Source: Eledone cirrhosa (lineage: Eukaryota). From it: a stretch of DNA of 64,000 nucleotides. Position numbers and translations under genes: made by a program. The stretch spans positions 237,088,001 to 237,152,000 of the forward strand of contig OZ024741.1 in the NCBI GenBank assembly GCA_964016885.1, read 5' to 3'. The first letter of the stretch is position 1. The number at the start of each line of letters is the position of its first letter. Shown piece by piece: positions 1-64,000 of this stretch. A model generated the notes under the pieces. It had not been told where the DNA came from. It did no database searches and worked only from the letters and a program-made list of their open reading frames with translations.

Positions 1-212
<212 letters not shown>

Positions 213-397
213 CAAAAAAGCACCCAGCCCACACTGTAAAGTGGACGTGTAGGCGCCACGAAAAAAAAAACACCCAGCACTCATTGTAAATGAGGTTGGT
301 GTTAGGAAGGGCATCCAGCTGTAGAAATCAAGCCAGAATCAGTTCCCGTGTCACCCTTGCAAGCAGGGAAAAGCGGACGTAAAATGATGATGATGAT
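213..397 (+). mobile_element. 3' part of RTE-related SINE with (GAT)n tail
   Basis: Near-identical to 39010-39255 (GCACCCAGCCCACACTGTAAAGTGGACGTGTAGGCGCCACG ... GTTAGGAAGGGCATCCAGCTGTAGAAATC); ends in ATGATGATGATG. Confidence 0.85.
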
Positions 398-969
398 ATA
401 TATATATATATCTGTCTGTCTGTCTGTAACTATATAAAATGTACACATACATTTACTATTTCAATCATGATATTACAATAGGAAGTTTGCTTTTCTATCA
501 CAAAGTCCTGGTTTTTAACCTTACATATGTCCCCATAAATAATTATTTCTCCAAAGTTACTCATGCATTTAATCCTATATGTTATTTGTACATATATGCT
601 GAACATTTATATAATTATATCCTAGAAATAAATTATTAAAATATCATTCTTATCTTTAATCACCTCCATGTGTCAGTAATCAGCATAAACTAGAGTGTTT
701 TTTTTTCTTATGCAAACCATTATTTATCAAAACACAAATTTTCCAGTTTGTATGATTGCTCATATATCTAGTAATCCTGGTATATATGGCATACAAATCC
801 TGGACTCCAAAATTTAAATCTGTTCAATGCTATTACTGTCATGTCATTATTGATGGCATGGCCCCCACAAATAATAATATTCAATGAGAATGTGGCTGGC
901 CTAGTTTATAGAACATTGAACTTTGCTAAAGTTAAGGTCAGCAGATAATATTCTGTCATTGTTTTGATG

Positions 970-1243
970 TGTGGTGATTTGGTAGACTTAATAGGATTAA
1001 AACTATTCTGGATCACTGTGCTTTGAGTTCAAATCCTGTCATGGTTAGCTTTGTCTTTCATCCTTTCAAGGTCATTAAATAAAATACCAGTTCAGTACTG
1101 GGGTCAATTCTTTCTCTGGGAAAAATAGGTTGTGCTCCGTCCTTGAGAGGCATGTGTTTTGCCAGGTTTAAAATGTCCAAGACATGCTGCGTGTCAGGAC
1201 CACATCCCTATGACTATGTCAAAAGTTAAGGGTCCTTAACATA
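970..1243 (+). mobile_element. Degenerate tRNA-head SINE (long-tail variant)
   Basis: B-box-like GAGTTCAAATCC at ~1025, core CTTTCATCCTTTCAAGGTC...TACCAG, tail GTTAAGGGTCC shared with 21002-21340, 32975-33275 and 59910-60222. Confidence 0.7.
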
Positions 1244-1389
1244 CCATTGTGATAATGGGCCAAGACATATATTTTTTCACATCTGGTGTTTATTTTATCA
1301 ATCTTGTTTTGTTGAACCGACAGACATGGGACACAAAGAAACAATAATGCATACATATACATATATATATAGTGAAGAAATAGAACCCC

Positions 1390-2495
1390 CAACAGTGCCA
1401 GAACGATGTAGCATAAGTGAACTGAGAGAAAAACTGAGCATCAGAGGAATTGGATGTAGTGTGAAAGAGAAAAGACTGCATTGGTATGGACATGTGATGC
1501 ATGTAAAAGGTAACAACTGCATAAAGAAATGCAGAGAAATCCCAGTTGCTGGGATACACGGAAGAAGCAAACCCAGGAAGACTTTGGATGAGGTAGTAAA
1601 GACTAACTTTAAGAACTTGAGATAACAAAGGGCTGCTAGGGCTGGTGCTATGTTCTGATGATGAAGATTCGGCCACAAGCATACAATGTGACCTGGACCC
1701 ATCCCTGTCCCCATTTCCACTAGCACTCACCACCACTGCACTCCCCCATCCATTGCCCCTCCAGTACTACCCCAACTACTCCCTCCCTAAAGCCCTTAGT
1801 TACCCTCACCATCACATCCTAGTAGCTACTCTCTGCCCTCTATGTACCTCCTTTACTACCACTACTTAGCTATTTCTCCATCACTACACCCCCATCCTTG
1901 CACACTATTCACCACACCTTACACTACTACATCCCCTCTGGCCATATACTGTCACCCCTTCCCCTTACTTGTCAACCTGCTAAATCACCACACTCACTAT
2001 ACACATATGATTTCATTCCTATCGCTTCCTCCACACAATTTCCCGAGCAGAGAAGGTTCTTCAGTTGGGACTGTGATAAATAACTTCTCTAGTGATGATG
2101 CCACAGAAAGGTGCCTGATACACCCTGTAAAGTGGTTGGAGACATTTGAGAAGACTCCTCAGTTGTGCCAATGGCACAACAATCGCTCTTGTGTTGGTTA
2201 TCTACATGATAAATGCAGTACACGATGTAAAGTGGTTAGATAATAGGAAGAGCATCCAGCCATAGGAAGCTCACCAAACAAAGAGTTGGGAGGACACTCC
2301 AGTTGTATCAAAGACATGACAACCTCTCTAGTGCTGGTACCTTGATAAAATGCACTTGGTAGAGCGTGGAACTATATGTATGCGAGATGCAACCCCCCGA
2401 CCTGTCTGAGAGGTTAGTAGCCCTGCTTTAGTACTAACTTGGTCTGTGAAGACTTGTCCAACCCTTGCTGGCAGGAAAAGTGGATGTTAAATGTT
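1390..2495 (+). mobile_element. 5'-truncated RTE LINE 3' fragment with degraded 3' UTR
   Basis: ORF 1326-1625 has ELREKLSIRGI...RLHWYGHVM...GRSKPRKT, homologous to the C-terminus of the LINE at 50718-52932; tail AACCCTTGCTGGCAGGAAAAGTGGATGTTAAATG at ~2460-2493. Confidence 0.75.
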
Positions 2496-2498
2496 ATA

Positions 2499-2602
2499 CT
2501 AGACCACCTGTGACCCATTGGGTCAGGTTCACTTAAAAAATAATTTTTAAATAATTAAAATATACACAGACATATATATAATGTAAAATGAAATTGGAAG
2601 GC

Positions 2603-2656
<54 letters not shown>

Positions 2657-2734
2657 ACCTATTATAATTTCATTCAACAATACCACCAGTTCTCTCTCTC
2701 TCCCTCTCTCTTTCAATCTTCTCTCTCACAACTA

Positions 2735-2782
<48 letters not shown>

Positions 2783-2930
2783 GAAGGTATCCGAAAAAAC
2801 ACTGTATCTCAGGAATCTGCGCTCCGATTTACGTGAACCTTGTTTTTATTCCATTTGTATTCCGATTATGCGCTGTTTTGACTGTATTACATTACAGACA
2901 AGCACACAATCACAGGGTTTTAGTTATATA
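2499..2930 (-). mobile_element. Non-autonomous Helitron-like element, copy 1
   Basis: Minus-strand 3' end CTAG|T (2499-2502) with subterminal hairpin TGACCC-ATT-GGGTCA (2511-2525); internal microsatellites; tandem partner at 2931-3495. Confidence 0.7.
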
Positions 2931-3480
2931 CTAGACACCCACACCCCATTGGGTCACATTCACTTAAAAATAATTTTAAAATAATTAAAATATACAGATA
3001 TGTATATAATGTGAAATGGAATTGGAAGGCCTATATATATATACATGTGTGTATGTATATATATAAATGTGTGTGTGTGTATACACATGTATATATATGT
3101 ATGTATGTGTGTGTATATATATATATATATGTGGGTGTGTGATCTATATACACTGGTCATAGACACATACACACACATAATATATATACACACACACTCA
3201 CAACACCATCATCTCTCTCCTCTCCCTCTATCTATGTCTCTCTTCAATCTACTCTCTCACAACCACTATCTCTTTCTCTCTACCTTTCTCTCTCTCTGTT
3301 TATGAAGGTACCTGGAAAAACCCTATATCTCGGGAACCCATGCTTTGATTTACGCAAAACTTGTGTTATTCCATTTGTATTTCCATTTCAGAGTCAACTT
3401 CCTTTCAAAGAATTTTCCCATTATGCACCCTTTTGGCTGTATTACATTACAGACAAGCAAGTAAGCAAGCAATCACAGAC

Positions 3481-3495
<15 letters not shown>
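2931..3495 (-). mobile_element. Non-autonomous Helitron-like element, copy 2 (head-to-tail with copy 1)
   Basis: CTAG at 2931-2934, degenerate CCCATTGGG hairpin, same internal blocks (TTCACTTAAAAATAATTTT; ATGAAGGTA; CTGTATTACATTACAGACAAGC; TTTAGT). Confidence 0.7.
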
Positions 3496-3523
<28 letters not shown>

Positions 3524-3526
<3 letters not shown>

Positions 3527-3737
3527 TGGCTGCCAACTCGTTTTCGAGTACGGCCACTACTTTATATCCATGTAGGAGAACCCCTACCGATGCGCTGAAC
3601 GAGTGTGACTTTTTAGTCCAGCCAGCGACTTGAAAACTCTGGTACAAACACTACACTTGTGACAAACATTGACACATAGTGCTGGGCCCATGGTACCCTC
3701 TGACGACAAGTGCAGAGAGATCTCCAGATATAAAGCA
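3524..3737 (-). mobile_element. Non-autonomous RTE derivative (5'-truncated) retaining one C2H2 finger
   Basis: Near-identical to 15831-16050; minus-strand ORF 3691->3584 [35 protein letters not shown]; flanked by (TA)n. Confidence 0.85.
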
Positions 3738-4440
3738 TATATATATATACACACACACTCACACAACAGGCTTTCATCCACACAGTTTCTGTCTACCAAA
3801 TCAGACAAAATACTTTGTGGTTACAATTTTCAATTTTCTGTTTTCAAATCCCTCCCAAGGTCAACTTTGACTTTTATTTTTCTGGGATCAATAAAATAAA
3901 TTGCCAGTTATGTAACTCTTCCCTTCCCTTCTCTGTCCATTGTGTTGTTTCCGATAAAGAAATAAATTATTATTATTATTAATGTTATTAGGGTGATAGG
4001 TGGCAGAACTAGTAGAGCAGTGGGTTTTAGTATGTTTTCTTATGTTCCAAGTTCAAATCTAGCTAAAGTCAGCTTTGCCTTTCATCCTCCCAAGGTTAAT
4101 GAAATAAATTCTAGTAAAGTAACTTCTCTGCTTCCAAATTTCTGGCTTTGTGTCTGTGTGATAAATTATTATGTTATGCCTGTATCTTATACAGTGTGAG
4201 GCTAGAACCTTACCTCCATTAATCTAAACTGCTACAGAAACAACGAGGAAATACTTGGTTAGTGAGTAGGCCCATGACAAGGTTTGCAACCATGTAGGAT
4301 AGAGATCTCTGATTGCCCAATGTTCTATAGAAAGTAAAAAGCACAAAAAGAACAAAAGATGAAGTTTCTATCTTAATGAAACATTTCCGTTATCTTACAT
4401 CCAGTGTTAAATTAAAATTTATTGATAACTCATCTATCTC

Positions 4441-4698
4441 TTCTTTTTCTTCATCATCTTCTTCTAAACTATAACCTTTAACCTTTTCTTGTTGTTTTCT
4501 TATATTGCAGATAAAAATACAAAAACAATGCTCATAGAAGAAGGGTCACTTGAAAAAACACTCCACTCTGTTCAGAAAAGAAGACCACATATCAATTAGT
4601 TGAATACAGACATACATATATACACACTCTCACACACATAGACACATATTCATGCACACTTCTTTTTCTGTCACACTTGCTCTGTTTGTGTGTGCATA

Positions 4699-4753
<55 letters not shown>

Positions 4754-4785
4754 TATAGTGTTTGTTCTCTTTTTATTATTTTAAG
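4441..4785 (+). promoter_or_regulatory. Candidate 3' splice acceptors upstream of ZNF gene 1 (AG ending at 4510 and at 4785)
   Basis: Long polypyrimidine tract ending TATTGCAG (4510); TTTGTTCTCTTTTTATTATTTTAAG (4785), 25 nt before the ATG. Confidence 0.5.
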
Positions 4786-4809
4786 GAAGGACTTTTTAAA
4801 GAAATCTCT

Positions 4810-6720
4810 ATGAACTTTGAAGCCAACATGGAGAAGCTCCCTTCGGATGGAAAGCCACCTGTCCATGGGAATATTGCTCGCAAGCAGTTTCCCTCAACCC
4901 CTAATACCCTTCAGCCTCATCGAATGCAAGATGTCAATGACAAAACGTTTCCAAACCAAACATACGTGAACCAGTTTGCCCAGAGCTACTATCTACAGAC
5001 TCATGGTCTGATGCATACAAATCAAAAGTTATTTCATGGACACATCTATGGCAACCAGTTTCCACAGAACTGCTACTTCCAGACATATGAAACGATGCAT
5101 GCTATTGAGAAGCAGACACAGAGTGCTGCTGCTGCAGCAGCTGCCGCTGCTGCTGCACCATGTCCCAAACAATCTCCGCAAATGCAGCCCATTGTAAACA
5201 ATAAGCCAGCAGAAGCCATTGTGCCGAAGCCACAGCCACCTTCAACACCTGTGAAGCCATACCAATGCGATACATGCCCTAAACAATTTGCTCGCCGAAA
5301 CACACTGCAGTTGCATCAGAGGATCCATACTGGTGAAAAATTGTTCCAATGCAGCTTTTGTGAAAAACAGTTTATCCACAGAGATAAGCTACAAATCCAT
5401 GAAAGAATTCACACAGGCGAAAAACCCTTTCATTGTGAATTTTGTAATAAGCAATTCTCTCGTAAGGACAAACTGAAAATTCACCGAAGCACGCACACTG
5501 GAATCAGACCATACAATTGCAGTTACTGTGAGAAACGATTTGTCCAGAGAGATAAGCTGAAAGTCCATGAGAGAATCCACACCGGAGAGACGCCCTTTCA
5601 CTGTGAATTTTGCACCAAACAATTTTCCCGCGGTGACAAGCTACAATTACATAGGAGGACACATACAGGTGAGAAATTGTTCCATTGCCATTACTGTGAA
5701 AAACAGTTTGTTCATAGGGATAAGCTTCAGATACATGAGAGAATTCACACAGGTGAGACACCTTTTCACTGTGAATTTTGTCCGAAGCAGTTTTCCCGTA
5801 AAGACAAGCTGAAAATTCATAAAAGTACACATACTGGCGAAAGGCCATACCAGTGTAAATATTGTGAAAAACAGTTTGTCGAAAAGGGGAAAATGAAGAT
5901 CCATGAGAGACTACATACGGGAGAGAAGCCTTTTCACTGTGAATTTTGTCCCAAACAATTTTCTCGGGGTGACAAGCTGCAGTTGCATAGAAGGACACAC
6001 ACAGGTGAGAAACTGTTCCAGTGTAATTATTGTCCAAAACAGTTTGTTCAGAAAGACAAACTACAAATTCATGAAAGGACTCACACAGGAGAGAAACCCT
6101 TTCATTGTGAGATCTGCTCGAAACAGTTTGCAAGGAAAGATCGTTTGCAAATCCATCGAAGGACTCACACGGATGAAAAACCTTTCCATTGTGAAATTTG
6201 CTCAAAAAAATTTGCCCAAAGATATCACTTGAAGATTCATAGACGAATACACACAGGAGAGAAGCCCTTTCACTGTGAGATTTGTCCCAAGCAATTTGCT
6301 CGGAAGGACAAACTGCAGATACATACTAGAAGTCATACGGGCGAGAAACCATTTCAGTGCGATATATGTCGAGAACAATTTGTCCGGAAACCACAACTGC
6401 AAGCACATAAAAAGATACATGCATCTCCCGACAAGCCGCTGAACTGTGAAATGTGTATGCAACAATTCACACAGCGAGACGCTCTTCAGATGCACCACAG
6501 AATACACGCCACTAGTACATCTCCTCCACCGCAGTGTGACATATGTACAAAGCAGTTTGCCACCATGGAAGAAATGCAAAATCACAAAAGAATACATAAA
6601 CCTGTCCGGAACAATTTCTTGAAGCCAACTTCATGCAAGAATATCAAGGAGTACACACCAATGAGTACTCTGTTATGGCAGACTCTCTACCCAGGTCCCG
6701 GTTTACAGAACCAAGTCTGA
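4810..6720 (+). CDS. Poly-C2H2 (Kruppel-type) zinc-finger protein: 16 fingers, N-terminal relic fingers and poly-Ala tract
   Basis: Uninterrupted ORF; 16 CxxC-x12-H-x3-H motifs, most joined by TGEKP/TGEKL/TGETP-type linkers. First ATG at 4810 (the track starts at an upstream TTG); alternative ATG at 4828. Confidence 0.95.
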   Translation: MNFEANMEKLPSDGKPPVHGNIARKQFPSTPNTLQPHRMQDVNDKTFPNQTYVNQFAQSYYLQTHGLMHTNQKLFHGHIYGNQFPQNCYFQTYETMHAIEKQTQSAAAAAAAAAAAPCPKQSPQMQPIVNNKPAEAIVPKPQPPSTPVKPYQCDTCPKQFARRNTLQLHQRIHTGEKLFQCSFCEKQFIHRDKLQIHERIHTGEKPFHCEFCNKQFSRKDKLKIHRSTHTGIRPYNCSYCEKRFVQRDKLKVHERIHTGETPFHCEFCTKQFSRGDKLQLHRRTHTGEKLFHCHYCEKQFVHRDKLQIHERIHTGETPFHCEFCPKQFSRKDKLKIHKSTHTGERPYQCKYCEKQFVEKGKMKIHERLHTGEKPFHCEFCPKQFSRGDKLQLHRRTHTGEKLFQCNYCPKQFVQKDKLQIHERTHTGEKPFHCEICSKQFARKDRLQIHRRTHTDEKPFHCEICSKKFAQRYHLKIHRRIHTGEKPFHCEICPKQFARKDKLQIHTRSHTGEKPFQCDICREQFVRKPQLQAHKKIHASPDKPLNCEMCMQQFTQRDALQMHHRIHATSTSPPPQCDICTKQFATMEEMQNHKRIHKPVRNNFLKPTSCKNIKEYTPMSTLLWQTLYPGPGLQNQV

Positions 6721-6877
6721 AGTCCGATCTTTATTTCTGCTTCTTCAAATACAACCCTTCACAGCATCCCACCTACTAAAATATAAGAAAATAGCTGAAG
6801 TCAATGACTAAGGCTAGAGAAGAGCTTTGAACCTTGAATTTGGCAGGAAAATCTCACCAATATAAACTTTTCTTTTG

Positions 6878-7066
6878 ATATATATATATATGCATAGTGT
6901 ACACATTATATATGTATATATACATATAAATATATGTATATATATGTATATACATATATATCTATAAATATATACATATATATCTATAAATATATACATA
7001 TATATCTATAAATATATACATATATATCTATAACTATATACATATATATCTATATACATATATATG

Positions 7067-7160
<94 letters not shown>
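6878..7160. repeat. (TA)n-derived tract with a ~24-bp unit (TATATATCTATAAATATATACATA)
   Basis: Unit repeated about 4 times from ~6955, downstream of the ZNF1 stop. Confidence 0.85.
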
Positions 7161-7890
7161 AATTTTTTTCTACTGTTCAGTTCGAGATCATTACACTTTT
7201 CAGTGTGTTTGTGTATCGGTGAGTAAATCTCGTTGAACTTTGCCCATTCCCCCAACAAAAATGCTTCAGTTCATATGTCTGCACTCAGTTCTACTTTCAC
7301 AGCTGGCTACACACATTAGAGCTCTATGTTTACTCCATTTTCTCCTCCTCCTCTTCCTAACCAAACTCCATTGAAATAACGACAGATTCTCATTGAAGCT
7401 TATCTCTAGAAAACAACCTGATACCTATATTCAGAAATGGAGGAAAATTTCTACGAAAATCTTTTTCTTTATTTTTTTAAACAGGACATATTTTATGTCA
7501 CTTTGTTCTCCCAGAAGAATCCCACTATTGAACTGTTTTCAAAATAAGAATTAAATACAGCCACCATTGACCTAACTTTCTACATCATTGGCCAGAAAGA
7601 GGCCTGAGAAACTGACCAATCAAGAAGGGTTTCTCTATCTATTTTGTTTTAATCCAGTTCAGGCAGGAATTACATTGAAAGAAACACAGTTGATTGGATT
7701 GGCCTGTTTCTGGAAAATGTCTCTCTTCCTGTTATGGAAATATCTTCACTCTTCAATCTTTATTCTGAGACTGTTAACTTATATTCTTAGAATAGCAGTT
7801 ATTTACACCAACTTATATGTGTAGGTGTATACATACAAGTGCACATACATACATACATAGATACTTATACACATGTGTGTGTGTATATAT

Positions 7891-8236
7891 ACAGAGGGGG
7901 AAGATGCTTGTGGGTTGGGATATATCCCCAGTGTTGCTGGCTACTGATACAAGTTATTTGATAGTCTGATATATGTATATGTACAGTTAACTGTATATAT
8001 ATATACACACACACACACACAAAATCAAACATACATACATATATGCACACATAAATACAAGTATGTGTTCAGCAGTGTATTTACTAGTCAGTATCTCACA
8101 TTAGAAGAATCTCCAGCCAAGGAACTCTATAGTGTTAATACTGTACATATAACTATATCAAGCTATCAAATAACTTGTGTCAGTGGCCAGCAACACTGGG
8201 GATATATCCCAACCCCCAAGCACCTTTCCCCTCTGT
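7891..8236. repeat. Inverted repeat, arms ~7891-7987 and ~8140-8236
   Basis: GGGTTGGGATATATCCCCAGTGTTGCTGGC vs GCCAGCAACACTGGGGATATATCCCAACCC, with continued imperfect pairing on both sides. Confidence 0.9.
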
Positions 8237-8439
8237 TGCCAGTGACTACAGGCAAGGTGGTGAGGGTCAGGTCAGTTGTTTGATAATATTTCAATAATGA
8301 CTGTGTGCTCTGTTGATTATATTTCACATGGCACTTATATATGATAACTTCATCTATCCACTGTTGTACTTCAAATAACATTATATTGTTGAGTGTGAAC
8401 TGTTTATGTATCTTTCTCTCTCTGACTCTCTCCTTTCCA

Positions 8440-8620
<181 letters not shown>

Positions 8621-10204
8621 CCTTTTACTACTACAACAGTTCCTATTGAATTGAGCAAGATATCTACCAAATCCATCCAATGCACTCATCTTTCCTCAAT
8701 TGCTGCTGTCTCTCACTCCAGTCCTTCCTTACACTACTCTGCAACTCTCAATCTATTCATGTGACCCACTATAGACATCAGCCTCAACAATTTGGCAAGG
8801 AATATGTCCACCAATCCTCTTCTTTGGACTTCTGCCATTCATTGACTCAATACAGTTCAAGTTGAACATAACTGATTTCAATCTCACCAGTCTCAAAGGT
8901 CTTGTGAAGGTCATGAGCACTGCCCCTTTCTCCAAACCTATTTTTTAAAATGTATTAAAAGAAAACAGCAAGATAAAATTCTTACCCCATCTGTTTATGT
9001 TCCAGAACTAATCTTCTACATGTTCCCAAACCAACTTGAACAAATATACTGATCTATCTTTGATGTTTGTCTCTGGAACTCTGCAATCTCTATAGTCACA
9101 AATATGTTAAATGATCCATAGCTCTTATTCACACCATTTCATCCTTTCTTTTCTTCACATGGGACTTAATATTTATTTTACCAACAAATACACTCTATTC
9201 ATTTCCATATGAGTTTTCCTCCTCCTCCCTTGTTTTTTTTAGGGGGAGGGTGGTCTGTTTAAAACATTTATTTGCTAGAGTATTCACTTCTTCGAAGTTG
9301 AATACTTCTACTTTATCAATGAGACATTCCATTTCTTTTAAAATTCAGTAATTGGCTGAAGATCGTGATATTCTAGAAAGTGACACATTTTACAACTTGT
9401 AGTCATCTTCTCTAAGATGGCTAGGACAAGGAGTAATGCACATGATCTTTGCAGGGCCTAGAAGATTGGTGAGATTGATGGTTTGAAATTCTGTAGGAAA
9501 AAACAAAAACAGAGAGAAGAATTCCAGAAGGCTGAAAATATGAGGAAGAAGGACTAGGAGAAATAAAAGCGGGTACTTACTAGTTGTGAAATTAATCTTA
9601 TGTTCAAGACTTTATTCATGTTAAAAACATTACATGTTTGATTTAAGATATGTGGCAAAAACAAATGATAACAGATAGAGTTATGTACAGAATGAAGACA
9701 GAGGAGGACTGGGTCATACAGTCAAAGAAGTCAGAAGATGAAATCGATAGATTTATGGGCATTGCATGGATGAGGTACAGGATAGGAACAATTGGCATTA
9801 GCTTAAGGTTGTCATCTTACAGTGGGCAGATAATGGCTGAGAATGGTGATGATGATGATGATGATGGTGTTTGGTAGTCACATCACAGAACGTTTGTGTT
9901 ATTTTATAAGAGTGGCTTTTGATGAGGCACAGAGCATTTAAATATTTTTACAGAAGAGGAAATGGGATTTTGTGGCATTCGTGACTTTTCAAACTACATT
10001 AGCTGTGTATGTGAAGTGAAATGGCTTCAATAGGTTGATACCGAATTGTGTTGTCAATTTATTGGGAGCTTAACTCTAACAATTCCATTTCTTTTCTGTA
10101 ATAATAACAACCATGGTAGTTGAGGTAATTGTTATTTCACAAGAACACCTAAGTAATAAAACGAAAGTATTAAAAACTAAAGACAGCTTTTAATAATTAG
10201 AAAG

Positions 10205-11490
10205 TATAGTGTGGTGGATGGGCAGAATTGGTAGAGCATTGGATAAAGTGCCATTGTTCTTTATCTTTACATCACAGGTTAACTTTGTCTTTCATCCTTC
10301 CAGGATCAATAAAGTAAAGTGCCACTCAAGTACTGGGGTTGATTCAATCAACTTTGCCCTTCTTCCATATTTACTGGCTGTAAGCCTAAATTAGAAATCA
10401 ATAATTACAATGTGTTAAGTATGCGTGCATAAAATTGTGTGTGTGTGTATATATATGACTATAGTTACAGTCCTTTATATTATGAGTTCAAATCATGCCA
10501 TGATCGATAAGATGATGGGAGTCCATTAGATCACTTGATCATTACTTATAACTTTGGCAGGGCTTGAATACATAACACTGGATGTTTTTGGTTTGTATAA
10601 GCTAATCAGGGTAGAAAAGCCGGGGATCATGATCTTTCCAAGGGTCTCATTGACTGATTTGATCAGTTCCCTGCCTGAAGATAAGGCAGAGGGACAGGTG
10701 TGTCCAGGAATGTGCCTAGAGCTTGCAACAGAATGAATTTCACTAAAGCATATTTGACATAAAAATCAATACTGGGTGGATTAAATCAATTATACATTTG
10801 CCCCCCACCAAAATATATGTTAGAAATCATTATTGACATCAGCAGGATTTTTACATTCTGAGATCAAATCCCATTATGTTCAACTCTGTCTTTCATTCTT
10901 CTAGGGTTGATTTAATAAACTTTGCCCTTCTCCAAATTAGAAATCAACATTATTTTTATTATTATTATAAAGGGCGGTAGATTGGCAGTATCAGTAGAGC
11001 ATCGGACAATATGCTTTACTGCATATAGTTATGGCCCTTTGTGTTCTGAGTTCAAATCCCACCAAAATTAGCTTTGCTTTTATGCACTGAATTCGATTTC
11101 ATCAACTTTCCCATTAAATTGCTGGCCTTATGCTAAAAAGAAAAATTATTATAAACAGCGTTGGTTTTGCAGTATCATTAGAACGTTGGGCATTGTTTTG
11201 AGTTTAAATCTCACTGATATCAACTTTCCCTTTCATCCTTCCCAAAGTTATAAAGTTTCAGTCAAGTATTGGGATCAATTTAATTGACTATCCTTTACAA
11301 AATGTCTGCTCTTGTGCCTATGTTAGAAATATTTTTTTTATTAAGGCTGGTGTGTGTGGCAAAATTGGTAGAGTATTTAGTAACATCACTGGGTTCTTGA
11401 CTCAAATCCTGCTAGGACCAACTTTGATCTTAATTCATTGGTGGATGGGGGTTGATAGATTAAAGTACCAGTTATGTACTGGGGTAGGTT
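10205..11490 (+). mobile_element. Cluster of ~5-6 co-oriented tRNA-head SINEs (short-tail variant), several head-to-tail
   Basis: Repeated TGGCAG..T..TAGAGCAT head, GAGTTCAAATCC B box, CTTTCATCCTT...TAAAGTACCAG...TACTGGGGT core and TTAGAAAT-(ATT) tail. Confidence 0.75.
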
Positions 11491-14451
11491 AATTCACCTG
11501 AACTGTCTGTACTGAAATCAGGAATCCTGATACTAATTATGATTGCTCCTGCAAATGGAAGATGTTAAGTTATCAATATATCAGATCTGAGAATCTGGGT
11601 TTAACCACTCACCTATACACTCCAATGTAATCAATTGCTGTTTCAATTAATTTATTGGGTTGTAACATAAATTCTCATAGTTTTTTTATTAAGAAATTTT
11701 ATAACAATGGCAGGAATTTATGTTACAATCCAATATGTCTCTAATGTCCTGGGGTGGTTCTTTGTTGCCAAAGGGAAATTATTGTTGTTGTCCATAGAAA
11801 AAATGGGAAATTTCTCACAATGCCTCGATTTTGCAGAAACATACGCTTCCCATCATATAGTCAGTTAAATTGATTTCCAAGTACTTATTTTTATGACCTG
11901 TACACACCTCCGTGAAATGAAAAAGAAAGTTGAACTCAGATTATAAAGGGACATAACTAAGTGTGAAAAACAACTTGGTCAAGCACCTTGCTCTTTCTGC
12001 CACTACACCACTACTTATATATATAATAATTGAAAATTTGTTTAAAATGAATAATATAATACAATTAATGACTTGATTTCACTTGAAGACAAGAATAATT
12101 TGATAAATTGGTGTTTGGGGGATTCGTGCAGTTTTATGAGAATCCATTTTTCAATCATGCAAAACAAAGAGATGAAGTAAATTATAATTAACTTTTGGGC
12201 ATTATCAGCTTGTGAAGTGTAGTAGGCTGGTATACACAGCTATCTTTGTCTGGAGAGCATATATGCTTTAAGAGGTAAGGAGTTCAATTCTTCATAGCAG
12301 CGGCTAGCCACCTTTTTTCATCAAAGCAAATATTTTACCTAATTTTCTAAGCTATTGTTTATAGCAATCAACTTTGACTACATTTATTGTCTGCATTTGG
12401 GATTCCTACATCTTTAAGAATTTCAAATCTAACCAAAGGCTTTGATACTTCATATTTACTATATATATATATTTACTTTTTTACCTGTTCCAGCCATGTT
12501 GGGGCACTGTCCTTGCTCTCTCTCTCTCTATATATATATATGTATTTTTAGAAGCATTGAGTGAATTATGACTTTTTAACGTAAACTTAAAATTAACTGC
12601 TTCAATGGAGGTTTTTGACCATGAAAAATAGTAAAACAAGTTGGTAATATAAGCCCTAGAGATAGAAAAAAGTAGACAGCATCATCTCGCTCAATGATCA
12701 GGACTTTTGTGCCTGGGGGTATTCTTCATATAATATGTATACATGGGTGTCAATCTGGAAAGCTTTGATACACAGATGGAAGTATGGTCAGCTGTGGTCT
12801 ATGTCTATAGAAGGTTGATATACTTACTATAAATGAGAGGGTGTCTAGTTATCCTGGGTGGTGGACTGGCTAAATTGTTACAGAAGTGAACGAGGTGACT
12901 TGTGGTATTTGTTCTGGCTCTTTGAGGTATGCGTTCTTGGTGGTAGACTTAATCTGTAGCTTGGTCTGACACCACCACATGCCTTTAGTGAAGCACATTC
13001 TGTTGTCAGCTCTCTGGTTTAAAAATACCTTCCACCCTCTAATCAGTTTTAGAGGTCCTGAAAAGGGTCATAAGCTGTGCCCTTCTCTTTTTGATTGAAC
13101 AGTAAAGGAAAAAATACAATAGTTAAGTTCATAGAAGGCTGTTAACGAATGAGGTCTATATAGGAATGTATTTAAAACTGAAAATCCACAATACTTATTC
13201 AAGTGGAAATATTTCTCATCTCATTTGATCTTCATTGAAAGTTATCATTTAACTTGAAATCAGTGACATTTTGTCTGTGAATTAATGCATACCTAAGATA
13301 TGTATATATGTATGTGTATATATATATATAAATCTTTCATTTGCATGAGAAACAACTGGAAAGGGGGCTACATACATCCTATATGTACACTGCTTCATTT
13401 ATATGGTTTGGATTTTTAAAATGACCGCCTCTTTCTTAAATACTGGGAGTTGCTACTGGTTGAGACAGTCAGAGAGGTTACTCTGTCCAAAATATCAGAA
13501 CCCACTTTTTCCTTACAATACACAAACTTATGTGATTTTACTAATTTATTATGTTTTTAATCATTACAGATTGTTAGTGGGTTCCTCAAATTCTAGTTGT
13601 TTATTTTTACCTGGGTGACATTTTTATTTAAACACTCCCTCCTCACCTATAGGTTAAGATTTATTGCCACTGCATCCAAAACATATGAACCAACAATCAG
13701 ACTGATACATATATACTCAAAGGTTGTTTTTAACAATGTCACAAATGTGGATAACAGTATGGTTATTATATATATTAGAATCCCATTTAAATTCTCATTT
13801 CTGGGCCCCTGAAATAATTCAGTTTCAAGAGATGTTCACGTTAAGATTATAAAAATTACCTCTCCCCGTTCCCCATTAAACATTAGTTTCAAAGAAGAAA
13901 CTTGGGTGTGAAAACTATATGACCTACTGTAAGTTTTCTGTCCTCTCTTTAGTATTTTCATAGTCCTTACATATTTACTGATATCTGTAATTACTGCTGG
14001 CATACAAATATGTGTTATATATATATCCAACAATCCATCCATGGATTCTTAACTCCTGATGAAGTTGTAGGACCATTGTCATGACATACAGCATGTCTTG
14101 GGCATTTTAAAGCTGCCAGAGCTCACCAATCTCCCAGTTTGAACATTGAACATAGCTCATTCTTTCCAGAGAACAAAAGAGAGATAGAGGAAGAAACAAC
14201 CCCAGTAGTAGACTGGTACTTTATTTATAAAACCTTAACACTACATCAGGAGTTACAGGTCCATTAAAAAAATATGTTACTGATGTCTTTCAAAGATATC
14301 AATATCTCTGCAACCCTACTCCCACTTATTTACTATAGGCACATGGTCTAATTAACTACTCATTGACACACTACACACATTACTAGTCATGTTCCCTAAT
14401 TGATTCCATTTATCACTCTTGCATGATATTAATAAACTTTCACTGTGTGTC

Positions 14452-14507
<56 letters not shown>

Positions 14508-14561
14508 CGTTTCTGAATTTGTTTAGCAAGATTCTTTATCTGAAAACGTGTGTTGAAACCG

Positions 14562-15830
<1,269 letters not shown>

Positions 15831-16120
15831 TGGTGGTGGTGGCTGCCAACTCGTTTTCGAGTACGGCCACTACTTTATATCCATGTAGGAGAACCCCTAC
15901 CGATGCGCTGAACGAGTGGGACTTTTTAGTCCAGCCAGCGACTTGAAAACTCTGGTACAAACACTACACTTGTGACAATTATTGACACATAGTGCTGGGC
16001 CCATGGTACCATGTGAGGACAAGTGTAGAGAGATCTCCAGATATAAAGCAATGCCTGTGCCGTGAAGCTTTTATAGTGAGCAAAGGCACTGCACAAGGCC
16101 AGTCCCACTCTCTTAACCAA
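15831..16120 (-). mobile_element. Bipartite non-autonomous RTE element (5'-UTR piece fused to a zinc-finger-coding 3' end)
   Basis: 16048-16112 matches the LINE 5' region 19932-20000 (GCAATGCCTGTGC...CCCACTCTC); 15831-16005 resembles the LINE 3' end (SLAGLKS finger, CTCG-N4-CGAG hairpin); (CCA)n tail. Confidence 0.8.
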
Positions 16121-16162
16121 GATATATATATATATACACATATATATATATACATACATACA

Positions 16163-19100
16163 TATGATGGCTGTTCCCTCGTTATCGAGTATGGCCATTG
16201 CACGTGAAAAAAATATATATATATACATATATATTAATAACAATAATAATAATAACAACAACAATAAAAACGACAACAACAACAACAATAATAATATACA
16301 TATATATAGATATATATATACACACACACGCACACACATAAACATATCTATACACACACACGATAGCAACTAACAGCACTGCGATCGAATGTGACTTTTT
16401 AGCCCAGCCAATGATCTAAAATGTCTTGCACAGAGTCGGCAACCAAAACATTCACTGGGAATAGCCGGCTGTGGTTGGAGTTTGTGTACTTTTGTATGTC
16501 GCTTGAGCCCTCCTGCTGATTTACATTCTCTACCACATGCTTGGCAAGCATGATGAGTAGCATCTCCAAGAGCAGCCTGGTAGTCAACCACTGGTCTTAC
16601 TTTATGACTGCTAAGATGACTTTCGAGTCCAGCTTTGCTTAGGCAGAGTCTCACACAGACGCTGCATGTCAGCACCATAGGAGGACCCTCGCCGTCTGGA
16701 AGTGCAACAGCAATGCCCTTCCTCACATACCGCTTTACTTTCTCATATGCGATTCAAGATGCCTCAAAGGCAACTTTTCCCTCATATACAGTCTTTCTCT
16801 ATTTATTACGATCAGCAGCAATATTTTCCCATGTATCAGCAGAGATGTTAGCGTCTTTCAAAGAGGCTTTCAAGGAATCCTTATACCTCTTTTTTGGTTT
16901 ATGTGGCGGTCGTTTTCATTTAACTAACTCTCCATAAAAGAGTTGTTTTGGTATTCTAGAATCCTTCATCATGGCAAGGTGACCACTCCAACGGAGTCGT
17001 TGCTTAAGCACAAGAGCTTCTATACTGTCACACATAGAGCTTTCCAAAATCTTGACATCACTGATGTGGTCCCTCCAGTGAAAGCCATGGATCCGTCTGA
17101 GACACATCTGATGGAAACGCTCCAATTGCTTAAGGTGGTGTCGATATGTGACCCAGGTCTCGCAGGCATAAAGAAGAGAAGAGAGCACACATGCCTTGTA
17201 CACCTTTACCTTTGTCTTCTTGCATATGTCTCGCCGACCCCAGAGTCGCCTTTCTAGCTTTCCGAAAGCATCACTTGCTTTCCTAATCCTAAGTAAGATT
17301 TCACTATCAAGGTTGCTGTATCGATTGACAGTACTTCCCAGGTAGACAAACACATAGATATTTGGTTCACTGTACTGCTTACCAGGGGCAGGTTGGTACA
17401 TGACGACGGTTTTCTTGAGACTGACAGTCAATCCTAGGACTGTGCAAGCATCAGAAAATGCATTCAAAATGTGCTGCATATCACTCTCTGTGTGCGCTAC
17501 AAGATCGCAATCATCTGCATACAAGAGGTCTTTTATGATTGATGTAAATACTTTTGTCTTTGCAGCAAAGCGCCTGATGTTAAATATGCTGCCTGAGGTT
17601 CGATATCGGATGTAAACACCATGCTCGTAATTCCTGAATGCAATACAGAAAACCATTGCAAAGTATATGGCAAACAGGGTCGGTGCTGGAATATCCCCCT
17701 GTTTCACTCCATTTTTTACTGAGATAGGCTCCGACGTTAACCCAAGCCTTCATGTCGTCATGGAAAGACCTAACTAAAGCAAGGAACTTATCAGGGCAAC
17801 CAAGTTTCTAGAGAACCTTCCATAATGCATTTCTGTTAACAGTATCGAAAGCTTTTGTCAGATCGGCAAAAACCTGATACAGATCCAAACCCTGTTCCAT
17901 GCACTTCTCCTGGAGCTGTCTAGCTGAGAAGATCATATCAGTAGTGCCGCGTCCAGCACGAAAACCAGATTGACTTTCAGGAAGAACACAATCTGCAATG
18001 TGTGTCAGCAGACGGTCCAGAAGCACCCTACATAAAACTTTCCCTACGACAGAAAGTAATGATATACCTCTGTAGTTCCCACAATCATTCCTGTTACCCT
18101 TTCCCTTGTACAAGACCACCATTACTGCATCTCTCCAGTCGTCAGGTACGAATTCATTAGCCCATATCCTGCCAAACAAAGAGTGAAGATGTTGCAGGAG
18201 TCTCTCACCACCATATTGTAGGAGCTCAGCATGTATGCCATCCATACCTGGAGACCTTCCACTGTTCACCTTCAAGATAGCCATTGCAACTTCCACAAGT
18301 GTCGGGGGTTCTGCGAGAGCTACTTTCACAGGACTTTCTGGAATGAGATTGAGGAAATCTTCATTGACGAAAGACGGCTGATTCAAAAGATCATCAAAGT
18401 GCTCTCGCCACCTTCGTAGAATTCCTTGTGAGTCACGAAGAAATTCTTTGCCATCCTTGGTCCATAAACTTCACGCAAGAGACTGTACAACAGCTTTGTG
18501 TTATTGGAATCTGACGCAGTTTGTATCTCATCAGCCTTCTCACTCCACCACTGATCCTTCATCTGAGAAAGACTCCGCCTAACACGTGATTTTACATCCT
18601 TGAGTTCCTCATGTAACGTATTCCTCTCCTGTGGTTTTGCCGTCAAGTAGCGTGATAAAGCACGCCTCTTATCAGCCAACAAGTCTTCTATATGTACATC
18701 ATTCTCATTAAACCAGTCCTGATGTTTTCTCTGCGCCAATCCCAGAACACGCATGCCCACATCATAAACCGATTTTTTAAGGGTCAGCCAATCCACACCA
18801 AGATTTGCAACCTGCGTCTCTTCTTGCAATGTCCTCTTCACATTTTTATCCTTAAGACCAGCAGCATTCAATCTTTTGGGCGGGGCAACACCAGGAGCCC
18901 AGATTTTACGTTTAGTGATCAGTTTCACTTTTGCGCGTACCAGGCGGTGGTCCGTCCAGCACTCAGCTCCACAAAGAGCACGAACGCACTGCACATCCTG
19001 TCTGTCACGCATCCTGACTAGGACGTAGTCCAAAAGATGCCATTCCTTAGATGCAGGATGCATCCATGTGGTCTTGAATTTGTTCTTTTGTTAGAACATG

Positions 19101-20202
19101 GTGTTGGTAACACACAGATCCAGCTCCTCACACATCTGCAGCAGGAGCATACCATTGTTGTTACACTTTCCCACCCTATGCCTTCCGATTACATTCCATG
19201 TGTTAAAATCCCTACTCACTCTAGCATTAAAGTCACCAAGCACGATGACTTTGTCTGCCTGAGGGATATTTCTTAAAACACCTTTCAAGGCATGGTAAAG
19301 GGACACTTTTTCTTCATCGACAGAATTCATAGTTGGAGCATACACACTCACCAGGGTCGCATATCTTCCTTTGTCCAGCGGAATTCTCATGGACATAAGA
19401 CGCTCACTAATGCCTACTGGGAATTCTTCTAATTTATTCACAAGAACAGTCTTAACAGCAAATGCTACCCCAGCCTCTCTTCTGGTTCCTTCATCTCTTC
19501 CTTTCCAGAAGAATGTATATTCTCCACAAAATTCTGTAAGATGACCATCTCCAGCTAACCTCATCTCAGATAAAGCCACGATGTCAATATCGTAATGTCG
19601 AAGCTCCTTTGCAACAAGAATGGTCCTTCGTTCAGGACGCTCCAAGGAATCACTGTTAAGCAGCATCCGTACGTTCCAGCAGCCAAGACTAAATGCCTTG
19701 TTTGGCTCTATTACAATGGCACGATCACGAGCGGGCCCAGGCTGTGATAATCTGGGGCCCCTGCCCTTATTGCCAATTATCTTTTTTGTTCCAGAACCTA
19801 AATTGCCAATTATCTCTTTTATATTGATCTGGAACATCATTGAATTGGGAAAAAAAAAAAAAAAAAGTAATAATAATAGTAACAATAATAATAATAATGC
19901 ACTATTAATAATTATTAATTAATGCAATCGTGCAATGCCTGTGCGTGACGAATATTTTTTAAAGTGAGGAAAGATTGTGCACTGAGCCACTCCCACTCTC
20001 TGAGCAACAGCTATAACCCGAAAAGAAGAAAAGATCAAGATCATCGGTAACTACTGAGCCGCAGGTTTTATGTCGGAGTTAACCCAGTTTCCTGAGATGC
20101 CTTCTCCTAGAAGAATGCTCTGACAAGGGCTAGGGGTTCTTCACTCCCAGTGGTTTAACTGCGCGATCGGGCATCCAGCCGATTATTTCTATGTCCCCGT
20201 GC
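16163..20202 (-). mobile_element. Near full-length BovB-type RTE LINE, inactivated (APE endonuclease + RT + 3 C-terminal C2H2-like fingers)
   Basis: APE motifs WNVR, IDIVALSE, YAPT, LGDFNARV, WTDH; RT motifs DLTKAFDTV, GVKQG, LLYADD; several stops and frameshifts. 5' region TAGGAGAAGG motif at ~20100; 3' terminal hairpin at 16165-16200, separated from the ORF end by a microsatellite. Confidence 0.93.
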
Positions 20203-20244
20203 AAAAAAAAAACAAAAAAACACTTATTGACACTTATACGTACG

Positions 20245-20409
20245 GCATACACACATGCGCACACACACCAACACTCATACATACCAACAAACACACACAT
20301 GCTACTCACTTACACACACACATACATATATATATATATTACCGTCATTACATACATATACATACATACATATACATATATATACATACATACATATATA
20401 TATATATAC

Positions 20410-20462
<53 letters not shown>

Positions 20463-20513
20463 CATACATATACATATATATACATACATACATATATATA
20501 TATATACATATAC

Positions 20514-20545
<32 letters not shown>

Positions 20546-20623
20546 TTATACATACATATACATATATATATATACATACATATATATATATTACCGTCAT
20601 TACATACATACATATACATATAT

Positions 20624-20654
<31 letters not shown>

Positions 20655-20667
20655 CATATACATACAT

Positions 20668-20701
<34 letters not shown>

Positions 20702-20828
20702 ATATATATATATACATACATATACATATATATATACATACATATATATACACATATATATATATACATATATATATATACATATATAAACATATATACA
20801 TACATATATATATTATATATATATATAA
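20245..20828. repeat. (TA)n/(TACA)n microsatellite with an internal higher-order duplication
   Basis: TTACCGTCATTACATAC occurs twice (~20339 and ~20591). Confidence 0.9.
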
Positions 20829-21001
20829 TCGTTGTCTGAATTGTAATCATGAAAGAATGAGCCCTCAATATGTAGACATAGAGGTAACGTTTGTTTTGTT
20901 TTTCATAAAAGCTGAAGATAGTGCATGCAAGATTCAAATAACATGAAACTAAATACCTACAAAGATATATATTAGTTGCCATGCATTTTAAGTAATACAT
21001 A

Positions 21002-21340
21002 TAGGTGGTGAATGGGCAGAGTCATTAGAACATCGGATAGAATGCTTTGCGATATTCATTTCAGGTTTCTTCTCTCTGAGTTCAAATCCCTCTGAGGTCA
21101 ACTTTGCCTTTAATCCATTCAAGGTCGATAAAAAAAAGTACCAGTCTAGTACTAAGGTCGATTCTTCCTCTATATCTCTTTATCACTTCCAGTCTCTCAC
21201 TTTCTATCCTTCTCTGGCAGAAATCTGCTGTACTCAGACCTGGAGAGGAGATGGGCTTTATCAGGTTTTAAAATGACCTAGAAATACTGTATGTCACTGC
21301 GGCGCCCCAATGACTCCCTTGGGAGTTAAGGGACCATACG
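21002..21340 (+). mobile_element. tRNA-head SINE, long-tail variant
   Basis: GGTGGTGAATGGGCAGAG head, GAGTTCAAATCC, CTTTGCCTTTAATCC...GGTCGATAAAA..GTACCAG core, tail ending GGAGTTAAGGGACCATAC. Confidence 0.8.
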
Positions 21341-22579
21341 TACATATATATAAAGGTGATGCTGTTGCATGGCAGCAGCCCAGTGACTGTAACCAGTAAA
21401 AGAACATATACATCTTTCTCTCTCTATATATATATGTACATGTGTGTATATATATATATGTATACACACACACACACATTCACTCATAGACATAAATCGT
21501 AGTTCATGTGTGTGCAATACCCAAACATAGTTTTACAGCAGAAAATTTGAAGAAATTATATATACAAACTGCTCCCCCTCCCTCAGGGGTGCTTTACCTC
21601 CCCCCCTTCCCCCCAAATTGTGTCCTAAAATAATTCAACAGTTTTCAAGTTTATAAACACTCCATACTCTCACACAATGAAACTGTTTGGACAAACTTTA
21701 AAATAAAAAAGTATCTTTAACTTTTGATTTGTATGGCGGTGTCATGACACATCTCAAACACATTATTTACAGATGGAAGTATACTAAATAAAGAGAGAAC
21801 AAACACATCTGTTTTCTTCTGTCTTCATTTATTTATGTTTATGGTTTTGTAGGAATTGCAGCCATCATCATTGTTGTAATTTTGCTTTTTTGTAGCGTGT
21901 AATTATTGTGAAGAGAGAAAGGATGTGTTTGGCCTGATCAATAAGGTACATTATATGGACTGGTCAGTGAGGTTGGTGGTCATATCTTGTCAATAGCACT
22001 GTGTCAGATTCATGACCAAGACACTTAGCTCTCAAGAACCTAGTTCATCTAGCCATAAGCAGGTAAAAAAAGACAATGAGGCATAGCTCACAGCACTGTT
22101 TCCATGACCAACTTTCAACAGTCCAGTCTACCTAACTGTAAGAAGGTACCATAGTGTGGTATAGTTCACTGTACTGTGTCCATAACCAAGTACAGTGTGG
22201 TTATGAGCATGAATCTTGATTTTAGAAGATCATGTACAGAAGAGAACTGATGTAAGTATAATCCACTGTATGTATTATGTTGACCTCCAATGAAAGGTAG
22301 AAAACATAAAGGAGATACAATTGCATTGATATGGGCATGAATTAACAGATCCTGGTGGCATGGGATGAAACAAGGAAATCAGATCTCAGGATATTAGGAT
22401 TGACAAGGTTGCATCTTGGGATTCTGAGATTTTCAGAAGAGTTTATCATTACTGATAATTATATATATATAAAGATTATAAAAGGTATCAAAGAATCAAT
22501 ACGTTTTTAAACTAACACGTTTCAGACAATAATAACAACAGTTATTATTATTATATCTATATCTATCTATATATATATA

Positions 22580-22936
22580 CTAGCTGACGTACCCAGCTTC
22601 GCCAGGGTAAACAGATGATAAGAGAAGACAGGTAAAAGAGAAAATGACTGTATTGGATGTTTGTCTTGTTACAGTATGAGGCAAGTCCGTGGTGTCTGTG
22701 TGATACAAAAAACAGTAAAAAAAATCTTCCAGATATACCAGAATCTTCGTTGTACTGTTTGTGCATCGTATATGAACAATTCTAGGTGCTCCCACCTAGA
22801 ATAGTGACCTCTAGGAGATGTTTCATCTTCTGCCTGACTGTAAAACGTGTATCATTGCATAGACGTGGTTGTTCCACGTTTCTCAAAAGGTTGATGGAAA
22901 TTCCAATCTTTTATATTATATGTATATAGATATAGA
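22580..22936 (-). mobile_element. Non-autonomous Helitron-like element (may extend to a second 5' TC end at 23399)
   Basis: CTAG|T end at 22580-22583 with hairpin TACCC-AGCTTCGCCA-GGGTA (22590-22609); minus-strand A|TCTATA 5' ends at 22936 and 23399. Confidence 0.65.
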
Positions 22937-24189
22937 TAATTAATATAAAAGATGTCCATCAATGTAAAAAAAGGTCCCTATTTACTCCCTTCACAACTCT
23001 GTGTATGTTAGACTGGCACACAGACAGATAAACTGCGTGGCGATTGTGGGATGCTGCACGTACACACACTCACACACATGTTGATAGTTTTTACTTTCTG
23101 TGGAACGCTGCACGCACGCACACACACAAACATACGCGCACGTACATACACACGAACACATTAATAGTTATTGCTTTCCTTCCCATCTTATTTCCACACA
23201 CACGTCTCTACACTGACACACATACATAGTGTATCCAAACACAGCGTTCACTTTGCCTCTCACTCCCTCATTGGCATTATGCATATTAATTTAAGTTTGG
23301 CGTCGTTGAGGTGGGCGGAGTCGTTTGAAACCTATCAACCAATGATAATCAAGAATTATGACACACGGAATAATGACATTGTTGAAATTAATATATAGAT
23401 ATGCAGAAAGAGAGAGATTTTACTAGTTTTAAACTAATAAGACCATTATTCAGCAGAGTATTTGATTCTTGGGATAGTCAAGTGTAGCTCTACTAGAGAA
23501 AATTGGGGCCTGACAGCTGAGCTGTTGCCATTTCAACAACAAATTCCAGACTGGGGATAAAGCTACCTACTGTAAATGAGCCATCTCATCAGGGGCGTGG
23601 CCTAAGGTGATTGATGTGTTTGTAAATTAATAAGCATTCAAGAAAAGGATATTGGCTCTTTAAAGGCTATTGATGAAAGTTCTAGAATCAATTGTTTGTG
23701 TATTTTATATTTTCAGGAAGTGGTTGTGTGTGTGTATGTGCAAGTACACAAGGAGTGTTTGTGTGTTTCACTGTCTATGTAGATATGGGTTTGAAACACT
23801 GTAGTGGTGAGGAAAATCTGGCTGAGTTGAAGAATTGTCAAGGGAAAACTATGTTTTTTGCTGTGTCATCTCTATTTATTGGTGTGTGTGTGTGCATGCA
23901 TGGTGGCCACACACCCATGTATATATTTTATACACCTGTCAACAAAACTACCTATTTTTTAGTTTTCTCAAATGATCACTGACCAGCTTAGCGGTATTGA
24001 TTGTTGTTGTTGTTTTGAGTGTGTGTTTGTTACCATTAGGTTTGTTGTGGGGTGAGGGGTAAATGTTGTGTTAAAACTTATTTGTGGGGTGTATATGTAT
24101 ATTTGTATATATTTTAGAAAAGGTCTACGGCTAGGAATGACATGCGCAGCCAGGTTAGAAGTGGTGTCATGACTAGCGGGTGTAAAATC

Positions 24190-24530
24190 AGTCAGCTGGA
24201 ATTTGTAGATGACATGGTATTAACTCGACAGGTGTTCTCTGACTTGCACTCAACAGGTTTGATGCTGAGTGTTGCATGGCTGGAATGAAAATCAATACTG
24301 CGAAAACTGAGACAATCGTCCTCTCAAGGAAGCCTATGCAGTGCACTCTACATGTAAATGGAATTCCACTGAAGCAGATGGAGAAGTTCAAGTATCTCAG
24401 GGCCATGTTTACGAGTGGTGGAAGGCAGGAGGCTGAATTAATTGCAAGAATTGCAGGAGCTGATGCAGTAATGTGCCAGCTTCAGCATTCAGTAATCAGA
24501 AGGGAGGTGGGTGTAAAAGCTAAACTAGGG
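24190..24530 (+). mobile_element. RTE LINE RT/thumb fragment (third family)
   Basis: Degenerate FVDD, then MKINTAKTE...KQMEKFKYL...ARIAGA; homologous to 47850-48565. Confidence 0.8.
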
Positions 24531-24914
24531 CTACTTACCTCTGGGCTGCACAACAAAAATTAGCCCTTAATTAACATGAGTTATAAAAGAAAAGTACAGT
24601 TGCAGAATTAGATTTTTTTTATTGAAAATCCAGAAGTTCGGCAGTTTTAAGAATTATCTACATTCTTTTGCTAAGTTTTCCACTTCAATGAAAATGATAG
24701 GTAAAGACTTCCCTTAAGTATATCTGCCACTAGAATTACCATCACAGGTCACTTAAAAGCTGATCTTTAGTTCCTGTTTCATAATATTCAGCAGATGTGG
24801 AATTAATCATCTCATGAATAAGATATCAATCTATTACAATGTAATCAATGTATAATTTCTGAAACTTAATGGAAGTTGACATCAGACATGATATAGATAA
24901 AATTATTATTATAT

Positions 24915-25610
24915 AAAGTGATCAATTGGTAGAATGCTTAGAGCAGCAAACAAATGACTTGTGATATTAGTTCTGAGTTCTAATCTTGCTCAAGTCAACT
25001 TTACTTGCCATCCTTCTGAGGTTGATAAATAAAATACCAGTTTCTCTCTCACAGTCAGCTACACTTCACAAATCATTGTGCAATTATGGGGCTCCAACAT
25101 CAGGTGAAGTGATAAATTGGTCGAAATACATTACCATTACCATTACCATCACAACAATTAAACAAAGGAATCCTACAGTGAAGGAAGATAAATACTAGGA
25201 AAGGGCAGTGAACAGCAGAATCGGTGGATCAACAGATAAACTACCTTAATTATTTAGTTACTTGGCCTTTCATTCTGCAAGAGTTGATAAAATAAAGTAC
25301 CAATCAAATACTGCAGATTGTACCCCAACTCCATTCTGAGTTCAAAACCCACCAAGGTTAGCTTTGCCTTTCATCTTTATGGGGGCCAATAAAATAAAAT
25401 GCCAGCAAAGTACTAGGATCAATGAAAATTGACTTTTCTCTCCTCACAAATTGTTGGCCTTGTGTCTAAATTAGAAAACATTATTAGAGTAATGAATGGA
25501 AAAATAGATAGAGCAAGTCTCTGCATTCTCAGCTTAAATACTGTTGGGGTCTATTTTGCCTTTTCTCCTTCATAGTGGATAAAATAAGTACTAGTTAATA
25601 TTGGGCGAAT
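24915..25610 (+). mobile_element. Cluster of 3-4 degenerate co-oriented tRNA-head SINEs
   Basis: Repeated CTTTCAT...GTTGATAAAATAAAGTACC core and GAGTTCAAA B box. Confidence 0.7.
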
Positions 25611-25812
25611 TTATTCCACTTCCTAAAATAGGTCAAATTAATCAGTTTTCTATTGCCCCAATGAAAGCAATTGTAAAGTAAGATTCATGTAAATTACAAT
25701 TTGAGGATATTTGCACAAAAAAAAAAGAAAAATGCAGTTAATCAGGATTTTTATTCATCATATTTATACATACATTGTCTTTCTCACACACACATAATTC
25801 TGTCAGTGAGGT

Positions 25813-26331
25813 TTATAAAGAAGAATGCTTATTCTGATGAGCAAATGCAGAACTCCTGAGGTAAAAATGTTGATGGCAAAGATCACATGAAAGCTGTTGG
25901 TTTTTCTCATGCCAACGCTTGTGGACAAAGAAAGTACCTTTTAAATGGAAAGACTTATCACAAATTTCACAGTGAAAGACAGATTCATTGTTTTCTGTTT
26001 TATGTAATTTCTGGTGTTGCCACAGTTGAGCTTTTAGTGTAAACTTCATCTCACACATATTACATTCGAATGGTTTCACACAAAGCATGAAGAACTCATG
26101 TGTTTTCAGGCTGGAAAAATCAGAGAAGTGTTTTCTACAGAGAAAACAGTTTGGTTCTGTAACATTGGTGTGAGAGGAAGAATGTCTTTGTAAGAGTGTT
26201 TTGGTTGGAAATTGAGTAAAACAACTTGTACAAGTATAAGGCTTTAGTGTGAAGTGAACCTTTTTGTGTAAGTTTAAAGTGCTATGGAGATGAAACCTCC
26301 GATGACACACTGAACAGCGTAGCTTCTTCAT
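25813..26331 (-). CDS. C2H2 zinc-finger protein (5 C2H2 + 1 C2HC-like finger), possibly N-terminally truncated
   Basis: CSVC..HKKVH, CTSC..HSSSH, CFLC..HEFFMLC, CNMC..HQKLH, CEIC..HKRWH, CDLC..HQNKH; minus-strand AATAAA at 25750-25755; in-frame TAA two codons upstream of the ATG. Confidence 0.8.
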   Translation of the reverse strand: MKKLRCSVCHRRFHLHSTLNLHKKVHFTLKPYTCTSCFTQFPTKTLLQRHSSSHTNVTEPNCFLCRKHFSDFSSLKTHEFFMLCVKPFECNMCEMKFTLKAQLWQHQKLHKTENNESVFHCEICDKSFHLKGTFFVHKRWHEKNQQLSCDLCHQHFYLRSSAFAHQNKHSSL

Positions 26332-29300
26332 TGGTTAATAACACAAACTTTTATAATGCAAGTTGAATGAGGCAGTATCAGGAAACTCCTTTACTAGTTG
26401 TTTTACATAGTTTTTTAATATGAATGGTTGAGTGTCTTTAGTTTCAGCAATTTCAACTATATATAATGGTTCCGTTTTCAGCTGAGATAATTATCAGCAA
26501 TATTCTGATTCTATTTTATCACCTCAGTAGCAATGACATAAAACATATAAAACCACGTTCAGATGATTCTATAATATTTTCCCAAAATAATCAATAAGAT
26601 TAAACAGAGAAAATGTCTGCTAACAGATTCACCATTTCATTGTAGATCATTCAAAGCACAGCTTCATTAAATATTAAGTATTGTTACTTTATGTAGCAAT
26701 AGGTTTTATTCAACAGTTGAGTATTGTAAACATGGAGAAGACAGGTTATGGCAATCAGTGGAAGGTATCTGAAAAATATGACATGTTTGAGATATATTTG
26801 TAGAACATCTTTAACTAGCAATTCAAACTATTCGATTATATTTATCACACACATATAACATGGATATTACGTAAGTCAGGGATTCTCAACCAGGAGTTAA
26901 TGACCTCCCACACAGTGCGTGTATGAATAATTTAGGGGCCATGTGAAAAATGGAACTATTGAGGGCTACAGAAGTTTATAAGTTAGCCACATACAAATTT
27001 AACTGTCAGGTGCCGTAATATTCATTTTTCATTCTTCGTGCTGGTCTCAACACCATAAATATTGAATATTACAATACTTTACTACTACCATATACTCTTT
27101 ATATACAAATACTAAGAAAAATCAAATAAAAACCATAGCATATAGGATATTTTATGAAGAGATTTAGCTGAACAAGCAAAAGATCCTGGTCTATTCGTTT
27201 CAAGATACAAAAAAAAATTAAGTTTACATTATCCCACACTGAATAAAGATTGAGTCTCGTGTCACAACAAAAGAACTCATGTCAACCTTTTAAAAAATCT
27301 GAAAAATTGATTCGAGACCCGAGAGTATGGAGATGTTTCAGCTTATTGGATGGAGCCCATCAACATACTAGTATTTATTCACGTCTATTTTCACCTGTTG
27401 ACAATAGATTTTGCATATGCAAAAAAAATTCGTAACTCGTTTTCTCTTTATAAACATTTTGTATATCTGTTTATTGATTTGAATCTCTATATTAATGATT
27501 GTTTTTAATCTTATTGAAAAAAATTATATCCGACGGCGTTCTAACAACTCTGTCAATTTGTTGCCTATAAGAAAAACAACACAAACATGCAAAATTTCTT
27601 GTTTCGTCGTTTGTGGTCTCTATTATATTGGATCAGACACCATTATACTTGTTAATTTTATATAATTTCATATTTTACACTTTAAAAAATGTTAGCCAGC
27701 GCAAGTTGGCTAACATTTCTGGTCATCCTCCAGGACAACACTTTCTTCCTTCTGTCCGTTGGGATCACGAGGCGGGTTGCACTTGAGGTTCTGCATACTA
27801 GAGTGTTCTCCCGCACTCTCCGGGTTCGTATCATGGAGGTAGAGACGTTAGAGTACGATAACTAATTACTTAATTAAAACATTATTGTGGGTGGTTTCCG
27901 AAGAAAATTTAATGACGTTCATGTATGTAACGTTTAGTTTTATGGTTTCAATCTTGACTTTATATCTTTGTTTTCAATATGCGGTCGTAATTTATACGTT
28001 AAGCAGCCTTGCCACTTCAATTAAATAATCCCCATATTGTTAATAAGATTTAGCAAAATAACTCCAAGAAATTTTAACAACGTTTATTGGCCTCGACACT
28101 GATTTGGTGTAATCAACTAGAAGAAATAAAAGATGTAGTTAAACCATGCAGCGGAGGATGACAAAAGATTTGAAAATGAATAAGATAAATAATTATTTCA
28201 AGTCTAGCCTGTCCGCATTTATAAGATAAAGATTTAGTAGTATGACAGAAACAAAACAACTCCCACCCGCCAAATAAAAAAAAGGCCGTCATTTAAAGTA
28301 TGAATGTGGAGAAATATGAACAATAATGATGTTTACCTGTAAATCTGGAGCCATGTGAGCGGTGCTACTAAACTTTCGTCACTTATTAATAAAATATCTC
28401 GAAAAGAAGTTTTAAAATATCATTTATTCGCTTTCAATTAATGCGCAAAAAATTATTTTTATTTTCATATTCAAACCTTCTTTATTGTTAAATAATATTT
28501 CTTTATTGTTAATTTAAACAACGTTTTTATATTGGTGCTTGCAGAATATTTGTTTTGACTTTAAACTATATTTAGTTACCGGTGAATGGAATTTTCAACC
28601 GCTATCCAAATTCTACCAGAACAGATTTATTTGCAGTGTCATTATTATGTTGATCAGCATGATAAACACATTAACCCACTAAAATTCGAACGTTTACTTC
28701 ATTAAGAAAAAATGTGACTGGTAGAATGTTAAGGCAAAATGCCTAACGGGATTTAATTATGCTTCTTGGCATTTTTTAGTTCGAATATTTTGACGTCTTA
28801 TTTTTATTTCAAAATTAAACATAATTATGTATACAAATATATGCAATTTATATTTAAAGGAAAGAGAAAAACAAAAGTGTTGTGGAAGACCCGCGCACTG
28901 AGTCACACGTCGCAAGGGACGCTGGACTTTCCATCTATTAATGTTTTAGTCAAGCCAAGCCAAACACACTTTCAGAATTGCCGTGGGTGATAGCGAGGTT
29001 AAGACGCTGGAATAACCAAGCAGCCTAATACCTCGGTGAAACAAGTTGGCAACAGTGACAAGAACCTTGTCAGTGGCCCAGCTCCTCCAAAAGTCTCGAA
29101 CGTCACTGGCTGTCTAAAATAGTTTGCCAAAATTTCCTGGGTTTTTAGAGAAAATTTAAATGTCATTGTAGAAGGCCTTTATGGATTGTTTTGCTGTCTG
29201 TATGTTGGTTGCTTCATTCATTATACCTAGTTGATTCTAATTATCAAGGGGTCCTTGGCTTGAGTCAATATCCCCTAAATTCTGGAGCCAATTGTCGAGG

Positions 29301-30384
29301 GTTGATGAGAAGAGGTCAAATGACCTTACCCTTTGCTCTTGGGTAAGAGGGAGATGTCTAATTTGAGGCATCATAGTTCTTTTGCTCTTTCCCTCATTCT
29401 GGTAGCTGTGGCGAAGGTAACTGCATGCGTAGCCAAACAGAATAAGTGATAAAATTCCATTAGAGTCAACTATCTGTCATCTTCCCAGGTTTGGTGAAAT
29501 AAATACAAATGTGGGTAAATCTGGTCAACTATATTTCTCTTAACATTTTGGGTCATTGTAACTCTGGTCAACTATACTTCTCTTAATGTTTTGGGTCATT
29601 GATTCAAACATAATGTCGATTGCAAATAATTGTTATCCTTGCTCTCCACCGCTGGGACAAGCCGTGGTTAGTTGTTTTCGCCCGGCAGACCAACCCCTTG
29701 GGAGATGCTAAACACCAGTCAGATGTTGTTTACGACTGGCAAAAAAAAGAGGTCAGATATATCCATCCTTCTAAGTTGTTTACGCCTGGCAGACCAACCC
29801 CTTGGGAGATTCTAACCAAAGGTCAGAGGATATATCTATCCTTCTAACTTCAACTGTTATAAATACAGGGGTTGTTTACGCCCCGGCAGAAAAAGTGGAC
29901 TACAGACAAGACAGGTCACATTTACACGCTCTAGTCACAAAAAACGTCTGCCTACTAACTTCTCACACGCCTAACTGAGTGTTTACTACTACTGCTAAAA
30001 CAAGAAAGTATACTAATACGCACACACAGTAAGTTCACACTGCTTGCATTTTTATATGTACCATTTCTGTCACATTGTATCTTTCAGATACAATACAAAT
30101 TATCTTATAATTGTATTCTGTGATACTTGTATTTACGTGGCTCGAAGATCCACCAAATTATTGTACGAATAGTTCATGTTATAAATTTTATCATTCAATA
30201 TTCAAGTTGAATATTGTTATAATAAAATAAACTTTGTAACAACACAATCCTGGTATTATTCTTTGCATTGAAACCATCATACCAACAATTCCATCTATTC
30301 ACTTATCCGTTACAACCGAAATATTCGCTACACACTTAATATATATGATCTTACACCTAAGTGCAGTTAAGTCTTTAGTGAACT

Positions 30385-30565
30385 GAAAATGCAATAGAGG
30401 AAAGCCGTAGAAAACTTGGGCAGAGGTAGTGAAAGCAGATCTCAAAACACTGAACCTCACATAGATGACAAAGGAACACAACATATGGAAGGAGACTCAT
30501 ACAAAAATCCATCCAACCCATGCAAGCATGGAAAACTGGATGTAAAAAGGATGATGTGGATGATC
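30385..30565 (+). mobile_element. RTE LINE extreme 3' fragment
   Basis: RGKP-KTWAEVVKADLKTLNLT followed directly by AACCCATGCAAGCATGGAAAACTGGATGTAAAA-GATGATG. Confidence 0.75.
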
Positions 30566-31389
30566 CATTATTCAGTTTGGATTCTAATTTGCCCCATTTC
30601 ATTCCAGTTTACATAATTAGTACCCTTGGGTAAAACATAAACAGAACACATTTCTGTATTTCCTCTCCAACTACCAGTGATGGAAATGGAGGATGTATGA
30701 AAATGGAGAGGCTCATAGCATCAACCCTATTCCTTTCCAGCTTCAGCCACATGGACCTTAGCCTATTTCTCATTCCTAAAACTCATTTACATCACTTTCT
30801 AACTACATGTTTATATCAGAAGCAGTTTTATGGAGTGTGTGATCAGAAAATCAGTTGATCCATGATTAAATACTTTTGCTATATTTAATCATAGCTTTAT
30901 ACATTCTGAGTTCAATTACTACTGAAGACTGATTTCCTTTCATCTTTCTGGATTTGAGAACATGATGTACCAATCAGATATTGATGTTAATTTCGTTAAT
31001 CATCATTGGTGCCAGCTTAATTCTGTGCATTAGTTTCTTTTTAGATTCTGTTAAATATTGCCACTATCATGGCTATGATAGACATGTTTGGATAGTCTCA
31101 ATTTACTATAGAACAGTCATAAGGATATGTTGTACAAGAGGACACAGCTCATTCATCCTCACCTTTTCAATGCATCATTGATCATTGTTGGTTTTCAAAA
31201 GCATTTGAACCTTTAAAGTCAGCTCACCACCAAGTTTTATGATTTGCAGATGAATTCTCCCAAATATCTGAATTGATTTCTGCTGGGATCAGTGATAACT
31301 TGAGTTCATCTTTAACATGTTACTTAGGTGCACCACAAGTCTTTTGCTATTAGCAAGTTCTCCAAAGAAAATGGTCCTTGACAAACTTG

Positions 31390-31640
31390 TGGAACCCATT
31401 GTGGCAGTATGTCCTGTCCGGTGCAGTCACTAGCATAGTCTCATAGCCTCAATGCTAGGGAGAAGAATTCTGAAGAGGACTTTGTTGTTTACAATATGAT
31501 CTTTCCAGTTAATGTGGAAGATGTGCACAGTTTCATTTACTGGAATGTTTCTAATAGGCTTAAATCTTGATGGTACACAGATCCAAGTGTCACGAGCATA
31601 AAGCAGAGTTGAGAGGACAACTATATTCCTAGTGTAATGC
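31390..31640 (-). mobile_element. Degraded BovB-type RTE fragment
   Basis: VVLSTLLYARDTW...IFHINWKDHIVNNKVL...LPSIEAM resembles the post-RT region of the LINE at 16916-17200. Confidence 0.65.
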
Positions 31641-32324
31641 ATTCTAAATGTGAATGGAATTATAATGGGAAGAGGTTTCAATTCCTCATTGTTATCACTA
31701 CTCTTTATTTATTACTAATGTTCTTTTAGCCAAACAGATATCACATAAATCTTACCATCACCATCACTACCAAAGCTATCAGCCTACACCTGGACACTGT
31801 GTTTAGTCAAAAGAAACATAATATATATTATGCATTGATCAATTAACATAAATATTTCATATATTTAGCATAAATATTTCACATAATAAACAGGAAGAAA
31901 AAGATTAAATAATGGAAAAGGGGTGGGTACTGACTCGATACCCCTGTCTAGGTGGTATATCTCAGCTGTACCTCAAGATGCTGAAAGCATTGCCATAGAG
32001 ATCAGCCAGTGATACTCACTGCATCAGCCACTCTACTTCATGTTTTTTTTGTAGCTTTGTCAAGTGGATATATAGTATTCCTGGCCTTAGGGCAAGGCTT
32101 CCCCAAGACTAGTGGGAGAAGAGAGAAATAAGCCACATCTTACATGTTAGTCTTAAAATGGAGACCTCATCTGAATGCTTTCATCTGAAGTCACCTAAGA
32201 AACATGTGGACATATTAACTCTTTCATAACTATATTTCTAACAAGACTATATTGTCTTTCTGGTTTAATCATCAAAATAATCAGCAATTATGAGAGGTTT
32301 TGTGAAATAACTAACTTTCAACTA

Positions 32325-33275
32325 TTTCTAACGTTGGTATAAGGCCACCAAATTGGAAGAAGGGGAGAGTCAGTTATATTGATCCCAATGCTTTACTAGT
32401 ACTTTATTTTATTGACCCCATAAGGGTGAAAAGCAAAGCTAACCTCAGATAGATTTGAACTGGGAATGTAAAAGGTGAATCATGTTACCTGGTGCTCTAC
32501 CAATACTGCCAATCCACTGCCCTAATAATAATTGTTTCTAATTTGGGCCCAAGGCCAGCAATTTGTAGGGAAAGGGAAAGTCAGTTAAATCGACTCCAGT
32601 GTGTTACTGGTACTTTATTTAATCGACCCCGTACTGATGAAAGGCGAAGCTAACCCCAGCAGGAATTGAACTCAGAATATAAAGAAACATAACTAAATGC
32701 TTCAAATCATTGTCTGGTGCTCTAACGATTCTGTCAAACCCCCCCCCCCCCCCCCCCATAATAATAAAAAATAAATAAATAAATAAAATCATGTAATTCT
32801 GCACACACCTCAGAAATAGTGAATATTGACCTCAGCTGGGATTGAAATCCAACCATAAAAGAACAAAACTAAATACTGCAGACATTTTAACCTGTGCTCT
32901 AATAAATCAGTTTATCCACCTACCTTGTCTACTGCTATTTATTAAAAAAAAAGTTTCTATTGTTAACCACAGTAATACAGTGAATTGGCAGATAGAATAT
33001 TTGTTTGGTATTTCTTCAGTTACTCTGCTCTCTGAGTTCAAATCCTGCCAAAGTCAGCTTTGTCTTTGATCCTTTCAAGGTCAATAAAAAAAGTACCAGT
33101 CTATTACTTTCAATTTTTCTTCTATATTTCTTTTTCACTTCCTTTCTCTCCCTCTCCAGAAGAAATCTGCTGTATTTCTACCTAGAAAGAATATGGGGTC
33201 TACCAGGTTTAAAAATGCCCAAGAAATGTCAATATGGCATCTATATGACTTCTTCAGGAGTTACTAGTCCATACA
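32325..33275. mobile_element. SINE cluster: two head-to-tail minus-strand units (~32325-32740) and a plus-strand long-tail unit (~32975-33275)
   Basis: Reverse-complement cores (TGGTACTTTATT...CGACCCC...GATGAAAGGC, TTGAACTC); plus-strand GAGTTCAAATCC core with GGAGTTACTAGTCCATAC tail. Confidence 0.75.
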
Positions 33276-36200
33276 AACATAATAATAATGGTATTGTCTA
33301 AATTCAATGAATAAAATGCTTTAATAATTTAAATTACCTTAAGATATTGGAGTTATTCAAAGAATCTATCCACCAATACTGGTTCAGTAAAGGAACCAGG
33401 TATGAGATAATTGTCCCATTTTTTAGGTGTGGCTGATGAAAACATATATCACTGCACCAAATCAATAAAGAATTTGTTAGTTGCTTTTACCAGTTTTTAA
33501 GACCAGATCCTCTCCAAACTGCATTATCTATATTGTCAAATATTTTCAATCAACTAATCTTATACAAGTTATCCCCATTGTTTACTTCTATCTTTAGATT
33601 TTTAAACACCTCCAGAGGTAATATTTTCAAACCATTGTTTGGATAATCTCAGTTAATCAAAGTTTTTTAACTCACAGTATTACATATGTATTTGCGTTTG
33701 ATACACAGAATAGAATTTAGTATACAGAACTTTGTGTATCCAATTCAGAATAGGTACACCGTATCTCTACATGTTGTAAGAAGTATTGGTGACAGAAGGG
33801 CATCCAGCTGTAAAATAATGCATCAAAAAATCCCATCTAACCCAAGACAGCATGGAAAAGTTGATGAAAGCTATGGTGATGAACACTCCTTTTTAAATTT
33901 TGCTTGAGCCATATTGTTCAATGTAACCAACAATGTTTTAAAAATTCTATAATCTAATAAACAAAATCAATATAAGTCTGATAAATGTTAAAGGACACGT
34001 GTTCACATTGTTTTCTCTTTTTCTTTTTATTATAATTCTATGTAATAATGTTATGGATGATTAAATACATACATAAATGCTGATTGCTACTTCTTGTCAG
34101 AAGAGTGCTATCCCTTCATTGAACATTGCACGATCATGTGCATGCAGGTGACTTTTGCCGTTTTTGTTTTGCAGGTACATTCACAGATGTGACACTTAAA
34201 CTGTTGTCTCCTGGCAAAACCTGCTGGGGTGTGTCTTCATGCAGTTTACCATGTCTTGTCTATCTACCCGCTGACTTGTAAATTAAGCCACTCATGGCAA
34301 ATGTACTGTGGAGTGTGAGGTGGTAGAACCATCTCACAGTTGGCTCAATTTCTCCCTGGCTCATGTGATTTCAGATGGTTAACAAAACCAGCCCTTGTTA
34401 GAAGAAATCGGCCACATACATTGCACCTCAATTCTGGCTGGATTATAAATACATAATTACATACCTACATATATGAATTCTCCCGACCCTTTGTTTGGTC
34501 ATAGTAAACCTGCCAAACTGCGTCAAAGACATGACAACCACCCTAGTGTCAGTGTCTAAATAAAATATACTCGACAGAGCCCAGGTAAGCATGCTGGGGA
34601 AGGGCGGGGGGGGGGGGGGGGGGGGGGCAGCAGTACCTCTGAGCACTCAGTAGAATTCAGTAATGCATGTAAACAGGATGCAGAGCCCCCTCCCCCAACT
34701 CATCCAAGGAGCGAGTAGCTCCACTTTAGTACCAACCCAGTTTCCAACCCTTGCTAGCAAGGAAAACAGACATTAAATGATGATGATGATATATAAATAT
34801 ATATATATTGCATAAAATGTTTATAAATACAATCAACATCATTAAAATTATTCAGTGGCTTATTTGTTATAGAATTTTTTTCTGTTTTAACTTGAAAATA
34901 ATATATATTTTAATTCTTTTTTTTAATGTTTAAACTGATTGTTAATGAAATAATATCAAAACATAAAAATATGTAAAACAAAATAAATAGATTAAGATAT
35001 ATCGACCAAATAAAATATAATAGCTGGAATGTTTGGAAGAAAGAAATCCAATCTATGTATATATTAGCATATTTTTGGTCTGTCTATTGTATTGTTGGCA
35101 TGAGTCATCGGGAGAGAGCTGAAAGTTAATTAAAATTGAAAATGGCTGCTGTGCTTGTTACTATCAGTGTGACCTCATATACATGTCCATTATCATTGGC
35201 TAGCTCTGATGATGTCATTAGTTTCCACACTGGTGATTGGCTACTAGATAATCACTTTTGAAAAAGAGTAGATAAATGTTGATAGCTTAGGAATTATGTT
35301 GATTTATTAAAATCTGTGTCTGTAATTAATTAAGATTTGGTTAAGTATTCAGACAACAGCTTCCTTTTACTTTACCTACCTCTACTATGGTTAATCAGAA
35401 TGGCAGTTAGCCATGTTGGTATTATTACTTAAAGCTGTTTGGAAACGGTTATCTGAACAGAGGAAAATAAATTAAAGATAAATTCTCTTCATAGTTAAAA
35501 AAAGTTCTTTTTTTTCTTCTTCGCTTCAGACACAAAAGTTGGTGTTTGTTGTGATAATGGTTTCTTCATTAGGCAAGTAGCTTCAAGCAGTGGTGAGTGG
35601 CTTGTTAATAAAGTAGTCTAAAACTCTAGCAGTGGGACTGATAGAAATTCACAACCAGGAATCCATGATTTAAAAAAAATTTTATTCACTGAGTTAATGC
35701 CTGACAATTATGTGTGAAGCCAAAGGTTGAATGATGGTGGTAGTGATGGTGGTCAGTGATGATTATGGGAGTGGGGGAGGATTGGTTGTATAGTATTGCC
35801 AAATGGTGAAAAGTAATGGAAATTCTTCTCAACTTGGCAAATAACTCCCAATACTTCTTGTTTTAACTGTCCCATTACCAAACCACCCCAAAACTGGCTC
35901 CAGTTCTATCAAACAAAACCACCCACTTTAAAAGCTTCCTACTTAAATTAAAATTTTCCAACAATTTTTTATAAGAATTATATGTTAAGTTATTATCTTA
36001 GTAAGGAAAACATTAATAATTTTAGTAAATTCCTTAAAATTCTTCATTACTTGAAACAGACTGTATTTTATTACAGATATAATCCTGAAAGGGTTAATCT
36101 TCTGCTGAAGGATGGCAGTCCTGCTACCTTTTCACCCCATACACATAGGAACCTTTATATTGTAGCTGCTAGTCATCGCAGCCAAATCTCCCTCAAATCA

Positions 36201-36897
36201 CTCCTTACATTTTTGTCAAAAATTTAAAATAAATGACTAATGAAAAAAATATAACCTGTGTTTTATTTCTTTATGCCTCAAAACTCGAATCACATTTTTG
36301 TTAAGGCTTAGAATATGTTCATTTTTATAGGATAGATGTGATTAAAGAAAAAAAGGTTCAAACAATGTTACCATTTAAATCAAATAGTTCAGCATTACAC
36401 ATTAGTCTTTTGTGTTCTATCTATCATTTGTTTCTAAAGTTTATGAAATTTGTTATTAAAACATTTCTTTTTCTTTGGGTTGTTTCACAGGTTGATTTGG
36501 GTCAATTCTAGAATTTCAGCAGTGTTTTATGTGTGGGCTTACATTCATGTACATTTAATTTTCATTAAGTTTCTCATGATTAGTTGCTGGTGATTCCAGA
36601 TTTTCTCTAGCCCAGGGCTCCTAGTTGCTTTAATCTGGCCCTGGCTAAGGGACAGACGATTATTTTCAGAAATACATTGTAAAATGTTCAAATCTTGCCT
36701 AGGTAGAATTAACCAACAAACAGTATCTAAAATACACACAAATTGTTTATCTTCCTAGAAATAAACTATTTAACCAGAAATGCATAATTCAGCTTACTGT
36801 TTTAGATATAAGAGTTAGTAGCTGACAAGACAGTCAGAACTCATTCAAAATGGCCACTATCTAAGTTTACATATTTGGTAGCTTCTCTTTACACACA

Positions 36898-37185
36898 GTG
36901 AAGGCGCATGGCTTAGTGGTTAGAGCAGTAGGCTTGCAATCGAAAGGTTGTGAGTTCAATTCTCGGACCGGGTGATGTATTGTTTCCTTGAGCAAGACAC
37001 TTTATTTCACGCTGCTCCAGTTTACTCAGCTGAAAATGAGTACCAGCAATAGCTGGAGGTTTAACCCTGCGATGGACTGGCGCTCTGCCCAGGGGGGAGT
37101 CTTGTACTCTCAGTCGCTTCACGCCGGGATAAGCACCGGCCAAATGAACCTTCTGGCTCAAGACAGACTTTAGACTTTACACACA
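36898..37185 (+). mobile_element. Apparently complete, young tRNA-derived SINE with target-site duplication
   Basis: A box TGGCTTAGTGG, B box GAGTTCAATTC, body CCTTGAGCAAGACACTT, (AGACTTT)2 tail; direct repeat CTTTACACACA at 36887-36897 and 37175-37185. Confidence 0.9.
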
Positions 37186-37779
37186 CCAATGGGGATGATG
37201 AGAGGAGGAGAGACAAGTAACTTGAGAGTACCTGAGTGAAGGTGTTATAAAACCATCTATTTCCAAAAATCAGTGGCCTTTCTTGTCAAGGTGGAAAAGG
37301 CAGAGTGAGAAGACAACACATTGAAGAGCCAATGGTTGGAGTATATTTCTCTGCCTTTATATCCTTAGTTGTATTTTTGACAGTATAGCTGTCAATTTCA
37401 ACAGCTGGTCACTTTGTTATGTCTACTTGGGGTAGGTGTTCTCTCCTCCACGCATTCTTCTAATTCAGCAACTTCTTAAAGTAATATTTCTGTGCCTCTT
37501 TCTTCATGGTGAGAACACCTAAGCTTTGAATACCCCCTTCCTAATCCCATTCACATAGATGTAACCAGGAACAGCAGGATAGGAACTTTTTGCCACTGCA
37601 AACAAGGCCCTTCAGAGAAATTTTGCTTTTGAGTCCTAGCAATAGGGTTGGAGGAAACGGTGAAACACCTCGGAAAATTCAAGGAGTTTTGAAAGATTTT
37701 TTTTTAGGAATGGGCATGAGATACTCATGCAGCCTCACCTTGGGTCTTCCATCCTCAGACAACTATACATCTTGAACCA

Positions 37780-38210
37780 CCCTCTTATAAGGCTTGACTC
37801 TATTATATGAACAGTGTCAATGCTTACTCTGTGGTAGGTAGTTCTACATATCTGCACCAACCGGTCGCTCTCCGACAGGTTTGCGGTTGTGTCCTTGGCA
37901 GTGGAGTCATCTGGTGTCCTTGGCCCTAGGGCTACCTCCCTAGTCACCACCATAAACGCTGAGCTGGCCAGCCACAGGTGTGACCTCGCGAGTTGGAATG
38001 GCTCTTCCAGCGCATCTCCCTTACCATCCTCTGGGGAAACGCCATCTCCATTCTGTCCGCCGGGGCTGTGGGGAGGCCACCACGTGGGACCCCATTTGCT
38101 CACCATACAGAGAGATGGGGAGAGCAAGAGAGATGGAGGTGGTGACAGTGGGAGTTCAGCTCTTCCACATTTGGACTATATCCCTGTAGTTGTGTTCATG
38201 AATTCACTCA
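37780..38210 (-). mobile_element. Possible Gypsy/Ty3 integrase-region relic
   Basis: GC-rich island; minus-strand translation LARSHLWLA...TREV and TTANLSESDRLVQ loosely resemble the integrase HHCC region and TTAYHPQTDGLVER motif. Confidence 0.3.
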
Positions 38211-38825
38211 AGTGACTTGTAGTAAACTATTGCTGAAACAACTCAATCACTAAACTTGTCTTTAAGGGAACATCCCAAGATATATTATGTTCGTTTTTAT
38301 TTAATTTTATTGGTGATGAACAATTTATTTATTCTTCTCAATGACATATTACCTATTTGCACTACAAATAACATAGTAAAGAGAGAGAAGAGAGGGGGTA
38401 GTAACAGATTTCTTAGTCCTTAAAAAAAAATTATGCATATAAAATTTCCATAGAAAATTAGTAGTATTAAAAGTTGGACAAGCAATTAGCTATGTAGGAC
38501 TTATTTGACCCACATTTTACCACATAACGATACATTTGCTGTGTTTAAATTATTTGAGTGGTAACACAAAGAATGCGTAATATTGAATAAAAAAAAAGTA
38601 TAAAGATTTGATATAAACATGAAATACTACTAATTAACTTTATCTGTTTTATTAACTCAAGAATCTTGATTATCACAAAAAAAAAGAGATTGTTAGAATA
38701 AGTTAAATATCAGACAAAATTGATTGGTCTATGTAATTGTGGTCCTTCATGTTCCGAATTCCACCCTGCTTTTCATCCTTCCAGGAAGTAGATAAAATAA
38801 AGTAGCAGAAAAAATAATTTAGTTG

Positions 38826-38859
<34 letters not shown>

Positions 38860-38863
<4 letters not shown>

Positions 38864-39255
38864 GTTCAATTCTCGGACCGGGTGATGTGTTGTTTCCTTG
38901 AGCAAGACACTTTATTTCACATTGCTCCAGTTTACTCAGCTATAGAAATGAGATGATAGGGACTGGGGTCTCTATCATTCCACTGCAAAGTGGTCGTGCA
39001 GGTGCCACGGCAAAAAAGCGCCCAGCCCACACTATAAAGTGGACGTGTAGGCGCCACGGAAAAAAGCACCCAGCTTTCACTGTAAATGAGGTTGGTGTTA
39101 GGAAGGGCATCCAGCTGTAGAAATCAAGCCAGAATCAGTTCCCATATGAGCAAGATAAGGTCAGCCGACCGGACACTGCCCACCACAGGACAACCCGTCT
39201 AACCCATGCTAGCGTGGAAGAAGGGACATAAAAACGGTGATGATGATGATGATGA
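38860..39255 (+). mobile_element. 5'-truncated SINE with the same head/body as 36898 but an RTE-related (GAT)n tail
   Basis: 38860-38941 near-identical to 36950-37031; the sequence then diverges into the GGAAGGGCATCC module and AACCCATGCTAGCGTGGAA...GATGATGAT. Confidence 0.88.
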
Positions 39256-39299
39256 AGATATATATATATAAAGGCTTCTATTAATAAGAGAATTTAGGT

Positions 39300-39345
39300 A
39301 AACTACTGTTTAGTTGTGTTGTCGAAACTGATGTTACAGGTGAGT
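39300..39345 (+). promoter_or_regulatory. Candidate first-exon splice donor for ZNF gene 3
   Basis: Consensus CAG|GTGAGT (exon end 39339) in a locally CpG-rich stretch; candidate acceptor at 43850. Confidence 0.4.
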
Positions 39346-39774
39346 TCGGCTCAAAGATGACAAAGTGGCATCGAGTTCACCGAGGTGTCCTGTGTGCAGA
39401 TGACATGGTGCGCTGCGCAGCGAAAAGGGGAGTTTGGGGAGATCAAAGCAGTTCTTCGTGAGAAATAGCACGAGATGGGAGTCTTTGAAGAGTAATCTGT
39501 TAGTCCTGATTGTCATTATTTATTTTTAAAAAATAAAAAAAATAGAATGAAATTAAAAGATACGAGTTTACGTTTAACCAACTACAAACGCAAAGTGAAA
39601 GTATTCAGTAAACGAATGGGACTATGCATTAATGAAAGTTTTTTTTTCTAATTTCATCAACATAGTCGTAATCTACAGCATAGAAAACGTATCCTTGCAA
39701 AATTCATTTAGAAAAATATCTATTATTAAGAAAGTTATGAGGAAACAAAGTTGCGCTAAGATCATTAAAGTAAA

Positions 39775-39857
39775 TATAGGGTGTTCCCTAAAAATGTATA
39801 CACACTTCAACAGCATTCTAATAATAGTGGGTATACATTTTTTTGGGACACCCTGTA
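39775..39857. mobile_element. ~80-bp Tc1/mariner-like hairpin MITE
   Basis: TA|TAGGGTGTTCCCTAAAAATGTATACACACT ... AGTGGGTATACATTTTTTTGGGACACCCTG|TA: near-palindromic with TA flanks. Confidence 0.8.
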
Positions 39858-41459
39858 TTGCTGTTTATTTTAAATTAGAACATATTTAATAGCGTGGAAC
39901 AATTTCCCTCTTACACCGCTTTCAACGCTAAACATGTATGATTTTACTCGGTATGTTTCAGAGTTATTACATTTCTTCAAACTGTATTTATTTCTTCTAT
40001 CTTGAAATTATCAAAATTTGTAAATGATTAAGAAGTTGTTCTCATCTCCCTCGCCTCATATATGATTTATGTTTTCATTTATATATTTATTTACTTTGTA
40101 AACCGATCAAAAGATCAGTTTGCTGTTATTTTCATTATTGAAAATATCGCTATTTATTTTTCATAACACTTTCGTGCCATTATTTAAACTACGTTTTAAC
40201 ATTTAAAGAAATGTACAATGTTGCTGTTGACTTTTGTGCATTTAGACATATCCCATCCTTGATATTAAATCGCAAAATAAAAATAAAATATCTCGTCAGT
40301 TTCACCCTTTTCCTCCGTCACGTGCGTGTGAGCGGAGCATTTAAAATAAATTTGGTGAATACGACGAGATATTTTCATTTTCCTTTTCGAGCTATGTTGT
40401 CAACAATAGCCGTCCTTTGACACATAGGAGATGTTGGAATATTAAATCAACTTCAATAATAGTAATTACATAGCTGTAGTGTTGTGTATACTCCATCTCC
40501 AGACCCCACACTAATCACTGCATCCAACCATTCCTTCTTTTCCACAACGCCACTCGCCTTCTGGAATTCTCTCATCGACTATTGTTTCATGGCAGTGGTC
40601 AACTTGCAACTATTCAAGAGAAAGATTAACCATGTTCTCACCGGTCTTGGAAAACCCACTCTATGTTTTACAATATTACAGTTAAATTAAAGTTTTAAAC
40701 TCGGTCATCATCACCGTTAACACTGTTTTACATGCTTGCATGGGTTAGACGGGTTGTCACGTTGTAAGGCTAGACATGTCAGATGACCATGTCTTGCTCA
40801 AATGTTCTGTTTTAGGATTGGTTTCTACGGATGGATGACCATCTTTATGCTAATCACTTTACAGCGTGTACTGGGAGCATTTTCGTGGCACCTTAGGTGT
40901 ATTTTATCATGTAACCAGCACTACCCCATTACAACATTAGGGTGCTCGTGTCCTTTGCTTGCTAAGTTATGAGGTCATTCTACAGAGTGAAAGCATGTGT
41001 CAATATTGCGGTGGCCTTGAAGTGCCAATATTGCACCTGGCAATATGTTGTGGAACATATCCGACTTTTCATGTAGACAAAAGTTAGACAAGGAAAGTGA
41101 ATTAGGGATGCAGATGGTTGTGGGTAGCACATCATCATCATCATCATCAATATTAACAGCAATTTCATTTCATAGTGCCCCTTGTGTTATAGGCAACGTT
41201 TCATTTTGGGGATTTGAATCTTTAAACTAAGTTTTACATTGAACATAAGATTCCCTCTGCTCTAAAAGCCAAAAAATAAACTCTGTTGTCAGATGGAAAA
41301 CAAAAGTAAAAAAAAAAGGTTGAGTCAAATGAAATATAGAAAATATATTAATTCATGTATAAATGGAATGTATGATCAAGACATGGGCCTTCTCATCCAG
41401 TCACAGACTGTGATAACCTGTCGAACCCATGCTAGACATAAAATGATGATGAAGTATAT

Positions 41460-41655
41460 ATCATCATTTTTACATTTGGTTTTCCATGGTTGCATGGGTT
41501 GGACAAGTCCTCTCAAAAGCAGCATATCCCCTCTTTTGCTTTTGTATTCCTTTATCATCTCCTTTGTGAGGTTCAGCATCTTGAGATTAGCTTGTACTAC
41601 CACTTCTGCCCACATTTCCCTAGGTCTTTCTCTTCTACAGTTTCCTTCTACTTGA
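41460..41655 (-). mobile_element. RTE LINE extreme 3' fragment
   Basis: VEGNCRRERPREMWAEVVVQANLKMLNLTKEM followed by CCAACCCATGCAACCATGGAAAA...ATGATGA. Confidence 0.75.
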
Positions 41656-41698
41656 ACATTTTCACCTGTCATCATTTCATGTTAATATCAGTGCCCAC

Positions 41699-43728
41699 CA
41701 GAGTTGGTTCTATTTGCCTTTAATTTGACTTTTCTGTACATTTGGTACCACATCCGGATTTTTTGGTACTTTTTAGAAATTGTATTTGCTTTGCGAATCT
41801 GGCTTAATTGATATTCTGAAATCACAATTTAATGATTTATCATTTATTAGCGAATTTTCCATCGAGAAGCTGTTCATTAAATGTATTTGCCCATCAGATC
41901 TCGTATGACATCAATAACTCTTCTGTGTAGCATTTCAAATCAGTAGCCAACCACCTTCTGTATAATTATGGTAGCTAATAATAATGCATTATTCACTCAC
42001 AATCGATCAGTGGACATTTTACACAAGGACATCTAAATATAGATGGATTAAAATGAATTCTTGGAAGACAACTGTTCAAGTAGTCGTGTCACAGCATGCA
42101 GTGTACTTTTGTGGTGTCATCTTTCAATATCTGAACTGTTTTTCTTTTTTGAGAAACATTTTGCATCCCTTCCGAGTGGGGAAAAAAGTGAATATAGAAT
42201 ATCATTCTGATAGTGAGGAAAATGACACTCCCCTGAAGAAAAAACTGAGATCCAGTTTTTATGAAAGAAAAGTTCCATCAATATTACTAAATGATGAGAA
42301 ATTTTCATCATGGTTGGAATTGAGTAAAAACAAAACACAAGTAAAGGCTACTATAAATTGTACAATTGTGAGATAGCTTAAGTCAAGTAGTAAGGCATGT
42401 AGAGATAGAAAAACAATAAGAATGCAAAAGTAGCGAAACAAACAGTGAAGGTGACAGATTTCACAAAGTCTGCTCAATGTTCTACTCAACAAAAATAGCA
42501 TCAGATGAACTGTGCGGATTTATTCTTGAGCACAACCTACCTATTGCTATTTTGGATCATTTGCTTGGCCTTATTGCCAACGTAGGCTCTAATTTAAACA
42601 TTGCCAAAGAAGTGCACAAAAACTAAAGGAACTTGCATTTTTTCCAATGTCATTGGTCCTCATGCTTTCAATAGTTTATTGTCTAAGCTAAATTCAGCAA
42701 AGTTCTCCCTTATTGTAGATGAAACAATGGATATTTCTACCAACAAGCAACTTGTTCTAGTAGATTTAGACCTGGCCAATGTTATTGAAGGTAAACCAAA
42801 ACTGATCATATCACTAGCAATGAAATTTTCCATCCTTGTGCATGAAGACCAATATAAACAAATAAATAGAGAATGGAGGGAATTAACTCTGCAAGATGCA
42901 TCTCTAAATGAGACAAAATGAGCCTGAGAAATACTGGTTTCTTGTTTCTTAAGAAAAATGTGGTAACATATATCGCTACCTATTACTATCTAAGTTCATG
43001 ATGCAACTTCTTTAATTGTTACATTAGCATCTGCAGAAAGAGTTTTTTTCCCTTCTCAATAACATTAGAACAAAAAATTGCAAAGCTTCAAAAACATCAA
43101 CATTAACTGCCCTGCTAAAATCAAAGTCTCTGCTGCAAAATGTTGACTGCACTAAGTGGCATCTACAACAGCAACCTTATCTCAAACTACAAGAAAGAAA
43201 CTAATACAACAAGAAAAATGTGGAAGAAGTCATTTCTTTTTTAATTAAAATATATAAAGTAAATGTTGTCATCATAATCACCATTCAACATCCATTTTTC
43301 CACACTAGCATGGGTTAGACGAGTTATCCTATTGTGAGACAAGTCAGATCAGATGACCATGTCTCACTTATACAGAACTGTTTCTGTTTTGATTTCTACA
43401 ACTGGATGCCCTGCCTAATGCCAACCACATTTACAATGTGGACTGGGGGCTTTTACCGTGGCCCCAAAATGACCATTCTATAGTGTGGACTGGGGGCTGG
43501 GATGGTGAAGGTGAGTGTATGTAGAGTGGGGATTGGAGAAGTAGGTCTAGGATGGAGCACTTAGCTGGTGAAGGGTGGAGTGTTAGGGCGTGGATGAAGA
43601 GTGGAGTGTTAGGCCGTGGGTGAAGGATGGAGTGTTAGGAGGTAATTGAATTTGGTACGTTTTTATATATTTTGATACCTTTTAAACAAAGTTTTTGGTA
43701 CTATTGAGAAAAGGTTTTGGCAACCCAG
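41699..43728 (+). mobile_element. Internally deleted hAT DNA transposon with transposase pseudogene
   Basis: Perfect 8-bp TSD GTGCCCAC (41691-41698 and 43729-43736); imperfect TIRs CAGAGTTGG / GGCAACCCAG; subterminal TTTGGTAC repeats; transposase remnants KFSLIVDETMDIS (~42700) and SAERVF (~43030); nested SINE tail at ~43268-43470. Confidence 0.9.
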
Positions 43729-43962
43729 GTGCCCACTTTGTTTTTATTTATTTTTCCCTCATCCTTTGCACAATGTCTCTCTACCATACAACATTGCACT
43801 ACAAACACAAGCATTATAAAAACTACCCTTTGTTTTCTTTATACTTCCAGGTAATTTTCTGCTGTCAAAATTACACTGAAGTGTAATCCATCCTTCATTT
43901 GAAGCATTATTCCTGCTCAGTTTATTTTGCTTCATTTATCATTTGGTTCCATCACATTAAGA

Positions 43963-44658
43963 ATGGAGAGTGAAAATAACCCTGCAGGTTCTGTGAAAAC
44001 CTACATGTGTGAAGCGTGCAACCTAGATTTCAAACATTTTCATGAATGGAAGCAGCACTTGAGTACACATCCAGTCACCAAGTATGAATGCAATTTTTGT
44101 TTTTCTTCTTATTCAAACAAAACGAATTTCTGGGACCATATCAAAACCCACACCACCTCTTCAACAGCTATCAAATACTTTTGTTCAAAATATACTTCTG
44201 AGGAGAGAGAACAGTTTCTGCAAGAAAAGAATCAAAAAGCTCCCTCTAAAAAAGATACTGTTGAAGGCAACACTGATTTTGAACCATTGGAAAAGGGGAA
44301 TTCAGTTTCTAATTTTGATACCATGGCAGAACATTCTGAAATATCTGTAGAAGAAGAATTAAACATGATTGTTGATGATGATAGTCATGATGGTGATAAC
44401 CTTGATGATGATGTGAACTCTGATGAGAACCTAGAGGATGAAAAACCCGATGATAAAAATCTTGATAATGAATCTCAACCCCAATCTGCTGAAGCAGCAG
44501 CAAAACTGTGCATGTGTAACTTCTGTGACAAGTCTTTCCCTAGTCCCTTTTTGTTCAAAATACATTTAAAAAAACACTGTTTGCCATTGACTTACCTGCA
44601 GGTAAAATGTCTAGGTGAGCCAATGTCTTTGGGTATCCTTGTTGGTAAATCTGATTAA
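43963..44658 (+). CDS. C2H2 zinc-finger protein (2 N-terminal fingers, acidic spacer, 1 further finger)
   Basis: CEAC..HLSTH, CNFC..HIKTH, D/E-rich tract, CNFC..HLKKH; ATG at 43963, acceptor at 43850. A possible donor CAG|GTAAAA at 44601 means the true C-terminus may differ. Confidence 0.82.
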   Translation: MESENNPAGSVKTYMCEACNLDFKHFHEWKQHLSTHPVTKYECNFCFSSYSNKTNFWDHIKTHTTSSTAIKYFCSKYTSEEREQFLQEKNQKAPSKKDTVEGNTDFEPLEKGNSVSNFDTMAEHSEISVEEELNMIVDDDSHDGDNLDDDVNSDENLEDEKPDDKNLDNESQPQSAEAAAKLCMCNFCDKSFPSPFLFKIHLKKHCLPLTYLQVKCLGEPMSLGILVGKSD

Positions 44659-44684
44659 TGGCCAGAAATAATCGCAGATGATGC

Positions 44685-45320
44685 TCAGAAAAGGGAGTAG
44701 TGTGCCACACATGAATGTATCTACCTGTGGGATAGAAAAGGGGGCAGTGTGTCACATACCTGTTTAACAGAAAAGGTGAGAAATCTATCACACATATATG
44801 TATCTGCCTGTTTAACAGAAAAGGTGAGAAGTGTATTACACATATATGTATCTACCTGTTGAACAGAAAAGGGGAGAAGTGCATTACACATATATGTATC
44901 TGCTAGTTTGACAGGAAAGTTGGGGTGTGCATGTGTGTGTACCAAATATGAATGTTTCTTCTTTGTTTGACAGAAAAAGAGGGAAGTGTGTCACACATAT
45001 ATGTACCTGCCAGTTTGACAGAAAAGTTTGGGGATGGTGTACCACACACAAATGTCTCTGCCTGTGTAATAGAAAGGGGCAATACAAATATATTTGTCTG
45101 CTGACAGAAATTTCAATGTACCAGATAAAAATGCATTTACATGCTTGACAGAAATTGAAGTGAACTGGACACAAATGTATTTATCTGTCTGACAAAAATT
45201 ACAGTGTACCAGACACTAGTGTGTGTTAGTCAACACTACAATGTACCAGACACAAGTGTATGTCAGTCAACACTACAGTGTACCAGATACATGTATCTAG
45301 TTACTGGTAGAGAAGGCAGT
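44685..45320. repeat. Degenerating 48-bp minisatellite
   Basis: Unit ~TTTAACAGAAAAGGTGAGAAGTGTATTACACATATATGTATCTACCTG at 44763, 44811 and 44859, decaying to shorter units by ~45300. Confidence 0.85.
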
Positions 45321-47029
45321 GCACCCAACTAAATGCCATTCTATCCAGGATCAATAATGACCTATTGAAATTTATATAAAGCAATCATTATATTCTCCTG
45401 AGCAGTGAAACATTGATTTTTTCAATATTAAAAAAAAGCAAACAGTTTTATAATAAAAATATTCATTTCTTTTAAAATAAAACAAAATAAATGTTCTCAT
45501 CAGTCCTTTGTTGTTGTTTAAAACAAGGTTTGCTCTGATTGAACAAGTTTATGACCAAAGATGTTACGGCCATGCCCATCCCCACTGCTCTACCATTATC
45601 ATTGTATAACAAATGTACATTTTCTATTTACATATATTGGTAATAAACCAAGTCTTTGTAAAACGTGTGATGAAAACTTCTAAGAAAGTAAGTACAAAAG
45701 GACAGTTTTGGCATCTTCAGATGAAAATGAAACTAACCAGTTTTGTTTCATTATTATAAAATATTTTATCAGAATTCTCCTCTCTATATTTAAATACCCC
45801 ACTTTAGACCCCCTCGCATTCATATCCTTGATTGGAAAGATGGATGACTCCCTCCTATACACACACACAATGTGCAACCAAACATCACTCACTTTCTTCA
45901 AGGCCACCTCGACAACCCAATGCTTACTCTCTCGCCATCTTCTATTGAGTTGACTCCTTCCCTCAGTAAGCAATATGTAGTATTCCCCCAGCCTGGTTGA
46001 GGACACAACAAACACCCTGGCATTGTTAACTGGTAATGCTGATGCTACAATAAAATGCACCCAGCCTACTCAGTGAAGTGGGAATCTTGGTGCCATGATA
46101 AAATGCATCCAGTTCACTCTGTAAAGTGGTAGTGCTAGTCAATCATTGAATTCACCAGGTTGTTGCTGGAGAAAGTACCACTGCAGGTCACATCCCTGAG
46201 GCTTACCACCTCGAAACAGAGTTTGTGATACCATCCGTTTGGATTAATCTCACTGGTTCTAGTTGCGAATTGAAAATCAGCAATATTCAAATCATGCTTA
46301 ATGATTTCATCAAGAGCAGCATAGTAGCACATGGAGTCCAAACGTGTTCACTGTGAATCTGCAACATTTGTGTTGCTTGCAGATTCAAGAACTGAGTCTG
46401 AAGAAAATACAGATAGTGAAATATATTGGTTTGTTGTAAAGAACAGAGAAAAATCTAATGTTTTGGTCAGAATCATTCATTGTTAGAGAGAGAGATGATA
46501 CTGAATAGAGGGATAAATTGGTGTAGTGGGAAAAAGAGAGAGAAAGATAAAAGAAACTAATAAAGAATTTGAGTGGGGATAAAAAAATTGTGTGAGAAAA
46601 AGAAAATAGAGTAATGACTAAAGTGGTGATGATGGTAAAGAATCAGGAAGACAGGAGGTAATAATGCACTGACAAATCTGAAATAAAAGATTGACAGCAG
46701 AATTTTGTAAATTTATTTTCAATTTTCTATTGATATAAACTTTCACTTCAGTGTTGCTGATGCCAGCTACATCTGGGTTTAACCACTTCAAAATCTCAAG
46801 AAATTCTTTATGCTTTGAGGAAATTTCTATATGGTTACTCGACCTGCTAAAAATTGAAGCCAAATCACTGCTGTCTTAACAAAAGGAAGGACACATTAGA
46901 TAATGTAGACCTATATACATTATATCTGAAAGTGAGATGAGATGGTCATGGTTGAAATGTCTTTAATGATAGGTCTGTTTGACCTGTGGTTAAATAAGTG
47001 ATAAGAACTTAGAATCATGGGCAAAGTGA

Positions 47030-47242
47030 TTAACCCTTTAGCATTTAAACTGGCCAGAATTCTCTCACCTCTCTCTCAAACTGGCCATAACTGGATGCTT
47101 ATACTTATGTTGAGGTATTCTCAAAATAAATAATATCAAAATCTCATAGATTTGATATTATGTGAGATAATTATGTAAGATAAAGCCTTTACTGTGAAAA
47201 TATAATAGTAAATATAGAGTAATGTAAATGCTAAAGGGTTAA
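47030..47242. mobile_element. piggyBac-like MITE family A, copy 1
   Basis: TTAA|CCCTTTAGCATTTA ... TAAATGCTAAAGGG|TTAA. Confidence 0.88.
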
Positions 47243-47849
47243 AGCAATATTCCAAAATCCAACCCAGTGGCCTTGAAGAATAGTTGAGGGGTAGAATAGA
47301 GGGCACAGTTTATTCAGTTTTTGAGTTGTACTTATCATCATCATCATTTAACATGTTTTCCCTGTTAGCAACACCTATGAAATACTGCTCCCTTATCTGG
47401 GATGGTGCTGTTGATACACATACAGACACACTTGACTGCACCCAGAGAATTATGTTCATCATTTAATGCCCACTTGCAAGTGTTGGACAGGTCATCAGCA
47501 GACTGTGAAAGTACTGAACCCACAGATGGGCTGGGAGCCAGCATCTCGCTTACATCTGTTCCTGCACTATATTGATTACTGAGACAGGTCAGCAGTCTGC
47601 AACTTATTTAAATTGAGCTTGCACACTACCAAATCTATTTTATTGTGACACTAGTTCTAATGAGGTTGTCATGTCACTGATGCAACTCAAGAGTCCTCCC
47701 AGCCCTGTGTTTGGCATGTTTTCTAGGGCTGGATGCCCTTCCTATCACCAGTTGAAACTAAAACAATTACTGCATGGAGGAATCATTGAAGCCATTTAGA
47801 AACACAATATTATTCATCAGTTTTTGTGTATTTCTGAATGGCTAAAATG

Positions 47850-48565
47850 CACTTGATAAATTTGATGCTGAGTGTTGCATGGCTGGTATGAAAATCAGTG
47901 CTGCAAAAACTGAGACACTCACCTCGAGGAAGCCTGTGCAGTGCACTCTACATGTTCCACTGAAGCAGCTAAAGAAGTTCAAATATCTTGGGGCCATGTT
48001 CACAAGTGATGAAAGGCAAGAGGCTGAATTAAGTGCAAGAATTGCCGGAGCTGGTGCAGTAATATGCCAGCTTCAGTATTTAGAAGAAGGGAGGTAGGCG
48101 TAAAAGCCAAACTCACTATCTTCAATTCTGTAATTGTGCCAACCCTTACTTATGGTCATAAATTTTGGGTAATGACCGAAAGAATAGGATCACGAATACA
48201 AGCAGCCGAAATGAGGTTCCTCCAAAGAGTCTTTGGAATAATATTACTTGATAGAGTGCATAGCTTGGAGATCACAGTCGCATCAAGTAGAGCTGCTACT
48301 TCTCCGAATTGAGAGATCACAGTTTCAATACTATGGGAATGTGGTTAGAATGTCTCAGAAATGAATCGTTGGACAGATTTAATGGGCAAAACCAACTGAC
48401 AGGAGACCCAGAGCAAGATGGCTGGATAACATCCATGAGCTTGGCTCATCCCACTTGGGGATCCAGCCAGATCAGTTGGAGATAGTTGCTTCTAACAGTA
48501 TCCGCTGGAGGGAGTGTTTGAGGAGTCTGTCCTCATGACCCTCTCAGGAGTAAGCAGCGAAGAAG
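47850..48565 (+). mobile_element. 5'-truncated RTE LINE (third family), 3' portion
   Basis: MKISAAKTE, KFKYLGAMF, PTLTYGH..WVMTER...IQAAEMRFL; frameshifted. Confidence 0.85.
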
Positions 48566-48848
48566 CTAAAATTACTCTTCCACACAGTAATTGTTTATTC
48601 AGTACTACTAATTGTCAAAAGAGATTTGGCGTATCAAAAACAAGAAATTCAATTTCTATTTCCTAAGATACTATCTGAACATTTCCAGTGCCAGCAAGAT
48701 TGCAGAAAGGCCAGTTGTTATAGGAAGTTTACAGTGTCAGAAATGTTCTAAAAAGGCCAGCAGTTCTAGAAATTTTCTGAAGAAGGAAAATTCCATTTGT
48801 GACAACAGTTTTACCCTTCTCATGCTGTCCTTTTATCCATTGCCTGGC

Positions 48849-49383
48849 TTAACCCTTTTGATACCAAATCGCCTGAAAATACTCTTCTGTTTATCTTCAT
48901 CATCATCACCATTTTATGTCCATTTTCCATGCTTACATAGGTAAGACAGGTTGTTGCATTCTGAGGTCAAACAAATTAGATGACTGAGTCTTCCATTTTT
49001 GGCTTGGTTTCTTCGTCTATAAGTTCAATTATATGTTGTGATATAGGATTCTTTCTGATAGCCCTTTCACAAATTGACTTTCCTGCAAAACCACCTATTC
49101 TAGCCTTTGATAGCTTTTCCTTAGCAGTTCTCAGAATTAAAGACTGTTTACCATGAGAACTTGATAGTGTTGGATCACACTTAATTCTCTCCAATTGCTT
49201 GTTTAGATTTATCTAAAAGCCTTCCATCATAATTTTATGTAAGAACCTTTGTTAAATTATGTTCCAAACACCAGTTTAACTATAAGTTAGTTATATTACT
49301 AAATCCCTAAATTTCAAAATTCTAAAGTATTTGAAAACTATAGGCAGTGTGTTTCATTAGAAATATTTTAACAAGAGGGTTAA
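48849..49383. mobile_element. piggyBac-like MITE family B, interrupted copy
   Basis: TTAA|CCCTTTTGATACCAA start identical to 58894; ends GAGGG|TTAA; SINE-tail insertion at ~48895. Confidence 0.6.
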
Positions 49384-49570
49384 CACTACCATTCGGTCTT
49401 TGAATGCCTTTAGCAATCAGGCTAGCACTCCCTTCCTCCCACCAGTCTTCGAGGCCTTGAAAAGGATCATGGGCACTAATCTTGATTTTTTTTTCTTTAC
49501 TGTTGGAAAGGAAGGAGGTTATTCTCAAACTGAAGACCTGGCAAGAATGCTTGCAACAGCGCGAAATCTA

Positions 49571-49789
49571 TTAAACCTTTAGCATTTAAACCAGTCTTAC
49601 CTGGCCAGAATTCTCGCACCACTTTCTGTTCAAACCGGCTGCTCATACTGATGTTAAGGTATTGTTCTCAAAATAAATAATATCAAAATATCATAGATTC
49701 AATATTATGTGAAATAATTATGTGAGGTAAAGTCTTTACCATGAAAATACAATAGTAAATATAGAGTAATGGAAATGGTAATGGGTTAA
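49571..49789. mobile_element. piggyBac-like MITE family A, copy 2
   Basis: Colinear with 47030-47242 and flanked by TTAA. Confidence 0.85.
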
Positions 49790-50350
49790 AGGCATCCAAG
49801 GTTCCAGATGATGATGCTAAACTGGGCAATGTATAAAGTCTACCAGCCAACAACCAAGTAAGCCACAGTAGAATTTGAATTCAGAATGCAAAGAGTTAGA
49901 GCAAAGGTTCTCAACCCATTTCAACCAAACGGCCCCTTTTGCCCCTCAAAATCACGAAACGCCCCCTACTCTATTTTTCCATTTTTCAATATACTACTGA
50001 TTTTAATATCAGTAGATTACTGGGCCAAATCAAGTTATGTTAGAATCTTTAAAAAGATCTTTAAAAAATACTCGTATGAATTAAATACAAAAAAGTTTCA
50101 GTTCAAAACAAAAGCAAGCTATTTCAAATTATATATTTAAAAAAAAAAGACGTGAATGTTCTCAAAGATTTGATCTCAGTTGAAAAGGCTTCTTTTTTTT
50201 TAAATTCTATATTTCACTGTTAGCTGTTGTAATATTTTGAGTGGATAGACAATTCTACAATTCAAATTGTAAAGTCAAAATACAAAAGATGCAAAATATG
50301 AATAAATTCAAACACAAATGCAAAAAAATACACTGACAAATATACATATA

Positions 50351-50470
50351 TACGACGCGTTTCTTTTAGTTTCGGTCTATCAAATCCACTCACAGGGCTT
50401 TGGTTGGCCCGGGCAGTGGGACTGAACCCGGAAACATGTGGTTGGGAAGCAAGGTTCTTGTCACACTGCG
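50351..50470 (-). mobile_element. Internally deleted tRNA-head SINE
   Basis: Minus-strand B-box-like GGTTCAGTCCC; CAAATCCACTCACA block also seen at ~60470-60625. Confidence 0.7.
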
Positions 50471-50717
50471 CATATATATATATATATGCATGTGTGTGTT
50501 ATCAAATTAACAATGAAAATAAAAATAAAAAAGTCAAGTTACTTTATAACTTTGCTTTTTTTTTATTGTTAATTTAAAACCTAATATCTGACTCAGTATC
50601 TAAAGAATTAATTCAGCGAAACACAGAACTTCTCTATGGATTTTAGAAGATTACATTGAGTTCTATCCAGAGGTAGACCAGACTGAAAAAAAAATATATA
50701 TATATGTGTGTGTGTTT

Positions 50718-52932
50718 CATCATCATCATCATCAGCGTTTAACGTCCATCTTCCACGCTTGCATGGGTTTGGACGGGAGTTTTCCCACTTGAGGCAAGAT
50801 TTGTTGTCCTGCTCGTATAGGACTGTCTGGCGGGTTTTCTATGGATGGATGCCCTTCCTAACACCAACCACGTTTACAGTGTGGACTGGGAGGTTTTTAC
50901 CGTGTTACCTACACGGCTACATTACAGCGTGGACTGTGTTTTTTTTGTCGTGACACCTACACGACCTCATTTGTTTCGGACTGGATGTTGTGGTACCAAC
51001 ATAACTTCACATTTAAGGGGGTGTATTTTGTTAGAGGTGCCTACTGACTAGGTTTTGTTTTGTACTTAGGCAAGGCGGGTCTTCTGTATGACTGTAGCGC
51101 CAAAGATCTCGGTCCAGTGACATTGTCTTGGAGAGGTGTGTGTGAGGTCGGAATTTATCAAGTCGTCCCAGGTTTTTCTGGGTCTGCCTACTCCGTGGCT
51201 ACCGTCTATTTTTATCGCCCTGCACTTTTTTATACAGCTGTTGTCTTTCATGCGCATCACGTGACCGTACCAACGTAGTCTTCTCTCGAGTAAACAACAT
51301 CTGATCCCTCTTATTCCTAATTTCTCCCTTAGTTCGTTTATGCTTTGCCATTCACGTATATTACTATTACATATCCAGCGGAGCATGCAAGCTTCGTTTC
51401 TCTCTAGTCTGCGTATATCCTCTGCACACAATGCCCAGGTCTCACTGCCATGCAACATTGCTGTTCGTATGCAGGCATCATACAGCCTGCCTTTCATATT
51501 TAGAGAGAACCCTTTAGCAGCCAATAGTGGTATAAGCTCTCTGAACTTTTTCCATCCCGTTCTGACTCTAGCTACTGTACTTTCAGAGCACCCTCCCCCA
51601 TTGCTGATTTTGTCACCCAGGTAACGGAAGGTGTCCACTATTTCTATAGAACCATCTGTGCAATGGAATGAGCTAGTATTCTGTGGGCACTTGCTGCAAC
51701 TTATTGCACCAGAGCACCGGCCACATATAAAATCTATATTCTTAGTTAGCTTACCTGTGATCCCACTACATCTTTTATGACCCATACTTTGCATTTGGGA
51801 CATAAAATGGAGTTTCTGCCTACTCCTTTCCTACACACTGAGCATGGCCATTTCCCAGATGGGACCGGTGCCCTATTTTCCTTCCTACAAACTAGAACTT
51901 TAGTCTTAGACAGGTTAACTTTAAGGCCTTTTGATTCTAGGCCATGCTTCCATGTTTGGAATTTCTTCTCTAGTTCAGCCATTGATTCAGCTATGAGCGT
52001 TAGATCATCTGCATATAGGAGTTCCCATGGGCAGCCGGTCTTGAACTCCTCTGTTATAGCCTGAAGGGCAATAATAAATAGTAGGGGGCTAAGAACGGAG
52101 CCCTGATGAACACCAACTTTTACGCTAAACTCTTCACTATATTCGTTGTTAATTCTAACCTTGCTGACTGTTTCTTTATACACGGCTTGTATAGCTCTCA
52201 CAAGCCATTCATCAACACCTAGTTTTCCAAGCGCCCACCAGATAATGGAGCGGGGGACTCTGTCAAAGGCTTTCTCCAAGTCAACAAAAGCTAAGTATAG
52301 GGGTTTACTTTTAGCTAGGTACTTCTCCTGTAGTTGTCGTACAATGAAAAGAGCGTCTGTGGAACTTTTACCTGACACAAATCCGAACTGCATTTCATCT
52401 AGATCAATTCGTTCTCTGATTAGTTGCGCTATTACTTTTTCTGTGACCTTCATGACCTGGTCGATTAATTTAATGCCTCTATAGTTACCCCTATCAAGAG
52501 CATCTCCTTTACCCTTGTAGCAGTTAATGATGATGCTGCTACGCCAGTCCTTCGGAACGGCCCCATTTCGTATGACTTGGTTTACTATCCGGGTGACCAT
52601 AGTGTGTCCCACCGTTCCAGATGCTTTCAGCATTTCAGCAACTATTTCCGAAGGCCCAGCCGCCTTACCCGTCTTCATATCTTTGATTACCTTACTTATT
52701 ATACTACCTTCAACTAGCACTGCTGGTCCCTCTATTGGATCGATGTGGGGGAGACTGTCTTTCTCCCATTTATTCTCCTCATTTAGTAGCCTTTTGTAGT
52801 GACACTTCCAAGCTACCTTCTTATCAGCGTCAGTGATGGCAAGTACACCATCATCATTAAGGACACACTTCTCTCCAACAATATCACGGTTTTCCTTGAC
52901 ACATTGCCTAGCAATCCTGAACACCTCACGTT
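50718..52932 (-). mobile_element. 5'-truncated RTE LINE (second family): RT, PHD-type finger, 3' UTR, (GAT)n tail
   Basis: NYRGIKL, QFGF, DLEKAFDRV, GVHQGSVLSP, LLYADD, RRLRWYGHV; frameshift at ~51780; CATCATCAT tail at 50718-50733. Confidence 0.95.
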
Positions 52933-52968
52933 TGTGTGTATAATATATATATAAATCTACATACATAC

Positions 52969-53233
52969 ATAATATAAAATCAAAAGATGGTTAAAAGAGT
53001 TCCATGTATTTTATTATGCGCATTTCAAAAACAAATATCATGGGATGATATTTGCGTTCTCATCAGATATGTTGATTTAACACTTCACTGCTTGCAAGTG
53101 TTTTTTAAGCTTCATATCATGTCTCCCTATTTTCTCTGATGAGAACGCAAATATCATCCCATGATATTTGTTTTTGAAATGCGCATAATAAAATACATGG
53201 AACTCTTTTAACCATCTTTTGATTTTATATTAT
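52969..53233. repeat. Perfect 99-bp inverted repeat (52969-53067 / 53135-53233), 67-bp spacer
   Basis: Base-by-base reverse complement checked by eye with no mismatches. Confidence 0.95.
53128..53195 (+). ncRNA. Minimal type-I hammerhead ribozyme (Penelope-like)
   Basis: Stem I TATTTTCT (53128-35) / ATAAAATA (53188-95, one mismatch); CTGATGA 53136-42; stem II GAACGCAAATATCAT-CCC-ATGATATTTGTTTTT; GAAA 53176-79; palindromic stem III ATGCGCAT; predicted AUA cleavage after 53187. Confidence 0.72.
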
Positions 53234-55099
53234 TTATACTCCAGTCATATAAACTGTTGAGTTATCCGATATTTGCATTGCTTTATTGTGCTACAATAAA
53301 ACTCACCGCCTACATTACATACATACATTTACCTATGTATATAGCTATGCATTTATACATTTGTATATATACATGCATTTATATTTAAGTGTGTAAAGAT
53401 GTTGACATGATTTATGGGTTATTTTGGTAAGAAGAAAATGTTGTCTCCAGATGTTATTACCTAGGGAGATTAAATACCACAGCTCTGGCTGAAAGCTGAC
53501 TAGGTTCGCAACCTCATCAAACACGAACGCCGGCCTCTGTGTGTATATATGTGTATGTATGTACGTATGCATGCGTGTGTTGTGTATGATTGTACGTATG
53601 TATATGTATACACCCACACATTTCATCACCATTGCTTCTTTTTCATGTCGTTTCTGTTGTTCTTGTAACTTGTCAAAGTTGAAGTCTTTATTTTCATTTT
53701 CTTTGATTTCTTTCGTTTTTCTTTTATCTCCCTATTGAATTCGTTGACAAGCTACTTTTATTTATTTTTTTCGTTTTCTTCATTCGAATGCATTTACACT
53801 GGCTGTCTCAGAGACATACAAATATGGCTTATAAAACTTACCTAAGTAAATAGCCTTCTGGCGCCCCCTTGAGCTCCCCCCTCCCCGAGAACCTTTGCTG
53901 TAGAGCATCTCACCTAACACTCTAATACTTCCGCCAGTTCATCAACATGGACTGGTACTTTATTTTATCAATATCCCCCAAAAGATAAAAGGTGAAGTTG
54001 ACCTCACCAGGATTTGAACTCAGAAGACAAGGTGCCGGAATAAATAACACCTGGCCCTTGAGTGACTTTAGCAGAGCCCACTTTGTTGCAAGCATTCAGA
54101 CAAGCTCTCTAATTTGAGGATACTTTCTTAACTTAACCCTGTAGCCTCCAAAATCTGAAGGACCATGGATACTGCCCTTCTTTCTGATCAAATGATAAAA
54201 AGAAATTAAGATTTGGTTCTGTGGCTCAGTGTGCCATAAGTAGCAGTCCCGTCCCCCTACAGTCTCAAAAAAGGTCACATTAGACAGTGTTGGTCTTAGA
54301 TACATTAAAAAGACAGGATGGTCACACCTTGAATGCCTTTCATCATAAATCTGCTCAATTTAAGCTAAACTATTTGACAAGAATCAGGCTGAGAGCAGGT
54401 CTTTATACATTTGGGGATTTTTTTTCTGGTTTGTTAGTTTTGGGGTTTTTTTTAACAGGAAAACACTGCGAACAAGTTACACTTTTTTTTACGAACATAT
54501 GATGTGAAAAAACAACATACGACTTATCTAATAGATCTACAAAATCTCCATTCAAAATATATGGTACATTGTAAATGTAGGTAAAATGGAAGTGTGACTT
54601 ATACCCGAATATAGTCATTTCGGGGAAAACATCATTTTTGTTTGTTTGGAATTCAATTCTTAAAGCTTATATACTTCGCTTAATTCCGTTATGAATCGGA
54701 TATTCACGAAGATCTTTCACAATTTTTTTAATGTTTTTTTTTTAATGGTGCAAATACAATTCAAATTATTATCCGAAAATATTTTTGATAAATATTAAAG
54801 TTGCATTTATCTTGAGCGGAAAGAAAAATAAATGGTATCAATTTCAATTATGATTTTGCATGCGTGTGCAGATATACGACCATTAGGAGGGGATGTGTAA
54901 CCGGTGTAGATAGTAAATGTCTTCTTGAAAAATCTAGTGTTTTCCCTGTTTAAGATATTCGACGACTAAAATCAACCATAACCAATATTCTTCATAATTT
55001 AATGCTCTAAATCCTTAAAAAATTACCAGTGGATTATATATAAGGCTATTGGTAGTCAAAATTACATAAAAATCTGTAATATATATAGTTAAATATACA

Positions 55100-56940
55100 T
55101 GATTACTTCCCCTAGTTCTGTACCGAGCTGTCCTCCCTACCCCGACGTCAGCTAACCTCCACTGTGCTGGTCAGAACAGGTAAGTACGATAACAACGACA
55201 ACTCTACAGACGACACTCTTGTGTCCCGTTCACAAACCCTGCCTTCAATGCTACTTAACGAGAGTTCGATTCTCACACGTTTCTATTCTAGGGAGCTAAG
55301 GCCATGGTTAATTAAAGTCAAACCGTTGGTTGCGTTAGTAAATCAAACATAGCTTGTCAGACATGACAGTTGAAATATTAAATGTCTCCCAAGAGCCGAT
55401 CTATGGGGGTAAATTATGACTTCTACTCCTGCTACCAGTAAATACACCCCACCTATCTTCACCTCTTTCTCTTTTTCTGCCTCCTCTTTTTTCTTTTGAT
55501 TTTTCTCTCTCTCAACAGAAGTTTCACATTTGCTAGCCAAACCAACGTCACCAAATTTCTCAGCGCTGAGCTGTGTTCTTGTATTGTACAAAGAATAAAT
55601 GTATATTTTTAATAGTGGGAGAGGGAAGAATTGTAGAACTTGTAAAATATTTTCGATATATATTATTTATTAACACTCCATACATTTATTTCTTAAGCCG
55701 AAATAAATCTATTGATAAATCAACAGAACTTGGAATCTAAATGGGTTCTAGACGAAGAATATAAAATTGACCTGGGAGATATTAATAAATACATTTGTTA
55801 GGTTATATTGTGTAGCGGCGAACCTGCTATAAATTGATTTATCTACCCATCTGGGAGTGACATAATATTGTATGAACATACCTTTATCTTTGGACAACTT
55901 TGCCTTTCATCCTTACGGGGTCGATAAAATAAAGCACCAGTAATGCACTGGGGTCGATTTAATCGACTTTCCCTTCCCTTTCAAATTGCTGGCCTTGTGC
56001 CTAAAGTAGAAACAATTATCATCATTGAAGGCGTTAGAGTTGTAGAATCGTTAGTGCGTCGAATGAAAAGCGTTGCAATATTTCTTTACGGCTTTCTACG
56101 TTCTGGGTTCAAATCCCGCCTAGGTAAACTTTGCCTTTCATCCTTCTTGGGTCGATAAAATAAAGTACTTCCTTTCAAATTGCTGGACTTGTGCCAAATG
56201 TAGAAGCAGTTATGACAGGACAATGGATTGGCAGAGCCGTTAGACTGTCTGACAAATGCTTAGCAGTATTAATTCCGGGCCTTTACGTTCCGAGTCGAAT
56301 TCCACCAAGGTCAACTTTGTCTTTCATCCTTCTGGGGTTAATAAGTATCATTAAAGTACTAAGGTCGATATAATCTACTTTCCCTTTCTCTAAAATTGCT
56401 AGCCTTGTGCCAATGTTAAAAATAATTATTATTGTTATTAGGGTGGATCCAGCTATTGGCTGGGTCCATTGTAAAGATACCCCGCTATCTTTTATTGGAA
56501 AGGGCAGACAGTTTTCATCTTCCTGGTGGCCATGGGAAAAGGGGTTGTATGGGGAACATGGTTGAAAGGGTTGAGGACAGGCACTATCCTCTTCAGTGGA
56601 GCCCTGATTAACCATTTCAAGTTTCACTTGAATAGGAAGACGAGAGAGGAGAGTGATGTGCTGTCTTCCAACAAGTTTGTTAAAAGATGGATGAGAGTGG
56701 CAAGCATGGTCTGATTGAACAAGCCTGATCTCTATGTGCCTGTAGTTTGGAGGAGGCAACTGGAAGAGGGCAGTTGCTCTAGCTTACATAGTGGCCATGG
56801 CTTTTTGTGTGCTTTCAAATTTTTTACAATTTTACACAAAACACCCACATAATGTCCTGTGCTACCTATGTTTTCTTGATATCAACCCTGTATGGTTAAT
56901 AAAGAAATCATTATTATTTATTATTATTATTATTTTTCAG
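55100..56940 (+). promoter_or_regulatory. Candidate 5' non-coding exon and intron of ZNF gene 4
   Basis: Consensus donor CAG|GTAAGT (exon end 55179) in a CpG-richer patch; acceptor TTATTTTTCAG at 56940. Confidence 0.5.
55890..56440 (+). mobile_element. Head-to-tail array of 3 tRNA-head SINE units
   Basis: ACTTTGCCTTTCATCCTT...GGGTCGATAAAATAAAG...AAATTGCTGGCCTTGTGCC occurs three times, with B-box-like motifs GGTTCAAATCC and GAGTCGAATTCC. Confidence 0.85.
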
Positions 56941-57427
56941 ACATGACAAATTTCATCCCATTTGCCCTCGATGTTATTTTGGAGCTGGAATTTTACAACT
57001 TTCCATTTCTTCTGTCAAGAAAGCAGTTTTTCACTGTGTCCTTTGTGTAGCTGAAAATCTTGATTGAAACTTGATAATATTTTACATTTCCAATTTCATT
57101 ATATCTTTGTCACTTAGTTTTCATCAATCTGATTATTGTTGGGATATTGTCTTATTAAATGACTCCAAACTGTACTGAACAGGAATCACACAGTGAACCA
57201 CAATTAATGATTTCAGCACTTTTGTCAAAATATTAATCATAAGGTGATGTTTGTCATAAGAAAATTATCATAGGGAGAGATTTGTCTTAAGATTTGGAAA
57301 AAAAAAGGAAAGGTGAAGGAAGAATATAGAAGCTTTCGTTTGAAATAAGAATTTAAAAGTTCTGTATTGTATCAGGTGGAAAACCTAGTAAAATTGATTT
57401 GTTTTGTTGTTGTTTGTGTGAAGAATT

Positions 57428-58270
57428 ATGTATTCGGTGGCATCTGTAGGAAAACAACCCCCATTGAATTATTCTGAAGAAAGTGTTGAAGGTTCTGGCA
57501 CAGTAGTAACGTGTCACATTGAAACAAATTTTGAAACCAATACTAGCAAACCATCTGTCAAGAGAGACAAACCTTTCAAATGTGGAATTTGCCGGAAAGG
57601 ATTCACATTGAAAGCCTATTTGAGTCGGCATCAACTTGCACCAGAGGCTGGCAAACACTTTAACTGTCCATTCTGTTCAAAAGTCTTTCCACAGAGAGAC
57701 CGACTTGACAATCATCAGCGGACCCATACAGGAGAGAGACCTTTCACATGTGATGTTTGCAGTAAGGCCTTCTCTCAGAAATCTCACCTAAACACACACA
57801 AACTTATACACACAGGTGTGAAACCTTATCACTGCAGCTTGTGTCCCCGGGCTTTTTCCCAGAAGGATCATTTGATCAAACACCATCGTACACATACTGG
57901 AGAGAAACCTTTTCACTGCCTTGTCTGCAAGAAGGCTTTCAGCCAACGCACACACCTTAAGAAACATGAGCTGATTCATGCTAATGGTGGCAGTGGTAAA
58001 CGAGGAGGTGGAGGAAATGTTACTCAGTATCAACAACACCATCATCACCACCATCCACATAACCATCAACATCATCACCATCACCACCACCAGCACTCAC
58101 CTATCAATACAGCAAACTCATGTCCTCATCATATGCCAGCCTCGCAACAACAGCAACAACAACAACAGTCACATGTATCTGGATCATGTCCTCATCATAC
58201 ACCACAACAACAGCCACAGCAACCGCAACAACAACAACAACAACAACAACCACAACAACCACAACAGCAG

Positions 58271-58314
<44 letters not shown>

Positions 58315-58591
58315 ACCACAGCAGCTGCAACAACAGACTAGCCAAGCTAACTGTACAATTGCAATGAACAACAGCAATTCATCTCCATCTCCATCACCTC
58401 CAGCTGTAGCAATTCAACTTGGTCCCCGACCAGAGAGTAGTTACTCAGCTTGGAAGAGAAGTCTGCAGCCTGGCACCAACTGGAATGCCTCTACCTGGCC
58501 GTCCAATGCACAGACCCCATCTTATGGGGTTGGCCAAAGTAAATGTGAAAACCAAGAAGCAGTTCATAGTATTCAAACCTTGCTACAGTAG
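57428..58591 (+). CDS. C2H2 zinc-finger protein (4 canonical + 1 degenerate finger) with His-rich and poly-Gln C-terminal region
   Basis: Intact 387-aa ORF; TGERP/TGVKP/TGEKP linkers; first finger lacks its second His; His and Gln/Pro tracts. Confidence 0.92.
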
Positions 58592-58893
58592 GAGAAAAAC
58601 ACACATTCTCTCTCTCTCTTTCTCTCTCTCCTCTCTCACTCTCTTTGTTTCTCCTCATCTCATTAAATCACACCATGACAGTATCTCTATGTCATCTAGT
58701 TACTGATATGACAATAATGTTAAAAAGGAGTCAAAGGACCTTAAGTTTATACATTTTCTCCTGCAATATTTATACTGACATTATAGTGGTTATCTGTGAA
58801 ATGTTTTAAAACATCTTTCTGATATATACACATACATACATATGTGAACATACACACAGGCAGTGAGACAGATATATTCTGAAGTAGTAACTC

Positions 58894-59156
58894 TTAACCC
58901 TTTTGATACCAACCTGCCTATAGTTTTATAATTAAAAAAATGATAAAAAACGAATTCTAACTTTCCAACATAATTTTCAGTAAAACCCTTTCATGTTGTT
59001 AACACCAACTTAATAATTATTTCTTTATTTAACACCATCTTAATAATGAAAAGGCTAGTTATTTTACTAAATCCTTCCTAATTCTGACTTACTTTTCAAA
59101 ATCCATTATAACAAATGGATAGTGTTTCATTGGAAATATGGTAACGAAAGGGTTAA
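58894..59156. mobile_element. piggyBac-like MITE family B
   Basis: TTAA|CCCTTTTGATACCA ... TGGTAACGAAAGGG|TTAA. Confidence 0.85.
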
Positions 59157-59290
59157 AAGGTAACTTACAATGTATCTATATAAACTCGTCTCCCTTGTAC
59201 ATACACACATATATATATACATGGAGATATAAACACACATACACATATATGTACACACAAAGATATAGACACATATACATACAGATATAA

Positions 59291-59321
<31 letters not shown>

Positions 59322-59349
59322 AATGTATATGTATATATGTCTTTATCTT

Positions 59350-59388
<39 letters not shown>

Positions 59389-59536
59389 TGAGATACAGAC
59401 ACATACACACAAAAGACTTGGGGGCTGAATGACCCCATCAGAACTTCACAATGTTTTTCAGTTTGAAGTTCTTATTAAAGAATTTGTTGAAAACCTGCCA
59501 AAGTTTGAAATTTGGGCAGGTGGAATCAAGTGAAAT

Positions 59537-59746
59537 CTTCATCATCATCATCATTATCAACACTTTAATGTATCTTTTCTATGCTTGCATGGAATAGGCA
59601 GGCTGCCACATTATTAGGCCAGACCGACCAGGTGACCATGTCTTGCTTATATCCTCCTTTTTTGCCTTGGTTTTCTATAGTTGGATGCCCTTCCTAATGC
59701 CAATTACTTCACAGCATGTACTGGGAGCTTTTTTGTGGCTCCACGA
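59537..59746 (-). mobile_element. RTE-related SINE tail
   Basis: CATCATCAT...ATGCTTGCATGG...GGATGCCCTTCCTAATGCCAA; same module as ~40705-40895, ~43268-43470 and ~62330-62642 (+). Confidence 0.8.
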
Positions 59747-59909
59747 TTATGAGAGTTAAAATTGCAAGTATTTGCGGCCATAATGAACAAAGTGATTATG
59801 ATTGGTATGGTAGGAAGGGAATACAGTAAAGGGAATCTCTTGTGGTCTAATGGAGGAAACAGAACTTCAGCTTTACAGGAGTAGTTTACTGGAGTAGTTC
59901 ACACAGAAT

Positions 59910-60625
59910 AGGTGGTAAATTGTCAAAATCATTAGAACATCAGATAGAATATTTTGTGGCATATGTTCTGGCTTTCTGCATCTCAGTTCAAATCCTGCTG
60001 AGATCAACTTTGCCTTTCATTCTTTCGAGGTCAATAAAAAATACCAGTCCAGTACTGGGTTTGAGTCTTCCTCTGTATCCCTTTCTCACTTCCTCTCTCT
60101 CATGCTCTCCCCTTCTCTGAAAGAAATTGGCTGTGTTTCGAGCTGGAGAGTGGATGGGCTGTTCCAAATTTAAAATACCACGACACCATCCTTGTGACTC
60201 ACTCAGAAGTTACGGGTCCATACATATATACAGATTACATACAGAGAGAAGGGATGGATGGTTCAGTGGATGCAGTAGATCAATTGACCTCTGTTGGTTT
60301 CAATGATGAGTGTTCCAGTTGTTCAATCAACTGTATATCCTCCTGATGAAATTAACGGGCAAGTGGCTGAGTATTCCCGAGGCATGTGTATCCATAATGT
60401 AATTCTTAAGGAGATTTAGTTTGACAGAGTGAGTGACAAGGCTTGTCCTTTGAATTATATGTATACTTTGATGGGCTTCTAAACAGTTTCCATCTAATTT
60501 CACTCACAAGGCATGGGTCAACCTAAGGCTATGGCAAATGATACATGTCCAAGATGCGAAGCAGTGGCATCAAACCTTGGACCTAATGATTGCAAAGTGA
60601 ACCTCTTGAACATTTAGCCATGCTG
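59910..60625. mobile_element. Plus-strand long-tail SINE (~59910-60222) followed by minus-strand SINE sequence (~60240-60625)
   Basis: CAGTTCAAATCC, core and GAAGTTACGGGTCCATAC tail; minus-strand head at 60560-60625 related to 50351-50470. Confidence 0.7.
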
Positions 60626-62794
60626 CGTTCCCATGTAGTAGATAACATTAGGAATTAGGATTCAAATGGAGTGGAATAAATTATGAGAATTACTGCCTCA
60701 GTTGGTAATGTATTGTTTCTCTGTTGAAAAGGCAAATTATGGAGTGCGAGAAAAGTGTTTAGTGAATACAAAGGGATTAGAAGAAGTCATCATGAAGTAT
60801 GATTTAGAATATTTTGTGTGTAAGATTGCTCAGATTATACGTCTGTTTGGGCATGTAGTAGTATAAATAGATGATGATGGTGATGATGATACATTTGTTA
60901 GAAATTAAAGGGTTGTAAGTAATGTTTGAGGTAGAATTATAAAGAAAACAATGAGGTAGTTAGATCACAGCTAAAAATGATCTAGATGTCTCACAAAATC
61001 TTCACATTACATTGTTAACTTATTGAAGCAATGTTAGCAAAGATAAGGTTAATCGAGTAGGTTGTTAAATTATGGTGAAACTGATGTATGTTTTTGTACA
61101 TGTATGAATTGTTTTTTTTTTTTCAATTTTCATTTGATTTACAGTATTGTATTTTGTTAATATATTTCATTATACATTGATCTTGTCATATATAAGATTT
61201 CTTTTACAATCTTGTTTTTCTTTTCTTTTTTATGGTGAATTTGCAGAAACATTAGTGTCAGATGAAATGACTTGCAATATATATTCTGGCATTTTGAGTT
61301 CAAACCCAGCTACAATCAACTTTGCCATTCATCTTTCCAGAGATGTTAATCACCAGTCATGGGCTGGGAATTGGCAGGATCATTAGTGTTAAATTGGATA
61401 CCTTGTGGTATTTGTTCTGGTTCTTTGTATTCTAAATCTTGCCATGGTCGTCTTGGGCAGTAGACTTAACTCATGGCCTGACTCCTGAATGCCTTTAGCA
61501 GAATTTATTCTGTTGTAAGAATCTCCAGTTTGAGGATACCTTTCTCCCTCCCATTAATCTCAGAGACCCTGAAAAGTGTCATGATGGGCACTGCTATTTC
61601 TCCTAAGTGACCCCCCCCCCCCCCCCCAAAAAAAAACATGCCCACCCTGTTTCTTATTCATCTGCCACCCTTTTAGAAAGCCACTGTTATGGTACACTCA
61701 AAGCAAACATCCACCAGGCATCTATAGTATTATTTTTAGTTCCTGTTGATACATGAAGTTGAGATCAAACAGTTGAATCTAATTCTCCTTTAATGTCACC
61801 TTCCCTTTCCCTTTGATCTTGCGGGGTCATGGGGCACTGCATTATGCAGTGAATTTTGGGTCAATACAACCTGGCAGAGCCCATCCCTCTCAGGGCTCTG
61901 CTTTAATGGCTGACAAAACTCAGTCCATTATGAATTCAAAACTTTCATTTGAACCCCTTTGAAAACCAAACCACCAGAAACTGACCCTAGTTGTATAATA
62001 CAAAGATTTTTGTTTTAAAGTGCTTATATTTATCTAAAAACCCTCTATTCTAATTCTATATAAGAACCTTTAAGTTATATTCTAAATACCAGTTTAATAA
62101 TGTGGTGATATTACAAAGTCTTCCAAATTCTTGATGACTTTCAGAATTATCTGAACAAGTCAGTGTGATTTGAAAAAAAATATCCACTATGAGATTTAAC
62201 AGGTGTCCTTTATTTTTGAAGCACATATACACAGTTCAAGACAAAATATAAAAAAGAAAAAAAAATACAGTTCAAGTTAACTTCTGATGAGTGAAGTTTA
62301 GAAATTTGCTTGCCAAGGACATGACAACCTTCATAGTGTTGGTGACATACACAATAAACACACCCAGTACATGCTGTAAAGTGGTTGGTAATAGGAAGCA
62401 CATCCAGCTGTAGAAAGTTTGCCAAATAAAGGGTTGGGAGGACCCTTAGTTGTGTCAAAGACATAACAACCTCCCCTGTGCACTCTGTAGAACGTGAAAC
62501 TGTACATAAGCGAGATGCAGATCCTTGGCATGTCTGGGAGATCAGCAGCCCTGTTTTAGTACTGACTTGGTCTACATTGACCCGTGCAACACTTGCTAGC
62601 AGAGAAAGTGGATGTTAAAACAACAACAGCGATGATGATGATTGCATGGTGGGAGCAAGGGCTGTCTAATGTTTTAGTGGTAGTGGTGGGGGTCTCTTGC
62701 TATACCTGAGAAAAACATGGAATTTTTCAACTCTGTAATATAGACATTGCTTGTGTGTGAATGTATGTTCAATGACAACTAAATGTCACTGTAT

Positions 62795-63030
62795 ATAATA
62801 GGTATGGCCATGTGATGCACATGGAAAATGACTGCTAGGTGAAGAAGTGCCAAGAAATCCCAGTGGAAGGAAGCATGAAAAACATGGACGGAGGTGGTGA
62901 GAGCTGACCTCAGATTGCTGAAGCTCAAAGAGAAGATTGACGAGGGACCGTGATGAATGGAGAGATGCTGTGCTGAAGATGACCCATCCTACCCTTGTAA
63001 GCAGAGAAAAGCAGACCTAAAATGATGATG
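62795..63030 (+). mobile_element. RTE LINE extreme 3' fragment
   Basis: YGHVMHME...VKKCQEIPVEG...KTWTEVVRADL followed by ACCCTTGTAAGCAGAGAAAAGCAGAC...ATGATGATG. Confidence 0.75.
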
Positions 63031-64000
63031 TATATTTGTATTTGTGAATTTGCATATACTTTTGCTAGCAGGGAAAGCGGAGTTAAACGATAATGATTAT
63101 GTTGATATATGTCTGTGTGTACAAAGAATGTATGTTTGTTATAAGGCAATTCAAGTGTTCAATATAAATGTTATTGAAGGAGAGAGTGTGTAAAGTCTAT
63201 TATTTTATGTAGGCTTATATAAATATGTAATCTAAACAAAAATACACTGACGTATTTATTCTGCTTGAGGGGGGCAAATACTGAACAGTTACTCTCGCCA
63301 TCGAAAATGCAATGAGCTGGTGACTAGCTCGTTGGAACAACCAACAACGTTATCATTCACAAAATGCTCTTGTGTATATACAACAGGAAAAGAAATGGGG
63401 ACACCATCAACTAGAGAAGAGGCACATTGTTGATATGGACCCAATTATAGTAGTACATCTGCGAAAGAAGATAGGTATTCAACAATCACAACGCTGCACC
63501 TACAGCAACATTAGGAGATAATAGTTCGAGTACTCTCTGGTCTTGAATAATGAATAATGCCCCCCACCTGCGCATATTAAATTTCGCTAATCTATCTCTG
63601 TTTATTTTAAGTGGTAACATTCCTGTGACGATTTTCTTTAGACATTAAAAAACATTATACATAACAAATAAATAGGATGGGTTGGGGGTCTCAATATGTA
63701 AACTAAACGACTAATTCCTGTTTAAAAAAAATTATCGATTTTCCAACTCCCACCCCTCGTTATTTTGGAGCAACCGCTGAAACAAGCAAAGGGAGATAAT
63801 AAAGCTATTTTTTCCCATGCATGTCTCTCAAAGATTATCGATATCCTTATGAATCTGTCTTTTTTTAATATATATATTGAACTGTGGCCATGCTAAGGTG
63901 CTGGCTCTAACACCCTCAGTACTCTATTGTTGCTTACTGTATCAACCTAGAAAGAATTAACTTTGATTTAATGCATTAATTACGTGCTCATAATGTGTGT

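What the first reader, a model, noticed from the sequence alone, without database searches (positions are those of the whole stretch)
52969..53330. Perfect 99-bp inverted repeat built on a minimal hammerhead ribozyme
Seen: the right arm completes a type-I hammerhead (stem I 53128-35/53188-95, CUGAUGA, long stem II, GAAA, palindromic AUGCGCAU stem III, AUA site). The left arm is a mismatch-free antisense copy that stops one base beyond CUGAUGA, so it lacks the 5' strand of stem I. It lies ~35 bp from the truncation point of an RTE and is flanked by TACA repeats; no Penelope ORF is nearby. Established: palindromic-stem-III minimal hammerheads typify Penelope-like pLTRs and cleave as dimers, and inverted pLTRs are typical insertion products. 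Inference: a very recent or gene-converted non-autonomous Penelope/retrozyme-like insertion. A read-through transcript would sequester the ribozyme in dsRNA (an ADAR/Dicer substrate), whereas a transcript starting in the spacer could self-cleave, giving a potential built-in switch.
Basis: partly seen in the sequence, partly recalled or inferred. Interest (0 to 1): 0.72.

Follow-up and report, generated by a model that had tools for sequence, protein, structure and literature searches.

The report
Truncated Penelope insertion with damaged hammerhead
This is one of thousands of back-to-back leftover copies of a Penelope-type jumping gene, likely made when both strands of the cut DNA copied the element's RNA, and its self-cutting RNA motif carries a rare mutation that is predicted to disable it, so it is ordinary transposon debris rather than a switch.

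Summary
The 99-bp inverted repeat and the type I hammerhead are real. They are the 3' end of a very abundant Penelope-like retrotransposon of the Hydra clade: a 24-mer of the ribozyme occurs 18,367 times in the genome, and long copies carry an RT plus GIY-YIG-type ORF with Hydra motifs. Head-to-head pairs are this family's normal product: 27 of 29 pairs in one sample and 40 of 41 in another join a tail-less end to an end with an 84-nt tail. The 'perfect' arm is unremarkable: 5 of 43 pairs are mismatch-free, close and distant pairs differ equally (no conversion signal), and the arm stops at 99 only because of a rare A>C at 53134. That change is predicted to break stem I and bury the core, whereas sister copies fold as hammerheads. 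The switch idea is not supported. Copy ends show no peak at the ribozyme cut site. The architecture is in print (Craig 2021, Arkhipova 2013, Cervera 2014), and this scan noted it before in other families of this genome. New here: the family, its counts and a sharp 5'-end hotspot.

The parts
52969..53069 (-). Left arm: antisense, tail-less ('A-ended') copy of the element's 3' end, 5'-truncated inside stem I; core present but only 3 bp of stem I
53067..53317 (+). Right arm: sense copy from the family's 5'-end hotspot (unit position 1) through the hammerhead and site A to site B
53067..53069 (.). Junction microhomology (ATA) shared by the two arms
53128..53195 (+). Type I hammerhead: stem I 53128-35/53188-95, core 53136-42, stem II 53143-75, GAAA, palindromic stem III 53179-86, predicted cut after 53187
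53134..53134 (+). Rare A>C change: breaks the second pair of stem I and creates a competing 5-bp hairpin over the core (predicted)
53234..53317 (+). 84-nt tail between fixed end sites A and B, present on one arm only; carries a 6-nt deletion unique in the genome (after 53261)
52958..52970 (+). Left copy of a 13-nt TACA-repeat direct repeat, likely target-site duplication
53316..53328 (+). Right copy of the 13-nt direct repeat
51066..52936 (-). Neighbouring 5'-truncated RTE-type LINE; unrelated neighbour sharing a TA-rich tract, not split by the insertion

Best explanation
The feature is a doubly 5'-truncated, head-to-head insertion of the 3' end of a high-copy Hydra-clade Penelope-like retrotransposon, likely formed when the element's enzyme nicked both strands of a TA-rich target and primed two copies from two fixed internal start points on its RNA, and its hammerhead is predicted to be inactive because of a later point mutation. 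Shown: family membership, copy number, ORF-bearing relatives, two fixed 3' ends (A and B, 84 nt apart), one of each per inverted pair, 3-nt microhomology at the junction, flanking 13-nt direct repeat. Inferred: two-strand target-primed reverse transcription; one cDNA ran to the usual 5' stop (unit position 1, probably an RNA 5' end), the other stopped at position 67, and they were joined by microhomology. In intact elements the ribozyme would work as a dimer through the AUGCGCAU palindrome; this copy has one sense ribozyme with a broken stem I.
For: 18,367 exact hits of the ribozyme 24-mer, 0 for the reversed control. Among the first 100 hits, 29 neighbours within 6 kb are head-to-head, 1 tail-to-tail, 4 tandem. 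27 of 29 pairs are A+B; 40 of 41 partners found among 60 tailed copies are A-ended (p 8e-7 and 2e-11 against 50:50). Either arm can be the longer (B longer 8, A longer 18, equal 8 of 34). L051 and L104 carry pLTR then ORF with RW(I), DKT, YRDD, CxCx5C (L051 also CxxC, CxH), the Hydra diagnostics of PMC8557442, and resemble the Hydra-1_Obim protein by eye. Tandem period 3,334 bp. An anole Penelope protein nicks and extends both strands and starts at two internal sites that bracket the tail (PMC11167929). Folding: inner stem I probability 0.68-0.97 in three sister copies versus 0.0 here, C3, G8, A9 paired here (78-nt fragments). All 8 common stem variants keep pairing, core invariant at the 5% level.
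Against: The integration mechanism is read from footprints, not shown for this enzyme; in the anole assay neither strand preferred a start site, so the strict A+B rule is unexplained. 2 of 29 pairs (L100 A+A with duplicated flanks; L084 B+B, arms 86% alike) and 1 of 41 (L164) break the rule, and 19 of 60 tailed copies had no partner within 3.5 kb. Folding is prediction only; with longer flanks sister copies also lose stem I (0.05-0.4), and the anole ribozyme needed protein to cut. No two-sided covariation, and the shuffle control is uninformative. No RT tree was built; Pfam did not recognise the Hydra RT or endonuclease. No read or contig bridges the whole locus.
Confidence: 0.85

Rival explanations
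1. Same element, but the inversion arose by fold-back self-priming (one cDNA or an antisense template turns back at a palindrome and copies itself), the model of Arkhipova 2013, with the endonuclease trimming one end to remove the tail.
For: Many junctions sit at or near the CATATG palindrome at unit position 1, some as near-symmetric hairpins; PMC3846280 argues for self-priming from junction palindromes; PMC8557442 ascribes the tail to endonuclease resolution. It explains one tail per insertion simply.
Against: A fold-back from a B-primed first strand predicts that the B arm is never the shorter; the A arm is longer in 18 of 34 pairs. Position-1 ends often pair with a partner ending elsewhere, as here. 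Later deletions could blur this test.
Confidence: 0.2
2. The locus is a functional RNA switch: read-through RNA makes a dsRNA hairpin, RNA starting in the spacer self-cleaves.
For: Read-through fold does sequester the ribozyme. The right arm begins at the family's 5'-end hotspot (17 of 101 ends within 5 nt, 1.8 expected), which may be a transcription start. A C2H2 zinc-finger ORF lies 4 kb downstream on the same strand.
Against: Stem I is broken and the core predicted to be trapped in this copy; one sense ribozyme only, and single Penelope minimal hammerheads showed no cleavage in vitro (PMC4209133); arms drift like other copies; about 5,000 loci would share the layout (extrapolated).
Confidence: 0.04
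3. A non-autonomous retrozyme monomer amplified through a circular RNA.
For: Type I hammerhead in a short non-coding unit; true 310-bp hammerhead arrays exist in this genome (L033); retrozymes are proposed Penelope derivatives (bioRxiv 10.64898/2026.07.22.740005).
Against: No tandem monomers; upstream of the unit, longer copies run on into the 3' UTR and ORF of the autonomous element, and downstream into its 5' UTR; 5' ends vary from position -2387 to +147.
Confidence: 0.03
4. The inversion is an assembly or library fold-back artefact.
For: No laid contig or read bridges the locus; one sampled pair (L100) does look like a fold-back duplication with shared flanks.
Against: The two arms have different outer flanks, end at the family's two different fixed sites and are framed by a 13-nt direct repeat; the arms are not identical at 53068/53134; a contig with the private variant has single-copy depth 18-20 in two runs of one sample (may be the assembled individual).
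Confidence: 0.02

Closest known systems
Hydra clade of Penelope-like elements, incl. Hydra-1_Obim and Penelope-13_HM (Craig et al. 2021, PMC8557442; abstract, sections 11 and 12, passages and supplement tables read)
   Same: C-terminal endonuclease, RW/DKT/CxCx5C/CxxC/CxH motifs, type I hammerhead near the 3' end, (TA)n targets, inverted 5'-truncated copy, tail at one end only.
   Different: Different family: its hammerhead sequence is unlike that listed for Hydra-1_Obim, unit about 3.3 kb (listed Hydra are mostly under 3 kb), tail 84 nt rather than 30-40, RWI for RWK, stem II of 15 pairs, over 18,000 ribozyme copies.
Poseidon element of Anolis carolinensis, PAc (Frangieh et al. 2024, PMC11167929; main text parts 1-2 of 4 read)
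   Same: Two internal reverse-transcription start sites bracketing the tail, AT-rich targets, no sign that ribozyme-cut RNA is the template.
   Different: Other clade; start sites lie inside the ORF there, in the non-coding pLTR/5' UTR here; no strand preference in vitro, strict one-A-one-B pattern here.
Minimal Penelope hammerheads (Cervera and de la Pena 2014, PMC4209133; part 1 of 4 and passages read)
   Same: Type I, long stem II, unstable palindromic stem III, dimer-dependent, pairs on opposite strands 100-700 bp apart, mostly truncated copies.
   Different: Stem III palindrome here is 8 nt and starts AU; stem I 8 bp; activity untested.
Adineta vaga Penelope elements (Arkhipova et al. 2013, PMC3846280; passages read)
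   Same: Head-to-head inverted pLTRs, tail on one of them, short TSDs, palindromes and microhomology at junctions.
   Different: Low copy number there, so no statistics on end pairing; self-priming model proposed.

Membership tests
Penelope-like element, Hydra clade | Single ORF, RT followed by C-terminal GIY-YIG-type endonuclease | tested here: met
   L051 ORF 1605-4016 (one in-frame stop), RT YRDD at residue 362, endonuclease-like region with YFGS at 697; read by motif, no Pfam hit. Absent from the window copy, which is truncated.
Penelope-like element, Hydra clade | RWK and DKT motifs; CxCx5C linker; CxxC and CxH in the endonuclease | tested here: met
   RWI 42, DKT 128, CNCPVRTKC 663, CNLC 763, CLH 791 in L051; first three also in L104; definitions. 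RWK is varied to RWI.
Penelope-like element, Hydra clade | Canonical hammerhead near the 3' end | tested here: met
   125 of 146 sampled copies keep CUGANGA and GAAA..UH (part of the sample was picked on the stem III motif).
Penelope-like element, Hydra clade | Insertion into (TA)n | tested here: met
   Most of 31 B ends and 15 A ends listed run into TA repeats; likewise the 30 loci.
Penelope-like element, Hydra clade | Partial tandems (pLTR), inverted 5'-truncated copy, tail on one end | tested here: met
   Tandem period 3,334 bp with inverted tailed copy in L104; 27 of 29 and 40 of 41 pairs A+B.
Penelope-like element, Hydra clade | RT groups with Hydra in a phylogeny | not tested
Naiad (N-terminal endonuclease) | Endonuclease N-terminal to RT, no canonical hammerhead | tested here: not met
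   Endonuclease motifs lie C-terminal; hammerhead present.
Type I hammerhead ribozyme | Core CUGANGA, GAAA, UH with three helices | tested here: met
   Family: 98.8% of cells paired, 8 one-sided wobble changes, no two-sided change. Rfam models did not hit.
Type I hammerhead ribozyme | Stem I closed next to the core in this copy | tested here: not met
   C.U mismatch at pair 2; predicted probability 0.0 for the two inner pairs.
Type I hammerhead ribozyme | Self-cleavage | not testable with these tools
   Needs an assay; no genomic peak of 5' ends at the cut site.
Non-LTR retrozyme | Tandem non-coding monomers, each with a hammerhead, no continuity with an ORF | tested here: not met
   No tandem array at the locus; relatives continue into the ORF.

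The most novel reading that the evidence does not exclude
This family gives a genome-scale readout of Penelope integration: every insertion is primed on both target strands from two duplicated RNA start signals (similar short hairpins just 3' of sites A and B), one enzyme of a dimer per site, on uncleaved RNA whose 5' end lies at unit position 1; the ribozyme is kept by selection yet does not define the template ends. Thousands of the resulting hairpin loci would be a large dsRNA source in a cephalopod-type genome.
Probability: 0.3. Interest if true: 0.55.

Novelty: new member of a known kind. Interest (0 to 1): 0.2.

Why it matters
The locus itself matters little: it is a decayed copy among thousands. 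The family is a useful natural dataset for two open questions stated in the literature: how Penelope elements form inverted, one-tailed insertions, and what their hammerheads do. Here the one-A-one-B rule, the free choice of which arm is longer, the 5'-end hotspot and the absence of a peak at the cut site give testable predictions for an in vitro system like the anole one. The same footprint was already noted by this scan in other families of this genome, so the added value is confirmation with counts.

Tried and rejected
Rfam: no hammerhead hit at gathering score (whole window) or E<=10 (52500-54000); the miRNA-family hits reflect the hairpin and TA repeats and are far below threshold. My first guess of Naiad, recalled from memory, was dropped after reading the clade definitions. 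Gene conversion: arm-arm mismatch 2.9% in 39 compact pairs, 3.0% in 23 distant pairs; rare variants shared by both arms 0.18% versus 0.13%: rejected. Cut-site footprint: patterns breaking at the cut, one base later and one base earlier gave 175, 112 and 83 hits, of which 11, 16 and 12 of 30 inspected lacked upstream homology (some are internal deletions), about 64, 60 and 33 genome-wide: no peak. Insertion splitting the RTE: no upstream RTE sequence right of the element within the window or 9.9 kb beyond. One search mixed A ends with another subfamily's read-through and was not used. Twin start signals after A and B: alignment beaten by 19 to 151 of 2000 shuffles in 4 of 7 copies tested, windows chosen by eye, hairpins only -2 to -7 kcal/mol: suggestive only. 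Expression: no RNA holder listed. Reads: no piece bridges the locus; the RAD-seq run laid 3 reads. Protein search gave 41 unnamed relatives at 26-41% identity, no names. Literature searches found no paper on this family or on strict A+B counts; subscription journals are not covered, and Lunse et al. 2017 on dimeric cleavage is recalled, not seen.

Full report
Observation. The arms 52969-53067 and 53135-53233 are exact reverse complements over 99 nt around a 67-nt spacer. The right arm completes a type I hammerhead as described: stem I 53128-35 with 53188-95, CUGAUGA, a long stem II, GAAA, AUGCGCAU and an AUA site with the cut after 53187. It is the only match of my descriptor in the window; the minus-strand copy keeps just 3 bp of stem I. 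Rfam did not detect it. The neighbouring RTE ORF (RVT_1) ends at about 52936 and does not resume on the other side.

It is a very common repeat. A search of the own genome (3.0 Gb) with the locus gave 1,761 candidates, 40 scored, the listed best places at 83-94% identity. A 24-mer over stem III and stem I has 18,367 exact matches and the reversed control none. Upstream of the unit, longer copies continue into a 3' UTR and an ORF; downstream, some read on into a 5' UTR and the ORF start. L104 holds a tandem with a 3,334-bp period plus an inverted tailed copy. The ORF in L051 has RWI, DKT, YRDD, CxCx5C, CxxC and CxH in the order given for the Hydra clade, and looks like the printed Hydra-1_Obim protein, though its ribozyme differs from the one listed for that family. 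No tree was built. That the host is an octopus-like cephalopod is my inference from this likeness, genome size and zinc-finger arrays.

The inverted layout is the family's normal product. Copies end at two fixed points, A (window 53233) and B (53315-17), each usually joined to (TA)n. Of the first 100 listed 24-mer hits, 29 neighbouring pairs within 6 kb are head-to-head, 1 tail-to-tail and 4 tandem; 5 of the 29 have motif distances under 200 bp, like the window's 167. 27 of these 29 have one A and one B end; the exceptions are L100 (A+A with duplicated flanks) and L084 (B+B, arms 86% alike). In a second sample, the first 60 hits of a motif that reads through A, 41 had a real inverted partner within 3.5 kb, 40 of them A-ended; 11 had none and 8 rows were matches to (TA)n that I dropped. 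Two loci occur in both samples and L144/L145 are neighbours. Scaling 29 pairs per 100 hits gives roughly 5,000 pairs, from one chromosome end only. Tail-on-one-arm inverted pLTRs are in print (PMC8557442; PMC3846280), as are opposite-strand hammerhead pairs 100-700 bp apart (PMC4209133).

How it likely formed. The anole Penelope protein nicks and extends both strands of AT-rich DNA and starts reverse transcription at two internal sites that bracket the tail (PMC11167929). Applied here (inference): one strand primed at B and ran to unit position 1; the other primed at A and stopped at position 67; the two were joined through the shared ATA at 53067-69. A 13-nt direct repeat on both sides (52958-70, 53316-28) fits staggered nicks. 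Either arm can be the longer (B 8, A 18, equal 8 of 34), which favours two priming events over a fold-back from B. Position 1 is a sharp stop: 17 of 101 arm ends lie within 5 nt of it, against 1.8 expected, often with a partner ending elsewhere; an RNA 5' end is the likeliest cause, a palindrome the rival. The stretches 3' of A and of B resemble each other and can form similar small hairpins, but the test was post hoc and weak (lead from e1-10307541).

The perfect arm is not special. Of 29 aligned copies only the window has C at 53134; the rest have A. With A the arms pair on to 53069/53133, so the true arm is 101 nt with one mismatch. The C variant occurs in 4 places genome-wide, and the 6-nt tail deletion in one, against 1,364 hits for a subfamily motif. 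The copy has therefore aged. Across 62 other pairs, arms differ by 2.9% when close and 3.0% when distant, rare variants are arm-specific at about the rate seen in tails, and 5 of 43 pairs with at least 80 shared sites are mismatch-free. There is no sign of conversion.

The ribozyme. At family level the fold looks maintained: of 128 full-length copies, ten positions vary at 5% or more; eight are in stems and all keep pairing (A-U/G.U, C-G/U.G), one is N7, one is in loop II, none is a conserved core base or in the palindrome. There is no two-sided covariation, and most of the changes are A/G, so editing of the RNA stem could contribute. Sister copies fold stem I with probability 0.68-0.97 as 78-nt fragments, and the one sister co-folded with itself pairs through the palindrome; the window copy gives 0.0 for the inner pairs and traps C3, G8 and A9 in a 5-bp hairpin created by C53134. 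With longer flanks sisters also weaken (0.05-0.4), so these are predictions. A single minimal Penelope hammerhead showed no cleavage in vitro (PMC4209133). Copies truncated at the cut site are no commoner than one base later (about 64 versus 60; 33 one base earlier), matching the anole result that uncleaved RNA is the main template.

Verdict on the switch. A read-through RNA would form the hairpin and bury the ribozyme, but the 'on' state is missing: one sense ribozyme, broken stem I, no cis partner. Expression could not be judged: no RNA holder was listed. Contigs did not bridge the locus, so an artefact is excluded only by architecture: different outer flanks, A and B ends, direct repeat.

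Novelty. New family member of a known clade. Six literature searches found no description of this family; unsearched journals and Repbase may hold it. This scan has reported the same twin-arm footprint in other families of this genome, none by sequence for this unit. Interest 0.2.

Noticed in passing
L033:4200-6450 (G000:C28): 310-bp tandem unit with a different type I hammerhead, four copies on + and four on -, a retrozyme-like inverted array; similar arrays were noted earlier in this scan.
   Followed up: no
L069, L050, L039, L044, L041, L070, L045, L037, L043, L049, L003, L052, L095: 16 other hammerhead sequences of roughly seven families turned up in the fetched loci, several as opposite-strand pairs: this genome is dense in Penelope-type ribozymes.
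   Followed up: no
L118:1743-3673 (6-8 kb left of the window start), L033:418-2103, L051:4319-6048, L052:1185-2297: Other Hydra-like ORFs; L118 is about 52% identical to the family's protein.
   Followed up: no
L100: Inverted pair whose arms share their outer flanks, a fold-back duplication or assembly artefact rather than an insertion.
   Followed up: partly
window:4759-6720 and 57422-58591: C2H2 zinc-finger ORFs on +; whether the insertion lies in an intron of the second gene was not determined.
   Followed up: partly
window:53227-53281: The unique 6-nt deletion removes the GCUA that follows the small hairpin after site A, part of the possible start signal.
   Followed up: partly
family stem I and II (alignment A2): Six of the eight common stem variants are A/G on the ribozyme strand, the direction expected from A-to-I editing of the RNA stem before copying; untested.
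   Followed up: no
window:55878-56432: Three diverged copies of a short SINE-like repeat, with a related inverted copy near 53951-54025.
   Followed up: no
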